This document shows positions 1-64,000 of a stretch of 64,000 bases of DNA, one piece after another. Each line of letters opens with the position of its first letter. The stretch's first letter is position 1. Position numbers and translations under genes: made by a program. Under the pieces are notes generated by a model. That model worked only from the letters and a program-made list of their open reading frames with translations, searched no databases and was not told the DNA's origin. The stretch is from Anaerolineaceae bacterium (GTDB lineage: Bacteria; Chloroflexota; Anaerolineae; Anaerolineales; Anaerolineaceae). The stretch spans positions 6,344 to 70,343 of the forward strand of contig JAXGXM010000008.1 of assembly GCA_040772785.1 (NCBI GenBank). The letters run 5' to 3'.

Positions 1-1096
1 CGCTCACAACGAGGTCGCCGGTCGCCCAGAAATCCTGTTCCTGCTCTCCCTCTTTCAGTTCAGAGAAGCTGGCGAAAAGCTGATCGGAGGAGAGCTGGCG
101 AATCTCTTTCATCGCGCTCGCCGGGCTTACATCCGGTGGGAGTTCCATTGACCATTGCAGATATTGGGGGCGCACAGATAATCCTGTCAGGCGCCAACCC
201 CGGCTGATATGAATCCATGGCAAACTGATCGATATCCGTTCAGCCAGCTGACGGGTAAGAAAGTGCTGCGGGTTGGCGGGAACGAGCACACAGCTGTATA
301 TCAGACTATCAGAATTATCCTGCGCCACCGCAGGGTCAACGGGCTGCTCTACCCCGGGTTCGGGGGTATCACGGGATCCATCTGAAGGCGTAATGCTCAC
401 AGGAGGATTGTTATGTACTTCTGAATCGATGCCGGCTTGCTGCATCTGAATTGAAATACTCTCCTCTGACCGGGGTTCGATCTCATTTTCTTCGTTGTCG
501 GGTGATGCAGGCGGGTTTGTTTCATCATCAGCTGTTTCGGGTGTGCCATCGACTTCGTTGTCAAGGTCCTTCACTTCGGTCGAGAGGATTTCTTCCTGTT
601 CAATTGTGACCTCTTCTACGTCTTCGGGAATCGGGTCTTCCGGGATCCAGCCTTTTAGATAACTGAGGTCATCTTCTTCGACCGTCTCGACCGCGGGTTT
701 AAGCGATTCACCTTGTGCAATTTCCGGACGCCTGTTGACAGCGATCAGCTCATTTAACGCGGTGTACAGTTTTTCATCATCGAAGGGTTGACTGACCGTT
801 GAAATTTCTATAGCGCTGCTAAGGTCATCTTCGATCTCGCAGCCCGGTCTTTGGAGGAGGAGAAGTTTAGCACCAGTTTGTCTTCCTGCCATGCGTTGTA
901 TCAGCGCGGTGAGCGGAGGTTCAATTCCGTCGCAATCGAGGATTACCGCGTCATAATCATTTTCTGTGAAATGTTGTGAGAAAATTTCAAACGAGTTGAA
1001 CGCATGCAGGTTTTCGAGCCCGCCGTGCTGCGCCCAGGCATTTATCTGATCCAGTACAGAGTGATCGGGTGAGTAGGCGAGGACTGAGCTTGACAT
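1..1096 (-). CDS. Partial CDS (C-terminus outside window): pseudo-receiver domain, acidic linker, then degenerate IS200/IS605 TnpA-like (Y1 HUH) domain
   Basis: My own translation of the minus strand, from the ATG at complement 1094-1096 to nt 1, is open throughout. It is absent from the ORF track because there is no in-window stop. The N-terminus resembles CheY (VLAYSPDHS, AVILDCDG, LLLLQR, SQPFDDEKL) but lacks the DD pocket and the conserved K. A D/E/P-rich linker follows. The last ~100 aa (nt 1-304) align to the IS200 TnpA core: YSCVLVPANPQ vs YHIVFAPKYRR, RPQYLQWSMELPPDVSPASAMKEIRQLSS vs ADHIHMLLEIPPKMSVSSFMGYLKGKSS, and DFWATG vs EFWCRG. Confidence 0.55.
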   Translation of the reverse strand, partial: MSSSVLAYSPDHSVLDQINAWAQHGGLENLHAFNSFEIFSQHFTENDYDAVILDCDGIEPPLTALIQRMAGRQTGAKLLLLQRPGCEIEDDLSSAIEISTVSQPFDDEKLYTALNELIAVNRRPEIAQGESLKPAVETVEEDDLSYLKGWIPEDPIPEDVEEVTIEQEEILSTEVKDLDNEVDGTPETADDETNPPASPDNEENEIEPRSEESISIQMQQAGIDSEVHNNPPVSITPSDGSRDTPEPGVEQPVDPAVAQDNSDSLIYSCVLVPANPQHFLTRQLAERISISLPWIHISRGWRLTGLSVRPQYLQWSMELPPDVSPASAMKEIRQLSSDQLFASFSELKEGEQEQDFWATGDLVVS

Positions 1097-1240
1097 GAGA
1101 AAAGTGTATCACGTGCCCAATTGCTGCGCAAGTTGTCCGGTCAGGGGCAGCTCACAGCCGGTTTTGTTGGATTCAAAAATACCTCTTAATAATTTGACTG
1201 ATAATTCTTTAATCGATTTTCCTAACGGTCAGGCAATTGG

Positions 1241-1966
1241 TCAGCGAACCCTGGCTCCCAGCACTGCCTTCAATTGCTTTTCCACACCGTAGGCGTTTGA
1301 AACCGTGAACTTCATCTTCTGGGTGGTGGTTCTGATCTCGATGCTGTCAGGTGAATTTTCTTCAAAATCACCGTGGAAAACTATTACTTTGACGATTTCA
1401 TCATGGCTGATGGCAAAGTTTTGCGGGTTCTCCACAAGGATCAGCTCGGGAGAGGCTCCCATGTATTTTTCACCGCTGCGCGTTGCCATTTGCGCGCCGA
1501 TCTGCCCAAGGAGGTTCCTGCCTTCCTGTTTTGCCTTTTCGCGCGCTTTCTTTACGTCATCTGCCTGGTCTTGTTTGGTTTGCAGCGCGAAAACCAGGCG
1601 TTTATCGGTGATTACCATATGATAAAGCTCTGAAGAGAAAACGCCGGTTTTTCGCGTTACCATCCCCACCACGCTAATGACGTGATCAGACTGGGAAATA
1701 ATGGGAGGAGGAACCGGTGTGTTTCCTGGAGTACTTTCGCCCGTTTCACTGAAAATGGGGTTGGGAATGCCAGTACCGGTGGGAATTGGAGGGGGTGCGG
1801 AGGGAACAGCCTGTTTAAAGGGAGGAACGACCGGGATCGGAGGGGGCTGCTGCAGAGGGGGAGGGGTGGGTAAGTTCAATTCAACGGATTTTCCACAATG
1901 TGGACAGGTGTTTGTGCCCGACGATAGTACTCCTCCACAAGTAGGACAGGTGATGGATTGAGTCAT
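1241..1966 (-). CDS. Zinc-ribbon protein with proline-rich linker and C-terminal PH/GRAM-like domain (function unknown)
   Basis: The N-terminus has CPTCGG-x11-CPHCG (a 4-Cys ribbon), followed by a ~70 aa P-rich tract. The C-terminal ~140 aa is a beta-rich domain (VVGMVTRKTGVF..YHMVITDKRLVFAL). Confidence 0.5.
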   Translation of the reverse strand: MTQSITCPTCGGVLSSGTNTCPHCGKSVELNLPTPPPLQQPPPIPVVPPFKQAVPSAPPPIPTGTGIPNPIFSETGESTPGNTPVPPPIISQSDHVISVVGMVTRKTGVFSSELYHMVITDKRLVFALQTKQDQADDVKKAREKAKQEGRNLLGQIGAQMATRSGEKYMGASPELILVENPQNFAISHDEIVKVIVFHGDFEENSPDSIEIRTTTQKMKFTVSNAYGVEKQLKAVLGARVR

Positions 1967-2159
1967 TCTTCGATTCCTCCTCGAGTTTAATTCATTTAAT
2001 TAAGATGATTGCGGTCTCTGCAAGCAACCCTGCGGGATTTATATGGTGTGCATTTCGCCATCCGTGGTCGATAGCAGGAGGGATCTGCTGTGAACAGGTG
2101 ACGAACCGCAGGTCAATTACCGATAGGTATTTTCTCAAAATTCCTGTAATTAATCAAAT

Positions 2160-2185
2160 AAGTGAAGGTGATTTCACCTTCACTT
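2160..2185 (-). terminator. Candidate rho-independent terminator after the lipoprotein gene
   Basis: A perfect 12-bp inverted repeat AAGTGAAGGTGA-TT-TCACCTTCACTT lies just downstream of the stop at 2211. An A/T-rich tract follows on the minus strand. Confidence 0.4.
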
Positions 2186-2210
2186 ATTTCACAGATGTCA
2201 AAAAGATTCC

Positions 2211-2588
2211 TTACTCAAAACTTATCCCGTTGATGATCCAAGCGTCGTTGATCTTTTCAAAGTAAAGGGAGACTTCGTATGTCACACCATCCAGTTCAGC
2301 AGAACCCAGAAGTTCGCCCGTGTTGTTTTCGAACGAGCTGCTATCGAATTTCCAGGATTCAAAATTCCTTATCGAAGCCCATTCCGCCCAGCCCGCTTCG
2401 CCCCCCACCTCGGCTTGGATATCCGGGTGCAACATCTGGTACGAGGTGGCATGGTCACCTGTGTTCAGCGCAGACATAAAGGCGTCCCCTGTGTCGGAAA
2501 GCGAGCTCAATTCACCACACGCGGTGAGCGAAAATAGTAATACCAGACCTACCAACAATCCCATTACCCAGCGTTTTTTCATCCTCAT
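2211..2588 (-). CDS. Small lipoprotein, NTF2/DUF4878-like
   Basis: Signal peptide with lipobox (LFSLTAC), 125 aa, no other motif recognised. Confidence 0.55.
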   Translation of the reverse strand: MRMKKRWVMGLLVGLVLLFSLTACGELSSLSDTGDAFMSALNTGDHATSYQMLHPDIQAEVGGEAGWAEWASIRNFESWKFDSSSFENNTGELLGSAELDGVTYEVSLYFEKINDAWIINGISFE

Positions 2589-2653
2589 CTCCTCATTCTA
2601 AATATAAGTAAATTCAATTATACGAAAAAAGAGTGTTTTTGTTACCACGAACC

Positions 2654-3103
2654 TTAGAGGTCGATAACCTGCTGCCCGGGTAATTTTTTGGTTTCTTCCC
2701 AGATCTGAAATTTTTCCAGGTCGCCGCGGATCTGTCGTAGAACGAAAACCAGCACAGCCGCATCGTCAATAAGCCCGGCAACCGGGATCCAATCCAGCAC
2801 AAGGTCGATCGGAGACACAAAATAGAGCACAGCACCGGTAACCATTGCGATCGAAGCCCATGGAATAATTGTGTATTCTTTGTTGATGTAGGCTTTCAGC
2901 ATACGGATAAACGCTTTAAGCTGAGACCAGAAATCTTTGCTGATCTTGGAGCCCGGTTCGCGTTCGTTTGCCTTTTTTACTGCCTCTTCAACGAGAATAC
3001 GGGATTTTTCGGGGTCGTGAAGGTACTCTTCAGCCCTGGTTTTACTGCGGTTGACTGCCTCGTTTATCTTCTTTTCAGAAGGCGTAAATAGATTCTCGCT
3101 CAT
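2654..3103 (-). CDS. DUF1232 (YkvA-like) membrane protein
   Basis: Characteristic segment YFVSPIDLVLDWIPVAGLIDDAAVLVFVL. Its start overlaps the stop of the upstream 2H gene by 4 nt. Confidence 0.7.
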   Translation of the reverse strand: MSENLFTPSEKKINEAVNRSKTRAEEYLHDPEKSRILVEEAVKKANEREPGSKISKDFWSQLKAFIRMLKAYINKEYTIIPWASIAMVTGAVLYFVSPIDLVLDWIPVAGLIDDAAVLVFVLRQIRGDLEKFQIWEETKKLPGQQVIDL

Positions 3104-3669
3104 TTTTTCTCTTTCTTTAGGTCATAATTCCCAAGGTATTCGATCGGTCGAAAGCCGACCACGCTGAGTTGCGTGAACTCACCATCAATGGGGATGAAGT
3201 TTTCTTTAAATATCCCCACCGAGCGGCACAATTCCTCCCGGGCGAGGTTGAATTCGAGCGTCAGGTGCGGCACCCATTTACCGGGGGAGTAGTATGGTGA
3301 GGATTCCAGACCGCTGCGTTTTAAACTTTCGTGAAGCCGTGCGTGCACTTCAAGCAATTTGGGGCTGGGAACGGGGTAGAGGAACAGCACATTATCAGAG
3401 GTGGGGAACGTGCCGACTGCTCCCAGGCGGAATTCAAAAGCGGTAAGTGTAGGCGCGAATTCTTCTGTTAACTTTTGTAATTTTTGACCATCCACTTTTG
3501 GAAAAACAGCCAGGCTGATGTGGGGTTTGTCGTTCATCAATCCCTGTACCGGCTGCACACCTTCCCGGTAGATGATGTCTCTGAAGGCCAGTACTTTTTT
3601 TTCAGCTTCCGCGTCGAGGAAAAGCTCAATGGCAAATCCCTCGGTGATGCTCTTGTGGTTATTGTTCAA
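3100..3669 (-). CDS. 2H phosphoesterase superfamily protein (LigT / 2'-5' RNA ligase / cyclic phosphodiesterase-like)
   Basis: Two H-x-[ST]-x motifs at the expected spacing: KPHISLAV and VPHLTLEF. Length is 189 aa. Confidence 0.7.
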   Translation of the reverse strand: MNNNHKSITEGFAIELFLDAEAEKKVLAFRDIIYREGVQPVQGLMNDKPHISLAVFPKVDGQKLQKLTEEFAPTLTAFEFRLGAVGTFPTSDNVLFLYPVPSPKLLEVHARLHESLKRSGLESSPYYSPGKWVPHLTLEFNLAREELCRSVGIFKENFIPIDGEFTQLSVVGFRPIEYLGNYDLKKEKK

Positions 3670-3784
3670 TCATTCCTCTTTTTCTCTTTTGTCAATAAAT
3701 ATATTTTACCATCCACTGGATGAACAAAAATGGCCCCGGACGCGATTCCAGGACCATCATTGACATACAATCAGTTACCTGTCT

Positions 3785-5113
3785 CTACTTTCGCGTTTGA
3801 ACCTTCTCCATGTATTCTTTGATGGTTGGCATTCCTGCCAATCTCTCATAGAAGAAATTGTTGACGATATTGATCACCATTGCACGGGCTGCTTCTGCTT
3901 CAGCGGTGAACTGGTTGCGGGCTTCCGGCTGGGCGAGCGCGGTGCGTAAATTCAGCAGGTGTTTCACAATTTCGGTTTCTGCATCACCCTCAAGCGCGCG
4001 TATCACTTCCAGGATAAGATTATCTGTTGAAGCCACCATTTGCTCGTTTGTGATGGAGGATCCCGGGATATACGCATCATCGATTGTGCGGATTAGCGAC
4101 CAGATCTGGTAAAGGATGGTTGCCGGTTCATCGAACAGCTCGCGCAGGAACGCCGCCTCTTCGTATTTTCCGGTAAGGCGGAAGATGTTATACATGCGTT
4201 TGGCTACTTTGCCGTAGTTGACATCCTTGGTAAGGTACTTTAATACTTCGCGTTCGAGCGCACTGACGTAATCATCCAATGCATCAGAGGATACGTGCTG
4301 AGACAGCTTAGAGAAAATGGGAACTGATGAAATTTCCAGGTAGACCTCCTGGAAATAGGGATCAAGGAACCCATCCAGTGGTGTGATCTCACCGTCAGGA
4401 GCTTCCCACGTGGCGTCCAGCATGTTGCTGGCATTGGCGAGCTGTTTACGGACCGGATCCGCCACAACCCAATCGAGCTTGCACCAACCGGGATTGTACT
4501 TAACTTCATCCCAACTGACTTCGATCTTTTCACCTTCTTTAGTGAATCCATCGATCTTGCCTGCTTGTATTTCAGCAGGGTGCCAGGAGACGGGAGACCC
4601 GGCGCGAACCTCGCGATCACCGATCACGATGTCCCTGGGATGTTCTCCAAATTTCACTTCGATCAGCTGATAGTTTGGACCCTGTACGTATTTGAGGGCT
4701 TTTTCCCGCATAATGCTCCCCAGAATTTCGCAGGCTTCCTCTCTTGAAGGCGCGATAATATTGATACGTTCAAAGTAATCACAGTCACCGGGATAGGACT
4801 GTATCTTCGATTGGGCGGAGGAACCGGAAAGCGCCAGAGCGGTTTCAACTTTTCCCGGAACATCCTCAAATTCCACTATCTTACCGATGCGCTTGAAATA
4901 ATCCAGGTCTTTGTCGCTGAAGTCCAGCATGGTGATGTTGTGCCCGAACACACCAGAGCGGGTGTCCATGGAGATCTGGCTGCTACCCTTGTAAGCTGCC
5001 ATACTGGTGAGCCATTGCAGAGCCTCTTCTTCACCAACCTCGATACCAAGTCGTTTGGCTGACTCCATGATCCGGTTTAGATCCTCTTGCTTTGCTTCAC
5101 CCGTTTGTGTCAT
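3785..5113 (-). CDS. Hypothetical protein with Pol-beta-type nucleotidyltransferase-like motif and helical C-terminal domain
   Basis: LSGSS-x10-GDCDYFERINII (aa 95-120, nt ~4778-4825) fits hG[GS]-x9-13-DhDh. A downstream beta-strand acidic residue (QLIEVKFG or KLDWVVADP) could be the third carboxylate. The C-terminal ~150 aa is helical. No family was recognised with certainty. Confidence 0.35.
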   Translation of the reverse strand: MTQTGEAKQEDLNRIMESAKRLGIEVGEEEALQWLTSMAAYKGSSQISMDTRSGVFGHNITMLDFSDKDLDYFKRIGKIVEFEDVPGKVETALALSGSSAQSKIQSYPGDCDYFERINIIAPSREEACEILGSIMREKALKYVQGPNYQLIEVKFGEHPRDIVIGDREVRAGSPVSWHPAEIQAGKIDGFTKEGEKIEVSWDEVKYNPGWCKLDWVVADPVRKQLANASNMLDATWEAPDGEITPLDGFLDPYFQEVYLEISSVPIFSKLSQHVSSDALDDYVSALEREVLKYLTKDVNYGKVAKRMYNIFRLTGKYEEAAFLRELFDEPATILYQIWSLIRTIDDAYIPGSSITNEQMVASTDNLILEVIRALEGDAETEIVKHLLNLRTALAQPEARNQFTAEAEAARAMVINIVNNFFYERLAGMPTIKEYMEKVQTRK

Positions 5114-5162
5114 GATTCCTCCTTATTTATGATAAAAAAGGTCTACATTACAAATCAGTATA

Positions 5163-5190
5163 ACAAAAAATGACCCGAAAAGGTCATTTA
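5163..5190 (-). terminator. Weak candidate terminator overlapping the exonuclease stop codon
   Basis: On the minus strand the sequence reads ATGACC-TTTTCG-GGTCAT followed by TTTTTTGTTA. The stem is only 6 bp. Confidence 0.35.
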
Positions 5191-5745
5191 TTTTTGTGAT
5201 TTGTATTTCGGGTTTAGGTCGAGAATCCGGCGAAAGATTTCAGCCTGGTCCTGGGCGTCGCGCAGCGCGTTGTGGGTGAGCCGCCTGTTGTCAAGAAAAC
5301 GCTTTGAGACGAATTTCATGGAGGTGTCAGACCACTCAACGCCCTGCTGTCCCATAAAGTATGCCTTGATGTCCAGCGCGCTATGCCCGAACGGGTTCTC
5401 TCCCAGGTACCGGTGGAAGTAGTCGTTGATGAACATCCAGTCAAATGGTGCGTTAAACGCAACGAAAACCGGTCTCGCGCCCTCCGGTACAACCGCGCGG
5501 ATCCAATCGACGAAGGCGACCAGCGCTGCTTCTGGTTCCAGCCCATTCTTGCGCAGGTCGTCCATATTCAATCCGGTGATTGATAACGCCTCATCCTGCG
5601 ACTCATCACGGTCTGGTTTGAGTTCTACATAAAATGTGTTGGTAGGGTCCATGACCAGGCAAGCTCCGATCGTGAGCATGGCATATTTATCCGGGATCGG
5701 ACCAGCGGTTTCAACATCAACGGAGATGAAAATTTCTTCGGTCAT
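5188..5745 (-). CDS. DEDDh 3'-5' exonuclease (DnaQ/RNase T-like)
   Basis: Exo I is ISVDVETAG, Exo II is AFNAPFDWMF, and Exo III is HNALRDAQ (H-x4-D). Confidence 0.75.
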   Translation of the reverse strand: MTEEIFISVDVETAGPIPDKYAMLTIGACLVMDPTNTFYVELKPDRDESQDEALSITGLNMDDLRKNGLEPEAALVAFVDWIRAVVPEGARPVFVAFNAPFDWMFINDYFHRYLGENPFGHSALDIKAYFMGQQGVEWSDTSMKFVSKRFLDNRRLTHNALRDAQDQAEIFRRILDLNPKYKSQK

Positions 5746-5775
5746 ACACGCATCAGTTCCAAATTTGGGATGTGA

Positions 5776-6297
5776 TCAATCATCAAGGGGATCTTTGAAA
5801 ATTTTAATCCGGTATTTATCAGTTTCAGTCACCGTCTCCTGTTCAGAGGCAACCCGGTAGAATTTTCCCAATCCTGCCCAACTGCAAAATTCCTGCACGA
5901 AACCCGCCAGGTAGTCGCTTTGGAGAGACGCGCTTCCCGGTTGGGGATTGACCTCAATGATCCAGTGACTTTTCAGATTTTCCAGCTGGATGGGGATGCT
6001 TTTCTCCATGCTTATTTTTTCGCAGATTGAATTGAGCCCAAGCGCGATTTTCTTTTTTACCGGCGAGAAGCGAAAAGCGGGCTCATCCCAACCCAGCATC
6101 TCGCGATGCTTTTCATGCCAGTGGTAAAACCCCGCTCTCCCCGCGCGATGGAGTGTGCCGCGAACCAGCAGATCTACCGGCTTTTCAGCCAGGCTTACCT
6201 TAAACTCGGTCGCCTTTTCTTCACCCAGGATGTCCACCAGGCTGAGGGTTTCGTAATCGGAATTTAAATTGCTTTGGAGTATTCCGTTCATCAACAA
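5776..6297 (-). CDS. Hypothetical protein (173 aa) co-oriented with the small GTPase
   Basis: Only a 9-nt gap separates it from the upstream GTPase gene. No confident motif was found; a V4R-like fold is only a guess. Confidence 0.4.
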   Translation of the reverse strand: MLMNGILQSNLNSDYETLSLVDILGEEKATEFKVSLAEKPVDLLVRGTLHRAGRAGFYHWHEKHREMLGWDEPAFRFSPVKKKIALGLNSICEKISMEKSIPIQLENLKSHWIIEVNPQPGSASLQSDYLAGFVQEFCSWAGLGKFYRVASEQETVTETDKYRIKIFKDPLDD

Positions 6298-6306
6298 TGC
6301 CCGGGT

Positions 6307-6867
6307 TTACGGCTGCCCCTGTTCAGATTCTTTGCGGTCCATTTCTTCGAGGATGCTGTAAAGCAGCTCAAGCAACACATTTTTTACTGAGCTTTTCTTT
6401 GTCGCCTCGCAAGTGAGAATCTTAACGGAAGGATCGAGCCTTAATGCCAGGCGCATATCCTCCACGTCCCAGGCGTCGTAAAGGTCCTGTTTATTGGCTG
6501 CTACCAGGTAGGGCGTGGGCGCGTAGGCGTGGAAGGTTTCAAGAATGCTGCGGGCTTCGCGGAACGTCTCTGGTCGGGTGCTATCCACCATAACAATAAA
6601 GCCCAGCATACCTTCCGAGAGGATCTCCCACATGAAGTCGAATCGTTTCTGCCCGGGTGTGCCAAAAAGAAATAACACAAGATCGTTGTCAACAGTGATC
6701 CTGCCAAAATCCATGGCCACCGTGGTGGTTTCTTTCACCTTTTCCGGCGCATAAGTGATCTTGCGCTCAGTGGATACAACGTCAATTTCACTGACTGATC
6801 GAATGAATTCCGTTTTCCCCGCATTGAAAGGCCCTGTTATTACAATTTTTACCGTCTGGGTCTGCAT
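6307..6867 (-). CDS. Ras-like small GTPase (MglA/CvnD-type ATP/GTP-binding protein)
   Basis: P-loop GPFNAGKT, switch II FGTPGQ, and NKQD specificity motif. Length is 186 aa. Confidence 0.75.
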   Translation of the reverse strand: MQTQTVKIVITGPFNAGKTEFIRSVSEIDVVSTERKITYAPEKVKETTTVAMDFGRITVDNDLVLFLFGTPGQKRFDFMWEILSEGMLGFIVMVDSTRPETFREARSILETFHAYAPTPYLVAANKQDLYDAWDVEDMRLALRLDPSVKILTCEATKKSSVKNVLLELLYSILEEMDRKESEQGQP

Positions 6868-6887
6868 AAATGATTCCTTTGATGATT

Positions 6888-7703
6888 TCAGATCGAGCGA
6901 ATGCGGTCGATCAGGCGTTTGATCAAGGGGCGATTCTCTTTGGGTTTATTGACCGGCAGTGATTGCCCGGGCAGCGCGACAGGCAGACCGTCCGGACGAA
7001 TGATCTCCACTAAACCAGCCTGCAGAAGCGTGTAGACCACGCGCCGGATTTCAATCTCATCGAGTTTCGTGGTCGCGGCGATCTGCCCGATGGTGTTCTT
7101 GGGGTTCACGTACGAGATGACGCGCCACTCAGTTGAGTTGAGGTTGATCTTGCGGATATCCGTACCGGGGCGTTCAGTGAATTTTAGCGCCATTTCAAGG
7201 CTGGGGATTTCCGCTTTTAGCTCCTCGATCTCCTGCAATTCCCGCGCGCCTTCAACGATCAGGTTGGATAGGTCAAGCCTGACCGGGATGCGATCTTCCG
7301 GAGAAATTTCGCCTGTTTCGAAACGGAAGAAACCATCGTCCCAGGTAAAGACGGGGCGCAAGTGGTCCGCGTATTCTTTTTCCAGTACCTCAAGCACCTG
7401 ATCAAGCGTTGCATAGCCGGCGTTCACCAGGTAGATGCCGATTTCCCGCTCGCTCTGATCTGCCAGCCGTTCCCGCAGCAGCCGGTGTTGTGATGCGGTG
7501 ATGAGCTGGTGATCGGTGAGGATCTTCAGCAGCGAGGGTTTTTCCTCGCTGGATTCAAAGTAGGTGAGTTTGCCGTTCTGAAACACTGCTCTGGCATAGA
7601 GACCGGGTTTCTCCACGTAAAGCGCGCCGGACTTATTCGCCAGGTTTATCAGGTTGAGCAATTGGGTGAATGTAAAATCCTTAAGATTACCTTTTAATGT
7701 CAT
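6888..7703 (-). CDS. DUF4388 (PATAN-like) domain protein
   Basis: The N-terminal GNLKDFTFTQLLNLINLANKSGALYV is the typical DUF4388 opening. The gene lies upstream of the small GTPase, as in known DUF4388-GTPase pairs. Confidence 0.65.
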   Translation of the reverse strand: MTLKGNLKDFTFTQLLNLINLANKSGALYVEKPGLYARAVFQNGKLTYFESSEEKPSLLKILTDHQLITASQHRLLRERLADQSEREIGIYLVNAGYATLDQVLEVLEKEYADHLRPVFTWDDGFFRFETGEISPEDRIPVRLDLSNLIVEGARELQEIEELKAEIPSLEMALKFTERPGTDIRKINLNSTEWRVISYVNPKNTIGQIAATTKLDEIEIRRVVYTLLQAGLVEIIRPDGLPVALPGQSLPVNKPKENRPLIKRLIDRIRSI

Positions 7704-7847
7704 CCGCCAACCCTTAGGGGATATCTTGCATTCATAAAATTATACATCAAGACAGCTTCACGTCAATTAATCATTTGGTTAAGCCGGGGGCGTTCGTTAA
7801 TCAAGTTTAGTATAATCTCTTTGGGAAAAACACACACAAGGAATACC

Positions 7848-9482
7848 ATGCCGCCCATCAAATCCGCTTTAGCCAAGTATGATCTCGATTTATTACAACG
7901 CATCGCCAGAGCCTGGGATGTGGAGATCAGCCAGCGGGATGCTTCCACTGCCAGGGTAGACCTGGCAGCCAGGATGGCAGAGAAGGATCTTTTTAAGTCA
8001 CTGATCGATGAATTACCCGAAGAAGTTAAAAATGCCTGGCTGGACCTGGCGGGCATGGGGGGGCGCCAGTCCTGGTCTGAATTTTCGCGGCTGTACGGGA
8101 CGATTCGCGATTTGGGTCCAGTCGCGCGCGAACGCGAAAATCCGGATCTAAAACCGGTTTCAATTTCTGAATCCTTATTTTATTCCGGGTTGATAGGGAG
8201 GGCTTTTTTCAGAGGTACAGGTGAACCGGTGGAGCACGCGTACATCCCCGATGAAATTCTTGGATTTTACGACAAACCTGCCGCCAGCAGGCTTCGATCA
8301 AGCATCCGGCCGGCTGTTAACCAAACCCCGCGCTTCATCGTAAGGGCTGATAACGCCATCCTGGATCAGTTGACTGATCTTCTGGCTGCCTGCAGGATGG
8401 GTCAATCATTATCGCAGTCTGTTTTCACCACCTGGGGAAAACCGCAACAATTTATGGAATCGCTGCTCATTTCAGCGGGAATTCTGGCCCCGGATGGGCA
8501 GCCTGGTGCGGACGCGCTGAAGCTTTTTTTCAACGCGGATCGGGATACAGGACTGCACCAGCTTTTCAAGGCCTGGTTTGATTCACGAGAGATCAATGAA
8601 CTCCGGATGCTGCCCGGATTGATATGTGAGGGTAACTGGCAGAATGACCCGGTTATGCCGCGCAAACTGGTGGCAGATCTTATCAGCGGGCTGGAGACGG
8701 GAACCTGGTGGAGCATCTCCTCGCTTCTCGCAACCGTGAAGGATACCAACCCTGATTTTCAGCGCCCGGCTGGTGATTATGACTCATGGTTCATCCGGGA
8801 GGAGAAAAGCAGCAAGTATCTCACTGGTTTCTCATCATGGGAACGGGTGGAAGGAGCTTTGCTCTATTACCTGCTCACCGGTCCAATGCACTGGCTGGGA
8901 TTGATCAACCTCGCCCGTGGCAGCAATGAAGGCAGGTTCACCGCGTTCCAGCTGGTGTCGCAAACCCGGCGAATGCTGCAGGGTGATTCTCCAATTACGG
9001 GGCAGAAAGAAAATAAACCTCTACAGATCAGGAATGTGCGCGTTGTGGTGTTACCGGTGGGAGCTTCGCGAGTGCTGCGCTACCAGGCGGGTAGATTCTG
9101 TGAACTCAACAGTGTCAGTCTGAAGGATTCGAGGTACCTGTTGACTGTGGCTTCGCTGACGAGAGCAGCTGATCAGGGATTGCAAATTCAGCAGCTGCTG
9201 CAGCTCCTCGAAAAAGAACAACCCGGGGTGGTGCCGGCTGAATTGCAGCGTCTGGCAGAACGTTGGAGCCGCAACGGTGTTGAAGCCGGCTTTGAGCAGG
9301 TCACGATATTACGGTTCAAGGATCAGGCGGGCTGTGATCAATTTGTAAAAGCTGCCGGTGGAAGATTTAATCTTGAGGTGTTGAACCCGCTTGTGGTATC
9401 GATCAAACCCTCGCAGCAGGAGGGGATCGTCCGCATGCTTGGAGAGATGGGCATTTTGGTGGAAACCGGAGCAGATGTATAA
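7848..9482 (+). CDS. Hypothetical 544-aa protein, possible XPB/Ssl2 N-terminal-like (helicase-associated) repeats
   Basis: I prefer the ATG at 7848, which follows AAGGA, over the TTG at 7821. The C-terminal segment (ILRFKDQAGCDQFVKAAGG..LNPLVVSI..IVRMLGEMGI) resembles helicase-associated domains. This is weak. Confidence 0.35.
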   Translation: MPPIKSALAKYDLDLLQRIARAWDVEISQRDASTARVDLAARMAEKDLFKSLIDELPEEVKNAWLDLAGMGGRQSWSEFSRLYGTIRDLGPVARERENPDLKPVSISESLFYSGLIGRAFFRGTGEPVEHAYIPDEILGFYDKPAASRLRSSIRPAVNQTPRFIVRADNAILDQLTDLLAACRMGQSLSQSVFTTWGKPQQFMESLLISAGILAPDGQPGADALKLFFNADRDTGLHQLFKAWFDSREINELRMLPGLICEGNWQNDPVMPRKLVADLISGLETGTWWSISSLLATVKDTNPDFQRPAGDYDSWFIREEKSSKYLTGFSSWERVEGALLYYLLTGPMHWLGLINLARGSNEGRFTAFQLVSQTRRMLQGDSPITGQKENKPLQIRNVRVVVLPVGASRVLRYQAGRFCELNSVSLKDSRYLLTVASLTRAADQGLQIQQLLQLLEKEQPGVVPAELQRLAERWSRNGVEAGFEQVTILRFKDQAGCDQFVKAAGGRFNLEVLNPLVVSIKPSQQEGIVRMLGEMGILVETGADV

Positions 9483-9515
9483 TTTTTACATAAACCAATA
9501 ACAAAAGAGGTGTAT

Positions 9516-10697
9516 ATGGGCAACAGGCTGGATTGGATCGGTCAGGAGATTGAAGGGCTAAGGGCTGCTGGATTGTACAACAACATTCGTACCCTGGCTT
9601 CACCGCAGGGCGCCTGGCTGGTAGTCGATGGCAGGCGGGTGTTAAACTTCTGTTCGAACAATTACCTTGGGTTGGCTAATCACCCCAAAATGGTTGAAGC
9701 CGCGATCGTAGCGCTGCGAAAATACGGTGTTGGTCCGGGCGCGGTACGATCCATCGCGGGAAACATGGAAATACACACGGAATTGGAGAATCGGCTGGCA
9801 AGGTTCAAGGGCGTGGAAGCGGCTGTGGTTTTGCAATCGGGTTTTTCAGCCAACACGGCTGTGATTCCCATTCTCGCAGGCAAAGAAGACTTGATCATAT
9901 CGGATGAACTCAATCATGCCAGTATCATAGACGGCAGCCGGCTCTCTGGCGCCCGCATCGAGAGGTACGCGCACGCTGACGCGGTTGATCTTGAGCGTGT
10001 GATTCTTGAGAACGCGGGCAAGTACCGCCGGGCGCTGGTGATCACGGACGGCGTATTCAGTATGGACGGTGATCTTGCGCCGCTTGATAAAATATACGAG
10101 GTCACAAACCGATATGACATCATGTTGATGGTGGACGACGCCCACGGCGAGGGTGTGGTAGGGCGTGGAGGACGGGGGATCGTGGACCATTTCAACCTGC
10201 ACGGTAAAGTGGATGTGGAGGTTGGCACGCTCTCGAAGGCTTTTGGTGTGGTAGGGGGCATTGTCGCCGGTAACGCAAAAATCATCGAATGGGTGCGCCA
10301 GCGCGGGCGTCCATTCCTGTTCTCATCCGCAACACCTCCCGCTGATGTTGCCGCCTGCATCGCAGCAGTGGACATCCTCGAAAATTCCACCGAACTTGTC
10401 GACCTGTTGTGGGAAAACGCGCGCTATTTCAAAGCTGAACTCAAGCGGATGGGTCTGGATATTGGCCACAGCGTCACCCCGATTACCCCGGTGATGCTGG
10501 GAGAAGCACCGCTTGCGCAGCAGTTCAGCCGTGAATTATTCAATGAGAACGTATTCGCCATGTCGCTCGGTTTCCCGACTGTTCCCCAGGGTAAGGCGCG
10601 CATCAGGGTGATGATCTCAGCCGCGCACAGCCGTGAAGATCTTGATAAGGTGCTGGCGGCGTTTGAAAAAGTCGCGAAAAAACTCGGCGTTATATAA
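9516..10697 (+). CDS. kbl: Glycine C-acetyltransferase (2-amino-3-ketobutyrate CoA ligase)
   Basis: [23 protein letters not shown], and the PLP-lysine motif GTLSKAFG. Length is about 393 aa. The ATG at 9516 follows AAGAGG; the track starts at GTG 9510. Confidence 0.8.
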
Positions 10698-10702
10698 AAC
10701 GG

Positions 10703-10735
10703 GAGCGCTGGAGAAAAACTCCAGCGCTTTTTTTA
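10703..10735 (+). terminator. Rho-independent terminator of kbl
   Basis: GAGCGCTGGAG-AAAAA-CTCCAGCGCT followed by TTTTTTT. Confidence 0.75.
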
Positions 10736-11524
10736 TCGGTCAAACATTCGCCGACGCCGCCAGTTGATGAGAGGGGCTGCCAGCCGCCTTACGTGGTACT
10801 TCAAAACGATTGGTGCACAGCGTTTTCCACCGTCGCGGTAGTGTACGCGCAGCATCTCAGGCCAGCAGCGGTCGTCCGCGGCAACAGTTTTTGCATCGGA
10901 ATGCAGCCTGAAATTTGCCCATGTTTGTCCAGGCAGGTACTGAAAATCAGTCACCCTCGCCAGCCGTACCCAGAGGTCGTAATCCATGGCGAAGTAGAAG
11001 GTTGGATCCAGAGGGGCGACCTTGCGCCAGTGTTCAGCCCTGAAGAACGCCGCCGGCTGCGGGATATGGACAAAACCGCGGCGCAGCTTTTCGAGGTCCG
11101 TCTGGGCGGCGGGGAATTTGCCGATCGGTTTGCTTTTCTCGTCGATAAAATCCAGGTCGCCGTAGACCATGCCAATCTTGGGGTGGTTCTGAAGGTAAGT
11201 TACCGCCTCACTAACGGCGGTGGGTTTGTAGGTGTCATCTGAATTCAGCCAGGCGAGAATGCTGCCCTGCGCGACTGAAAAACCTTTGTTGATTGCGTCA
11301 GTCTGCCCCATGTCTTTTTCCGAAACCCAGTGCGCGAGGCGGTTTGCGTATTTACGAATGACCTCCACGCTGCCGTCAGTGGAGCCGCCATCGATCACAA
11401 TGTACTCGATATTCGGATAATCCTGCTCAAGCACCGAGCGGATTGTTTCCTCCAGGTACTTGACCTGGTTGAAGGAGGGGGTAACGATGGAAACCAGCGG
11501 TTTTTCACTCATCGCATCAATCAC
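10733..11524 (-). CDS. Glycosyltransferase family 2
   Basis: VSIVTPSFNQ..., IDGGSTDGS, and NSDD (DxD). It is a close paralog of 13077-14027. Confidence 0.85.
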   Translation of the reverse strand: MIDAMSEKPLVSIVTPSFNQVKYLEETIRSVLEQDYPNIEYIVIDGGSTDGSVEVIRKYANRLAHWVSEKDMGQTDAINKGFSVAQGSILAWLNSDDTYKPTAVSEAVTYLQNHPKIGMVYGDLDFIDEKSKPIGKFPAAQTDLEKLRRGFVHIPQPAAFFRAEHWRKVAPLDPTFYFAMDYDLWVRLARVTDFQYLPGQTWANFRLHSDAKTVAADDRCWPEMLRVHYRDGGKRCAPIVLKYHVRRLAAPLINWRRRRMFDR

Positions 11525-13062
11525 TTGTGAGGATTCTTGAGGTCAAAAAGGTAATATCCATCGCCTTCCTGGTACGGGTAATGTGCAAAAAGGTATTCTG
11601 ACAGGGCGGGCTGCCCTTCCAATTCCCCGATCAGCGTGACAAGGAAGTAGTGTTTGCCTTCCGTGCGCATGTTGAAGAGGGTCTCGAATTCAGGGTCGGT
11701 GGAGCCGATCAGCTGCTTTACGGTCAGGTCTCCGCGCGTAGGCCAGAGATCAGGTTGGATGAAGCCCCAGTAACTCAGGCGGTATCCATAATCATGTGTG
11801 AGAGCGATCACCGAAGATCGCTGTCCGATCTTGTCTCCCAGGTCTTTCCAGTATTTTGCCTCGTGCCTGAAACTTTCGCCGATCATATCGCCGCGTGATT
11901 TCATCACATTTAGACCAATCCCAAATAGCAGGAGCAGAATCACCAGCACTTTAGAGAACCAGTGCAGCGACCGGGTTTCGAGCAGGGAGAAAAGTTGCGC
12001 GGCCACAAAACCGAATCCCAGCGCGATGATGGGAATCAACGGCAGGTGGTAATAATCGTGCGTGTAAATATGATACGCGAACATGAATCCGTACAGCAGG
12101 TACCCCAGCCACATGCAAAAGAAGAAAATCTTGTGCAGTTTCTCGCGCAGGAAGAAAAATCCCAGCAGCGCGATGATGATCGGATAGTACCCGACCACAA
12201 ATTTTGCCATCATGAACCATTTGAGATACCATTTTGGATCAGAGAACAGAGCCGGCACCCAGCGGGCTCCAAAGATGGCGCCGGAATTGCCGCCCACGGT
12301 CGCGCTGATCCAGTAATAGACGATGGTCGGGATGAGCGCAATGGCAGCGATGAGCCAGACCCGCCAATTCTTGAGGGATTTCCACAAACCCTTTGAAACG
12401 ACAAGCCCGACCATGGGAATGCCGACAAAAAATACCGCTGAAGCTTTGATAAAGAGCGCGAGCCCTGTGAAGATACCTGCCAGAATGGCGCTCTTGAGCG
12501 TATCCTTTTCCGCCCAGTTGAACTGGAAATATAATGCCCAGACTATGGTCATGACCATCAGCGGGTCAGGCTGAAAACTGCGGCTGGCGATCGTGCCGAA
12601 CGGATTGAACAGGTAGACCGCCAGGGCTACAAACGCCCCGTTAAGAGAGGTCATTTTGCGCGCCAGGAGGAACAAGGGTATGGAACCGATCATCCAGAAA
12701 AAGATGGAGAGCAGCCTCGCGACCCGCATATCTTCGTGTCCGATTATCCTGTAGATGAAAGCCACCAGGTGTTCCATGATAGGCGGTTCGATCTGCGGTT
12801 CGCTTTGTCCGGTAATGATGGCGAACTGCCGGGTTTCTGCCGGTATGGCATTGGTAGCGGGCGTGTCCATTGCGTAATAGATTCCGCGTGCCATGATGTG
12901 AGAGTGCAGCTGGCGGGTGGCGGCAAAGTCCAGCGGAAGGTCATCCAGATCGATCAGCCTCAACATGAGACCGGCGAGAATGAACACCACCAGCAGAATG
13001 GTGACAACGGTTTTTGTGGGTTTCAGGAATAGGACGGTCTGGTTTGACCGGGTTTCAGACAT
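11521..13062 (-). CDS. GT-C membrane glycosyltransferase, ArnT/PMT (GT39/GT83)-like
   Basis: About 12 predicted TM helices with a soluble C-terminal domain. The DLDDLPLDF loop after TM1 resembles the GT-C acidic motif. Confidence 0.6.
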   Translation of the reverse strand: MSETRSNQTVLFLKPTKTVVTILLVVFILAGLMLRLIDLDDLPLDFAATRQLHSHIMARGIYYAMDTPATNAIPAETRQFAIITGQSEPQIEPPIMEHLVAFIYRIIGHEDMRVARLLSIFFWMIGSIPLFLLARKMTSLNGAFVALAVYLFNPFGTIASRSFQPDPLMVMTIVWALYFQFNWAEKDTLKSAILAGIFTGLALFIKASAVFFVGIPMVGLVVSKGLWKSLKNWRVWLIAAIALIPTIVYYWISATVGGNSGAIFGARWVPALFSDPKWYLKWFMMAKFVVGYYPIIIALLGFFFLREKLHKIFFFCMWLGYLLYGFMFAYHIYTHDYYHLPLIPIIALGFGFVAAQLFSLLETRSLHWFSKVLVILLLLFGIGLNVMKSRGDMIGESFRHEAKYWKDLGDKIGQRSSVIALTHDYGYRLSYWGFIQPDLWPTRGDLTVKQLIGSTDPEFETLFNMRTEGKHYFLVTLIGELEGQPALSEYLFAHYPYQEGDGYYLFDLKNPHK

Positions 13063-13076
13063 TGATCACCTCATGA

Positions 13077-14027
13077 TCAGGAGGGTATATTGTTATTGTA
13101 CTTATGTTTGCGCCGCTGAAGATAGGCTTCCCTGGCTTTGGTCAGCCCAAGCGGGGAAACTATCGCGAAGAGGATTCGGCGCCAATCCTGCAGCGCGGTG
13201 GAGGGGTGTTTCCGAAGGGAACGCCAATAAGCGCGCAACGAGCCTCTGAAGTCCTGCGCATCGAAAAGGTAAAACGCGTCCAATCGTTCCGCCCCGGCTT
13301 CAACCTGCTTTTGATTATTCATGAGCAGGTCTGCCAGTTCTGGTTGTGAACGTATCCACTCCAAAATACGGCGGGCTTCTTTGCCAAATTCAGCGGCATG
13401 AGCGGCGTTCTTGCTGCCGGCGTGATAGTGCTCGCCTGCCCATAACTGTGAAACGTACTGCGGCTGGGCTTTCATTGCCATTCGAAGCCAGAGGTGATGA
13501 TCAAGCAGGTAATGATAACTCTCGTCCAGGTATCCCGCTTCCATCAACACTTCACGGCGCATGAAAACTGATGGTTGCCCGATGATCTTGAATTCCATCA
13601 GTCCTTTCAACTTCCAGTCCTCATACGAGAGGATATTGGTCGTTTCACCGGCCGCGTTGACCACCTGCAAATTACCATAAACGAACCCGGCGCCGGGGTG
13701 CTCCTGCAGGGCACGCACCGCGTTTGTGATCGCTCCTGGTTGATAAAAGTCATCCGAGTTGAGCCAGGCGACAATGTCTCCAGTCGCCCGCCGCAGACCT
13801 TTGTTGATCCCATCTGCCTGACCCCGGTCTTTTTCGGAGACCCACCAGCTGATGCGGTCGCTATGCTTTTGGATGATCTCCACGCTGCCATCGATTGACC
13901 CGCCGTCTACCAACATGTACTCGATATTCAGATAATCCTGTTCAATAACCGAAAGGATGGCTTTTTCGAGGAAAAGCGCCTGGTTGTAGGAAGGTGTGAC
14001 GATCGAGACAGTGGGCTGTGTTTTCAT
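13077..14027 (-). CDS. Glycosyltransferase family 2
   Basis: VSIVTPSYNQ, VDGGSIDGS and NSDD. There is a 4-nt overlap with the upstream gene. Confidence 0.85.
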   Translation of the reverse strand: MKTQPTVSIVTPSYNQALFLEKAILSVIEQDYLNIEYMLVDGGSIDGSVEIIQKHSDRISWWVSEKDRGQADGINKGLRRATGDIVAWLNSDDFYQPGAITNAVRALQEHPGAGFVYGNLQVVNAAGETTNILSYEDWKLKGLMEFKIIGQPSVFMRREVLMEAGYLDESYHYLLDHHLWLRMAMKAQPQYVSQLWAGEHYHAGSKNAAHAAEFGKEARRILEWIRSQPELADLLMNNQKQVEAGAERLDAFYLFDAQDFRGSLRAYWRSLRKHPSTALQDWRRILFAIVSPLGLTKAREAYLQRRKHKYNNNIPS

Positions 14028-14830
14028 GAGAGGATCGCGTTGAAATCCACCTTGGGGAATACGGTCAGTTTCCCGTCCACCGTTGCATCCAGAATCTCGC
14101 GCCCATCCTCGAGGTAGGCTTCCTTGGCCATCCGATAGGCGATCTCGGAGGTTTCCAGGTCCGGCAGCTGCCAGCGGAAGCCCTGCCCGAAATAACCCGG
14201 GTGGAAATGATTGGGGTCATCACCGGTGGAGACGACTGTGGTATTGGGAGTGCCTTTGGTGGTGAAGTTGTGATCCACCCCGATGAGGATGACCTGCTTA
14301 AAACCCATAAAGTAGGCGAGTTGCATGGCAACGAATGTGACCGTCGCCCCTTCCCATAATCTGCCGGTGGCATTTTTATTGAAGCGCGGACGGATGTAAG
14401 ACGTGTAGAGATAGTGCAGGTTTTGCGCGGGTTGGATATGCTTTCTGCCGCGCCAGGACACAAATGTGGGAATGGGAAGCTGGCGCAAGTCTTCAGCGCA
14501 TTGTTCGATCACCAGGTCATTCACAGTGAGCAGCAGCGAGGTTGTGAAGCCGAGATCGGGAAAGGCCATATAAAACCGATTCATCCCGATCGAAAACACA
14601 TTCTTCAGTTTGCTCAAATCGGTATTCTTGAGGCTGGGACCGTTCCCGATGATCACGCACTGCTCACCGTTGTGAGAATCACGCAGGGTCTCCAATTTGC
14701 GGATCGAGTCAATACGCCATGGGTGAAAGCGTGCCAGGGGATATTCTGCTGCGATCTCAAGGCTGTCGCGCGAGGCGCGCAAGGCGTCGAGCATCGGCGC
14801 TGGGATGAGTTTTTTGATCTTTGACCGCAT
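14024..14830 (-). CDS. DUF115 / MptE-like (Maf-like) protein, candidate nonulosonic-acid transferase
   Basis: CVIIGNGPSL and GATVTFVAMQLAYFMGFKQVILIGVDHNF match the DUF115 (MAF_flag10) pattern. Confidence 0.55.
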   Translation of the reverse strand: MRSKIKKLIPAPMLDALRASRDSLEIAAEYPLARFHPWRIDSIRKLETLRDSHNGEQCVIIGNGPSLKNTDLSKLKNVFSIGMNRFYMAFPDLGFTTSLLLTVNDLVIEQCAEDLRQLPIPTFVSWRGRKHIQPAQNLHYLYTSYIRPRFNKNATGRLWEGATVTFVAMQLAYFMGFKQVILIGVDHNFTTKGTPNTTVVSTGDDPNHFHPGYFGQGFRWQLPDLETSEIAYRMAKEAYLEDGREILDATVDGKLTVFPKVDFNAILS

Positions 14831-14834
14831 TTGC

Positions 14835-15599
14835 TTACTCGGTGCTCAACCGGGCTGTGGCGCCGCCATCAACGATCAGTGCCTGGCCTGTCATAAATGA
14901 AGATTGACTGCCATCGGCGAGGAAATAGACAGCCTGCGCGATCTCGTCCGGTTGACCGATGCGCCCGTTCACTGTTTTGCGTGCCAGGTTGTCCAGCCGA
15001 TCCAACACGCTTGAGCCAGAGTGCTGTCCGCGATTCAGTCCATCGCGCAGCATGGGGGTGTCTACAGCGCCGGGAAGCACAGCGTTCACCCGGATCCCCT
15101 CGTTGGCAAATTCGATTGCCATAGCCCGGGTGATGGCGAGGATGCCGCCTTTGCTGGCAGCGTACGCGGATATATTAGTGGAGGTTTGCACAGCGTGAAC
15201 CGAAGAAATATTCACGATGGCGCTCTCGCCTGCATTGACCAGCATCTCATGGAAGAATCGCGCGCTCAAAAAAACCGGGCGCAGGTTGGTGGCGATCACC
15301 ATATCCCACTCATCAACCGTGGTTTCGACCAGGGGCTTTGAAACCTGTACCGCGGCATTATTGACGAGCGCGTGTAGAACAGGTGTGAAGGCTTTTATTT
15401 TTCTGTATATCACAGGAAATTGATCCGGCTTGGAAATATCAGCTCTGATGAAGAGACCGTTTTGCGGGAAACCTTCACCGAAATTGGTTTTGTCAATTCC
15501 GATCACCCGCCATCCCTGCCTGAAGAAGCGGCTGATGCAAGCTCGCCCGATCCCGCCGGCGCTGCCGGTGATCATGATGAATTTTTCTGATTCACTCAT
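14835..15599 (-). CDS. Short-chain dehydrogenase/reductase (SDR)
   Basis: TGSAGGIGRA, NNAA and Y-x3-K (YAASK). I prefer the start at the internal ATG 15599 (MSESEK), which overlaps the upstream stop as ATGAGTGA. Confidence 0.85.
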   Translation of the reverse strand: MSESEKFIMITGSAGGIGRACISRFFRQGWRVIGIDKTNFGEGFPQNGLFIRADISKPDQFPVIYRKIKAFTPVLHALVNNAAVQVSKPLVETTVDEWDMVIATNLRPVFLSARFFHEMLVNAGESAIVNISSVHAVQTSTNISAYAASKGGILAITRAMAIEFANEGIRVNAVLPGAVDTPMLRDGLNRGQHSGSSVLDRLDNLARKTVNGRIGQPDEIAQAVYFLADGSQSSFMTGQALIVDGGATARLSTE

Positions 15600-16584
15600 C
15601 TTGCTTTCCTTTCTGCGCTGATGCCTTAAGGCGATCAAGGTCACCAGGATCGATGTTCAACCCGAGGAGAAGATTACGGATCGTGTTCCAATGCACGTTC
15701 TCCCACGCGGTTGGGCTGGAATTGGAATTGTGGGGAGCGAGCAGGACATTGTCCATTTTGAGGAGAGGTGAATCTGCTGGAATAGGTTCATCTTCAAAAA
15801 CATCCAGCCCCGCCCCGGCGATTTTCTTTTCCTGTAGCGCGTTCACCAGGTCTTTCTCGTTGACGATTGGTCCGCGCGCGGTATTGATCAATACGGCGTT
15901 TGCTTTCATTTGATCCAGCAGCGCTTTGTCCACCATGTGCTTTGATGTGGGGTTTAGATCGCAATTAACGCTGATAAAATCGGACCTCTGCGCCAGTTCT
16001 GATAGTGACACGCTGCTGACCTTGAATTCGGTCAAAAAATCGGTCGGGATGGGGACGATATCGTTTCCCAGAAGCGTCATACCAAACGAGCTGGCGCGCC
16101 TTAACACTGCCTTGCCGATGTTGCCCACGCCGATCACCCCCAGGGTGCACTCTGAAAGCGAGCGTCCGGGGATCTTTTTCCATTCTCCTGCTTTTATCGC
16201 GCGATCCATCCAGGGCTGCTGACGCGCAAACGCAAGGATGTAGCCCAGCACACTATCCGCGACTGGCAGCGTAAAAGCGTTGAGGGTATTCCGCAGCTGG
16301 ATACCAAGCCGGTCGCAAGCCACGCGATCGATCGAATCAGTGCCGGTGCCCCACTTGGAAACCACCTTCAAGCGCGGGGAACAGGCTTGCAGTACGCGCG
16401 CTGTGTAGCGGTCATCCCCGCAGATCGCCCCATCGAATTGACCGGCGTAAGCGAGGATCTCCTCTTCCTCAAGGCGCTCATTCACCTCGGGTAAGAGCAG
16501 CTCAATTTTATAATGGTCGAAAACCGGTCTGAAGCGCTCAACGAAAGGCAGCATATAAGGTGCGGATAAAAGGATTACGGGCAT
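15592..16584 (-). CDS. D-isomer-specific 2-hydroxyacid dehydrogenase (PGDH-like)
   Basis: GVIGVGNIGKAV NAD fold, LINTARGPIVNE, and DVFEDEP...APH. Confidence 0.85.
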   Translation of the reverse strand: MPVILLSAPYMLPFVERFRPVFDHYKIELLLPEVNERLEEEEILAYAGQFDGAICGDDRYTARVLQACSPRLKVVSKWGTGTDSIDRVACDRLGIQLRNTLNAFTLPVADSVLGYILAFARQQPWMDRAIKAGEWKKIPGRSLSECTLGVIGVGNIGKAVLRRASSFGMTLLGNDIVPIPTDFLTEFKVSSVSLSELAQRSDFISVNCDLNPTSKHMVDKALLDQMKANAVLINTARGPIVNEKDLVNALQEKKIAGAGLDVFEDEPIPADSPLLKMDNVLLAPHNSNSSPTAWENVHWNTIRNLLLGLNIDPGDLDRLKASAQKGKQDE

Positions 16585-16654
16585 AGGAGTTTGATCTCTT
16601 CCTCGTGAGTTTCGATTATTATAACCTTCAAAAAGGGTGAATTACCGGTTTTTC

Positions 16655-18733
16655 CTACTTGCCTGCCAGGAAGTCGTAGAGAATAAAGTGATCGGGTCCA
16701 TCGATGGATTTACGCTCCCGCAAGCGATCCTCGAAGATCGATCGATACGGGTTCGATTCCAGCAGAGTATAAGGGTTCCCGAAGACGTAATCAAGCCCCA
16801 TAAGTTCCAGGAATTCATCCGCGGTTCCGTTCCTCATCGCTTCAAAATATGCCACACTGTTGATCAGCCCATCAAGATTCACGATCGTTCTGTTCTGGAT
16901 GAAATATGCTGTCTCACCACCGCCTGTCATACCGATCAAAGAGCCCTCCGGAGTTTCCTTCTCAAGCGATCTTATCTGCACAATATATTCAATTTCTTCT
17001 TCAGCGGGAATTGCGTAAGGATATTGGCGAACAAGGTATCTTGTGTGAAGGAACATCAGCAATACTGCCGCGGCGAATAGCAGGATTAGGTTGGGGGCAT
17101 TCCTCTTGGTTAGTTGACGGAATTTTTCGAAAATCTTCGAGCTGAATACCGCGCCTAGGAGCACAAGCAGCATTGATTCGGGCACCCAGTACCAGCTTCG
17201 GCTGTGACCGTATCCACGCGCTGCATAATACGCGATGTGCAGGAAGCATCCAATGGTAAGCGCGGGGATGAGAAGTGAAAATGATTTCCGCGCCAGGTAG
17301 CCGTCTTTTCTGGATAATAGGTAGACCATCAATATGAAGAATGTGAACAATAACGCCAGGAAGAGCAGCAGGGGAAGGTCATTTGCATCGCGTTTGAACA
17401 GGTTGCGCAGGAAGATCGCGCTATCCGCGATGATGGTTGTGATCAGCGACCAGGGGCTGTTACCGCTTCCCGGTGTCAATCCCAACAGGCTGACGAGCGT
17501 GTCGTTTTTCTTATAGATCGTGTTGGCAAGGGTGCCCCACCAGTTCTTCACCTGACCGCTGATAGGTGAGAGGGTGCCAAAAACACTCCGGTTCATCAGC
17601 ATATACCCGCCCACTAATAAAGAGATCGGCAATGAGTACACTACCCCGTTCCTGAAGATGAAAGGAACATCTTTTTCAATCCACTTAACAAAAGCCCGCC
17701 AGGGTGAGGGTGACCCACTCCTGCCTTGCCCCTTGTAAAAGATGCGAATGACCGCGATGCCTGCCATTGATAGACCCACCGCGATCAGTGTCAAGGAGCG
17801 GGAGATAAGCAGCTCAAAGCCAATGATCCGCAGCAGCATGAGCGCCCCGTATACCAGCACCGGAGAAATGATGCAGACCAGGATCAGGCGAAGGAGGAAC
17901 TCCCGATTCTTATCCTTATTCCACACTGAATAAAAACCACTAAAGAATAGAACGATCGTGATGATACTCATACTGGTAAGCATCAACGGATAGATGGAAT
18001 AGTTATTGTGTGTTGTTGGATTCGTGCCAAAGCGTATGATCCACGCTAAAACGGACATGATCAAAATGATTACCAGGTCGTAAATGATGAGTCGTTTGAT
18101 ACGTTTGATGCGAAATACGACGAACGTTCCGATCAAGCCAACCACGAAAATGTTGTCCAGGCGGCTCAAAATGGCAAGTGCGGAAAAAATCCCCAGCAGG
18201 ATGTAATCCCGCATCTTCGGCGCGGAATCGGTTTCGAGCAGTGGGACGCCTTTCAATAGAAGAAGCGCAATGAACAAGGCGCTCAGTCCGGATTCCAGTC
18301 CCTTGGTGGTGTAGTTGTTGTAGATCATCGGAAGCAGCGCCCATACCAGCGCACCGAGGATCGCAGCGTGAGGATGCAGGTAGCGGCGCAGCAAGCGAAA
18401 TAGGATCACCCCGGTGAGTCCGTTCAATAACCCGCTTACAAGAATCAGCACGCGCAGCGGAAGCAGCAGGTGAAACCTCGCCAGCCAGAAGACCGCCAGG
18501 CAGACCAGCATCCACAATGGATGGTAACCATTGGTGAGGTTAACCTGGTCGAATGTGAAACCGTGACCTTCGATAACGTTCCGGGCGACCTGGTAGTAGA
18601 AAAAGGCATCGTCGATCGAATACCAGTTCATCATACTGTTGGCGGGCGTCATGGCAGTATAAAGACTCCCGCTGATTCCCAGCAGGAGAATTGCGATTTG
18701 TGCAAAAATGAGCGCTCTTTTGGTCAGACCCAT
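16655..18733 (-). CDS. Large polytopic membrane protein (692 aa), GT-C-like or polymerase-like, with C-terminal soluble domain
   Basis: More than 14 hydrophobic segments, then a ~130-aa C-terminal domain (GMTGGGETAYF..NLDGLIN). No family was recognised with certainty. Confidence 0.45.
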   Translation of the reverse strand: MGLTKRALIFAQIAILLLGISGSLYTAMTPANSMMNWYSIDDAFFYYQVARNVIEGHGFTFDQVNLTNGYHPLWMLVCLAVFWLARFHLLLPLRVLILVSGLLNGLTGVILFRLLRRYLHPHAAILGALVWALLPMIYNNYTTKGLESGLSALFIALLLLKGVPLLETDSAPKMRDYILLGIFSALAILSRLDNIFVVGLIGTFVVFRIKRIKRLIIYDLVIILIMSVLAWIIRFGTNPTTHNNYSIYPLMLTSMSIITIVLFFSGFYSVWNKDKNREFLLRLILVCIISPVLVYGALMLLRIIGFELLISRSLTLIAVGLSMAGIAVIRIFYKGQGRSGSPSPWRAFVKWIEKDVPFIFRNGVVYSLPISLLVGGYMLMNRSVFGTLSPISGQVKNWWGTLANTIYKKNDTLVSLLGLTPGSGNSPWSLITTIIADSAIFLRNLFKRDANDLPLLLFLALLFTFFILMVYLLSRKDGYLARKSFSLLIPALTIGCFLHIAYYAARGYGHSRSWYWVPESMLLVLLGAVFSSKIFEKFRQLTKRNAPNLILLFAAAVLLMFLHTRYLVRQYPYAIPAEEEIEYIVQIRSLEKETPEGSLIGMTGGGETAYFIQNRTIVNLDGLINSVAYFEAMRNGTADEFLELMGLDYVFGNPYTLLESNPYRSIFEDRLRERKSIDGPDHFILYDFLAGK

Positions 18734-18734
18734 T

Positions 18735-19418
18735 CTATGATTTTCGGGCTTTGATCATCATTTCGACCATTTTCAGGTCGATCTCTTCGTCAATATCAAG
18801 GGATTCTTCCGGGTCGGTTTCAAACAGAATCGGATCGTCTCCGATACGGGTGCCTTTTTTCGCCAGCGTGGCTGCTGAAAACAGGTAAATACAGGAATTC
18901 TCTTCATACACCGGCGGCAGGTCCTGGGTTTGGATCAGTACGCGCGGATCGTGATTGATCGCTCTGCCCTCATGGTCATACAAGCGGGTCTGCAGACGTG
19001 TAACCGAGAACAACGAATCTTTGCCCGGGTAGGCAGCAAGAAATGTGTGTATTGCTTTTGTAATCGTAGTCGCTTTCAGCAGCGGATTGGTGGAATGTGT
19101 TTGCAGGTAGAAATCAGCGGGCGCCTGGCTGATATCGTGTTGCAGGATTGTGTTCATTGAAATGTCATCTGCGCGCAATTCTTGCGGGCGATCGATGACT
19201 TTTATGGTCGGAAAGGACGCGAGCAACCCCTCGATGATTACCGGGCTGTCTGTGTCAACCACGATTTCCGCGATCTCAGAGACAGAAAGGAGCGTGGTCA
19301 GAATATGCTGGTATAAGGGTTTCCCATCCAGCAGGCGGTAATTCTTGTTTGGCACCCGCTGGGAATGATGACGCATGGGTACCAGTGCGGTTATCTTGGG
19401 GCGTGATTCCTCAGGCAT
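18735..19418 (-). CDS. Acylneuraminate cytidylyltransferase family (CMP-ulosonic acid synthetase)
   Basis: ALVPMRHHSQRVPNKNYRLLDGKPL, VVDTDS and LQTHSTNPL match the CTP_transf_3 pattern. Confidence 0.7.
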   Translation of the reverse strand: MPEESRPKITALVPMRHHSQRVPNKNYRLLDGKPLYQHILTTLLSVSEIAEIVVDTDSPVIIEGLLASFPTIKVIDRPQELRADDISMNTILQHDISQAPADFYLQTHSTNPLLKATTITKAIHTFLAAYPGKDSLFSVTRLQTRLYDHEGRAINHDPRVLIQTQDLPPVYEENSCIYLFSAATLAKKGTRIGDDPILFETDPEESLDIDEEIDLKMVEMMIKARKS

Positions 19419-19445
19419 TTGCTATCCTTCCTATATTTCGGTCGA

Positions 19446-19733
19446 TCATCCGCCGGTAATAACGGACATCAGGTGCAGGTGTTCGCCATCTTTTACAGGA
19501 TCATTAATCACCATCGCGGGGTTGGCATAGTCACCATCGATGATGAACATATTTGAACTGAGGAAGGTCTCACCATCCCCGGCGATCAGTACGCCGATAA
19601 GCGGGGGGTAGAGCTCTCCAAGATGGCGGATGAGGTCGCGATAGGTGGAGCCTTCCGGCAGGCTCAATGTTTTCTGTGCAGTGCCGGTGATGGTTTTCGA
19701 TAAACCGGTAAACTCAACAATAACGGTAAGCAT
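19446..19733 (-). CDS. MoaD/ThiS-like ubiquitin-fold protein ending in Gly-Gly
   Basis: 95 aa with a beta-grasp-like pattern (LSLPEGSTYRDLIRHL..., DGEHLHLMSVITGG). The C-terminal GG immediately precedes the stop. It is packed within 24-27 nt of both neighbours. Confidence 0.6.
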   Translation of the reverse strand: MLTVIVEFTGLSKTITGTAQKTLSLPEGSTYRDLIRHLGELYPPLIGVLIAGDGETFLSSNMFIIDGDYANPAMVINDPVKDGEHLHLMSVITGG

Positions 19734-19757
19734 GGATTTCTCCTTTCACACTCACCG

Positions 19758-20702
19758 CTAATTATACTGAATAGGTTGTACATCGCGCTGCCCGGTTTGT
19801 TTTTTATCGCCAGCCGGGTCGCGGGGGTAATAGAAAGCCTTCTTCAAGTGCCACGTTAGTGGACCGGACAGCCGGTAGCCCTGGTAGGTTCCGTAGAACT
19901 GACGCCAGCGAAAACCAGCGATCTTCCACCAGTTGGCTGAAAACGCTTTTTGCCGCCCGGCTTCCCGCCAATCGCTGATCACGTTTTGAAAAAATAGTTT
20001 GCCGAGATCGCGCAAATGGAAGGTCTCGTGCGGGTAGATGCGCTTAAAAGCCATCGCTTCACGTTTGTAGCGGTTGAAGATGCCCGCCAGGCTTTCGTTG
20101 TGTACGTGGATCACCTCGGCTTCAGCGCTGTAGGTGATGCCGTGTCCCTGTTCCTGCGCCCACTTACCCCATTCAAGGTCTTCCAGACCAGGCAGTGTTT
20201 CGTCGTAGGCATGTTCTTCCCATAGCTTGCGCCGGATGGCAGAATTGGCATTATTGCAAAAAGGAAGAGTCTGCCACTTAACCGATTCGTCGGGATACCA
20301 GTGATGAAAGATCTGGTGTTCTGAAAAGTGCGTGGTCGCTGCGCCGCGTTGTTTTCCATAAACCAGCGCGATTCGATCGTCTTCAAATGGTTCCAGCAGT
20401 CGCTCCAACCAATCCGGATAGACCGGGTACACGTGGGCGCTTGCCATCACGATTATCGGCGCGGCGGCATGTTGGATGCCGAGGTTGAGCGAACGTCCGA
20501 AGGTGAAATCCTGGGGGGCGATTTCAACGATCTCCACGGGGTAGTCCTGCGCAACGAGCCTGGTGTTGTCCGTTGAACCAGAGTCAACCAGGATGATCTG
20601 CGTGTTTTTTACACGCTGTTCCTGTATGCCTTGCAGCAGCCGGCCGAGGTGTTTTTCCTCGTTATACGCGCGAATGATGATCGAGCACTGCGGATTGGTC
20701 AT
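19758..20702 (-). CDS. Glycosyltransferase family 2
   Basis: CSIIIRAYNEEKHL and VDSGSTDNT. Confidence 0.8.
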   Translation of the reverse strand: MTNPQCSIIIRAYNEEKHLGRLLQGIQEQRVKNTQIILVDSGSTDNTRLVAQDYPVEIVEIAPQDFTFGRSLNLGIQHAAAPIIVMASAHVYPVYPDWLERLLEPFEDDRIALVYGKQRGAATTHFSEHQIFHHWYPDESVKWQTLPFCNNANSAIRRKLWEEHAYDETLPGLEDLEWGKWAQEQGHGITYSAEAEVIHVHNESLAGIFNRYKREAMAFKRIYPHETFHLRDLGKLFFQNVISDWREAGRQKAFSANWWKIAGFRWRQFYGTYQGYRLSGPLTWHLKKAFYYPRDPAGDKKQTGQRDVQPIQYN

Positions 20703-22309
20703 AACGGGTAGGTTAGCTCTCCTTTTCCAAGGATTCCATCCAGCAATGTTTTAACCGTAGCTGATTGCTCTGGTGTCAACCGATCGAGCGGAAAATCCTT
20801 GAGTTTCACATAGCCCTTCCATATTTGATCATCTTCCAGGAATTCGCCAAATTCCAGGGATGTTGCGAACAGCTGGTAGTATAGAAAGCGCCTGGCGTTG
20901 TGCATGAATTGCGGGGGAATTTCGATATCGTCAGCGGATAACAGCTGTTCCAGGAGCTGATTGTATGTCTCCGGAGAAGAGGGGTAGAATGCGGTTTCGA
21001 GCTGCGTAAAACGCGCTTTTCCTCCCGCGATGACCGGTTTTCCGAGCAGCGTGGCTTCCAACCCGATGGTCGAGTTGTACACCATTACCAGGTGTGAACG
21101 ATGTATAAGTTCATAGGAATTTACAAATTCATTGCTGTCGTAAAAAACCACGTTTGGCAGATCAAGAATTCCTGAGGCGCGCACCCAATTCCCCACGCTT
21201 TCGCGGCTCTCCTTCCCGGGGCGGCTTTCATCCGGGTGGGCGCGCAAAACGAAGAGGATCGCGGGGTGAGCACGGGCGATCTCCTGCACATTTTCCAGCC
21301 AGGCGAACATGTGGGAAAAGATCGTGTTGGCGTGCACCTGGCTTGTATCGAAGATGACATTTGTGAAAACCGGAACGATTTTGCTGTACTTTTCAGCTTT
21401 CTCGATGAATGCTGGGTCCAGAGGCTTGATCTCAGGCCAGAAGCGGATGCCCGCCATTGAGAAGTCTCCTTTGAACCGGTCAGCCAGGTAATCATCCAGG
21501 CGTTTGTTCATTTCAGCACTCAGTTGAAAGCCCGGGTCGATATCCATCGGGTAAGCGGTAGCTTCACCTGTTGTGAAGAAAGCGGTGTAAGGGCGCAGAC
21601 CTACTTCGTGAGTGATCACACGAATGCCTTTTTGCAGGCAGGCGTGACGGACTGCCGCCTCGGGGTAGAACATGCCGTTAAATACAACTACAGCACGAGG
21701 GTTTTCTGTTTGGATCAGGTTGGAAAACTGGTGGTAGACGTTCCAGGCAGAAATGATGAACGCGCGCATAAAAGCACGATTTTGTTCATTATCCAGCAGG
21801 GTGTGGCGGCGCAGTACCCAGCGCAGCGAGTTGAGCGCCCAGAATCCCAGCGGGTTTTCCTGGTAAGTGAAGGATTCCAGTTCATTCACGGAGAGATCCG
21901 AGAGCAATTGTTCCAACTCGGGGTATTCCTCAGCCTTAAACCAGCGCGTATCCATACCGCTGAAAACCGCCCGGCTTTGCCTGGTGCAGTACTCGCACGG
22001 GGGAGGAGTTGTGAAATCATCCCGGTTGCTGCCCAGCACACAGCGCTCAAGACCTCTGTCACACACAAACTGGATAACCGGTACCCCTGCCAGCCTCACC
22101 ATCAGGGCGGTCAGCAGTGAATACGCCGCGTTCTGGCTCATCGCCTGTAACCGGGTCGAAGCGTTGAAGAAGATGACCGGACGCCTGTCATCGGTTTTCA
22201 ATGCTTCTTGGTTCACATTTTCAATTAGCGCCTGCCAGCGCTGATTGCCTTTACGGTGCACCAATCGCTGGCGGATGCCGTTCTTTATCCTCTGGTAGGT
22301 AGGTTTCAA
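20699..22309 (-). CDS. Capsule polysaccharide biosynthesis (KpsC/KpsS, Capsule_synth)-like protein
   Basis: LRAHPDE and VYNSTIGLEATLLGKPVIAGGKARF resemble the KpsS/KpsC C-terminal core. It has an extra Cys cluster CDRGLERC...CEYC. It is a paralog of 36767-38371. Confidence 0.5.
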   Translation of the reverse strand: MKPTYQRIKNGIRQRLVHRKGNQRWQALIENVNQEALKTDDRRPVIFFNASTRLQAMSQNAAYSLLTALMVRLAGVPVIQFVCDRGLERCVLGSNRDDFTTPPPCEYCTRQSRAVFSGMDTRWFKAEEYPELEQLLSDLSVNELESFTYQENPLGFWALNSLRWVLRRHTLLDNEQNRAFMRAFIISAWNVYHQFSNLIQTENPRAVVVFNGMFYPEAAVRHACLQKGIRVITHEVGLRPYTAFFTTGEATAYPMDIDPGFQLSAEMNKRLDDYLADRFKGDFSMAGIRFWPEIKPLDPAFIEKAEKYSKIVPVFTNVIFDTSQVHANTIFSHMFAWLENVQEIARAHPAILFVLRAHPDESRPGKESRESVGNWVRASGILDLPNVVFYDSNEFVNSYELIHRSHLVMVYNSTIGLEATLLGKPVIAGGKARFTQLETAFYPSSPETYNQLLEQLLSADDIEIPPQFMHNARRFLYYQLFATSLEFGEFLEDDQIWKGYVKLKDFPLDRLTPEQSATVKTLLDGILGKGELTYPL

Positions 22310-23181
22310 TCCTGGATCCGTCTCAATTTTCGCAGCGAAGGTTTTTCGCTTTCATAGACTTTTTTGACACCATCACCGATTGCGGCTTCAGTGACGCGGA
22401 TGTATTTCACCAGTCTCTCAAAGCCGCCCGGTTCAACGGAAGCTGCCTGGTCTGAACCCCAAAGCGCCCGGTCGAGTGTAATGTGGCGCTCCACCAGGCA
22501 AGCGCCCAATCCCACCGCCACAGCAGAGGTGACCAAACCGACCTCATGACCCGAATATCCAATCGGGCAGTTGAACATGTCGCGCAGGGTGTGGATCATT
22601 CGCAGGTTCAACTCATACGGGTCGCATGGGTAGGAACTGGTGGTGTGGGTGATGATGAGGTTGTCTTCACCGATCAGGCTTACCGCAGACTTGATCTGGT
22701 CGAGGGTGGACATTCCCGTGGAAAGGATAAGAGGCCTGCCGGTCGACCGTAGGTGTTTCAGGAGACCGCTATCGGTAAGCGAGGCTGAAGGAACTTTGTA
22801 AGCGATGGGATTGTATTTTTCCATGAAATCGACAGAGGGTTCATCCCATACGGAGACAAACCAGTCTATACCCGTCTCGCGTGCGAAAGAGTCAATGTCA
22901 TCATATTCCTCTTCCGTAAATTCCACCTTGTAGCGATAGTCCAGGTACGAGATGTAACCCCAGGGGGTCTCGCGCATCTGGTTGCGCTGATCAAGGGGAA
23001 CACACAATTCCGGTGTCCGCTTCTGAAATTTCACTGCGTCCACATTAGCGCGCTTGCCAACCTGGATGAGTTCCTTGGCGATGCCAAGATCTCCGTTATG
23101 GTTGATCCCGATCTCGGCGACGAGATACGCCGGGTGACCATCACCGATCCATTTGTTTCCGATCTTTACTTCTCTTGCCAT
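22306..23181 (-). CDS. NeuB-family (N-acetylneuraminate/ulosonate) synthase lacking the C-terminal SAF domain
   Basis: YLVAEIGINHNGDLGIAKELI..DAVKFQKR and GYSGHEVG. The likely start is the MAREVKIG ATG at 23181, 22 nt after the upstream stop. That gives ~291 aa ending right after the TIM barrel. Confidence 0.8.
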   Translation of the reverse strand: MAREVKIGNKWIGDGHPAYLVAEIGINHNGDLGIAKELIQVGKRANVDAVKFQKRTPELCVPLDQRNQMRETPWGYISYLDYRYKVEFTEEEYDDIDSFARETGIDWFVSVWDEPSVDFMEKYNPIAYKVPSASLTDSGLLKHLRSTGRPLILSTGMSTLDQIKSAVSLIGEDNLIITHTTSSYPCDPYELNLRMIHTLRDMFNCPIGYSGHEVGLVTSAVAVGLGACLVERHITLDRALWGSDQAASVEPGGFERLVKYIRVTEAAIGDGVKKVYESEKPSLRKLRRIQD

Positions 23182-23203
23182 TGAATTCTCCTGTGAAAAG
23201 AGG

Positions 23204-24445
23204 TTATTTACCAAATTTTTGTAAAAGCATATCGCAGAATTCCCGCACTGCACCGCGGCCACCCTTGCGATTAAGGACAAGGTCAGCGCTTCTTATAACT
23301 TCGGGTTCCGCGTCAGCAGGCACAACAGCGTACCCTGCCATGTCAAGGCATCCCAGGTCGTTGACATCATTACCGATGAACACGATCTCTTCTGCTGAAA
23401 TCCCCTTTTGCTGCATCACATTGCGCAGCACAGCGGGTTTGTCTTTTATCCCCTGGTAGACTTCCAGTTTGAGTTTTTTGCAGCGAGCTGTTACCACCGG
23501 GTTGACCTCGGTGGAGATGACGATAAACTCAATGGGTAACGCTTCGCGTACCAGCCGGATGCCCATGCTGTCGCCGCGCGACGTTGCCACTTTCTCAACA
23601 CCATTTTCATCTACATAAACGATATTGTCGGTCAACACGCCGTCAAAATCCATCGCTACCAGCGAAATCTTAGATGGAAAATGCCGTCTCCGGCTGGCAG
23701 GATCGACCATGTCAAGGTCGCCGTTGCGCACAAGCCATTCGTAGCGCTGCCAGTCAAACGGCGTATCGATATCCACTGTGTAGCGGGCGTCAATTAAGTA
23801 AGGGAGTATCACTTTGCCGCTCATGGAGGCCTGCTCAAGGATGACACTCGGGCGGATGACATCGATGTGCCCGGTCTGCCAGTAAGTGGGTGGCAGCGCC
23901 TGTCGCGGAGAATTGAATGGTTCAGCCAGGTCTTCAAGTTCAAGCAGCGGGGTCATTGGCTGATCCTTGCCAGTCAACCGCCACATTTTGTAGGGGTTCT
24001 GACCGCTGGGCACCACCCCGCGCACGCTGTCCGCTTCAGGATGTTTTTGCAGGAGCGCGACCGCCTCATCCACGCATTGACGCGGGCGGATGGGGGAGGT
24101 GGGGCGCAGTTGGATCACCAGGTCAGGCGAATAGTTCTCGTTGTCTTTCAGCCATTTCAGGGCGTGCTCAAAAACCGGCAGGTCAGTGGTCTGATCCTGC
24201 GCCAGTTCCGGTGGGCGGATGAAAGGTGTCTCAGCGCCAAATTGCCGCGCAACCGCGGCGATCTCCTCGTCATCGGTCGAAACGATCACCCGGGTGACGC
24301 TCTGAGATTGCAGTGCAGCGGCGATGCTGTAACTGATCAGCGGATAACCGGCGAACAGTTTGATGTTCTTGCGCGGAATGCCTTTGGAGCCGCCGCGCGC
24401 CGGGATCACTGCGAGGACTTCTGTTCTCTTTACCACGCTGTCCAT
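23204..24445 (-). CDS. Fusion protein: CMP-N-acylneuraminate cytidylyltransferase (N-terminal) plus HAD KdsC-type phosphatase (C-terminal)
   Basis: The N-terminal part has AVIPARGGSKGIPRKN, VSTDD and LRPTSP. The C-terminal part has MDFDGVLTDN, SRGDSMG and IGNDVNDL (HAD motifs I-IV, subfamily IIIA KdsC/NANP-like). Confidence 0.8.
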   Translation of the reverse strand: MDSVVKRTEVLAVIPARGGSKGIPRKNIKLFAGYPLISYSIAAALQSQSVTRVIVSTDDEEIAAVARQFGAETPFIRPPELAQDQTTDLPVFEHALKWLKDNENYSPDLVIQLRPTSPIRPRQCVDEAVALLQKHPEADSVRGVVPSGQNPYKMWRLTGKDQPMTPLLELEDLAEPFNSPRQALPPTYWQTGHIDVIRPSVILEQASMSGKVILPYLIDARYTVDIDTPFDWQRYEWLVRNGDLDMVDPASRRRHFPSKISLVAMDFDGVLTDNIVYVDENGVEKVATSRGDSMGIRLVREALPIEFIVISTEVNPVVTARCKKLKLEVYQGIKDKPAVLRNVMQQKGISAEEIVFIGNDVNDLGCLDMAGYAVVPADAEPEVIRSADLVLNRKGGRGAVREFCDMLLQKFGK

Positions 24446-25251
24446 CCTCCATCAACGATTACGTTGCCGCCTGTCATATATGAAGATGCGTCAGATGCCA
24501 GGAAGAGCAGCGCGCCGTTCATTTCATCCCTCTGCGCCATGCGCCCAATGACGGTGCGTGCGGAATAGTTGCGCACGAACTCCTCGTCATGATTGTTGTA
24601 TACCCCACCCGGCGTGAGCGCGTTGACGCGAATCTCGCTGCCGGCGTAATAAGTCGCCAGGTATTTGGTCAACCCCAGAATACCCGCCTTGGTGACCGTG
24701 TAGTAAACCGGTTTGAAAACTTTGGGCTGCCCGGGTTTTTCATAGATACGCTGGTCCGGTCCGCCAAGTCCGTAGGTGGAGCAGATATTGATGATCGACC
24801 CTTTGCCCTGTTTTACCATCTGACGCGCCGCTGCCTGTGAGACCAGGAAAGGTCCGGTGAGGTTGACGTTCAACGCGTCCTGCCACGACTGCAAAGGATA
24901 GGATTCGAACGCATTGCTGCTATCCTGCGTGTGCTCAGGGTCGAACTTGGGGTCGAGGGCGGCGCTGTTCACCAGCACATCGAGATGACCGGTATTGGCT
25001 ACGATCTGATCGATAACCGAGGCGGCTGAGGTTGAGTCGGTCACATCCAATCTGATCCCGTGAGCCGTGTATCCAGCAGCGCGCAAGGTGTCGGCAACCG
25101 CTTCTACCGCCTCAGCGTTGAGATCAGCGGCATAAACGACCGCGCCAGCCTGTGCCAGGGTTAGGCAGAACTCTTTTCCTAAAAGCCCAGCGCCGCCTGT
25201 AACGAGGGCTGTCTTGCCTTTTAGTGAGAATTTTTCAAATATTTCGGACAT
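24430..25251 (-). CDS. Short-chain dehydrogenase/reductase (SDR)
   Basis: TGGAGLLGK, NSAA and Y-x3-K (YTVTK). Confidence 0.85.
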   Translation of the reverse strand: MSEIFEKFSLKGKTALVTGGAGLLGKEFCLTLAQAGAVVYAADLNAEAVEAVADTLRAAGYTAHGIRLDVTDSTSAASVIDQIVANTGHLDVLVNSAALDPKFDPEHTQDSSNAFESYPLQSWQDALNVNLTGPFLVSQAAARQMVKQGKGSIINICSTYGLGGPDQRIYEKPGQPKVFKPVYYTVTKAGILGLTKYLATYYAGSEIRVNALTPGGVYNNHDEEFVRNYSARTVIGRMAQRDEMNGALLFLASDASSYMTGGNVIVDGGWTAW

Positions 25252-25299
25252 GCATCCTCCGGGTGGATCACTAAAATTTTACCAGACTACGATTCAGGC

Positions 25300-26385
25300 T
25301 CATTCTTCATCCTCTGCATTACTCACATCAGGTTTTTGTCGTGAAAATTTCAGCAGTACATCGGCCAGCACCGCCCCGGGTGCGAGCCTGATCAGGTACC
25401 AGGCACCTTGCGTTAGAACGCCTGGCATGGAGCGGTATTTGGCGATATAACTCTTGAGCTTTTCATATGAGAATTGACGGGTCGCCTTCCTTTGCGCAGG
25501 GGTTAACCGGTTCAGTTTTTCGAAAGACTTTTGAATTTGGTAGATGGTCAGCAACCCCTGCTTTACAATTTCAGGATCGGTTGTTGTGACACGTTTGATG
25601 TAATAGAATGATTCGATAACATCCACCGGGACACGGCGGCCTATCAGCTCATGGTAAGCCAGTTGAGCCGAGCGCAGGGTCTCGTCCATTTGCACGCGGC
25701 TTTTCTCGCTGGAGGTTTGTTTTTGATGCACGCGGTAAAGCAGGCAGGGTTCCTCCAGGTTGGCGTACAGGTGGTGTAGGTTCTCACGCAGCCAGAATGA
25801 ATAATCGTCCGCTGCGCGGTAATCTTTTTCCTGCGAATTCAGATTGTAATTTTTATAGTACGCCGCGCGCATGAGCACGGATGGATTGTGGATCACACAG
25901 CGGTAGTACATTTGCAGCCGGATGACCAGCGGATCGGTCGGACGGATGAGAGTTCTGCCAGTTAAGTCGCCGTTCTGATCGATAAAAGCCAGGCTGCTGC
26001 CCAGCACATCGATTCGTGGATTGGTCTCAAGATAGTCATGCTGCTTGCGAAAGCGATCCGGCAGGCTGATGTCATCCTGGTCCATGCGGGCGATGTATTT
26101 TCCGCGGCAATACTTCAGACCTTCGGTTACCGATGCGGTGATGCCCGAGTTTTCAGCCTGATTGATCAGTTTGATTCTGCTGTCTTTCTGCGCGAAATCG
26201 GTGAGGATTTCAAGTGAGCGATCCGTTGAACCGTCGTTTACGATAATGAATTCAAAATCAGAGAATGACTGGTTGAGGATGCTTTCCAGGCACCCGGTGA
26301 GGTAGTCCTCACCGTTGTAGACGCAGAGTAAGACACTGATCTCAGGCACGTCGCTCATTTCCGCATCCAGCTGCTTACCAGTCAC
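25300..26385 (-). CDS. Glycosyltransferase family 2 with C-terminal extension
   Basis: ISVLLCVYNGEDYL, VNDGSTDRS and MDQDD. Confidence 0.8.
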   Translation of the reverse strand: MTGKQLDAEMSDVPEISVLLCVYNGEDYLTGCLESILNQSFSDFEFIIVNDGSTDRSLEILTDFAQKDSRIKLINQAENSGITASVTEGLKYCRGKYIARMDQDDISLPDRFRKQHDYLETNPRIDVLGSSLAFIDQNGDLTGRTLIRPTDPLVIRLQMYYRCVIHNPSVLMRAAYYKNYNLNSQEKDYRAADDYSFWLRENLHHLYANLEEPCLLYRVHQKQTSSEKSRVQMDETLRSAQLAYHELIGRRVPVDVIESFYYIKRVTTTDPEIVKQGLLTIYQIQKSFEKLNRLTPAQRKATRQFSYEKLKSYIAKYRSMPGVLTQGAWYLIRLAPGAVLADVLLKFSRQKPDVSNAEDEE

Positions 26386-26394
26386 AATCTCATC

Positions 26395-27519
26395 CTATTT
26401 GCCCGCCTGCATGCGTTGAAAAGAGGCAAGGATATTGGAAGCCATTGAACGCCAGTTCAGTTCTTCGAAGTAGCGCTCGCGCGCAGTCCGGCTCATCCTG
26501 GCGTATCTATCCGGGTCATTGAGGAATCCCTCGATTGCTTCGACATATTTTTCTGCTGTGCTGCCGCGGGGCAGTACCATACCGGAAACCTCCTCCTTCA
26601 CAGTGGTTGCCAGTCCGCCCGCCGCGTTGGTGATGGTTGGCGCGCCAAAGGCGGCTGCTTCACTGCAAACAATACCGGCGGCTTCATAACGCGCGGGGTG
26701 AATAAGCAGGTGCGCCCATTCGTAATGCGACACATAACCCCTCAGCATATCGGGATCGGCTTTCTTGTACAGCCCCATGAACTCCACGCCATCCGAGTTT
26801 TCGCCATCCTGACCGACCACGCGCAGCTGCGCGTTGATCCCCTTGGCCCGCAGCATCTTTGTCGCGGCGATCGAGATGTCAATCCCTTTCATGTTGAAAT
26901 CCTTGGCAACCGATAACAGGCGCAATTCATCGGGTGAGATCGTTTTGGCTTCCATTTGCTGCGGGATCACGTCTGCGGGCAGCGACGATGGAATTGGCAT
27001 CACCACGATTCTCGATTTGGGGATGTGATAATCTTCGAGCAGCGCCTGGTAGGCCCAGTGACTCACCGTGACGATCAGGTTTGAGCGGTCCAGCGCTTTT
27101 TTCTCCCACGCCAGCATCCTGTAATACTCAAAGCGGGAATAGGAAGGCCATTGTTCGTGCATGTTGGAAAGGATCGCGTCAGTTTTGTAGATCACGGGGA
27201 TCTTCGACCGGCTGTAAACCAGTGGGATGAGATTGTGGGTGAAAATGGCGTCCGGCTGCACCCGTTCAGCAGTTTCATCCACGATCCGGGCGCAGTAATG
27301 CAGGTACGCCTCGGAGAACTTGGCAGTGAGCTTGCGGGAAAAGAGTCGGTGACCTTTGCGATAGATCTTCTCCAGCAGGGAGGGACGATCCTTAAATGGT
27401 CCGACTGTCGTCAGCTCAGCATCGTTCTGCTGGAAAGCCTCGTACATATTGAAATCCACACCGCTGCCAGCATCGCGGTCGAATGGGTCATATCGGCAGG
27501 AAGCGTATAAGATTTTCAT
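26395..27519 (-). CDS. Glycosyltransferase family 4 (GT-B)
   Basis: The C-terminal E-x7-E region is HPARYEAAGIVCSEAAAFGAPTI. It is a paralog of 29471-30631. Confidence 0.8.
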   Translation of the reverse strand: MKILYASCRYDPFDRDAGSGVDFNMYEAFQQNDAELTTVGPFKDRPSLLEKIYRKGHRLFSRKLTAKFSEAYLHYCARIVDETAERVQPDAIFTHNLIPLVYSRSKIPVIYKTDAILSNMHEQWPSYSRFEYYRMLAWEKKALDRSNLIVTVSHWAYQALLEDYHIPKSRIVVMPIPSSLPADVIPQQMEAKTISPDELRLLSVAKDFNMKGIDISIAATKMLRAKGINAQLRVVGQDGENSDGVEFMGLYKKADPDMLRGYVSHYEWAHLLIHPARYEAAGIVCSEAAAFGAPTITNAAGGLATTVKEEVSGMVLPRGSTAEKYVEAIEGFLNDPDRYARMSRTARERYFEELNWRSMASNILASFQRMQAGK

Positions 27520-27522
27520 TTC

Positions 27523-28464
27523 TCACCTGTCATAGTAGAGCCGGAAGATGGCGTGATACAAGCGCATCAAGGGGCTTTTGATTATTGGAAAATCAACAAT
27601 ACGTTTACGTCTCGCGATTTCCGGCTTTTTACTGCTGCCATTTGGCAGCTCAACGGTATTGCTCAGGTTCATCACATAAGGTTTGTCAGTCATTAACCTC
27701 AAATATCCGCGGTCATTCACCATCTTGTCCAACCTCAATACCTGGCCCAATGGCTTTGAAAGGTCTATCGGCAGGAACTCCTGTAACACCTTTTTATGCG
27801 CCAGAAACTGCCAGTGGGAGGCTCCGCAGAATGTGCTCACACCCCTGTAGGTCAGCCTTACGTCCTCCTGGTTGATGTCCTCGAGGATCTCCTCTTCGGT
27901 TCTTTCCAGGCTCTGCAAAAACTCGCGGATCCAGTCCGGGTTGATGAGGTGACCTTTCTCCACTTTGACGTCAGAATTTCCTTCAGCCCAATCCATGCTG
28001 GCGGAATATAACTCGGGGATGGAGTGGTAAGGGCGCGAAGTGACCATACCGACGTTCGGGTACGTATCGAGCACTTTTACTGATTCGCGCAGCCAGCCTT
28101 CGTGGTACAAAACGTCATTGTCGGCGTATGCCACGATGTCCCCCGGGGCTGCCTGCAGCATAACGTTCCAGGCGCCGCCTTTGCCCATGTTGCGGTCGGA
28201 TAGGATGAGTGTTTGGATCTTGCCATGGTCAAATTCCGATAAAAGATAAGCGCGGGCTTCCGGGCAGGAACCGTTGTCGTAGACCAGCAGATCAAAATCC
28301 ATCCCCGCGTTTTCGCGCAGGCTCGTCAGACTCATATCCAGCACATTGAGCATATCCGCGTAAAAACCATCCAGAAAGGGGATGTGGTTTAACACTGCCG
28401 CGGTAACTCGCTGCGGTTTTTCGACAGTGTTTAACTGCTTGACCGGGTTGATGCCTTTTCTCAT
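27523..28464 (-). CDS. GT-A (family 2-like) glycosyltransferase
   Basis: LLVYDNGS and ADNDVLY (DxD). Confidence 0.6.
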   Translation of the reverse strand: MRKGINPVKQLNTVEKPQRVTAAVLNHIPFLDGFYADMLNVLDMSLTSLRENAGMDFDLLVYDNGSCPEARAYLLSEFDHGKIQTLILSDRNMGKGGAWNVMLQAAPGDIVAYADNDVLYHEGWLRESVKVLDTYPNVGMVTSRPYHSIPELYSASMDWAEGNSDVKVEKGHLINPDWIREFLQSLERTEEEILEDINQEDVRLTYRGVSTFCGASHWQFLAHKKVLQEFLPIDLSKPLGQVLRLDKMVNDRGYLRLMTDKPYVMNLSNTVELPNGSSKKPEIARRKRIVDFPIIKSPLMRLYHAIFRLYYDR

Positions 28465-29474
28465 GGTTCACGCTCGCTATCTTCTGTTGTTACGAGTTCC
28501 TGAACACCGCCTTCACGGGCGGAGCGATGGACGGCTTCTGTGATTTGCAGAGCGGTCACTCCGTCCCCCAGTGTGCAGATGGGCATTTCTTCCTTGCGTG
28601 CAACGCGTAGAAAATGTGCCATCTCGTCCATGAAGAGGTGGTTGCGCTCAAAACTCGCAGGAGGTTGAACCTCGTGCCATTTTTCTTCTCCGGTATCATA
28701 ATACTTCGCAATTCCGGATGCGTTGTCCCAATAAATACTGCCCGTAGTCCCGATGATCATGAGGTCGTGCTGCGCGGGGCGCTGCAGGTAATCCAGGTGA
28801 ACGTTGGTGGTCAGCCCGTCTTCAAATTGCAGCAGCACATCGGCGGTATCTTCTACTTCCAGGTTGAGTCCACCGTTAGAGGTGTGCGCGTAGAGCTGGC
28901 TTACCTCTCCAAAGAGCCAGCGCAGGTAATCAAAGGGGTGGCAGAGTGTGTTGACCACACCGCCGCCAAGGTCAGCGCGTGCGCTGTAGCTGAGGCGGTA
29001 ATCCTCCCAGGGGTGCCATCCGGGCATATATTCGCCCCAATGTGATTTCACCGTGGTGACCCGCCCAATACGACCTTCCATCAGCCATTGCTTCACCTGG
29101 CGCAAACCGGGGTGAAAACGATACTGGAAACCGGTCAGAAATCCGCCGCCTCCCTCTCGCAGCGCCTGTTTAAGCTCTTGTACGCGCTCCATTGAGTGGG
29201 AAATGGGTTTTTCCATCAGGATGGCGCAGCCCGCCCGGGCAGCGGGGATCGCTACATCGAGGTGTAGAGAGGTCGGGTTGGCGATGATCACCGCGTCAGG
29301 ATGATGCGCGAGCGCGCTTTCAATCGTGGTCTCGACCGGGATTTCAGCGATTTCACTTACCGGCAGGGTGGATTTGTGTGATCGCAGCAAAAGAACATCC
29401 TTCTCGCCCAACGCGATGAGGTTGTTCATGTGGCGTCTTCCAATCGAGCCGTAACCGGCGATCAGGAATTTCAT
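28461..29474 (-). CDS. Gfo/Idh/MocA family oxidoreductase
   Basis: MKFLIAGYGSIGRRH Rossmann opening and EKP motif (LMEKPIS). Confidence 0.85.
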   Translation of the reverse strand: MKFLIAGYGSIGRRHMNNLIALGEKDVLLLRSHKSTLPVSEIAEIPVETTIESALAHHPDAVIIANPTSLHLDVAIPAARAGCAILMEKPISHSMERVQELKQALREGGGGFLTGFQYRFHPGLRQVKQWLMEGRIGRVTTVKSHWGEYMPGWHPWEDYRLSYSARADLGGGVVNTLCHPFDYLRWLFGEVSQLYAHTSNGGLNLEVEDTADVLLQFEDGLTTNVHLDYLQRPAQHDLMIIGTTGSIYWDNASGIAKYYDTGEEKWHEVQPPASFERNHLFMDEMAHFLRVARKEEMPICTLGDGVTALQITEAVHRSAREGGVQELVTTEDSEREP

Positions 29475-30631
29475 CGCTCGTCTCCGTTTGATTTTGAGCC
29501 GGTATTTCGCTTTTCTTCTACAGCCTGGCGGATGACCTCCACTACTTTGGCACCAGCCACTTCCCAGTTCAATTCCTGGTCGTAACGCTCGCGGGTTGAT
29601 TGCCGCAGCGCCAGGTATTCGGCTGGGTTTTCGATGTAATGGCGAATCACTTTCACGTACTCAACCGCGGGGCTGCCGGGGGTGAGCACCACGCCGGATA
29701 TACCGTCCTTCACTGTTGAGGCGATCCCTCCAACAGCGTTCGTGAGCGTGGGCACCCCAAAAGCCGCCGCTTCAGCAGTGACGATGGGCGCGGCGTCGTA
29801 ACGCGCCGGATGGATCAGAAAATGCGGCCATAAGTATTGACCAGCGTAATCATGCAGTTGTTCGGGAATGCTTTTCAGGAAAAGACCTGTGTAATGGACG
29901 TGAGGCTGGTCTGTGCCATCAGTGCCCACGACCCTCAATTCTGTGTTGATACCCGCCTCGTTTAATAGGTTGGTCACCTCGATTGCGATGTCGATGCCCT
30001 TCAGGTTTTGCACGCGCCCGACAAAGAGCAGCCGGACAGTGGAAAAATCGACCTCGTCAAAAACCGGTTGTACAGGGATGACCTCGTTGGGGAGGGATGA
30101 CGCGTTGTAAACGATGTGAATCTTTTCTTCCGGATACCCATAATCGTTGACCAGGGAGGATTTTGTCCAATCGCTGCGCGTGATGATGCGCGTCGCCTGT
30201 TTGATTACTGCGCGTTCCCAGCGGATCATGCGCCAGTTTTCAAATTTTGAGAACGTAGGCCAGTCACGGTTGAATGCTGCGACCGTGGAATCCACCATAT
30301 ATACAAAGGGTAACGAGGTTCGGTACTGCACCATGCATGTAAGATTCTTGGAAAAAATCGCGTCTGGTTTCAGGCTTTCAACAGCGGTGCGCAGCGCGCT
30401 TGAGCCTTCCCGCAGCATCGCGGCGGAATATTTGGCAGGTCTTTTGTCGGAAAAAAGGGCATGGATCTTGCGGTAAACCTTTTCCGGGAACGATGCAATG
30501 TCTTTAAAAGGACCAATGTAGTGAAGGTCAACGCCCTGGTCTTTGATGGCGTGGAAGAGACGATAATCGGTTCCGCTTCCATCATCGTGCTTTAGTGGAC
30601 TGTACTTACCTGTCGTGTAAAGAATTTTCAT
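29471..30631 (-). CDS. Glycosyltransferase family 4 (GT-B)
   Basis: HPARYDAAPIVTAEAAAFGVPTL. The N-terminus is similar to 26395-27519 (MKILY..GSG.D..L...GPFKD). Confidence 0.8.
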   Translation of the reverse strand: MKILYTTGKYSPLKHDDGSGTDYRLFHAIKDQGVDLHYIGPFKDIASFPEKVYRKIHALFSDKRPAKYSAAMLREGSSALRTAVESLKPDAIFSKNLTCMVQYRTSLPFVYMVDSTVAAFNRDWPTFSKFENWRMIRWERAVIKQATRIITRSDWTKSSLVNDYGYPEEKIHIVYNASSLPNEVIPVQPVFDEVDFSTVRLLFVGRVQNLKGIDIAIEVTNLLNEAGINTELRVVGTDGTDQPHVHYTGLFLKSIPEQLHDYAGQYLWPHFLIHPARYDAAPIVTAEAAAFGVPTLTNAVGGIASTVKDGISGVVLTPGSPAVEYVKVIRHYIENPAEYLALRQSTRERYDQELNWEVAGAKVVEVIRQAVEEKRNTGSKSNGDER

Positions 30632-30737
30632 GCGCGTGCTCCCGGGAATTCCTTAGCTTTGACCAATCTAATAGAAGAATATACAGATATCCCTGATGAT
30701 GAAAGATGATTCAAAAATGTAAAAATCGCTCTCATGT

Positions 30738-31685
30738 TCACTCGTTTTTACTCAGCGTGATCTCAATTCTCTGTTTCATCCTTTTGTCTTTTTTTCTATC
30801 TTTTATTGCCTGTATCGGATTTAGGATCGTGTAAAAAAACTTTGCAAGTCGTGGTGATTTCAGGTGCAGCAAAGGGAATATACTAATTTCCCGGATGAAC
30901 TGCTCACGGGAGAAGGGTTGTCTCACGATCCTGCCCTGAGAAATCATCTTATTGGTGTCATACAGGGTGAACATCCGTTCCCGCCCGCCTGCCATCACAA
31001 GATTATCAAGTGATTCCGGTTGTGTGCGGTGGATCGTTCCGCCGGGAAGATGGCTATAGTCATGGTTCTGATGAATGGCAGTGATCCCGCCGGTGGCGTT
31101 GATGACGGCCATTTTCTGCCGGCGTGCCTGGAAGATCATCCAGTTATCCCAACCGGCGCGTCCCACGGCAAAGGCGGGAATATCCACGAATTCGTTGCGT
31201 GGGAAGATAAAGTAATCACTCCCAACCGCGGCATGTAAATTCGCGGATTGCAGGCAGTCAGGGACAAATTTCTCACCCCAACCCGTGTTGATGTCCAGTT
31301 CAGAAGTGATCTCTGCGTCCCAACGTTGACCGATCAGCAGGAACCGCTCACAACTATTGCGGGCTAGTTCCAGTGTTTGCAGCATGTCCGGGAAGAGGAG
31401 CATATCCGCGTTAACATAACAAAGGAAAGGCGCGTTACTTCGTTCGCGCACGGTGTTGAAGATCGAGTCGATTCTGGGGGTACCCGCGCTGTTGCGCTCT
31501 ACGTCTGGGATGAAACCCACCCCAAATTCAGCCGCGTTTTCCGCGACACCTTCTTCGTCCGCCACCAGCCAGATCTCTACAGCATCTCCGAGGGCTTTCC
31601 AGCTGCGGATGGCATTGCGCTGAATAACCCGGATATGCGGATTTGTGAACGGCTTTGGTGCGGTGAAGATGGCGAGTCGGGTCAT
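30738..31685 (-). CDS. Hypothetical protein, possible GT-A-like glycosyltransferase
   Basis: The only support is a DxD-like YVNADMLLFPD after a Rossmann-like N-terminus. Confidence 0.35.
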   Translation of the reverse strand: MTRLAIFTAPKPFTNPHIRVIQRNAIRSWKALGDAVEIWLVADEEGVAENAAEFGVGFIPDVERNSAGTPRIDSIFNTVRERSNAPFLCYVNADMLLFPDMLQTLELARNSCERFLLIGQRWDAEITSELDINTGWGEKFVPDCLQSANLHAAVGSDYFIFPRNEFVDIPAFAVGRAGWDNWMIFQARRQKMAVINATGGITAIHQNHDYSHLPGGTIHRTQPESLDNLVMAGGRERMFTLYDTNKMISQGRIVRQPFSREQFIREISIFPLLHLKSPRLAKFFYTILNPIQAIKDRKKDKRMKQRIEITLSKNE

Positions 31686-31755
31686 TTATTTTCCTCGGTC
31701 GTAATACCGGTAAAGTACATTTCCTTCTTTGTGGTCAGTTTAATCAATTGAACCG

Positions 31756-32514
31756 TCATTTTCTTGCCGCTTCGTGGTCCAGGTAAGATTTGTGTTTTAC
31801 CCGTGCATTGACCTCAAACATTTTGGGCTTCTCCTGCCATAACTGTACTACATCCAGCCAGGAAAAATCGTTTCCGCCTTTGAAGTGCCGGTAAATCCGA
31901 CGCAGGAGCGTCAAATCTTCGGGGGTGTCAAGCGTCCAGCGCAGGTCCCCCAAGTCTTCGCTGTGGTTAAGTTGCAGTACCTTGAACCTGCCGGGAACTG
32001 CGTATAGGTAAGGGAGAACATGTTCGCGTTCGTGTTTTTGTCGGGCGTTCTCCCAGGCGTTCTCAAGTGCTGCAAAGGTGCAGGCTTCGACGTCCAGCCC
32101 GATCGGATAGGTGCGGGTGAATGGCGGCGGCAGCCGGTTGCAGGCAAAGTCCGATTGCTTTTCTGTCAACGCATGCACGACATCATCGATCAGGCGCGGG
32201 TCGATCAGTGGACAGTCACCGGTAAGCCGAACCACAATATCCGCCTCATATTGTTTCGCTGCCTGGTAGTAACGGTCGAGCACATCCGGCAGGCTGCCGC
32301 GATAGACCTCTGTGGCATACCTGCGGCAGGCGCTGACAATCGCGTCATCTGACGGATCGGTGGTGGTCGCCACGATGACCTGGTCGATTGTTGAAGCTTT
32401 CCGCACACGCTCAAGCATGCGATCGAGCATGGTTCTGCCGTAAGCGTTTTTAAGTACCTTGCCGGGAAGGCGGGTGGAAGACATGCGCGCCTGGATGATC
32501 GCCACAACTCTCAT
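31756..32514 (-). CDS. SpsF-type cytidylyltransferase (CTP_transf_3 family)
   Basis: VAIIQARMSSTRLPGKVLK and RLTGDCPLIDP are typical of SpsF/PseF-like enzymes. Confidence 0.75.
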   Translation of the reverse strand: MRVVAIIQARMSSTRLPGKVLKNAYGRTMLDRMLERVRKASTIDQVIVATTTDPSDDAIVSACRRYATEVYRGSLPDVLDRYYQAAKQYEADIVVRLTGDCPLIDPRLIDDVVHALTEKQSDFACNRLPPPFTRTYPIGLDVEACTFAALENAWENARQKHEREHVLPYLYAVPGRFKVLQLNHSEDLGDLRWTLDTPEDLTLLRRIYRHFKGGNDFSWLDVVQLWQEKPKMFEVNARVKHKSYLDHEAARK

Positions 32515-33638
32515 TCGGTGCCTGTCTTAATACCGGAAACCCGGTTTTGTTGGCTGTTTGCCGCTTCATAGGCTTGCAGAAGTACGGGGAAGTTGCTTCG
32601 CCAATCGGCTTTTTGCTCTGCCATGGCGCGGGCGCGGGCAGCGTATTCCACTAGAGCGGGTTCATGCCGGGCTGTGTGCATCAGCGCTGACATCTCATCA
32701 GCATCTCCATCGTGAAAAATCCATCCCTGTTCACCACTGCTTACCCATTCGCGGTTCCCGGGAATATCCGAGACAATGCCGGGCAATCCGCACGCCAGGG
32801 CTTCCAGCAGTGAGACAGAGGACCCATCGCAATGGGATGCGCTGAGGAAAATATCCGCGCTGCGGTAGGTGTACGGCAGTTCATCACGGCTCACGTATCC
32901 GCCAAAGTGGACTTTGTCCGTTACGCCGGCTTTTTCTACCATGCTGCGCAAAATCTGCTCCTGTGATCCTTTTCCGTATAGGAGCAGACGAATTTCAGGA
33001 TTACTCTCTGTAGCCTTGATAAATGCCCGCAGTGTCAAATCTACGCCGTAGATAGGTTCAAATGAACGGTTGCTGAGGAAGACGAAGTTGTCCTTCCAGC
33101 CGAGTTTTTCACGCAAACCAGCACCGCCTTGAGGTGTGAAATGCGCCAGATCAACACCCCACGGGAAGCGATAGATGCGTTCGGATGGAAAATTATATTC
33201 CCTGGTGGCTTTATCAGCCACCGCAAGGCAGTCGCAAACAAAAACCGCGCTGTAGTCGAGCGCGTGCTGGATCTTCGCGCGTGCGTCAGAATCCACCTCG
33301 CCATCGTGCAGAATATCCGCTCCCCACGACATGCTTACCAGGCGCGGAAAACTGCTCAGGGCAGCGATATGGGCAGGGCTGTGCAACGGTCCCGCGTGGA
33401 TTACATCGGGTTTTATTGAGTGGATCACCTGTTTAAGTTTTCCAACTTGTTCTGCTGGTGTTACGAGAGGTCCTGTTCCTTCTGTCGATGTTTTGACCTC
33501 GCTGATCCCCGCCGGCAGCTGCACAGGCTGGCTTGGTTCGAGGCGCAGCAGAAAGATCTCGTGCCCGCTGGTGCCGAGCGCAGTGAGGAACCGCTCATCG
33601 TGCGGTGAATAATCCCGCGTGAAATACAGGACCTTCAA
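32511..33638 (-). CDS. Glycosyltransferase family 4 (GT-B)
   Basis: SASHCDGSSVSLLEALACGLPGIVSD (E-x7-E region). Confidence 0.8.
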   Translation of the reverse strand: MKVLYFTRDYSPHDERFLTALGTSGHEIFLLRLEPSQPVQLPAGISEVKTSTEGTGPLVTPAEQVGKLKQVIHSIKPDVIHAGPLHSPAHIAALSSFPRLVSMSWGADILHDGEVDSDARAKIQHALDYSAVFVCDCLAVADKATREYNFPSERIYRFPWGVDLAHFTPQGGAGLREKLGWKDNFVFLSNRSFEPIYGVDLTLRAFIKATESNPEIRLLLYGKGSQEQILRSMVEKAGVTDKVHFGGYVSRDELPYTYRSADIFLSASHCDGSSVSLLEALACGLPGIVSDIPGNREWVSSGEQGWIFHDGDADEMSALMHTARHEPALVEYAARARAMAEQKADWRSNFPVLLQAYEAANSQQNRVSGIKTGTE

Positions 33639-33639
33639 T

Positions 33640-34707
33640 TTACTCTCCCAGGTCCACCCAGCGCAGCTCCCTGCCGGCGGGTAGATCCTTCAAAGCTCGC
33701 GTGCCAATTACCCGGTTGACCTGGTCGGGACGGATGGCGCCGGGGGTAGCCGGGCGAAGGACGTCGATCATGTCGCGGGTTAAAATCTCACCCGCTTTTA
33801 TCTCGCGCGCAGCGCGCAGACAGCGGCGTTGAACGATGGTCGTGTCTTTTTCGTTGCCGCTGATGGTTTTATCCGCTGACCCCATCGCGCGTTCCAGTTC
33901 ACGGGTGCGATCGACCATATCATGCCAGGTTTCCGGCGTCATGGAAAACGGGTGATCGGGTCCGACTCGTGAAGTATCATCAGTGAAGTGTTTCTCTACT
34001 ACCCTGCCGCCCAGCGCGATCGCGCCAAGCACCGTGGCGTGCCCGTGCGTGTGGTCGGATAAGCCCACTGTGATACCCGGGAACAGTGTTTGATAGGTCT
34101 GCAGTACGCGCAAATGAATGTGATCAAAATTGACCGGGCTGGCTGTGTAATTGGTGTTGCATTGCAGTAGCACCAGCTGGGGATTGATCGCCAGAACGGT
34201 GTGCACCGCCTGCTGCACCTCGCCAATGCTGGCGGCGCCGGTGGATAGGATGACCGGTTTGCCTTTGCGGGCGATATATTCAAGCATCTCAAGCCAGTCA
34301 ACATCTCCTGAGCCGATCTTGTGAGCGGGAACGAATGGATCGAGGTAGTCCACCGCTTCGAAGTCATAGGGGGAGGAGAAATAATCGATGCCGACCTTAT
34401 CGCATTCCTCTTTCAGGATGGGTGTCCAATCGAAGGGTATCGAAGCGTCGGAATAGACCTCAAAAACACTTTTCTTCCAGGTTGACTGATGGGAAACCTG
34501 CCCCTGCATTGCCTTAAAGCCGTAATCAGATACGATCCTGGCTGCGCGGAAGTTCTGAAACTTGGCGGCATCAGCGCCGGCTTCTTTGGCGAGCTTGATC
34601 AGCAGTTTAGCACGCTCAAGGCTGCCGTCGTGGTTCGCTGAGATGTCCGCGATGAAGTAGGTGGGATGTTCCGGACCGATCAGGTGACTGCCAATTTTTA
34701 CGTCCAT
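33640..34707 (-). CDS. neuB: NeuB/SpsE-type nonulosonic acid synthase with C-terminal SAF domain
   Basis: YFIADISANHDG, DAAKFQNF and LSDHTHG. The C-terminal REIKAGEILTRDMIDVLRP is the SAF domain. Confidence 0.85.
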   Translation of the reverse strand: MDVKIGSHLIGPEHPTYFIADISANHDGSLERAKLLIKLAKEAGADAAKFQNFRAARIVSDYGFKAMQGQVSHQSTWKKSVFEVYSDASIPFDWTPILKEECDKVGIDYFSSPYDFEAVDYLDPFVPAHKIGSGDVDWLEMLEYIARKGKPVILSTGAASIGEVQQAVHTVLAINPQLVLLQCNTNYTASPVNFDHIHLRVLQTYQTLFPGITVGLSDHTHGHATVLGAIALGGRVVEKHFTDDTSRVGPDHPFSMTPETWHDMVDRTRELERAMGSADKTISGNEKDTTIVQRRCLRAAREIKAGEILTRDMIDVLRPATPGAIRPDQVNRVIGTRALKDLPAGRELRWVDLGE

Positions 34708-34730
34708 GTCATCTCCTTTTGGTTTAGGTT

Positions 34731-35648
34731 CTAAGCGAGTGACTTGATATAAAGAGGATACCCGCGCCGGTGCTGGTCGTAGAATTTCTGCAGACCGCCG
34801 GCAAAATCGGGCAGGTCATGCCCTAATGCTGCGTGTAATTTTTCGGTTGAAAGGGTCAGGTTGGGGGAACGGGCGGCTTTAAGCCCGCTTTCTTTGATTG
34901 AAACCGGTTTGATCAGCGCCGGGTCAAACCCGAACTTTTCAGCGATCCGTTTACCAAATTCAAACTTGCTCATCGCTTCTGGTCCAACCATGTGGTAAAT
35001 ACCGCGCAGGTCAAGCGATGAAACCTCCACGAGCAACGCGCTGAGATCGAGGATATTCATCGGGCAGAAATTAACATCGGTGAAGCCCATCATCTCTTCG
35101 TTCTGTGAAAGTCTGTTGACAAAATTTTCCGCCAGGCTGCGATTGCCTGCCGCGCTCCAACCGTAAAAATTCACCCTTGTGATCAACGCCTCAGCGTTGG
35201 CTGCGAGAACGGCGTGCTCACCATCCAGCTTGGTTTGCGCGTAAACACTGAGCGGATTTGGTTCATCGTTTTCGTTGTAATTGCCGCTGCTGCCATCAAA
35301 AACCGCGTCTGTAGATATGTGGATCATGCGCACGGAGTGTTTCTGACACGCTGCCGCGATCACGCCGGGTAGTTCTGCATTGACCTGGTGCGCCAGTTGA
35401 GGGTCGTTTTCGCAGGCGTCCACATTTGCCATCGCGGCGCAGTGCAGGATGACATCAGGTTTGTGCGTGTTGATCAGCTCTTTGATCACGCCCTGTTTGG
35501 TAAGTTCGGCTTCAACATTCTTAAAGGTTGCCCACATCAGCGGAGCGGTGTTCGCCACCCCGGTGACCTGGTGCTTTTTGCCGTCAACTGCCAGGGCAAA
35601 GTTGAGTCCTAAAAGACCGCTGACGCCGGTAACAAGAAAGTGGGTCAT
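34731..35648 (-). CDS. RmlD-like NAD(P)-dependent sugar nucleotide 4-reductase/epimerase
   Basis: LVTGVSGLLG, and YAQTK for Y-x3-K. The likely start is MTHFLV at 35648, forming an ATGA overlap with the pseB-like stop. Confidence 0.7.
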   Translation of the reverse strand: MTHFLVTGVSGLLGLNFALAVDGKKHQVTGVANTAPLMWATFKNVEAELTKQGVIKELINTHKPDVILHCAAMANVDACENDPQLAHQVNAELPGVIAAACQKHSVRMIHISTDAVFDGSSGNYNENDEPNPLSVYAQTKLDGEHAVLAANAEALITRVNFYGWSAAGNRSLAENFVNRLSQNEEMMGFTDVNFCPMNILDLSALLVEVSSLDLRGIYHMVGPEAMSKFEFGKRIAEKFGFDPALIKPVSIKESGLKAARSPNLTLSTEKLHAALGHDLPDFAGGLQKFYDQHRRGYPLYIKSLA

Positions 35649-36655
35649 CCCAATCTCCCGGCTTCGTAATCGGCCTGAATGGGCGCGATGATGGTGCGAA
35701 TAGCATCCACATCCAACCACGCGTCGTTAGTATTCGAAGCGTATCGAAAACCGTCTTCCAACAGGCGCCCCTTGCTTTCCCAGTCGCGTCCAAACCACAG
35801 GGATTCTGCCGGCTGAACGACATACATATCCTCCAGCTCGATCGTCTGGCGGGCTTCATCATCAGAAATCAGCACCTCGTGAAGTTTTTCACCAGGGCGA
35901 ATGCCGATGTACTCGATCTTCGCATCCGGGGCGATTGCGCGTGCAAGATCTGTCACCGTCATACTGGGAATTTTTGGCACAAAGACCTCGCCGCCGTGCA
36001 TGTTCTCGACCGCCTGGATCACAAAACGCACACCCTGCTCGAGGCTGATCCAGAAACGCGTCATGCGCTCGTCGGTGATGGTCACTTTGCCGGAGGCGCG
36101 CTGTTTGAGGAACACCGGAACCACTGATCCGCGGCTGCCCACTACGTTGCCATAGCGCACGCAGGAGAAACGGGTGTTCTTCGCCCCGGCGTAAGCGTTG
36201 GATTGCACAAACAGTTTTTCAGCCGCAAGTTTGGTTGCGCCGTAAAGGTTGACCGGATTGACTGCCTTATCAGTGCTGAGTGCGACCACACGGCTCACTC
36301 CAGCGTCGATTGCGGCGTCGATGACATTACCGCTGCCGAGGATATTGGTCTTGATCGCTTCCATGGGGTTGTACTCGCAGGCCGGAACCTGCTTGAGCGC
36401 CGCGGCATGGATGACCACGTTGACACCTTCAAACGCCCGGCGGCAGCGCTGCTGATCGCGGATATCTCCGATGAAGTAGCGCAGGGAAGGGTGATTGAAC
36501 CCCGCTGCCTGCATTTCGTACTGCTTCAATTCATCCCGACTAAAGACGATCAATTTCTGCGGGTGATATTCCTTCAGCATGATGTCGATGAATTTTTTGC
36601 CAAAGGAGCCTGTTCCACCGGTTACAAGTACAACACTTTTTTTCCAATCGATCAT
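35645..36655 (-). CDS. pseB: UDP-N-acetylglucosamine 4,6-dehydratase (inverting), PseB/FlaA1-like
   Basis: Similarity to recalled H. pylori PseB runs along the whole length: LVTGGTGSFGK, FSRDELKQ, FIGDIRD, HAAALKQVP, YGATKL, RYGNVVGSRGSVVP, MTRFWI, MHGGEVFVPKIPS and IGIRPGEKLHEV. Confidence 0.8.
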   Translation of the reverse strand: MIDWKKSVVLVTGGTGSFGKKFIDIMLKEYHPQKLIVFSRDELKQYEMQAAGFNHPSLRYFIGDIRDQQRCRRAFEGVNVVIHAAALKQVPACEYNPMEAIKTNILGSGNVIDAAIDAGVSRVVALSTDKAVNPVNLYGATKLAAEKLFVQSNAYAGAKNTRFSCVRYGNVVGSRGSVVPVFLKQRASGKVTITDERMTRFWISLEQGVRFVIQAVENMHGGEVFVPKIPSMTVTDLARAIAPDAKIEYIGIRPGEKLHEVLISDDEARQTIELEDMYVVQPAESLWFGRDWESKGRLLEDGFRYASNTNDAWLDVDAIRTIIAPIQADYEAGRLG

Positions 36656-36766
36656 TTTATTTGCCTCTTTATGCGATGTCTGACTTTGCCAAAGATTTTC
36701 ATCAGCTCGTCACTGTGGAATTACTTTGTTCCTGTTTGTCCTCCCGGCAGGAAAAAATCCGGGAGA

Positions 36767-38371
36767 TTATTTCCCATAGTTGCTATCCATCATTCTCGTA
36801 AAGGTCATGGTGTCAAATGTTGCACGATATTTTTTCATTCCGCTCGCGGAGAGTACATTTTTCATGGGGTTGAGTTCGAGGTCGTCTTTCAACTGCCCCA
36901 TCTTCCATGGGTAGGGAAGCTGGAATCTGAAGAAAAACAAATAGGCGTATTTCCACGCGAGATTTACCCGCTCTGCGCTGAGCCGTTTCTCACGGGTGTT
37001 TTCGAGGAGTAGATTCAGTAATTTAAAGTATTCAACATAGGTGCCAGGATCATGAGTAAAACCGCGATTGCGATAGTGGGTCTTTCCCGCCACCACAACC
37101 GGAATACCCCTCAGCGCCATTTCCAGGCCGACGGTGGTCGTGTACACAAGACCAAGGTCAGCCACATCCATCAGGTCATACGTGTTGACCTCGTCCAGTG
37201 GTTCGATCAGCTTGATGTGAGGAGGCAGCTGGGGTAGTGTTTTACGGATCATGTCCAGGATGCTGCCGCGTTTCACCAGCGCTTCACCAGGGTGAATCCG
37301 GATTACCAGTTGAACTCCGGGGCGCTCAATGAAGTATTGAATGGTACGGATGATCCATTCGGTCATCGATTTTGTGAAGGTATTTCTGCCCAGGGTGAGG
37401 CTGTCTCCCAATACGTTTGTAGCGAGTAGAACAACCGGTTCATCAGTAAGGCCCAGTTTTTCCTTGATAATTGCCTGTCCTTCTGCCGGGATGCGCTGCC
37501 ATTTGCGGGTGTAATCGCCGTAAGTGGTCGCGTTGCTGCGGGAAGTAAGCAGCACGCGGGTTTCTTCAAGTTCAGAGCGGGAAAGTTTGTAATCAGCGTA
37601 CGCTTTCCACAACGTATCGGTATTCTGCTGCATGATCTCATCATTTTGCGCCAGCCACATTGACCCGCGTCTGTCACTGAACTCATAGGTGGAGGTTGGA
37701 ATCTTGAGGAAGCGGCACACCCGATAGGCAACGCCGAACTCAAGAATGGTGCCGTTGGGGATGATGGCGACATCCGGTTTATTCCTGCGAAGGTAGTGAT
37801 AAAGCGCTTTTGCTGCGTGCTGGTTGCGACGGTAGCGGAACTGGTAAAAGGGGTCTTCGCGATCGACTTCCTCGCTTTGGAAGTAGTACATGAAATCGTA
37901 ATCTGTCACCTGGTCCACTTCAGCGGAAAGTTTACTGGGAAGCTGTGCGAATGATGCGTTGTTGCGCAGAAAATTCTCAAATTGGATAAATTGGGCAGCT
38001 GTCTTCAGCACGGTATTGGCGTAAAAATTCTGCCGCCGGATGTCAAACTGGGTGGCATCGTCGCTCCAACGACCGTAAGGATAATATCCCACGCTGACAT
38101 CATGTCCCATTCCTGAAAGTGCGAGACCGGTCATCACCGTATGTTCTATCCAGTAATGAGTGGAGGCGAACAGGAAAACCTTTTTGCCGGCAGGGTGATC
38201 TTCGCGTGATTTTCCGACCACTGCTACCGATTCCGCCATAACTTCACGAATCGTCTTAAGTGAAAAATTGGATGGCAGCTGGTGGCTGTTTTGGCGTAAT
38301 AACCAGTACACCTCAGCTGTTAGGGGTAGTTCGCCTAGTACTTTCTTAACGGTTTCTTTTCTGCTCGCCAT
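36767..38371 (-). CDS. Capsule polysaccharide biosynthesis (KpsC/KpsS, Capsule_synth)-like protein
   Basis: IRIHPGE and VYTTTVGLEMALRGIPVVVAGKTHY. It is a paralog of 20699-22309. Confidence 0.5.
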   Translation of the reverse strand: MASRKETVKKVLGELPLTAEVYWLLRQNSHQLPSNFSLKTIREVMAESVAVVGKSREDHPAGKKVFLFASTHYWIEHTVMTGLALSGMGHDVSVGYYPYGRWSDDATQFDIRRQNFYANTVLKTAAQFIQFENFLRNNASFAQLPSKLSAEVDQVTDYDFMYYFQSEEVDREDPFYQFRYRRNQHAAKALYHYLRRNKPDVAIIPNGTILEFGVAYRVCRFLKIPTSTYEFSDRRGSMWLAQNDEIMQQNTDTLWKAYADYKLSRSELEETRVLLTSRSNATTYGDYTRKWQRIPAEGQAIIKEKLGLTDEPVVLLATNVLGDSLTLGRNTFTKSMTEWIIRTIQYFIERPGVQLVIRIHPGEALVKRGSILDMIRKTLPQLPPHIKLIEPLDEVNTYDLMDVADLGLVYTTTVGLEMALRGIPVVVAGKTHYRNRGFTHDPGTYVEYFKLLNLLLENTREKRLSAERVNLAWKYAYLFFFRFQLPYPWKMGQLKDDLELNPMKNVLSASGMKKYRATFDTMTFTRMMDSNYGK

Positions 38372-39634
38372 TTAGTGAACTTCCTCGATTCTCCAATCCA
38401 GCCTGGGGCGTATCGGACCATGCCTTACTTCCATCCATTGCATGCCTGGTGCCCCGGTGGGGTTGATGTTGAAATTGATCGCGCGTTCATCCGCGAAGTA
38501 TCTCTTTACCCGATACGAGCTCGCGTTGACGCCGACCACAAAGCGTCCTTCGTTCAGAGTGTCCTCCGGGATTGTGCAGCGGCTGACGTAACGACCCGCC
38601 TTGCGCACGCCGAGCGACTGGAATTTTTCAGCCTCGTCGGTGTCGAAGGATGTGAGAATGAAATCTCCCTGGGAGGTCATCAGGTAAACACCGACGCGCA
38701 GCCCTGTGATGTCGGCATCCAGCTGGTATTCCACCTCGATCGTTAATGGCTCCACTGAAAGCAGATTGTCGGTTGTGACGCCGGTTTTGTTCTTTACGCG
38801 CACCGCGATCGGTTTGAATGGATACGCGATCGAGGGAATCTCCTCAGCGTGGTATTTGCGCTCACCGCTGGCGGAGAGGTCGTTAGTCAGGTAGTAATCC
38901 ACCGCTTCAGCGGTAGGGGCGCGCAAGATCATACTGCCTTTGTCGAGGATGATACATTCGTGCGTGAGACGCTGGATGGCTGACATATTGTGGCTGACGA
39001 AAATGACGGTGCGACCTTCAGAAGCGACGTCGCTCATTTTTCCCAGGCATTTGCGCTGAAACTCCGCATCGCCGACTGCCAGTACTTCATCCACTACCAG
39101 GATCTCCGGCTCAAGGTGCGCGGAGACGGCAAATGCCAGGCGCATATACATACCGCTTGAGTAACGTTTTACCGGGGTGTCAATGAATTTTTCGATCTCC
39201 GAAAAAGCCACGATCTCATCGAATTTTTGCTCGATCTCCCCTTTTTTCATACCCAGCACAGCGCCGTTCAGGAAGATGTTCTCGCGCCCGGTCAATTCGG
39301 GGTGGAACCCGGTGCCAACTTCCAAAAGTGAACCGACCCGTCCGTGGATCTCTGCCATACCTTCGGTAGGTTCGACCACGCGTGAAAGGATCTTGAGTAG
39401 GGTGCTTTTGCCAGCGCCGTTCTTACCGATGACACCCAGAACCTGGCCGTGGTCGAGCTCGAAATTGACATGGCGCAGCGCCCAGAACTTCTCACTGCCG
39501 GTGGGGTTGATGAGAGTTTTTATCGGGCTCTTCACCACCTCCACGATCTTCTCGCGCAGGGTCATGTACTGGTTTTCTTTGAAGATGTTGTATTCTTTGC
39601 CGATGTTATCGACGCGAACAGCGAGGTTACTCAT
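38372..39634 (-). CDS. Polysaccharide ABC exporter ATP-binding protein (Wzt/TagH-type) with C-terminal glycan-binding beta-sandwich domain
   Basis: Walker A GKNGAGKST, signature YSSGM and Walker B ILVVDE. About 170 aa follow the NBD. The real start is MSNLAVRV at 39634, after GAGGAAAAAA; the 544-aa track ORF is an upstream extension. Confidence 0.85.
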   Translation of the reverse strand: MSNLAVRVDNIGKEYNIFKENQYMTLREKIVEVVKSPIKTLINPTGSEKFWALRHVNFELDHGQVLGVIGKNGAGKSTLLKILSRVVEPTEGMAEIHGRVGSLLEVGTGFHPELTGRENIFLNGAVLGMKKGEIEQKFDEIVAFSEIEKFIDTPVKRYSSGMYMRLAFAVSAHLEPEILVVDEVLAVGDAEFQRKCLGKMSDVASEGRTVIFVSHNMSAIQRLTHECIILDKGSMILRAPTAEAVDYYLTNDLSASGERKYHAEEIPSIAYPFKPIAVRVKNKTGVTTDNLLSVEPLTIEVEYQLDADITGLRVGVYLMTSQGDFILTSFDTDEAEKFQSLGVRKAGRYVSRCTIPEDTLNEGRFVVGVNASSYRVKRYFADERAINFNINPTGAPGMQWMEVRHGPIRPRLDWRIEEVH

Positions 39635-39645
39635 GCTTTTTTCCT

Positions 39646-40500
39646 CTAAATCATATCGGCGAACTGTTTTTCCATACGCCGGAAGTAGAACATACCTGTG
39701 ATAAGGATAACAATGGCGATGACCACCGAGAGGAGGATCATCAGAACCGAACCGGAACGGGCTGTGCCCAGCAGAGCGTAGCGGAATCCTTCCACCACCC
39801 CTGTCATGGGGTTCAGGAAGTAGATCAAACGCCACTTTTCTGGGATCATGGTTGATGAATAAACGACCGGGGTCAGGTACATCCACAGGTTGCTGATAAA
39901 CGGCATGATGTACCCTACGTCGCGGTAGCGCACCATTAACGCCGAGGTCCAAAAACCGACCCCAAGCGCGGTGACCAGCGCCAGCAGGATCAACAGCGGC
40001 AGCCATAAGGTGGCGAGAGTTGGAGTGACCTTGTAATAGATCATCATGCCGATGAGGATGATGAACCCAATGAAGAAGTCCACCACGCTCGACATCACCG
40101 ATGCCAACGGCACGATCATGCGCGGGAAATAGATCTTTGACACCATGTTGCTATTGGCGACCATCGACCGGCTGGCGACGCTCAATGCCGCGGCAAAGAG
40201 TTCCCATGGCAGCGTGGCTGTGTAGGAGAAAATGGGATACGGGACGCCATCCGAGGGGATCTTGGCAAAATTGCCGAAGAAAATAGTGAAAACGACCATT
40301 GCCATAAATGGCTTCAGTATCGCCCACAGGATACCCAAAACGGACTGTTTGTAGCGTACTTTTATGTCGCGCCACGTGAGGAAGTAGATCAGCTCGCGGT
40401 ATGCCCACAAATCGCGCAGGCGCAGCCCCACCCAGCCTTTGGAAGGCTTGATGAGTACCACGTTGGGCTTCTTTTTCTGGTCAAGTGTACTGGTTGTCAT
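39646..40500 (-). CDS. ABC-2 type polysaccharide exporter permease (Wzm/TagG-type)
   Basis: Six TM segments and an N-terminal YRELIYFLTWRDIKVRYKQSVLGILWA signature. The likely start is MTTSTL at 40500. Confidence 0.8.
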   Translation of the reverse strand: MTTSTLDQKKKPNVVLIKPSKGWVGLRLRDLWAYRELIYFLTWRDIKVRYKQSVLGILWAILKPFMAMVVFTIFFGNFAKIPSDGVPYPIFSYTATLPWELFAAALSVASRSMVANSNMVSKIYFPRMIVPLASVMSSVVDFFIGFIILIGMMIYYKVTPTLATLWLPLLILLALVTALGVGFWTSALMVRYRDVGYIMPFISNLWMYLTPVVYSSTMIPEKWRLIYFLNPMTGVVEGFRYALLGTARSGSVLMILLSVVIAIVILITGMFYFRRMEKQFADMI

Positions 40501-40502
40501 AA

Positions 40503-41940
<1,438 letters not shown>

Positions 41941-41951
41941 CTAACTCCAAT

Positions 41952-41966
41952 ATTCAATTGTTGAAT
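41952..41966. promoter_or_regulatory. Inverted repeat ATTCAA-TTG-TTGAAT immediately upstream of the regulator RBS (candidate operator)
   Basis: The repeat is seen directly in the sequence, 12-26 nt upstream of the ATG at 41940. Confidence 0.25.
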
Positions 41967-42011
41967 TATAAATCAGGGGCTTATTTGGGTCAAGGGTCGA
42001 ATGTTTAATTG

Positions 42012-42608
42012 AATAATGATATAATTTGCATCGTCACTGGGGCCCGTAGCTTCGAAGATCCCTGTGGGACAAGTGGTTAGAGCGCAAATAGAATTAGGAA
42101 TAATTAATGTTGCCTGCAGGAATTTCCTTTGCAGGTTTACTTTTTAATAATGATATAATTTGCATCGTCACTGGGGCCCGTAGCTTCGAAGATCCCCTGT
42201 AGGGACAAGTGGTTAGAGCGCAAATAGAATTAGGAATAATTAATGTTGCCTGCAGGAATTTCCTTTGCAGGTTTACTTTTTAATAATGATATAATTTGCA
42301 TCGTCACTGGGGCCCGTAGCTTCGAAGATCCCCTGTAGGGACAAGTGGTTAGAGCGCAAATAGAATTAGGAATAATTAATGTTGCCTGCAGGAATTTCCT
42401 TTGCAGGTTTACTTTTTAATAATGATATAATTTGCATCGTCACTGGGGCCCGTAGCTTCGAAGATCCCCTGTAGGGACAAGTGGTTAGAGCGCAAATAGA
42501 ATTAGGAATAATTAATGTTGCCTGCAGGAATTTCCTTTGCAGGTTTACTTTTTAATAATGATATAATTTGCATCGTCACTGGGGCCCGTAGCTCAGTGGT
42601 TAGAGCGC
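42012..42608 (+). repeat. Tandem array: four full copies (134, 136, 136, 136 bp) plus a fifth partial copy of a promoter + interrupted tRNA 5'-half + hairpin unit, merging into the intact tRNA-Met
   Basis: Units start at 42012, 42146, 42282, 42418 and 42554. Copies 2-4 look identical by eye. Copy 1 differs by two indels (CCCTGTGGG vs CCCCTGTAGGG). Confidence 0.9.
42559..42567 (+). promoter_or_regulatory. Extended -10 promoter element TGATATAAT for tRNA-Met (also present in every repeat unit)
   Basis: The TGnTATAAT consensus lies 14 nt upstream of the tRNA 5' end. Copies are also at 42017, 42151, 42287 and 42423. Confidence 0.5.
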
Positions 42609-42654
42609 GCGGCTCATAACCGCTTGGTCGCAGGTTCGATCCCTGCCGGGCCCA
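42582..42654 (+). tRNA. tRNA with CAU anticodon (elongator Met, or Ile2 if lysidinylated); CCA not fully encoded
   Basis: Hand-folded cloverleaf. Acceptor GGGCCCG/CGGGCCC, D stem GCTC/GAGC, anticodon loop CTCATAA, T arm GCAGG-TTCGATC-CCTGC, discriminator A. It lacks the three G-C pairs of an initiator anticodon stem. Confidence 0.85.
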
Positions 42655-42693
42655 CCTGATTTATCCAATCTCCACCCTATACAACGACCCTTT

Positions 42694-44241
42694 ATGATGA
42701 AGCTCTCCTCTCTGAAACTGGATATCCTGCTCTCATTCGCTGCTTCCCTGCTGCTCAGCCTGGTGGTGGCAGCATTCCAACCTGCGCCCTTCTTCAGCGC
42801 GTGGTTCGGTGCGAACCTGCTGTTGTGGCTCAGTTTTTTCCTGCTGCTGCGAACCTGGCGATTCTTCGGCAGCGGAAAAGTGCTGGCAGCCCTGCTGCTG
42901 GTAACCTTTTTCACCCGGTTACTGCTGGGTGTGTTCCTCCACGCTGCACTGCCCTCGATCGGCTACGACAACGCTGCTGAGAACGCCGGGTACGTGTACT
43001 CCGATGCCTACCTGCGCGATACCCAGGCGCTTTTGCTTGCCCGCGGCGAGGAATCACTGTTCACGGCGTTTGGTGAAGAGAGCGTTGACCAGTACGGCGG
43101 GTTGATGTTCCTCTCCGCAGCGGTTTACCGCCACTTCAACCTGAACGACTCGCGTCCCCTGTTCATCACCATCCTGTCGGCGCTGACAATGACTGCCGGG
43201 CTGGCTTTCCTGTTCGATGCGCTACGTAAACGCTGGGGTGAAAAGGTGGCGCTGGCAGCCGGCTGGTTCTACGCGCTTTACCCGGAGGGTATCCTGCTGG
43301 GCAGCTCACAAATGCGTGAGCCTTTCCTGATCGGTTTGTTTGGCATCGCCTTCTGGGCACTAATCACCTGGCGCGAAAAACTGCGCTGGAAAGCGCTCAT
43401 CTTTACCATAACTGTGGCGCTTTCGATGATCATTTCCGCGCCTTTTGGGGCGATCCTGGCGGGTGCATTGCTCGCGTTCTGGCTGGTGGAGTGGCTAACC
43501 CATCAGCCGTCGCGCAATATTCGCCGCGCAGGATTGCTCGTGCTGGTTTTGGCAGGCGTCGCTGGTGCTTTCGCCGGCTGGCTGTGGCTGAAGCCGACAC
43601 TCTACTATGATGCCTATCTCACCCGTATCAGTTCCGGTAATATCACTGCACTGCTGGAAATCATGGGTGAAAAATGGCAGATGCCGTTCATCACGATTTA
43701 CGGCATTGTCCAGCCTTTCCTGCCGGGCGCTCTGACCGATCCCTCGCTGCCGTTCTGGCGCACAACCGCCATCATCCGCGCGCTGGGTTGGTGGTTCGTA
43801 CTGCCTTTTCTGCCTTACGGATTTTTCGCGTTATGGAAAGCGCGGCCGAAATCAGACCGCTGGGGGCTGCTGGTCATTGTTCTCGCCCTGTTCGGCTGGA
43901 TCCTGATTTCCTCGCTGCGCGCGGGTGGGGATCTGTGGGATAACCCGCGCTACCGCGCCCTTTTAATCCCATGGTTCGCGCTGTTGGTGGGTTGGTGCTG
44001 GCAGCGACTGCGCAGCGGTCACCTGGCATGGTTTCTGCGCTGGGTTGGCATGGTGCTTGTCTTTTTCGTGGTTTTCTTCATGTGGTATCTTTTCCGCTAC
44101 CAGGTCATCAAGGAATACATTGGTTTCTTTGACATGATCCGGGTTATTCTGGCGGGCTGGGCGGTGATCCTGCTGACCGGCATTTGGGACATATACAAAT
44201 ACATCAAGGGGAAGCACAGGAAGGTTCCAACGCAGGTTTAG
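42694..44241 (+). CDS. Polytopic membrane protein (515 aa), GT-C/O-antigen-polymerase-like
   Basis: At least 12 hydrophobic helices. No soluble domain or catalytic motif was recognised. Confidence 0.45.
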   Translation: MMKLSSLKLDILLSFAASLLLSLVVAAFQPAPFFSAWFGANLLLWLSFFLLLRTWRFFGSGKVLAALLLVTFFTRLLLGVFLHAALPSIGYDNAAENAGYVYSDAYLRDTQALLLARGEESLFTAFGEESVDQYGGLMFLSAAVYRHFNLNDSRPLFITILSALTMTAGLAFLFDALRKRWGEKVALAAGWFYALYPEGILLGSSQMREPFLIGLFGIAFWALITWREKLRWKALIFTITVALSMIISAPFGAILAGALLAFWLVEWLTHQPSRNIRRAGLLVLVLAGVAGAFAGWLWLKPTLYYDAYLTRISSGNITALLEIMGEKWQMPFITIYGIVQPFLPGALTDPSLPFWRTTAIIRALGWWFVLPFLPYGFFALWKARPKSDRWGLLVIVLALFGWILISSLRAGGDLWDNPRYRALLIPWFALLVGWCWQRLRSGHLAWFLRWVGMVLVFFVVFFMWYLFRYQVIKEYIGFFDMIRVILAGWAVILLTGIWDIYKYIKGKHRKVPTQV

Positions 44242-44252
44242 CCGGGGTGTTC

Positions 44253-44281
44253 TTGACAATCATCCGTCTCTCAGGTAGAAT
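44253..44281 (+). promoter_or_regulatory. Sigma-70-type promoter of tRNA-Phe
   Basis: TTGACA, a 17-nt spacer, then TAGAAT. The -10 ends 11 nt before the tRNA 5' end. Confidence 0.65.
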
Positions 44282-44292
44282 AATCAGCACTT

Positions 44293-44368
44293 GCCGAGAT
44301 AGCTCAGTTGGTAGAGCACACGACTGAAAATTGTGGGGTCGCCAGTCCGATCCTGGCTCTCGGCACCA
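44293..44368 (+). tRNA. tRNA-Phe (GAA), CCA encoded
   Basis: GCCGAGA-TA-GCTC-AGTTGGTA-GAGC-A-CACGA-CTGAAAA-TTGTG-GGGTC-GCCAG-TCCGATC-CTGGC-TCTCGGC-A-CCA. Confidence 0.95.
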
Positions 44369-44372
44369 CACA

Positions 44373-44397
44373 CACTCCCGTAAGGGAGTGTTTTGTT
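44373..44397 (+). terminator. Rho-independent terminator after tRNA-Phe
   Basis: CACTCCC-GTAA-GGGAGTG followed by TTTTGTT. Confidence 0.7.
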
Positions 44398-44458
44398 ACT
44401 GGAAGGCGATGAGCTTCTGGTTTATGATTGGACCAATGACGAAAGAGCAGGGAAAAGT

Positions 44459-45334
44459 ATGAGAATTAACGTTTACCGGATAGGGGCGGCAGCGGTGGAA
44501 GCGCTGGGATTGGCTGAGGACGGGAGTGTGGCGGGTGTAACTTCGCGCGGTGCTTTTTTACGCGTGGCGGATCGGATCATTTATCTCACTCCGCTGGATT
44601 ACCAAAGCCCTTTCAATCTCACGCTGGCTGGCGGCGATGAACGGTTCGAGCGCCTGGCTCCCGGTGATCACTTTTCCATTGATTCAGGGAACCTCGTTTT
44701 TCCAACGCAGAGGATCACGGTTGAAACAGGTCAGGCTGAGGTATGGGAACCGCCATTACCGGTGACGATCAAGTCAACTCTAGCTGAGCAGTACGATCGT
44801 GCGATGGTCATCGCGAAAGGTTTGCGGCAGATCGACGCGCAAAAAGGCTATCTGTTCCTGTCACAGCCTGGTGATGTAACCAGTGTGCGTGATGCACTGA
44901 ACGTCACTCAGACGGCGAATGCCATCGCTTATCACTTTTATTCGCAAAAAAGATCCAGTTTTCTGAGGACGGCAGCGTCCTTACTTGGATCCGGGGCAGG
45001 TTTGACCCCGTCGGGTGATGACTTCCTGACCGGATTTTTTCTATATCATTTCAGGCGCGAGCAATCTTCCGGCATCCCCTCAGATTTCCTTGCCGGGTGG
45101 TGCGCGGACCTAAGCGCCCTGGCGTTTCAAAAAACGACCACCATTTCCGCGAACCGATTGATGTTCACGGCGCGCGGCTGGTCGGAAGCTATTTTTCTGA
45201 ACCTGATCGATCACCTGTTTGACCCTGCCGTGTCTTTCAGCGATGAGCGGGTTCGCCTGTTGATGGAGATCGGTCATTCTTCAGGAGTCGATACGTTTAT
45301 GGGGATCATCTACGCGATCAAATCAATCCTATAA
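44459..45334 (+). CDS. DUF2877 (AllH-like) family protein
   Basis: The GSGAGLTPSGDDFLTGFF motif is recalled from DUF2877/AllH proteins. I prefer the ATG at 44459 because the track's TTG start overlaps the tRNA terminator. Confidence 0.45.
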   Translation: MRINVYRIGAAAVEALGLAEDGSVAGVTSRGAFLRVADRIIYLTPLDYQSPFNLTLAGGDERFERLAPGDHFSIDSGNLVFPTQRITVETGQAEVWEPPLPVTIKSTLAEQYDRAMVIAKGLRQIDAQKGYLFLSQPGDVTSVRDALNVTQTANAIAYHFYSQKRSSFLRTAASLLGSGAGLTPSGDDFLTGFFLYHFRREQSSGIPSDFLAGWCADLSALAFQKTTTISANRLMFTARGWSEAIFLNLIDHLFDPAVSFSDERVRLLMEIGHSSGVDTFMGIIYAIKSIL

Positions 45335-45336
45335 AA

Positions 45337-45363
45337 AACAGGAGCCAAAACTTGGCTCCTGTT
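45337..45363. terminator. Bidirectional terminator between convergent genes
   Basis: 12-bp stem AACAGGAGCCAA / TTGGCTCCTGTT flanked by A-run and T-rich sequence. Confidence 0.6.
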
Positions 45364-45383
45364 TATGTGTAACGGGAGTTTAC

Positions 45384-46109
45384 CTAAACAAGGATCTCTT
45401 CGGGAACGATCATTTCCTCGTTCGCCTGGCGAACCGCGTCAGGTACATCGAAATCGAGGTCAGCACCGGCCATCTGCTGAACGTACTTCTTCACCAGCTG
45501 GTCCCAGTACTTCTTGGTGACGTAGTAAACACGCGCGCCGCCGAGTTCGTGCTGAACTTCCGGCCATGGGTAGGAGGGCTGTGCCATCCCGAGTCCCCAG
45601 CGCAACCAGCCGTTGTAAGACTCGTATGTTGCCCACCATTCGGTGTTGCCGATCATTTCGAATGCATAGTAGGCTTTGGCGTAGTACATCACCGCGCCGA
45701 TTCGGCCTCCACGCAGGAGAGCCATGGTGTGCAGGCTGATATTGACCTTCTCGTTCATCACGCGGCCGTTGGCAAAGCCGGCCCAGACACCGTCAATGAG
45801 ACCTACGAGAGTGTAAGGATCTTTTAGACGATGCCGATACCAACCGAGGATCTCGGAATATACGCGGGCGCCGACGATGTCATAAAAGTCGTGGTCAACA
45901 TCCATTAAGCGCTTCACGTATTCCATCATCTTGGGGGCTTCTTCACGGCGCGCTTCACGGATGTAAAGTGTGCGGCCATCTTTTAATTTCACCTGGGCAC
46001 CCGGCCACTTGGGAAGCTCCATTGCAGGTCCCTGCAACAGCGCTTCAACCTCGCGGGCATCGATCTCCAGGATCTCCTGACTTGCTTTTTCGGGAAGCTC
46101 GAATTTCAT
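45384..46109 (-). CDS. Hypothetical protein, possibly GNAT-fold
   Basis: LYIREARREEAPKMMEYV resembles a GNAT opening. No clear acetyl-CoA motif was seen. Confidence 0.3.
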   Translation of the reverse strand: MKFELPEKASQEILEIDAREVEALLQGPAMELPKWPGAQVKLKDGRTLYIREARREEAPKMMEYVKRLMDVDHDFYDIVGARVYSEILGWYRHRLKDPYTLVGLIDGVWAGFANGRVMNEKVNISLHTMALLRGGRIGAVMYYAKAYYAFEMIGNTEWWATYESYNGWLRWGLGMAQPSYPWPEVQHELGGARVYYVTKKYWDQLVKKYVQQMAGADLDFDVPDAVRQANEEMIVPEEILV

Positions 46110-46137
46110 TCTAATCTCCTGTAAATGAGTGTAAACC

Positions 46138-47019
46138 CTACGAAAGATTGGCTATGCTGAGCTTGTTCAGGCTTTCCACGTGCGCCGGGTTGTAGACATC
46201 GCCAAAGCGGGTCTTGGGCATAGTGGCAGCCTTCTTCATCAGTTCTTCATACTCGGCGTCGTCAACGAACGCGACCGCGCGACCAATGGAGGCTTCGCCA
46301 TCAACGAAGCGCCACGGGAAGAAACCGACTTCAACACGGCGGTTGAGCAGCAGGTCGATCATGCCGCCAAAGCATTCCGCGTGGATGATCTCGTTGGGGA
46401 ACATGTCGATGTGCATGAGTTGGTACTTCTCATCGGTGAAGAACTCCTCGAGGGTCTTTCCGAATTTCTTCTTGAAGACATACTCTGCCTGCTTCGCCTG
46501 GCGGGGCATCCATGTTCGGAGAATGGTGTTCATGGGGTGGTCCGCCGAACCACAGTCCACGGCGATCCAACGCAGTTTCATTTTCTTCGCCCAGTCAGCA
46601 AATTCCTGATCAGGACCCGGGTGCTTGGTCATATAACGGATCTCGTCAGCGGTTGGCATGTCCCAACCGAAGTGATGGTAACCGGTGTGAATGACGAGAA
46701 TGTCGCCTTCCTTGACTTCCACGCGGTCGGTGATCATTTTGCTGGTGTAAACATCATAGTCACCGCACACATCGCTCAGGTCGACGACGGCGGCTTCGTG
46801 AACCAGGTAATCCATGGTCAGGGATGCCATGTCTTTTCCGGGGGTGTAGAAGTGAATCTCGCCGTCAAGATGGGTACCGAGGTGGTTTGAGTGGGTCAAT
46901 AACTGGCCGTTGGCGCCATTGGGAGCGAGGCGTTTGAAATACTTTACCTGTAAGGGTTCATAGGTTGGCCATGCGGGGGTTCCGATTCCCAAAGGGATGG
47001 TTAGATCGAGCAGTTTCAT
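46138..47019 (-). CDS. Cyclase family protein (kynurenine formamidase-like metal hydrolase fold)
   Basis: HSNHLGTHLDGEIHF matches the HxGTHxDxPxH-type cyclase motif. Confidence 0.7.
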   Translation of the reverse strand: MKLLDLTIPLGIGTPAWPTYEPLQVKYFKRLAPNGANGQLLTHSNHLGTHLDGEIHFYTPGKDMASLTMDYLVHEAAVVDLSDVCGDYDVYTSKMITDRVEVKEGDILVIHTGYHHFGWDMPTADEIRYMTKHPGPDQEFADWAKKMKLRWIAVDCGSADHPMNTILRTWMPRQAKQAEYVFKKKFGKTLEEFFTDEKYQLMHIDMFPNEIIHAECFGGMIDLLLNRRVEVGFFPWRFVDGEASIGRAVAFVDDAEYEELMKKAATMPKTRFGDVYNPAHVESLNKLSIANLS

Positions 47020-47104
47020 GATTTTTCTCCTTTTGAAAAGATTTAGACTTTTACTTGCTGTATCTTGCTTTTATTCTAACATTAAGGTTCGACAAGCTTT
47101 CTCA

Positions 47105-47140
47105 GAAAAATCATGGCGAATTAACATAATTCGCCATGAT
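47105..47140 (-). terminator. Rho-independent terminator of the decarboxylase operon
   Basis: 13-bp palindrome ATCATGGCGAATT...AATTCGCCATGAT, followed on the minus strand by TTTTTCTG. Confidence 0.6.
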
Positions 47141-47188
47141 CATCTTACCGGGTATTACTTTGAAACCGGTGTTGCATTATTTCCAGCC

Positions 47189-48334
47189 TCATGGGATCAG
47201 GATCGGGAAGATCATCTGCATGAGAATGCCGGCTGCGAGAACAGAGGCTACCTGACCGGCAGCGTTGGCGCCTAAAGCGTGCATCAGAATGAAGTTCTGA
47301 TTGTCGACTTCCAGGGCTACTTTTTGTGCCAGGCGACCGCTCATCGGGAAGGCGCTGATCGCGGCTGCTCCGACCAGGGGGTTGATTTTCCGCCCGGAAA
47401 TCCAGCAAACCAGGCGTCCGAATAGCAAACCACCAATCGTGTTGAGCGCGAAGGCCACCAGACCGAGGATCAACACACGCAGCGTGCCCCAGTTGAGGAA
47501 CTGGGCAGCCTGCATGGTTGAGCCGATCGTGATTCCCAGGAAGATCGTGGCAGTGTTGGTAATGGCGTTCTTCGATGTTTCAACTAGCCCGGGCACGACC
47601 TCTGATTCCTTGAGCAGGTTACCAAGCATCAAGGTTGCAATCAGCGGTGCGGCTTCCGGGAGGAAAATGCCGGCGATTACGGTGATCAGGATGGGGAAAA
47701 TGATAACCGTTGCACGGGAGACCGGTCGTGGGGTGTACTCCATGCGGATACCGCGCTCTTTTTTGGTGGTGAAGAGTCTCATCAACGGAGGTTGAATGAT
47801 GGGAACGAGGCTCATATAAGAGTAGGCGGTAACCGCGATGGCAGCTGCGAGACCGGGGGTTACAAACAGATCTCCCAGCTTACCATTCACGTAGATGACA
47901 GTAGGACCATCAATGGCGCCGATCATGCCAATGGCGGTGGACTCAGCCAGGTTGAAGCCTAACAATAAGGCAACAATGAGGGTGGCAAAAATACCCAGGT
48001 GTGCGAAGGCACCCATGATGAACATGATGGGCTGGCTGAGCAGAGGGCGCAGGTCAAGCATGGCACCTACACCGAGGAAAATGAGAAGGGGAAACAGCTC
48101 GTTACTGATGCCGGCTTTGTAAAGCACGCCGAAAAGACCATGTTCGCCAACCATGTTAGCAGCAACGGGCAGGTTTCCCAGGATACAGCCGAAACCAATC
48201 GGGATCAGGAGGGTGGGTTCATAGTCCTTGAAAATTCCAAGGCCCATCAGAAGTAATCCCACCGCCACCATGATCAATTGCATTCCGGTGATGTCGAGAA
48301 GTCCTCCAAGTAGTCCTGTTAGATCGAAACCCAT
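47189..48334 (-). CDS. mmdB: Na+-translocating decarboxylase beta subunit
   Basis: A polytopic protein with the IGAIDGPT motif and OadB/MmdB/GcdB-like sequence throughout. Confidence 0.85.
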   Translation of the reverse strand: MGFDLTGLLGGLLDITGMQLIMVAVGLLLMGLGIFKDYEPTLLIPIGFGCILGNLPVAANMVGEHGLFGVLYKAGISNELFPLLIFLGVGAMLDLRPLLSQPIMFIMGAFAHLGIFATLIVALLLGFNLAESTAIGMIGAIDGPTVIYVNGKLGDLFVTPGLAAAIAVTAYSYMSLVPIIQPPLMRLFTTKKERGIRMEYTPRPVSRATVIIFPILITVIAGIFLPEAAPLIATLMLGNLLKESEVVPGLVETSKNAITNTATIFLGITIGSTMQAAQFLNWGTLRVLILGLVAFALNTIGGLLFGRLVCWISGRKINPLVGAAAISAFPMSGRLAQKVALEVDNQNFILMHALGANAAGQVASVLAAGILMQMIFPILIP

Positions 48335-48351
48335 GATAATATCCTTTCCGC

Positions 48352-48792
48352 CTACTCGATATCCATGAGAGGAGCGCCGTGTGCTACCTGGGCGCCAACA
48401 TTCACATGGATTCGAGCGACCGTTCCGTCTTGAGGAGCACGGATAATATTCATCGCTTTCATAGCTTCGATCACACAGATCTCGTCGTTCGCTTTTACTT
48501 TATCGCCAACATGAACTTTGATTGAGTTGACAACACCCGGGAGTGGTGATTTGATCGTGCCGGGTCCGGCGGCTACGGCTGCAGCTGCAGCAGCAGGAGC
48601 GGGTGCGGGAGCAGGTTTGCGCACAACCGGTGCGGGCGCAGCGGCGGAGGGGGTGAAGGTTTTGTTGTGTTCTTCAGTTGTAACGGTATATTCTTCGCCG
48701 TTAACTTTCACCTGTACTTCATCCAGGCGGGGATCATCAAGGATCTCAACATCGTAGGTTGTATCTTTGATCGTAATACGGTATTGTGTCAT
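48352..48792 (-). CDS. mmdC: Biotin carboxyl carrier (gamma) subunit
   Basis: Ala/Pro-rich linker and the C-terminal biotinyl motif IEAMKAMN. Confidence 0.8.
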   Translation of the reverse strand: MTQYRITIKDTTYDVEILDDPRLDEVQVKVNGEEYTVTTEEHNKTFTPSAAAPAPVVRKPAPAPAPAAAAAAVAAGPGTIKSPLPGVVNSIKVHVGDKVKANDEICVIEAMKAMNIIRAPQDGTVARIHVNVGAQVAHGAPLMDIE

Positions 48793-49139
48793 CTCGTTCT
48801 CCTGATTGTGGAAGATTGGTTAAGCCGGCGCTGCAGCCCGAACTGACGCCAGGCGTTTACCTCTCCGGCTGAAATATCTGTTGCTACATTCTGAATATCC
48901 GCCTGGGCACGGGCGATTGCAACAGCGATCGCAGCGACCAGCGAAAGGTCAGTTTTCGGCTCTTCAATGGTAGCAGCGGGGGTAGTTGTTTCTTCAATTA
49001 CGGTTGTTTCTTCTTCTTTTTTGTCAGTAATGAATCTTGTCAGCAGGTAAACTACACCAGCAAGAAGTGTCAGCACAACCATAAGAACCAGCAGGCCAAC
49101 CACGGCCACTTTTATTGCAAGACCTAAAGAAGGTTCCAT
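48789..49139 (-). CDS. mmdD: OadG-like small membrane (delta) subunit
   Basis: A single N-terminal TM helix and its position between the alpha and gamma genes. Confidence 0.5.
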   Translation of the reverse strand: MEPSLGLAIKVAVVGLLVLMVVLTLLAGVVYLLTRFITDKKEEETTVIEETTTPAATIEEPKTDLSLVAAIAVAIARAQADIQNVATDISAGEVNAWRQFGLQRRLNQSSTIRRTR

Positions 49140-49156
49140 TATCCTTATCCTTTCCG

Positions 49157-50719
49157 CTACAGCGGGATATTCCCGTGTTTTTTGGCAGGAGACGTTGACT
49201 GCTTGTTCCTTAAGATGTCGAGGGTTGCGATGAGGCGCTGTCGAGTTTCGCTCGGCAGGATCACTTCATCCACATAGCCAGCTCCAGCTGCCCGATACGG
49301 ATTCGAGAACTTCTCCTGGTAATCTTCCACAAGCTCTGTGCGCATCTGCTTGGCCTCTTCAGGTGACTTTTCTTTGAGCGCTTTGCCATGCAAAATGTTG
49401 ACTGCGCCATCTGCGCCCATAACCGCGATCTCAGCGGTCGGCCAGGCGAAGACCATGTCCGCGCCAAGGTGCTTGGAGCCCATTACAATGTAAGCGCCGC
49501 CATAAGCTTTTCGCGTGACGACTGACATCTTGGGTACTGAGGCTTCGGAGAATGCGTAAATGATCTTGGCACCGTGGCGGATGATGCCATTGTGCTCGGT
49601 ATGGGTTCCCGGCATGAATCCCGGAGTGTCAACGAAAGCGATCAAAGGAATATTGAAGGCATCGCAGAAACGAATAAAGCGGGCAATCTTGTCTGAGGCG
49701 TTGATATCGATAACACCAGCCATTGATGAGGGTTGGTTGGCAAAGATACCCACGGATTCACCATTGAGGCGGGCAAAACCAACAACCGCATTAGTTGCGA
49801 ACCCGGCGTGAACCTGGAAGAAAGAGCCGCTATCCACGATGCGATCGATCACGTTGACGATGTCGTAAGTCTGGTTGGGGTCGACCGGAACAAGGGTCTC
49901 GAGCTCTTTGTCTGCCCTGAAGGGATTGTCACCTGTGTTAATGACGGCGGTAGTACTGGCATTGTTGTCGGGGATGTATTCCAGGATTTTTTTGATGATC
50001 GCGAATGTTTCCGCTTCATCCTGCCCAACGAAGTGAGCAACACCTGAAATGGTGCTGTGGGTGACAGCGCCACCCAACGTCTCGGAATCGACGATTTCAT
50101 TGGTCACGGCTTTGATCACTGCAGGGCCGGTGATGTACATATTTCCGATCCCCTGGGTCATGATGACGAAGTCCTGGATTGCGGGTGAATAAACCCCGCC
50201 GCCGGCACATGGTCCCATGATGACGCTGATCTGCGGCACAACCCCTGAAGCCCGTACGTTGCGGTAGAAAACTTCACCGTATCCATAAAGGCTGTAAATA
50301 CCTTCCTGGATGCGTGCACCGCCACCGTCATTGATACCGATCACGGGCACGCCGGCGTCCATCGCCAGATCCATTACGCGGCAAACTTTCTCTCCGGCAA
50401 CCTCACCGAACGAGCCGCCCATCACGGTGAAATCCTGCGCATAAACGCAGACTTTTCTGCCATTGATGGTTCCGAATCCCGCGACCAGGCCATCACCGAG
50501 GATTTTGTCTTTATCCAATCCAAATTCAGTGTGGCGGTTTTGCATCATGCCATTGATCTCTTGAAATGAACCTTTGTCCAACAGGGATTCAATGCGTTCG
50601 CGACCTGTCAACTTTCCTTTTTCATGCTGGGAAGCGATCCTTTTTTCGCCGCCGCCCAGTTTGCTTTCCTCGCGAAGCGCTTTGAGCTTGGCATTCTTAT
50701 CTGGAAATTCCTGCGCCAT
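49157..50719 (-). CDS. mmdA: Methylmalonyl-CoA decarboxylase alpha subunit / acyl-CoA carboxyltransferase
   Basis: 520 aa carboxyltransferase with QDFTVMGGSFGE, MGPCAGGGVYSP and VDTPGFMPG. Confidence 0.85.
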   Translation of the reverse strand: MAQEFPDKNAKLKALREESKLGGGEKRIASQHEKGKLTGRERIESLLDKGSFQEINGMMQNRHTEFGLDKDKILGDGLVAGFGTINGRKVCVYAQDFTVMGGSFGEVAGEKVCRVMDLAMDAGVPVIGINDGGGARIQEGIYSLYGYGEVFYRNVRASGVVPQISVIMGPCAGGGVYSPAIQDFVIMTQGIGNMYITGPAVIKAVTNEIVDSETLGGAVTHSTISGVAHFVGQDEAETFAIIKKILEYIPDNNASTTAVINTGDNPFRADKELETLVPVDPNQTYDIVNVIDRIVDSGSFFQVHAGFATNAVVGFARLNGESVGIFANQPSSMAGVIDINASDKIARFIRFCDAFNIPLIAFVDTPGFMPGTHTEHNGIIRHGAKIIYAFSEASVPKMSVVTRKAYGGAYIVMGSKHLGADMVFAWPTAEIAVMGADGAVNILHGKALKEKSPEEAKQMRTELVEDYQEKFSNPYRAAGAGYVDEVILPSETRQRLIATLDILRNKQSTSPAKKHGNIPL

Positions 50720-50834
50720 TACTACCTCCGTTAATTTATGTGATGATTAACAATACTAATAGTTTAAGGCGAGATGTCTAACATTTCAAGTGATACTTTT
50801 AGCGTGATAGCTGGCATTTTGTCACATATCTTTA

Positions 50835-50872
50835 ACAAAAAAGCGCACGGATGGAATTTACCGTGCGCTTTT
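50835..50872 (-). terminator. Rho-independent terminator after the ABC importer operon
   Basis: AGCGCACGG...CCGTGCGCT stem, followed on the minus strand by TTTTTTG. Confidence 0.65.
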
Positions 50873-50890
50873 GGGAGGTTTATGTTTTAC

Positions 50891-51808
50891 TTACTCGCGC
50901 TTGTAGGGTTTCAGGAGGGCAGCAGGGTAAGAAGCATTGCGGCCTGCAAGGGTGAGGGCGATGATGGTAACAATGTAAGGCAGCGCCAGGAACAATTCGT
51001 AGGGCAGTTTGATGCCTGTCAGCTGAAGCCGTGATTGCAAAGCTTGCACGCTGCCGAATAAAAGAGCGCCCCAGAGAACTTTAACAGGGTGCCAGTTTGC
51101 AAAGATAATGAGCGCGATGCAAACCCAGCCGCGACCTGCGACGATGCCGAAGGTAAACGAGCCAAGTTGCGCGACTGAGAGAAAAGCTCCACCGACACCC
51201 ATCAGCGCTCCGCCAATGACCAGGGCGATTGTGCGCAACCGGTAGACATTGATGCCGGCTGCGTCAGTAGCCTCGGGATTGTCACCGACCGAGCGCAGGT
51301 TCAGACCAAAGTTGGTGCGAAAGACGATCCACCACACGATCGGGATCAAGGCAATGGCAATATACGTAAGCGCGTACTGCGAGAAGATCGGTCCAAGCAC
51401 CTCACTATTTGGGAATATCTTGAGCTGGCTGAACGGTGTGATGGACGGCAGCACGCGGCTTTCACCAAAGATCACCCTGAATCCGAATAGTGCGAGCGCC
51501 GTCATCAGAAGGGTAATTCCCAAACCGGATACATGCTGGTTTACGCCGAGTCTGACCGAGAAGAGGCTCATCAACCAGCCGGAGAGCATACCTCCAACCA
51601 GTGCGGTGAGTATACCAACCCAGAGCGAGCCGCTCAACGATGCCGCGGTGAAGCCCGAAAAAGCGCCAAAGAACATCGTACCTTCGATGCCCAGGTTTAG
51701 GATGCCCGCGCGCTCGCAAAATAATTCTCCCAGCGTTGCAAAGATCAGCGGTGTAGCAATGCGGAGGGTAGCCGCGATAATGTCAACAATAAAATCTCCC
51801 ATGATCAT
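50891..51808 (-). CDS. ABC transporter permease (BMP/nucleoside family, YufQ/NupQ-like)
   Basis: Polytopic, with operon context alongside the BMP-family binding protein. Confidence 0.8.
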   Translation of the reverse strand: MIMGDFIVDIIAATLRIATPLIFATLGELFCERAGILNLGIEGTMFFGAFSGFTAASLSGSLWVGILTALVGGMLSGWLMSLFSVRLGVNQHVSGLGITLLMTALALFGFRVIFGESRVLPSITPFSQLKIFPNSEVLGPIFSQYALTYIAIALIPIVWWIVFRTNFGLNLRSVGDNPEATDAAGINVYRLRTIALVIGGALMGVGGAFLSVAQLGSFTFGIVAGRGWVCIALIIFANWHPVKVLWGALLFGSVQALQSRLQLTGIKLPYELFLALPYIVTIIALTLAGRNASYPAALLKPYKRE

Positions 51809-52857
51809 ATCCTCTTAATTCGGTAATTCTGCAGCAGTAGCATACCCAGGGTGACCAGCAGCAAGGTGGATTGAACGACGTCGCCCAGGTAAACAGGAAC
51901 ACCAAGCACCCGGCTGACCGTTTGCGCGCCGGTGTCGATGAGCCCGATGAACATTGCGGCAACAGTGGCGCCGATCGGGTTAAGTCCTCCGAGCGTGGCG
52001 ACGATGATACCGGTGTAACCATATCCGCCTGAAAGTTCGCTGATCAGGTGATAATGGATGCCCGCAATCTCGCTCACACCTGCCAGGCCGGCGATGCCGC
52101 CGCTGACCAGCGCCGCGATCAGCATGGTGCGGTTTACATTGATACCGGCAAAGAGCGCACCGGCTTTGCTGGCGCCTGCGGCGCGCATCTGCAAGCCAAA
52201 CGAAGTACGTTTGATGATGATGAAAACAATCACCACAACAATTAACGCAATAACAAAACCCAGGTGCAGACGTGATTTGGGAATGAGTTGAACAAACCGC
52301 GCCGCTTCGAAAAATTCAGGTGATTTCGGCCATCCGGTTTCAGGATCGCGCCAGGGCCCGTTCAGAAGAGCGGAGATGATGTACATGATGATCGAGTTCA
52401 TCAGCAGGGTGGTGACCACTTCATCCACTTTCAGTTTGACTTTCAAGAACGCGGGGAGCAGCGCCCACAGCATACCGCCGGCGAAACCGAGTATCAGCAT
52501 GAGCGGAACGACGATGATGGCAGGCAGGTTGGTAAACGTCGCGCCCACCCAGGCAGCCGCAACCGCGCCCGCATAAAGTTGACCTTCAGCCCCGATGTTG
52601 TAATACCCCGCGGCAAAAGCAAAGGTCACAGCGATACCGGTGAAGATGAGTGGTGTTGCTTTTACCAACACTTCGAGAGCTGAGAATTTCGATGAAAGCG
52701 GCACGATGATGAAGTTGTAGTACGCCTCAAAAGGATTGGCGCCCGCTAATAGGATGAAGATAGAGGTGACTATAAAAGTCACCAACACCGCAGCCACGGG
52801 GATCAATGCCCTGGTCCACATGGGAGCTGGCGAGCGTTCTATGCGAAATTTTGCCAC
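51805..52857 (-). CDS. ABC transporter permease (BMP/nucleoside family, YufP/NupP-like)
   Basis: Polytopic, with a 4-nt overlap with the downstream permease gene. Confidence 0.8.
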   Translation of the reverse strand: MAKFRIERSPAPMWTRALIPVAAVLVTFIVTSIFILLAGANPFEAYYNFIIVPLSSKFSALEVLVKATPLIFTGIAVTFAFAAGYYNIGAEGQLYAGAVAAAWVGATFTNLPAIIVVPLMLILGFAGGMLWALLPAFLKVKLKVDEVVTTLLMNSIIMYIISALLNGPWRDPETGWPKSPEFFEAARFVQLIPKSRLHLGFVIALIVVVIVFIIIKRTSFGLQMRAAGASKAGALFAGINVNRTMLIAALVSGGIAGLAGVSEIAGIHYHLISELSGGYGYTGIIVATLGGLNPIGATVAAMFIGLIDTGAQTVSRVLGVPVYLGDVVQSTLLLVTLGMLLLQNYRIKRI

Positions 52858-52882
52858 AATAATTCCTCCGATAATAGTGTTG

Positions 52883-54376
52883 TTACGAGACGGCGCCAGC
52901 CATCAGCAAACCGATCTTTTCAGGTGTGGCTTCGGCGGAGGGGACAATTCCCATGATCCTGCCTTCGTAAATGACCGCGATACGGTCTGAAAGCGCAAGT
53001 ACTTCATCGAGGTCTTCAGAAAGCAGAACTACCGCGGTGCCGTGCGCTCTTTCTTCGAGGAGGCGTTTGCGAACATATTCAGTCGCGCCTACGTCCAGAC
53101 CTCGGGTAGGTTGTGAAGCGATCAATACCTTGGGTTTGCGTGACAACGCGCGCGCAAGAACGACCTTTTGCATGTTTCCACCGGATAATTTGCGTAGCTG
53201 ATCACCCGGAGAAGCCTTGATCTGGAACTCCTTGATGATTACAGCCGCATCTTCGCGCATCTTTTTACGGTCAAGAAGACCCTTATTGATATAGTTTTTC
53301 ATGTGCTCCAATGCGAGATTCTCCGCCACGGTGAGCTCACCAATTGTTCCCTCGTGCCGGTCCTGCGGGGTGCGACCAACTCCGGCATCGGAGATCTGAC
53401 CGGGTGATAGATGCGTGATTTCTTTTCCCTCTATCTTTATCGAACCTTTGCTTGGGGTAACTAAACCGGTGATTACTTCTGTCAATTCACCCTGACCGTT
53501 GCCGGATACCCCGGCGATACCAAAGATCTCACCTCTTCCCACACAAAAGCTGATACCTTCCAATACTTTCTTTTCGTCTTTTCCATCCAGTGTGATCCCG
53601 TCAAGTTCATAGATTGGGTCACTTGTTTCACAGACATCCTGCAGGCGCACGCCAAAGGTTTCGCGCCCAACCATCATTTTCGCCAGTTCAACCTGGCTGG
53701 TTTCTGATTTTTTGACGGTATTGGCAACTTTGCCGTCACGAAGTACTGTAATTCTGTCACAAACAGCCATTACTTCAACCAATTTATGGCTGATAAATAT
53801 CACTGAGAGTCCTGCTTTGACCAACCGATCAAGCGATTCAAAGAGAAGATCCACTTCCTGTGGTACCAGCACGGCGGTTGGTTCATCCATAATGAGGATA
53901 TGGGCGTTTCTGTAGAGGGCTTTGAGAATCTCCACGCGCTGGCGTTCTCCTACCGAGAGATCTTTCACCAGTGCAGATGGATTTACCTGGATACCGTATT
54001 TTTCGGATGCTGCAGCGACGTTCTTTTCAATTTCCTTTTGTGAAAGAACAATCCCGTTTGTATAACCCAGCACAATGTTTTCAGCGACCGTGAGTGGTGG
54101 AACCAGGGTGAAATGCTGGGTTACCATTCCGATCCCGGCAGCGATCGCTTCTTTCGGTGAATGGATGGTTACTTTTTCACCATCAATAAAAATTTCACCG
54201 CTATCTGCTTTATATAATCCATATAAAATACGCATTAATGTTGTCTTGCCAGCCCCGTTTTCTCCCAGCAGAGCGTGAATTTCTCCCTGCTCCAGGTCAA
54301 AATTTACATCCTGGTTGGCTTTTACAGGACCAAAAGACTTGTAGATGTGCTTCATTTCAACTGCTAGCATGGTCAA
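52883..54376 (-). CDS. ABC transporter ATP-binding protein with duplicated NBDs
   Basis: Walker A motifs GENGAGKTT and GVSGNGQGE, signatures LSVGERQ and LSGGNMQ. Confidence 0.9.
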   Translation of the reverse strand: MTMLAVEMKHIYKSFGPVKANQDVNFDLEQGEIHALLGENGAGKTTLMRILYGLYKADSGEIFIDGEKVTIHSPKEAIAAGIGMVTQHFTLVPPLTVAENIVLGYTNGIVLSQKEIEKNVAAASEKYGIQVNPSALVKDLSVGERQRVEILKALYRNAHILIMDEPTAVLVPQEVDLLFESLDRLVKAGLSVIFISHKLVEVMAVCDRITVLRDGKVANTVKKSETSQVELAKMMVGRETFGVRLQDVCETSDPIYELDGITLDGKDEKKVLEGISFCVGRGEIFGIAGVSGNGQGELTEVITGLVTPSKGSIKIEGKEITHLSPGQISDAGVGRTPQDRHEGTIGELTVAENLALEHMKNYINKGLLDRKKMREDAAVIIKEFQIKASPGDQLRKLSGGNMQKVVLARALSRKPKVLIASQPTRGLDVGATEYVRKRLLEERAHGTAVVLLSEDLDEVLALSDRIAVIYEGRIMGIVPSAEATPEKIGLLMAGAVS

Positions 54377-54407
54377 TCCTTAAAGGAAGTATGGCTTCTA
54401 TTAAAAT

Positions 54408-54435
54408 GGGGCGGTAGAGATACCTCTACCGCCCC
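54408..54435 (-). terminator. Intercistronic stem-loop after the binding-protein gene (partial terminator or mRNA stabiliser)
   Basis: 12-bp GC-rich stem GGGGCGGTAGAG-ATAC-CTCTACCGCCCC, followed on the minus strand by ATTTTAAT. Confidence 0.5.
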
Positions 54436-54446
54436 CAAATTACCAA

Positions 54447-55472
54447 TTAATTGACAGCACCAGGTTGGGCTTCATCAATGGGTACACGGAACATACCGGC
54501 CTTGATGGCTTCTTCTTTGGCTGTTACAGCTTCGAGGATCTCAGCGGGGACTTTGCTGTCGTTGCCGTGGAATGGGGCAAGTGTGGCGCCGCCCAGGGCA
54601 TACATGCTGAAGTCTTTCAGGTCCATGGCGGTGAATGTGCCGGCTTTGACCTGCGCTACGACGTATTCAACGGTCGGGGTCATGTTCCAGACGGGTCCGG
54701 TAACAACCCACTCCGGTGCGATCTCGTTCTGATCGCTCATGTTGCCGAATACGAACACACCCTTTTCAGCGGCTGCTTCGATAACACCGGCGCGCTCAGC
54801 GTAGAGCACATCAGCACCAGCGCTAATGTGGGCAAGCGCCTGTTCCTTGGCGGTGGCGGGATCGAAGAAGGAGTTGATGAAGGAAACAAGCACGGTAACC
54901 TCAGGGTTGGTCTCTTTGGCGCCAGCGATGAAGGCGTTCACCAGACGGTTAACCTCGGGGATGGGGACCGCAGCCACAACACCGATGGTGTTGGTTTCGG
55001 TGAGACCACCAGCCAGCATACCGCAAAGGTAAGCGGGTTCGTGGATCCAGTTGTCGAAGACAGCCAGGTTCGGCGAGACAGGTCCGAGTTCTGAGCCAAA
55101 CGCGAAGGCGATATCGGGATAATCTGCCGCGACACGGCGAACGGCTTCTTCGTTCACAAAGGCATCGCCCATGATGAGGTCAGGTTTCTGTTGTTCAGCC
55201 ACTTCCCGTAGAACGCGTTCCATATCACCGGTGTAGCCAATATCCTCGGTGTAGGTGTATTCGATCAAACCGGCTTCCTTGGCTTTAAGCAGAGCGTCGT
55301 GAATCACACCATCCCACGGTTCTTCGATGGGGGTGGCGAACGCGCCGAAGACCTTTACCAAATCAGTTTCAGCTGGTTCTTCAGCTTCGCCCGCGCCGCC
55401 GGCACAACCGGCAAGCAAACCGGCGATCATCAGAACTGTAACAAAAAACGTAAATAGGGACTTTTTGGACAT
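54447..55472 (-). CDS. BMP family (Med/PnrA-like) ABC substrate-binding lipoprotein
   Basis: Lipobox LLAGCAG and BMP-like sequence (GDAFVNEEA, GVVAAVPIPEVNR). Confidence 0.8.
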   Translation of the reverse strand: MSKKSLFTFFVTVLMIAGLLAGCAGGAGEAEEPAETDLVKVFGAFATPIEEPWDGVIHDALLKAKEAGLIEYTYTEDIGYTGDMERVLREVAEQQKPDLIMGDAFVNEEAVRRVAADYPDIAFAFGSELGPVSPNLAVFDNWIHEPAYLCGMLAGGLTETNTIGVVAAVPIPEVNRLVNAFIAGAKETNPEVTVLVSFINSFFDPATAKEQALAHISAGADVLYAERAGVIEAAAEKGVFVFGNMSDQNEIAPEWVVTGPVWNMTPTVEYVVAQVKAGTFTAMDLKDFSMYALGGATLAPFHGNDSKVPAEILEAVTAKEEAIKAGMFRVPIDEAQPGAVN

Positions 55473-55605
55473 TTTCTCTCCTTCTGAATATATGTAAATG
55501 GATACGTTACTGCCTGAGCTGGTTGATTTTGATGAATTTGGTTAGGGAACACCTCCTTTATATTAAATCAATATCATAGCATAAATCTTTTTCAGTTCAA
55601 GAGGC

Positions 55606-56847
55606 TTAAGAATTCTCAGCAAGGATCTGTTCCATCTTTTGCTGATCGATCAGTTCTCCGTGGCTGATCACGTAACGCGGTTTCTCGTGGAAGCGCAAAG
55701 CTTCGAGTACATTGGGCTGATCGAGCACAACCAGGTTGGCTGGCGCGCCTTCTTTGATCTCAAAATCCTTCAACCCGATCGCGCGCGCAGCGTTCTTCGT
55801 GACCATGTCGTACAGGGTTTCCATGTCATCGCGGGTGGTGAACCACAGCAGGTGAGAGTTCAGGAAAGCCACCTCGAGCATGTTGTTGCGCCCGTAGGGG
55901 TAGTAGGCGTCGGAGATGTCATCCTGACCCAAACATACAAGCACGTCCTCTTCGAGGAGCTCGCGCACGCGCGCGTGCAGCGGGCCGGTGTGGGGGTCGC
56001 TGACCACTCCCATCTGCGCTTTCTTGAGGATCGCCGCGAGTTTCTGCAGGTAGGGCTTGGGGTACATTGACATTGCGCGGGCGTGGTGGGCGAGCGAACG
56101 TCCCTGCCATCCGGTGCGGATGGTTTCAATCGCCATCACTTCCAGCGAGCGCAGACCGTTATCGCCAGCGTCATCCACCAGCATTGAAACGGGTTTGTCG
56201 TATTCTTTCGCCATCTGGAAGCAGATGCGCACGTGTTCAGCAATATCGGCATCGGTGTATTCGATCCAGGGAATACCGCCTACTACATCAGCTCCCAGGT
56301 CCATTGCCTGCCGCATCAGATCTTCAGCGCCGGGTTCGCGCACCAGTCCGTCCTGGGCGAATGCCACTACCTGGATATCGACGATGCCCTTGAATTCCTC
56401 GCGGGCGCGAATCAGGGCTTTTAGACCCTCAAGCTTGCCTTTTGAATCCACATCAGCGAATGCGCGAATGTGCGTGCAGCCGTAGCGTCCGGCAAGGGCG
56501 CAGGCTTTGCGCACATTTTTGATGATCCATTTTTCATCGTATTGCTCTTTTATTTTGGCAGCCAGCTCGATCGCGGTCATGGCTTTGCCCATGTCTGCGC
56601 CGTGATAATCTTTCAACGCGGCTTCATCCATCATCATAAGCGTGTATACCTTGCACAGGTGAAGATGCGTGTTGACGAAGGATTCGGTCACCAGGTTGCC
56701 GCCAGCGTCCAATTCGGTGGTCGCTTTGCTTTGAATTCCAGCCGCGATCTTTGCGATCTTACCGTCTTTGATGGCAACATCAAATTTGGCTTTTGGATCG
56801 TTGCGGAGTACAGCATTTCGAATGATCAGGTCGTAGTCTTGGTTCAT
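55606..56847 (-). CDS. Amidohydrolase superfamily, cytosine deaminase-like
   Basis: The metal motif FVNTHLHL (HxH). Length and layout resemble CodA/AtzC-type deaminases. Confidence 0.7.
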   Translation of the reverse strand: MNQDYDLIIRNAVLRNDPKAKFDVAIKDGKIAKIAAGIQSKATTELDAGGNLVTESFVNTHLHLCKVYTLMMMDEAALKDYHGADMGKAMTAIELAAKIKEQYDEKWIIKNVRKACALAGRYGCTHIRAFADVDSKGKLEGLKALIRAREEFKGIVDIQVVAFAQDGLVREPGAEDLMRQAMDLGADVVGGIPWIEYTDADIAEHVRICFQMAKEYDKPVSMLVDDAGDNGLRSLEVMAIETIRTGWQGRSLAHHARAMSMYPKPYLQKLAAILKKAQMGVVSDPHTGPLHARVRELLEEDVLVCLGQDDISDAYYPYGRNNMLEVAFLNSHLLWFTTRDDMETLYDMVTKNAARAIGLKDFEIKEGAPANLVVLDQPNVLEALRFHEKPRYVISHGELIDQQKMEQILAENS

Positions 56848-56916
56848 ATTCCTCCAATCATAATTTTAAAGATATGCCGGATGTCCCCATCCGGCATGTA
56901 GTGTATTTTTTCCTGT

Positions 56917-59274
56917 CTACTTCACGATTCCAGCGTCGGCCATTGCCAGGAACACCTTTTCTGGCAGGTATGGCGGACCCTGCAGACGGACACCTGTTGC
57001 GTCGTAAATGGCGTTGCCAAGGTCGGCAATGGTGGCGACCATGGGATGCTCGCCAACACCGCGCGCTCCCCAGGGACCGTCATCCTGCGGAACTTCGACC
57101 AGGATTGGTGTAAATTTGAAGTCGACATCCGCAGAGGTGGCAATGCGGTAATCCACAAAGCTGGGGTTGGTCATCACGCCGTCGCGTAAGCGAATCTCTT
57201 CGAATAACGCGGAGCTCAATCCCTGTACAAAACCGCCTTCGATCTGCGCTTTTGCGAGTTCGGGGTTGATTGCCTTCCCCAGGTCGAACGCTGAAGCTGC
57301 TTTGACCACGTGGATGCGGCCGGTTTCCTTTTCGATCTCGATGTCGATCCCTTCACAGCCAACGGTGTAGTGAACCACTGCACGAGCGCCCTGACCGGTT
57401 TCAGCATCAAGGTTGGTGACGTATTTGGGCATAAAGGAACCGCGTCCAACGATCGGACCACCCATCCAGCCTTCGTCATTCGGTTTTGGCATACCATAGA
57501 TCACTATATTTTCGAGCGGGGTTTCCTTTTCGCTCTTGTAGGAGATCACCATTCCGTCCACGATGTCGAGGTCTTCAGGGGTTTCCTGCCAGGCTTCAGC
57601 AACAACATCCAGGATTTGATTGCGCGCATCGAGCGCAGCCAGGCGCACCGCGTTACCCATGCTCCATGTAAGGCGGCTTGCAACTGTCTGCCACTCGTAG
57701 GGGCTGTATTGCGTATCAACCGGACCTGCAATGCGCACATCTTCGTATTTAATACCGAGTGCTTCAGCGGCTATTTGCGCCATCGCGGTAAATGTACCCT
57801 GACCGATTTCCTGTCCGCCGAGACCGACGGTAGCTTTCCCATCTTCTGAGAGCTCGATCCACGCGCTGGATCCGGGGTTGGGGGGCATTGCGGGGGCTTT
57901 CCACATAATTGCGATGCCCTTGCCGCGCAGGCGGTCTGGTGAGGTTGGTTTTTCCTTTTTCGAGAACTCGATCGCTTCAGCTACGCCGTCGATGCATTGC
58001 TGGATGCCATTTGCGTGCATGGTCATTCCGGTGCAGAGGATGTCACCTTCAGCGATGGCGTTTTGCTTGAGGAAGGTTATCTTGTCGATACCGGCTTTTT
58101 CAGCCAGCTCATCGACTGCCTGGTCGATACCGGTGTGCAGCTCTGACATGCCAAAACCGCGGTAGGCACCGCCGATGGGGTGGTTGGTGTAGACGCAAAT
58201 ACTGTCGGTTTCAACATTGGGAATGTCGAACGGCCCAGTGCTGGAATAGCCGGCGGCACGAGTGATATTTGATCCGTACTCGTTGGAGGCGCCAGCGTCC
58301 CAGTACATGGTGTTCTTGAGCGCGAGAATGTTGCCGTCTTTGTCGCAGCCGATCTTGACATGGATGACCAGACCCTGGCGGACAAAGTTGGTGTAGAACT
58401 CTTCCTCACGGGTGAGCGTGAATTTCACCGGCCAGCCTTTGGTCTTTGTTGCCAAAGCGACAGGCAGCGCTTCCATGGTAACGCCGGCTTTGGAACCAAA
58501 ACCGCCGCCCACCAGGGGCGCGATCACGCGCAGATCGCTCTGTGACATGTGCAGGGCTTTCGCGATGAGGTTACGCTGGGCAAAAGGAGATTGTGAGGAT
58601 GCCCAAAGGGTGATTTTCCCTTTCTCGTCCATTTGCGCCACGGCGATATGGGTTTCAATAGGAACGTGCTGGACGTGAGGAATCTTGAATGTGCGGTCGA
58701 CGATGTGGGCACATTGTTTCCACGCAGCTTCTACATCACCCTTGCGAACTTTGAAATGATTAGAGATGTTCGTACCCGGCTTGGGGAACAGAAAATTAGG
58801 GCATTCATATTCGCCCAACTGGGGGTGGATGATAGGGGCTTCGTCTGAAACGCCAAATTCGGGGTCAAAGACAGCTTCCAGAGGTTCATATTCAACTTCC
58901 ACCAGCTCGCAGGCTTTCATGGCGACCTCTTCGCTTATTGCTGCCACTGCTGCCACTGGCTCTCCGATATAACGTACGCGATCTGTCGCGAGGATGGTCT
59001 TGTCTTTAATGTAGAGCCCCATGCGTTCCGGAAAATCCTTGCCGGTGATCACTGCTTTGACGCCGGGATACTTTTCAGCTTTACTGGTGTCGATGCTCTT
59101 GATCAGGGCGTGAGGGTATGGGCTGCGCACAGCCCGACCGTACAGCAGTTTATTGCCAAACTGGATATCATCCAGGTAAACTGCTGACCCGGTCACTTTT
59201 TCAATTATGTCGATACGCGGTACACTCGTACCAACAACTTTGGTTTTCTTGTCTTTTGGTTTCACGTTTGCCAT
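56917..59274 (-). CDS. Xanthine dehydrogenase family molybdopterin-binding large subunit
   Basis: 785 aa with VGGGFGSK and Ald_Xan_dh-type sequence. It lies in an operon with the 2Fe-2S and FAD subunits. Confidence 0.9.
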   Translation of the reverse strand: MANVKPKDKKTKVVGTSVPRIDIIEKVTGSAVYLDDIQFGNKLLYGRAVRSPYPHALIKSIDTSKAEKYPGVKAVITGKDFPERMGLYIKDKTILATDRVRYIGEPVAAVAAISEEVAMKACELVEVEYEPLEAVFDPEFGVSDEAPIIHPQLGEYECPNFLFPKPGTNISNHFKVRKGDVEAAWKQCAHIVDRTFKIPHVQHVPIETHIAVAQMDEKGKITLWASSQSPFAQRNLIAKALHMSQSDLRVIAPLVGGGFGSKAGVTMEALPVALATKTKGWPVKFTLTREEEFYTNFVRQGLVIHVKIGCDKDGNILALKNTMYWDAGASNEYGSNITRAAGYSSTGPFDIPNVETDSICVYTNHPIGGAYRGFGMSELHTGIDQAVDELAEKAGIDKITFLKQNAIAEGDILCTGMTMHANGIQQCIDGVAEAIEFSKKEKPTSPDRLRGKGIAIMWKAPAMPPNPGSSAWIELSEDGKATVGLGGQEIGQGTFTAMAQIAAEALGIKYEDVRIAGPVDTQYSPYEWQTVASRLTWSMGNAVRLAALDARNQILDVVAEAWQETPEDLDIVDGMVISYKSEKETPLENIVIYGMPKPNDEGWMGGPIVGRGSFMPKYVTNLDAETGQGARAVVHYTVGCEGIDIEIEKETGRIHVVKAASAFDLGKAINPELAKAQIEGGFVQGLSSALFEEIRLRDGVMTNPSFVDYRIATSADVDFKFTPILVEVPQDDGPWGARGVGEHPMVATIADLGNAIYDATGVRLQGPPYLPEKVFLAMADAGIVK

Positions 59275-59332
59275 GTTTCGGCTCCTTTTAGGATTGCTGT
59301 TAGAAATGAACGATCACTGTGCGTGAAGTCTA

Positions 59333-59794
59333 TTAGTTAGATGCTTCTTTAACAGCTTCCACGATTCTGAAGTAGCCTGTGCAGCGGCACAGGTTGCCGA
59401 CAAGGGCTTCCCTGATCTCTTGCTCGGTGGGATGCGGGTTACGCTTCAGAAGGGCTGTGGCGGAGATCAACATACCGGGGGTGCAGAAACCGCACTGGAC
59501 ACCACCTGATTTGATGATGGCTTCCTGCAGTTTGGTGAGTTTGCCTTCTTTAGCCAGGCCTTCAACTGTGACGATATTCGCGCCTTCACATTCCGCAGCG
59601 AGTACCATGCAGCTGTTCACTGGTTCATCATTCATCAATACTGTGCAGGCGCCGCATTCACCGGCTGAACAACCGTTCTTCGTGCCGGTGAGAGAAAGTT
59701 TTTCGCGCAGCATCGTAAGCAGGGTCATATGATGCGGAACATCAACTGTTTCCTGTACGCCGTTGACGGTGAGCGTTATTCTTGAATAAGACAT
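59333..59794 (-). CDS. (2Fe-2S)-binding small subunit (CoxS/XdhC-iron-sulfur type)
   Basis: CSAGECGACTV and CGFCTPG...CRCTGY cluster motifs. Confidence 0.9.
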   Translation of the reverse strand: MSYSRITLTVNGVQETVDVPHHMTLLTMLREKLSLTGTKNGCSAGECGACTVLMNDEPVNSCMVLAAECEGANIVTVEGLAKEGKLTKLQEAIIKSGGVQCGFCTPGMLISATALLKRNPHPTEQEIREALVGNLCRCTGYFRIVEAVKEASN

Positions 59795-59826
59795 TTATTC
59801 CTCCTGTAATGAACAAATAGCCGGGG

Positions 59827-60720
59827 CTATTTGCCTAATTTTGCCCACACTTCTGTGAGTGCTTCGCGGGTTAAGTTGCGTACCATCAATTTGCGGTACC
59901 GGGCTGAACCACGCACATCATCAATGGGTGTAACGGCGTCCATGGCGGTTTCCGCAGCCAGCGCGAGCGTTTCGGGTGTAATTGGTTTCTCAGCAAGAAT
60001 GGCTTCGGCTTTGAGTGCTTCCATGGGGGTTGGTGCAACTGAAGCCAGGGCAATTCTGAAGGTATATCCTGACGGTGATTTTGAGTTGGGATATCCCATT
60101 ACAGCAACTCCCACGATGGAGAGGTCGCTGATCTTGTTTCGTCCAAGTTTTTTGTATACCCCCACCATACCTGCAGGCGGGGTGGGCAGGGTGATGGAAA
60201 TGACAACATCACCAGCATTGAGCACCGTCCGGCCTGGTCCGAGGAAAAATGAACTCAGGGGGATTGAGCGTTTTCCATTGACGCCCTCTACATTAAGTAC
60301 GCCATCGAGCACAAGACACGTACCGATAGTGTCACCGGCGGGGGAGGCATTGCATATGTTGCCGATGATCGTTGCGCGATTGCGTAACTGGTAGCTTGCC
60401 ACTGAATCGGCTGCCTGAACAAGAATGGGGTAGTACTTTATTACATCAGGGTGTTTGGCAACCTGGTTCATCGTCACCGCAGCGCCGATGGTGAGGCCTT
60501 TTTTGGGGTCGAATGAGAGTTCTTTCGTTCCATCAAGCCCCTTGATATCAACGAGGTAATCAAGTTTCAATACCCCGTCGCGCAGCCTAACGAAACTATC
60601 AGTTCCGCCTGAGAAGGGTTTTGCTTTTCCTTCATGTTCAGCGAGGAACGCGCAGGCTTCGGATAGACTGGCGGGTTTTACATACTCTAGCTCTGGAAGT
60701 CCTGGATGAGGATTGATCAT
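59827..60720 (-). CDS. FAD-binding medium subunit (CoxM-like)
   Basis: GGTDSFVRL, TIGNICNASPAGD and a C-terminal CO-dehydrogenase flavoprotein domain. Confidence 0.85.
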   Translation of the reverse strand: MINPHPGLPELEYVKPASLSEACAFLAEHEGKAKPFSGGTDSFVRLRDGVLKLDYLVDIKGLDGTKELSFDPKKGLTIGAAVTMNQVAKHPDVIKYYPILVQAADSVASYQLRNRATIIGNICNASPAGDTIGTCLVLDGVLNVEGVNGKRSIPLSSFFLGPGRTVLNAGDVVISITLPTPPAGMVGVYKKLGRNKISDLSIVGVAVMGYPNSKSPSGYTFRIALASVAPTPMEALKAEAILAEKPITPETLALAAETAMDAVTPIDDVRGSARYRKLMVRNLTREALTEVWAKLGK

Positions 60721-61164
60721 GGTATGTCCTGTCTTTCTTAGATTTTGGTTTCACGTAATTTGCTTTGTCACTTTTATTCCGCAAGTTATGATACGGCGGG
60801 TTCAAGTGAAAACTTAAAAGGTGTTTCCCTGCAATTTTGATTGGGGAATTTTGATCGGCAGTCACCTCGCTTTCTAGACCTTCTAGAATATAAACATCAC
60901 GTCATTTTGGTAATGGCGGATGAACTTGCTGGTGTTTTGCGATGAAATTTCGCTATTAAGATGATAGCATTAAAAAAAATCACTGACAAGAAAATTGTAG
61001 CGCTTGTCAGACAAAACAGGATAAATGTAATGCCGGGTAAGAATGAGTACGCTTGAATTATCAGCGTGGATCAACAATATATCTCAGGACACTCCTGAAA
61101 TGGATTCGGTTTTTCTATAATAATATATTGATTGGAATTATCTGTTCTCAAAAAGGATGAAAAA

Positions 61165-62022
61165 ATGACAAACCAGGTTGCCATAATCACTGATAGCACC
61201 AATGATCTACCCGCTGATCTGCGTGACAAATACCGCATCCGCATCGTACCGTTGACGATCGTGTGGGGGGATAAACAATACCTTGATGGAATTGAGATAA
61301 CCCCTGAAGAATTCTATGAGCGGCTGGGGAAAATACCTTTCCATCCCACCACATCACAGCCGACCCCGCAGGATTTTACCGATGCTTACGAAGAAGCGCT
61401 CAATGCCGGTGCTGATGAGATCCTGGTGATCACAATCAGCGGGGCGATGAGCGGGACGATCGAATCTGCCAGGGCAGCAGCGGAAGGGTTTCGCGCACCA
61501 GTGAAGGTGCTGGATTCCAAATCCAATTCCATGAGCCTCGGTTGGCAGCTGCTGGCTGCCGCGCGGGTGCGCGAAGCTGGTGGTAGTTTAGAGGAGATGG
61601 CAAAGGCTGCCGAAGCAGTAAGAGGACGCCTGCATTACCACATAGTGTTGGATACACTTGAGTACCTGGTAAAAGGAGGGCGGATCGCGGGGGCGGCGAA
61701 ATTTATCGGCAATGTATTGAATATCAAGCCTCAGATCCGTGTGAACCATGAGAGCGGCACGGTGGAGGCAGGGGATGTATCACGCACGCGCGCACGCGCG
61801 TTGGAAACCTTGTATTCGAGTTTCCTTAAAAAAGTGGACGCATCCAAACCATTGCGCATCGCTGTGCTGCACAATGCGGCTTATGATGATGCCAAAGCGT
61901 TGGCGGATAGGATTACGGCTGAGTTAGAACCAGTCGAGTTGATTATCGGTATCGTTTCTCCGGTGCTGGGGGCGCACACGGGACCGCGCGCGGTGGCACT
62001 CTGCGGCTATTCTGAAGATTGA
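61165..62022 (+). CDS. DegV family fatty-acid-binding protein
   Basis: VAIITDSTNDLP, ISGAMSGT and an overall DegV pattern. The ATG at 61165 follows AAGGA. Confidence 0.85.
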   Translation: MTNQVAIITDSTNDLPADLRDKYRIRIVPLTIVWGDKQYLDGIEITPEEFYERLGKIPFHPTTSQPTPQDFTDAYEEALNAGADEILVITISGAMSGTIESARAAAEGFRAPVKVLDSKSNSMSLGWQLLAAARVREAGGSLEEMAKAAEAVRGRLHYHIVLDTLEYLVKGGRIAGAAKFIGNVLNIKPQIRVNHESGTVEAGDVSRTRARALETLYSSFLKKVDASKPLRIAVLHNAAYDDAKALADRITAELEPVELIIGIVSPVLGAHTGPRAVALCGYSED

Positions 62023-62151
62023 CAATATCAAAATTTTAAGTTTTATAAAAAGGTATGTGCTTGCCTTTTATATTTAATTGGGATATCATTAATAATGCGT
62101 TTTGAGTTATAAACGCAAAATCGTTTAGTCAAACCCAAAGGAGGAAGAAAA

Positions 62152-63039
62152 GTGAAAAGGTCATTGTTTGTAGTGCTTTCCCTGTTGTTGGTCGCAACCC
62201 TGGTGTTAACCGGTTGTGCCAAAGAAGCCAAGCTCGGGACGGAAGAAAATCCCATTCAGTGGGTATTTGTTCCTTCCGGCGAGATGGAAGATGTCTCTGC
62301 GGGCGCGGACGCTGTTGCCGACCTTATCTTTAAGGAAACCGGCCTGGTCGTCGAAACTTTCGTGGCGACTGACTATACCGCTGCCATTGAAGCGTTGTGC
62401 TCCGGTCAGGCCCAGATGGGATCACTGGCGACCTTCGCTGCCATCACCGCTGCTGACCGTGGTTGCGCTTTCCCCGAACTGGTCGCCACCCGCTACGGCG
62501 CCCCGTTCTACACCGGTCAGATCATCGCCGGTGTTGATAGCGGCATTACCTCGGTTGCTGACCTGGCAGGAACCACCTTCTGCGCAACTGATGAAACCAG
62601 TACCAGCGGTTGGATCATCCCCAGCATCATGATGAAAGCCGCAGGCGTCAATCCTGATACTGATGTGGACGTAATCTTCGCTGGTGCCCATGACTCTGCT
62701 GTGATGGGTGTCTACAATGGCGACTGCGATGCCGGTGCCAGTTATGTTGATGCGCGCGCTGGTGTAGAGGATGAGTATCCTGATGTCATGGATAAAGTCG
62801 TCCAGGTCGAGATCTCAATGGAGATCCCCAACGATGGTGTGCAGTTCATGAAAGACTTCCCAGCTGAAGAGAAGCAGGCTATCATTGATGCGTTGTTAGC
62901 CATCATGGAAACTGAAGAAGGACAGCTTGCCATGGATACCGCTTACGAGTGGGACGGTCTCGAAATTCATGACAACACTTTCTACGATCCCTTCCGCCAA
63001 CTGCTTGATGCTGCCGGGGTTACAGCAGAAGACCTGTAA
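62152..63039 (+). CDS. phnD: Phosphonate/phosphite ABC transporter substrate-binding lipoprotein
   Basis: Lipobox LTGCAK and a PhnD-like core (VFVPSGE, YTAAIEAL, TSTSGW). GTG start after AAAGGAGGA. Confidence 0.7.
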   Translation: MKRSLFVVLSLLLVATLVLTGCAKEAKLGTEENPIQWVFVPSGEMEDVSAGADAVADLIFKETGLVVETFVATDYTAAIEALCSGQAQMGSLATFAAITAADRGCAFPELVATRYGAPFYTGQIIAGVDSGITSVADLAGTTFCATDETSTSGWIIPSIMMKAAGVNPDTDVDVIFAGAHDSAVMGVYNGDCDAGASYVDARAGVEDEYPDVMDKVVQVEISMEIPNDGVQFMKDFPAEEKQAIIDALLAIMETEEGQLAMDTAYEWDGLEIHDNTFYDPFRQLLDAAGVTAEDL

Positions 63040-63069
63040 AAAATCGTTTTACCAAGCAACTAACCTTCT

Positions 63070-63096
63070 AGACGGGGGGCTTAATGTCCCCCGTCT
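63070..63096 (+). terminator. Intercistronic stem-loop after phnD
   Basis: AGACGGGGG, a 9-nt loop, then CCCCCGTCT. No strong T-run follows, so it is probably an attenuator or stabiliser rather than a full terminator. Confidence 0.4.
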
Positions 63097-63116
63097 TGAC
63101 AATTGGAGGGAATCTT

Positions 63117-63920
63117 ATGCTCGAAATTCGCCACTTGACGAAAGTATATGATGATGGAACGGTGGCACTGCGCGATGTCAGCTTTAGTGTTCCAGAAGGT
63201 GAGTTCCTGGTTGTCATCGGTTTGAGCGGCTCGGGTAAATCGACGCTTTTAAGATGCATTAACCGTCTCATCGATCCCACCGAGGGAGAGATCCTCTGGG
63301 ATGGCGTTGATCTGGCTAAACTGAAAGGAGATGACCTTCGTGTTGTGCGCCGGAAGATCGGTATGGTTTTCCAGCAATTCAACCTTGTCAAAAGGTCTTC
63401 TGTTCTGACCAATGTGATGGCAGGCAGGCTTGGCTACACTCCGACATGGCGCAGTCTCTCCGGCCAGTTTTCTCAAGAAGATCAGCAACGTGCAATCAAC
63501 GCGCTCGAGAGGCTGGGACTCACTGATCAGACCAACAAACGCGCGGATGAGTTGAGCGGTGGGCAGCAGCAGAGAGTGGGTATTGCCAGAGCCCTCATGC
63601 AGGAACCAAAAATAATCCTGGCGGATGAGCCTGTTGCGAGCCTTGATCCTGTATTAGCCCATTCCATTCTCCAGCACCTTGAGCGTTTAAATAAGGAAGA
63701 TGAAATGACGATCATCTGCAGCCTGCACTATCTTGACCTTGTGCAGCGTTACAGCACAAGCGTGATCGGATTGCGGGATGGCAGACTGGTCTATGAAGGA
63801 TCTGGTGAGGATATTCGAAAGATCACGGATGCGCAATTCAAATCCATTTATGGAGAAGAAGCCGAAAGAATGGGCGGTCTTGTTGGTGAACTCGCCACAG
63901 AAAATGAAGGTGTCGCATGA
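63117..63920 (+). CDS. phnC: Phosphonate ABC transporter ATP-binding protein
   Basis: GLSGSGKST, LSGGQQQR and ILADEP. The ATG at 63117 follows GGAGGG. Confidence 0.85.
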   Translation: MLEIRHLTKVYDDGTVALRDVSFSVPEGEFLVVIGLSGSGKSTLLRCINRLIDPTEGEILWDGVDLAKLKGDDLRVVRRKIGMVFQQFNLVKRSSVLTNVMAGRLGYTPTWRSLSGQFSQEDQQRAINALERLGLTDQTNKRADELSGGQQQRVGIARALMQEPKIILADEPVASLDPVLAHSILQHLERLNKEDEMTIICSLHYLDLVQRYSTSVIGLRDGRLVYEGSGEDIRKITDAQFKSIYGEEAERMGGLVGELATENEGVA

Positions 63921-64000
63921 GAACTCGAAAATCTGATTCCGAGATTAAACCAAGCCTGGTTTCCCCGATTGTTGCAGCTTTGATTTCGGTTGTCTTACCC
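63917..64000 (+). CDS. phnE: Partial CDS, probable phosphonate ABC permease
   Basis: ATGA overlap with the phnC stop. The translation MRTRKSDSEIKPSLVSPIVAALISVVL begins a TM helix. The call rests on position only. Confidence 0.5.
   Translation, partial: MRTRKSDSEIKPSLVSPIVAALISVVLP

What the first reader, a model, noticed from the sequence alone, without database searches (positions are those of the whole stretch)
42012..42660. Tandem array of promoter-bearing, interrupted tRNA 5'-halves ending in an intact tRNA-Met(CAU)
A 136-bp unit is repeated head to tail, starting at 42012, 42146, 42282 and 42418. A fifth copy at 42554 continues into a normal tRNA. Each unit has three parts:
- an extended -10 box TGATATAAT;
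- 14 nt later, the first 12 nt of the tRNA (GGGCCCGTAGCT), then 24 nt (TCGAAGATCCCCTGTAGGGACAAG, itself hairpin-capable) where the real tRNA has CAG in its D-loop, then the tRNA sequence resumes (TGGTTAGAGCGC);
- an unrelated AT-rich tail with the imperfect hairpin CCTGCA..TGCAGG followed by TTTACTTTTT.
Each unit therefore looks like a self-contained promoter / tRNA-like 5' fragment / terminator-like cassette. Copies 2-4 appear identical, which implies recent amplification or concerted evolution. The array sits exactly at the boundary of the 31 kb glycan island. I do not recognise this as any described element. It is not a CRISPR array, not an attachment-site duplication of a tRNA 3' end, and not a known REP/BIME-type repeat.
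Basis: seen in the sequence. Interest (0 to 1): 0.8.

Follow-up and report, generated by a model that had tools for sequence, protein, structure and literature searches.

The report
Tandem tRNA-derived small RNA cassettes
Four head-to-tail copies of a small promoter-to-terminator cassette, built from the front end of the neighbouring tRNA gene plus a conserved extra hairpin, belong to an uncatalogued family of tRNA-derived elements that sit upstream of two tRNA genes in Anaerolineae bacteria; what they do is not known.

Summary
Units of 134, 136, 136 and 136 bp run into an intact CAU-anticodon tRNA. Its closest E. coli match is the CAU tRNA annotated tRNA-Ile, so it is probably tRNA-Ile2, not Met.

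It is not a one-off. The host is an Anaerolineaceae bacterium (Chloroflexota). Relatives carry 0, 1, 2 or 6-7 such units at the same locus. The same D-loop module (GCTT-CG-N-AGA-hairpin-C...GGTTAGAGC) also sits in 5' fragments upstream of tRNA-Val(CAC) in other contigs, one of them placed in Anaerolineae by GyrA.

In 29 distinct units the hairpin stem is always fully Watson-Crick, with compensatory changes at two positions. Tails diverge but keep a terminator hairpin with compensatory changes. A profile built only from Val-linked units finds exactly the four window units (E 7e-9 to 1e-7).

Rfam 15 and ARAGORN do not recognise the units. The module is not an interspersed repeat.

Best reading: an uncatalogued family of tRNA-5'-domain-derived RNA elements, either autonomous small-RNA genes or pre-tRNA leader modules. 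Here the unit was amplified by unequal recombination. Molecular function is unknown; a protein-binding tRNA mimic is my guess. Expression is predicted, not shown, and copy number needs long reads. The "glycan island boundary" claim is not supported.

The parts
41452..41940 (-). Divergent winged-helix regulator gene (HTH_24/MarR-like), first gene of the polysaccharide export operon. This is context, not part of the element.
   Evidence: Pfam HTH_24, E 3.5e-14. The same gene lies upstream of the tRNA in L002, L003, L013, L016, L018, L019, L020, L101 and L109.
41965..41993 (-). Promoter-like site of the regulator gene (TTGACC-17-TATAAT), with the conserved palindrome ATTCAATTGTTGAAT next to it.
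   Evidence: The palindrome is conserved in relatives.
42012..42145 (+). Unit 1 (134 bp). Contains the extended -10 TGATATAAT at 42017-42025, the tRNA-like 5' domain at 42040-42086 with hairpin TCCC-TGT-GGGA, the AT-rich tail, and the terminator hairpin at 42112-42136 followed by a T run.
   Evidence: Profile hit at 42040-42086, E 5e-11 with the non-window profile and 1e-7 with the Val-only profile.
42146..42281 (+). Unit 2 (136 bp). 5' domain at 42174-42222, insert at 42186-42209, hairpin TCCC-CTGTA-GGGA at 42193-42205, terminator at 42248-42272.
42282..42417 (+). Unit 3, identical to unit 2. 5' domain at 42310-42358, insert at 42322-42345, terminator at 42384-42408.
42418..42553 (+). Unit 4, identical to unit 2. 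5' domain at 42446-42494, insert at 42458-42481, terminator at 42520-42544.
42554..42581 (+). Fifth copy of the promoter (TGATATAAT) and 14-nt spacer. It drives the intact tRNA.
42582..42656 (+). Intact tRNA with anticodon CAU, probably tRNA-Ile2 (lysidine-type). CCA is not encoded.
   Evidence: ARAGORN. Rfam tRNA 70.6 bits. The best E. coli match is the CAU tRNA annotated tRNA-Ile, 82-84% identity.
42694..44241 (+). GT39-like (PMT_2-type) membrane glycosyltransferase homologue. A syntenic neighbour used to find related loci; not part of the element.

Best explanation
**What it is.** The array is four tandem copies of a self-contained transcription unit: an extended -10 promoter, an RNA of about 105 nt, and an intrinsic terminator. 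The RNA is derived from the promoter and 5' domain of the adjacent tRNA-Ile2(CAU) gene.

**Family.** It is a member of an uncatalogued, lineage-restricted family of tRNA-5'-domain-derived elements, found so far only in Anaerolineaceae genomes and in metagenomic contigs, one of which GyrA places in Anaerolineae.

**Conserved core.** The core runs from the tRNA acceptor 5' strand through the D arm. In it, the D-loop bases CAG(Y) are replaced by the module UUCG-N-AGA, then a 4-5 bp hairpin with a GNA/GNRA-like loop and a bulged A, then C-N(2-5).

**Two forms.**
- Upstream of tRNA-CAU the unit usually has its own promoter and terminator, so it would be a small RNA gene.
- Upstream of tRNA-Val(CAC) it lies inside the pre-tRNA leader behind a single promoter.

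**How it most likely works (inferred).** The unit acts as RNA. The 5' domain folds into an extended hairpin. In the shortest units it folds into an acceptor-like stem plus D stem, about 12 bp in all, capped by the module.

The invariant single-stranded CG-N-AGA plus the bulged-A hairpin would be a protein-recognition site. The RNA would then be a partial tRNA mimic that titrates or recruits a tRNA-binding or tRNA-processing factor for its parent tRNA.

**Origin of the array (inferred).** The four near-identical copies arose by recent unequal recombination or slippage between repeats, which raises dosage.

**Shown here.** Existence, family membership, covariation, and structural conservation of the terminator.

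**Inferred only.** Transcription, action at the RNA level, protein binding, and any effect on the tRNA.
For: **Repeat and anatomy.**

**Same locus in relatives.**
- One unit in L003, L013, L018 and L023.
- Two in L016, L097 and L105.
- At least two in L109.
- Six to seven diverged units in L010/L011/L104.
- None in L019 and L020.

**Same module at a second tRNA.** It occurs in 5' fragments upstream of tRNA-Val(CAC) in L093-L111. One Val-type contig is Anaerolineae by GyrA: 85-86% identity to 'Chloroflexi bacterium' and 'Brevefilum sp.'.

**Hairpin covariation.** In 29 distinct units, 116 of 116 outer stem pairs are Watson-Crick. Stem position 4 is T-A 16 times and C-G 13 times. Position 2 is C-G 27 times and T-A twice. 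None of 10,000 shuffles reached this.

**Divergent tails, conserved terminator.** RNAalifold on six orthologous units finds 9 of 27 pairs with both sides changed, in the module hairpin, the terminator stem and a short tail helix.

**Sense-strand signal.** G-U pairs on the sense strand occur in a second hairpin of the L010 units.

**Cross-tRNA homology.** A profile built only from Val-linked units of other organisms hits the four window units end to end (E 7e-9 to 1e-7). It hits the real tRNA only weakly (E 0.42).

**Folding of short units.** They fold as acceptor-like stem + D stem + hairpin + U run, z -2.2 and -2.4.

**Specificity.**
- 45 of 47 module occurrences in 0.98 Mb are in the tRNA-like context.
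- 0 of 21 tRNA-Phe genes have upstream 5' duplicates, against 7 of 17 CAU and 7 of 9 Val genes.

**Truncation series.** Full-length decayed copy, then 5' half, then 5' third; the 5' domain is always kept.
Against: - No expression data of any kind are available. Promoters and terminators are consensus matches only.
- The window unit itself does not fold better than shuffles (z 0.08 and 0.38).
- No single secondary structure outside the small hairpin fits all subfamilies. The 3' flank comes in three types (CTGCT, CAAGT, CGT) that pair differently with the invariant 5' flank.
- Units are absent from close relatives with the identical tRNA (L019, L020). Some units are visibly decaying (L002, the first unit of L016, one unit of L102). 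The element is therefore dispensable and turns over.
- The outer three hairpin pairs of the metagenome-derived units were partly fixed by my own search pattern. Only stem positions 4-5, and the synteny-derived loci, are unbiased.
- No candidate partner protein was identified.
Confidence: 0.5

Rival explanations
1. Neutral debris. The units are pseudogene remnants of tandem duplications of the tRNA gene. Their 5' parts are kept similar to the live gene by gene conversion and their 3' parts decay. The array is a by-product of unequal crossing-over, like the 178-bp repeats at E. coli tyrT/tyrV, and has no function.
For: - Presence/absence and copy number vary among close relatives.
- Some copies are decaying.
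- The 5' acceptor strand usually matches the local tRNA.
- The E. coli tyrT/tyrV locus shows that tRNA-fragment-bearing tandem repeats arise in bacteria.
- The window unit shows no folding signal.
Against: - Gene conversion from the tRNA cannot maintain the insert, because the tRNA lacks it.
- Yet the insert is the best conserved part across lineages whose neighbouring protein is only 50-75% identical, and across two different tRNA loci.
- The stem shows compensatory changes and no mismatches.
- Terminator hairpins are structurally conserved while their sequence changes.
Confidence: 0.2
2. A DNA-level element. The hairpin or inverted repeat, together with the invariant CG-N-AGATC, is a site for a DNA-binding protein or recombinase. 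The tandem units would then be scars or products of site-specific recombination at the 5' part of the tRNA gene, or a protein-binding array in the divergent promoter region.
For: - Both tRNAs concerned are used by integrase-bearing elements in these lineages: L097 has an integrase ORF 3' of tRNA-CAU, and L111 has a prophage integrase next to tRNA-Val.
- Formally the array equals tandem integration of a 136-bp circle at the promoter + 12-nt core.
- The module contains GATC.
- GNA loops closed by C-G also make very stable DNA hairpins (from general knowledge).
Against: - Those integrases sit at the 3' end of the tRNA, whereas the units are on the 5' side.
- No recombinase gene lies within or beside the array.
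- Arms of 4-5 bp with 3-5 nt spacers are too short for known tyrosine or serine recombinase core sites (from general knowledge).
- The conserved promoters and terminators, and the sense-strand G-U pairs, point to RNA.
Confidence: 0.12
3. A selfish mini-insertion. The 21-26 nt hairpin module would be a tiny mobile sequence that targets tRNA D loops, tolerated only in duplicated gene copies. Selection at the level of the element would preserve its hairpin.
For: - The same module occurs in two different tRNA contexts.
- The distribution is patchy.
- Arrays are multi-copy.
Against: - The module is not found outside the tRNA-like context in 0.98 Mb of Anaerolineae DNA (45 of 47 occurrences are in context).
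- There is no other copy in the 64 kb window.
- No transposase is associated.
- No live tRNA gene carries it.
Confidence: 0.08
4. An assembly artefact. The number of identical copies (or the array itself) is produced by mis-assembly of a repeat.
For: - Copies 2-4 are identical.
- Short-read contigs of relatives end inside or next to the array: L001, L014, L105, L109.
Against: - Independent assemblies from different samples contain multi-unit arrays whose units differ from one another: L097 and L016 with 2 units, L105 with 2 before its contig ends, and L010/L011/L104 with 6-7.
- Copy 1 differs from copies 2-4.
- Only the exact count of four is at risk, not the existence of the array.
Confidence: 0.05

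Closest known systems
E. coli tyrT/tyrV locus: 178-bp tandem repeats that include a tRNA fragment and yield the rtT (RttR) RNA and the tpr ORF
   Same: A tandem repeat directly abutting a tRNA gene, in which each unit contains a piece of that tRNA. It is transcribed with the tRNA operon and gives a small RNA by-product. [quoted passage not shown]
   Different: The E. coli repeat lies downstream, carries the 3' end of the tRNA, and has no promoter of its own. It has no inserted conserved hairpin module, and there is no sequence or Rfam relationship to the units here.
NsiR1 arrays of heterocystous cyanobacteria (tandem copies of a 60-nt sRNA gene, each with its own promoter)
   Same: The architecture: a tandem array of self-contained promoter-sRNA(-terminator) cassettes, with copy number varying between genomes. 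Anabaena has 12 copies, each bearing its own promoter (PMC4030482).
   Different: NsiR1 is not tRNA-derived, is not tied to a tRNA gene, and has a HetR/DIF-dependent promoter. There is no sequence or structure similarity, and no Rfam hit for the units.
tRNA att-site duplications left by integrases (genomic islands, prophages)
   Same: Direct repeats of part of a tRNA gene next to the intact gene. The same tRNAs are used as integration sites in sister strains.
   Different: Those repeats are 3' segments, separated by kilobases of element DNA that includes an integrase. Here the repeats are 5' segments carrying the promoter, spaced 136 bp apart, with a conserved insert and no integrase.
Bacterial tRNA-like RNAs and tRNA mimics (tmRNA tRNA-like domain, YrlA/Y-RNA tRNA-like module, thrS operator)
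   Same: Part of a tRNA fold is reused in a non-decoding RNA. The short units can form an acceptor-like stem stacked on a D stem.
   Different: Those mimics reproduce the acceptor/T-arm or the anticodon arm. Here only the acceptor 5' strand and the D arm are kept, and there is no T arm. None of these Rfam families match. This comparison rests on general knowledge.
Type III toxin-antitoxin RNA repeats (ToxI)
   Same: Tandem repeats of a short structured RNA.
   Different: ToxI units are about 36 nt, share one promoter, and precede a ToxN-type endoribonuclease gene. Here the downstream genes are a tRNA and a GT39-like membrane protein.

Membership tests
Canonical tRNA gene (Rfam RF00005) | Cloverleaf detected by a tRNA covariance model or ARAGORN | tested here: not met
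   The units are not called by ARAGORN. They are not called by Rfam either, even at E<=10. Only 42582-42656 is a tRNA.
tRNA-Ile2 (CAU, lysidine-type), for the intact gene | CAU anticodon, with a body more similar to tRNA-Ile2 than to elongator or initiator tRNA-Met | tested here: met
   The best E. coli match over all 73 nt (82-84%) is the CAT-anticodon gene that RefSeq annotates as tRNA-Ile. Modification by TilS is not testable here.
tyrT-type tRNA-linked tandem repeat / rtT RNA | The tandem repeat unit contains a fragment of the adjacent tRNA | tested here: met
   Each unit has tRNA positions 1-12 and 12 nt of the D arm. The E. coli comparator was verified.
tyrT-type tRNA-linked tandem repeat / rtT RNA | Repeat lies 3' of the tRNA, carries its 3' end, and is homologous to rtT | tested here: not met
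   The units lie 5' of the tRNA and carry the 5' end and the promoter. No Rfam rtT hit.
Tandem sRNA gene array (NsiR1-like architecture) | Each repeat has its own promoter and terminator | tested here: met
   TGATATAAT and a terminator-like hairpin plus T run occur in every unit. Both are kept in orthologous units of relatives. These are sequence predictions only.
Tandem sRNA gene array (NsiR1-like architecture) | Unit-length transcripts are made | not testable with these tools
   No transcriptome data are accessible.
Integrase att-site duplication | Repeat of the tRNA 3' segment flanking an element that encodes an integrase | tested here: not met
   The repeated segment is the 5' one, spacing is 136 bp, and no integrase lies in 36-48 kb of the window. 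Integrases in sister loci lie 3' of the tRNA.
CRISPR array | Short identical repeats separated by unique spacers | tested here: not met
   Whole 136-bp units are identical, including what would be the spacers. No CRISPR repeat family hit.
REP/BIME or MITE-type interspersed repeat | Many dispersed copies in intergenic regions | tested here: not met
   No other copy in the window. 45 of 47 module occurrences in 0.98 Mb of related loci are in the tRNA-like context. Whole genomes were not scanned.
Proposed new family: Anaerolineae tRNA-5'-domain elements with a D-loop hairpin module | GCTT-CG-N-AGA-[4-5 bp hairpin]-C-N(2-5)-GGTTAGAGC, preceded by a tRNA acceptor 5' strand, and located upstream of an intact tRNA-CAU or tRNA-Val(CAC) | tested here: met
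   All four window units fit. Profiles built without any window sequence hit them end to end, E 2e-13 to 5e-11 with all non-window units and 7e-9 to 1e-7 with Val-linked units only.

The most novel reading that the evidence does not exclude
The units would encode a new class of bacterial tRNA mimic: a 'front-half' tRNA (acceptor strand plus D arm) whose D loop is replaced by a protein-binding, bulged-A hairpin module. It is made either as an autonomous small RNA or as a pre-tRNA leader. It would control maturation, modification or aminoacylation of its parent tRNA, for example by titrating RNase P, or by titrating a factor shared by tRNA-Ile2(CAU) and tRNA-Val(CAC), the substrates of the paralogous enzymes IleRS and ValRS. 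Copy-number changes in the array would then act as a fast evolutionary dial on that control.
Probability: 0.15. Interest if true: 0.8.

Novelty: new variant of a known kind. Interest (0 to 1): 0.6.

Why it matters
Bacterial small RNA genes that are visibly derived from a tRNA gene, still carry its promoter, and stay physically tied to it are very rare.

This one comes with comparative support:
- one strongly and one weakly covarying stem position in the hairpin;
- structurally conserved terminators;
- two parent tRNAs;
- several genera.

It lies in a poorly studied phylum that dominates anaerobic digesters and sediments.

If the RNA is made and binds a tRNA-handling factor, it would be a new way of regulating individual tRNAs. 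It would also be a clean example of a tRNA gene giving birth to a regulatory RNA, with tandem amplification as a dosage mechanism.

If it turns out to be neutral, it is still a useful warning: these arrays break short-read assemblies at tRNA loci, and CAU tRNAs get mislabelled as Met.

Tried and rejected
- **Rfam.** Scans of the window region and of a Val-type locus at E<=10 and E<=5 gave nothing but the true tRNAs and noise.
- **Folding the window unit alone.** No better than shuffles. The structural argument therefore rests on comparison, not on energy.
- **GyrA synteny.** I tried to collect more tRNA-Val loci through GyrA neighbours. Three look-ups gave seven loci with no tRNA and no module.
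- **IMG/VR scan.** One hit, which is host DNA beside a prophage integrase.
- **Literature.** Searches for partial or tandem tRNA repeats, D-loop insertions and Anaerolineae tRNA introns found no description of this element. Bösl & Kersten 1991 is not held in the library.
- **Insert as a copy of the tRNA's own T loop / 3' end.** TTCGA..TCCCTG..GGG resembles the window tRNA, but the resemblance does not hold in L003 or in the Val type. Rejected.
- **K-turn.** The GA/AG positions do not fit.
- **True T-loop mimic.** The base at the A58-equivalent position is variable.
- **Integron attC.** GTTAGAG lacks the Y of GTTRRRY, and there is no inverse core site.
- **Archaeal-type BHB intron.** The host is a bacterium.
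- **31-codon ORF.** It runs from the tail across the promoter into the insert, but it is not conserved in relatives.
- **Link to the divergent wHTH regulator.** Val-type loci have unrelated neighbours.
- **MAFFT alignment A3.** It put the 3' arm of the hairpin out of register. I therefore counted pairs on an anchored parse rather than with the pair-count tool, and I did not build a covariance model.
Full report
**1. The observation**

The sequence at 42012-42660 is as described. Tandem Repeats Finder reports one array at 42012-42593, period 136, 4.3 copies, 99% matches.

Aligning the copies shows that units 2-4 are identical. Unit 1 lacks two single bases in the loop of the small hairpin, giving TCCC-TGT-GGGA instead of TCCC-CTGTA-GGGA, so it is 134 bp.

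Each unit contains, in order:
- the extended -10 box TGATATAAT;
- a 14-nt spacer;
- GGGCCCGTAGCT, which is tRNA positions 1-12;
- a 24-nt insert where the tRNA has CAG;
- TGGTTAGAGCGC;
- a 60-nt AT-rich tail that ends in a terminator-like hairpin and a T run. The scan finds this hairpin in all four units (5 sites against 1.3 expected).

The insert and the tail hairpin occur nowhere else in the window, with zero matches expected by chance. ARAGORN and Rfam see only the intact tRNA at 42582-42656 and tRNA-Phe at 44293. Neither recognises the units, even at E<=10.

**2. Two corrections**

*The tRNA.* Compared with all complete E. coli genomes, its best full-length match (82-84% identity) is the CAT-anticodon gene that RefSeq annotates as tRNA-Ile. 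It is therefore most likely the lysidine-dependent tRNA-Ile2, not tRNA-Met.

*The island boundary.* The array is not at a boundary of a foreign island.
- GC content is flat across the region.
- The genes on one side are a winged-helix regulator, an epimerase, Wzm/Wzt-type ABC transporter genes and capsule genes.
- The gene on the other side is a GT39-like membrane glycosyltransferase homologue.
- The same gene order is found in relatives, with or without units.

**3. Host and relatives**

Homologues of the GT39-like neighbour are named Anaerolineaceae or Anaerolinea. I fetched the syntenic locus from relatives through that protein. The intact tRNA is identical or nearly identical across them. 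The region upstream of it varies as follows.

| Locus | Units upstream of tRNA-CAU |
|---|---|
| L019, L020 | none; regulator promoter, then tRNA promoter, then tRNA |
| L003, L013, L018/L096, L023, L101 | one |
| L002 | one decayed unit |
| L016, L105 | two differing units (L105's contig ends in the second) |
| L097 (99% identical to the window's upstream flank) | two differing units |
| L109 | at least two |
| L010/L011/L104 | six to seven units, period about 125, differing from each other |

Several short-read contigs stop inside or right next to the array: L001, L014, L105 and L109. Published copy numbers are therefore lower bounds, and the count of four here needs long-read confirmation.

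**4. A second tRNA**

I scanned the metagenome collection with a pattern for the insert plus the D-arm 3' part. It returned 18 contigs. Besides CAU-type units, many carry the same module in 5' fragments upstream of a different tRNA, tRNA-Val(CAC).

In the Val type the unit usually lies in the pre-tRNA leader, behind a single TTTGCTATAATG promoter. Arrangements seen:
- one copy in L093, L095, L098, L103;
- two tandem 72-bp copies in L100;
- mixed with longer, decayed tRNA-Val-like copies in L102 and L110.

One such contig (L103) carries GyrA that is 85-86% identical to proteins named 'Chloroflexi bacterium' and 'Brevefilum sp.'. The named CAU-type genomes are Anaerolineaceae, and this one Val-type contig is also Anaerolineae; the other metagenomic contigs were not placed.

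The acceptor 5' strand of a unit usually copies its own downstream tRNA. There are exceptions: L018 has a Val-like GCGCG strand upstream of tRNA-CAU, and the strands in L010 and L016 have diverged.

As a control, none of the 21 tRNA-Phe genes in the same loci has an upstream 5' duplicate. By contrast, 7 of 17 CAU genes and 7 of 9 Val genes do.

**5. What is conserved**

I parsed 29 distinct units. The invariant core is GCTT-CG-N-AGA-[hairpin]-C-N(2-5)-GGTTAGAGC.

*The hairpin stem.*
- It takes five forms: TCCT/AGGA, TCCC/GGGA, TCCCC/GGGGA, TCCTC/GAGGA and TTCCC/GGGAA.
- All 116 outer pairs are Watson-Crick.
- Stem position 4 is T-A in 16 units and C-G in 13. Position 2 is C-G in 27 and T-A in 2.
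- None of 10,000 shuffles of the 3' arms reaches this level of pairing.

*Caveat.* My metagenome pattern fixed the outer three pairs for L093-L111. The unbiased evidence is therefore position 4-5 everywhere, plus position 2 in the synteny-derived loci L013 and L105.

*Other features.*
- Loops are GNA triloops or GNRA-like tetraloops.
- An A is always bulged between a closing G-C pair and the stem.
- The 3' flank falls into three types, CTGCT, CAAGT (the window's type) and CGT. Each pairs differently with the invariant 5' flank.
- The conservation of CG-N-AGA is therefore not explained by pairing. It looks like a recognition sequence.

*Orthologous units from the window, L003, L013, L105 and L018.*
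- The promoter and 5' domain are conserved.
- The tail is divergent.
- The terminator hairpin keeps its pairing through changes on both sides.
- RNAalifold finds 9 of 27 pairs with both sides changed.
- Its consensus for the 5' domain is an extended hairpin: UAGCU/GGUUA, C-G, G-C, then the module stem.

*The shortest units (L101, L109).* The D arm is followed directly by ACGGG and a U run. ACGGG pairs with CCCGU of the acceptor strand. This gives an acceptor-like stem stacked on the D stem, capped by the module (z -2.2 and -2.4).

*L010 units.* A second hairpin keeps its pairing through G-U pairs on the sense strand only. That points to RNA rather than DNA.

**6. Formal test of family membership**

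A profile HMM built from all non-window units hits the four window 5' domains end to end (E 2e-13 for units 2-4, 5e-11 for unit 1).

A profile built only from tRNA-Val-linked units of other organisms still hits exactly those four (E 7e-9 to 1e-7). It gives the real tRNA only a partial hit at E 0.42.

The module is not an interspersed repeat. In 0.98 Mb of related loci it occurs 47 times, 45 of them next to GGTTAGAG.

**7. Interpretation**

Three observations together argue for selection on the 5' domain rather than neutral decay:
- The insert cannot be maintained by gene conversion from the tRNA, which lacks it. Yet it is the best conserved part of the unit.
- This holds across lineages whose neighbouring protein is only 50-75% identical, and across two tRNA loci.
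- The copies form a truncation series (full-length decayed copy, then 5' half, then 5' third) that always keeps the 5' domain.

The retained -10 boxes and the structurally conserved terminators make transcription likely.

I therefore read the units as members of an uncatalogued family of tRNA-5'-domain-derived RNA elements. The CAU type would be autonomous small-RNA genes, and the Val type would be leader modules.

The window array would be a recent amplification by unequal recombination between 136-bp repeats. Supporting this, copies 2-4 are identical, and the sister strain has two units that also differ in sequence.

The molecular function is not shown. My best guess is a partial tRNA mimic whose bulged-A hairpin plus CG-N-AGA binds a tRNA-handling protein.

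Against a strong functional claim:
- there are no expression data;
- the window unit has no folding signal of its own;
- no single structure fits all subfamilies;
- close relatives lack units, and some units are decaying.

**8. Rivals**

- *Neutral pseudogene debris.* Disfavoured by the conservation and covariation of the insert.
- *A DNA-level recombination or binding site.* Integrases do use these tRNAs in sister strains. But they sit at the 3' end, no recombinase is near the array, and the arms are very short.
- *A selfish mini-insertion.* Disfavoured because the module never occurs outside the tRNA-like context.
- *Mis-assembly.* Independent assemblies contain arrays of differing units, so only the exact copy number is at risk.

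**9. Comparison with known systems**

| Known system | Relationship |
|---|---|
| E. coli tyrT/tyrV 178-bp repeat x 3.1, overlapping the tyrV 3' end, with rttR and tpr | Nearest DNA-level analogue, verified here. But it is downstream, carries a 3' fragment, has no promoter of its own and is unrelated in sequence |
| Cyanobacterial NsiR1 array of sRNA genes, each with its own promoter | Nearest architectural analogue, but not tRNA-derived |
| Rfam 15 families | None matches |
| Literature | Searches found no description |

I rate the finding as a new variant of a known kind (tRNA-linked tandem repeats / tandem sRNA arrays), containing what looks like a new RNA motif.

**10. Verdict**

The island-boundary claim is wrong, and the tRNA-Met label is probably wrong.

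Interest is 0.6. The finding is a real, comparatively supported and uncatalogued element with unknown function. It is directly testable with metatranscriptomes, long reads and simple biochemistry.

Noticed in passing
window 41949-41993 (- strand promoter of the regulator gene 41452-41940): The palindrome ATTCAATTGTTGAAT lies beside the TTGACC-17-TATAAT promoter of the winged-helix regulator gene. It is conserved in L003, L013, L016, L018, L019, L020, L101 and L109. It is probably the regulator's own operator.
   Followed up: partly
L097:63-953 (sister strain, 99% identical to window 36231-42321): A tyrosine-recombinase-like ORF (HxxR...Y motif) lies directly 3' of the same tRNA-CAU, where the window has the GT39-like gene. 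A mobile element appears to be integrated at the tRNA 3' end in that strain.
   Followed up: partly
L111:1-700 (IMG/VR contig IMGVR_UViG_3300002821_000110): A prophage-type integrase N-terminal region lies next to the 3' end of tRNA-Val(CAC). Two insert-bearing 5' units lie on the other (host) side of the tRNA.
   Followed up: no
L110:4160-4320 and 4394-4500; L102:10540-10700 (-); also L094, L106, L108: tRNA-Val-like copies carry a second insert of 26-100 nt right after the anticodon stem. In L102, L106 and both L110 copies it ends in TTCGCG before AAGGT (GTGCTTCGCG in L102 and L110); the 3' end was not seen in L094 and L108. Both L110 copies contain a CCCCC...GGGGG hairpin (loop TTCG in the first). 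In L108 it looks inverted relative to L102. Unexplained.
   Followed up: no
L002:2640-2720: A 16-bp tandem repeat, GAATGTTTGTCGTGTT x about 4, lies immediately upstream of the decayed unit in the 87%-related strain.
   Followed up: no
window 42066-42094 and the same offset in units 2-4: There is an internal promoter-like match, GGGACA-17-TAGAAT, inside each unit (9 of 12 positions). It is probably chance.
   Followed up: no
window 42101-42196 and the same offset in later units: A 31-codon ORF (MLPAGISFAGLLFNNDIICIVTGARSFEDPL), with AGGA 7 nt upstream, runs from the tail across the next promoter into the insert. It is not conserved in relatives, so it is probably not coding.
   Followed up: partly
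L001:1, L014:1-12, and the ends of L105 and L109: Short-read contigs of related genomes repeatedly break at or inside this array. tRNA-CAU loci with units are therefore likely under-assembled in public MAGs.
   Followed up: partly
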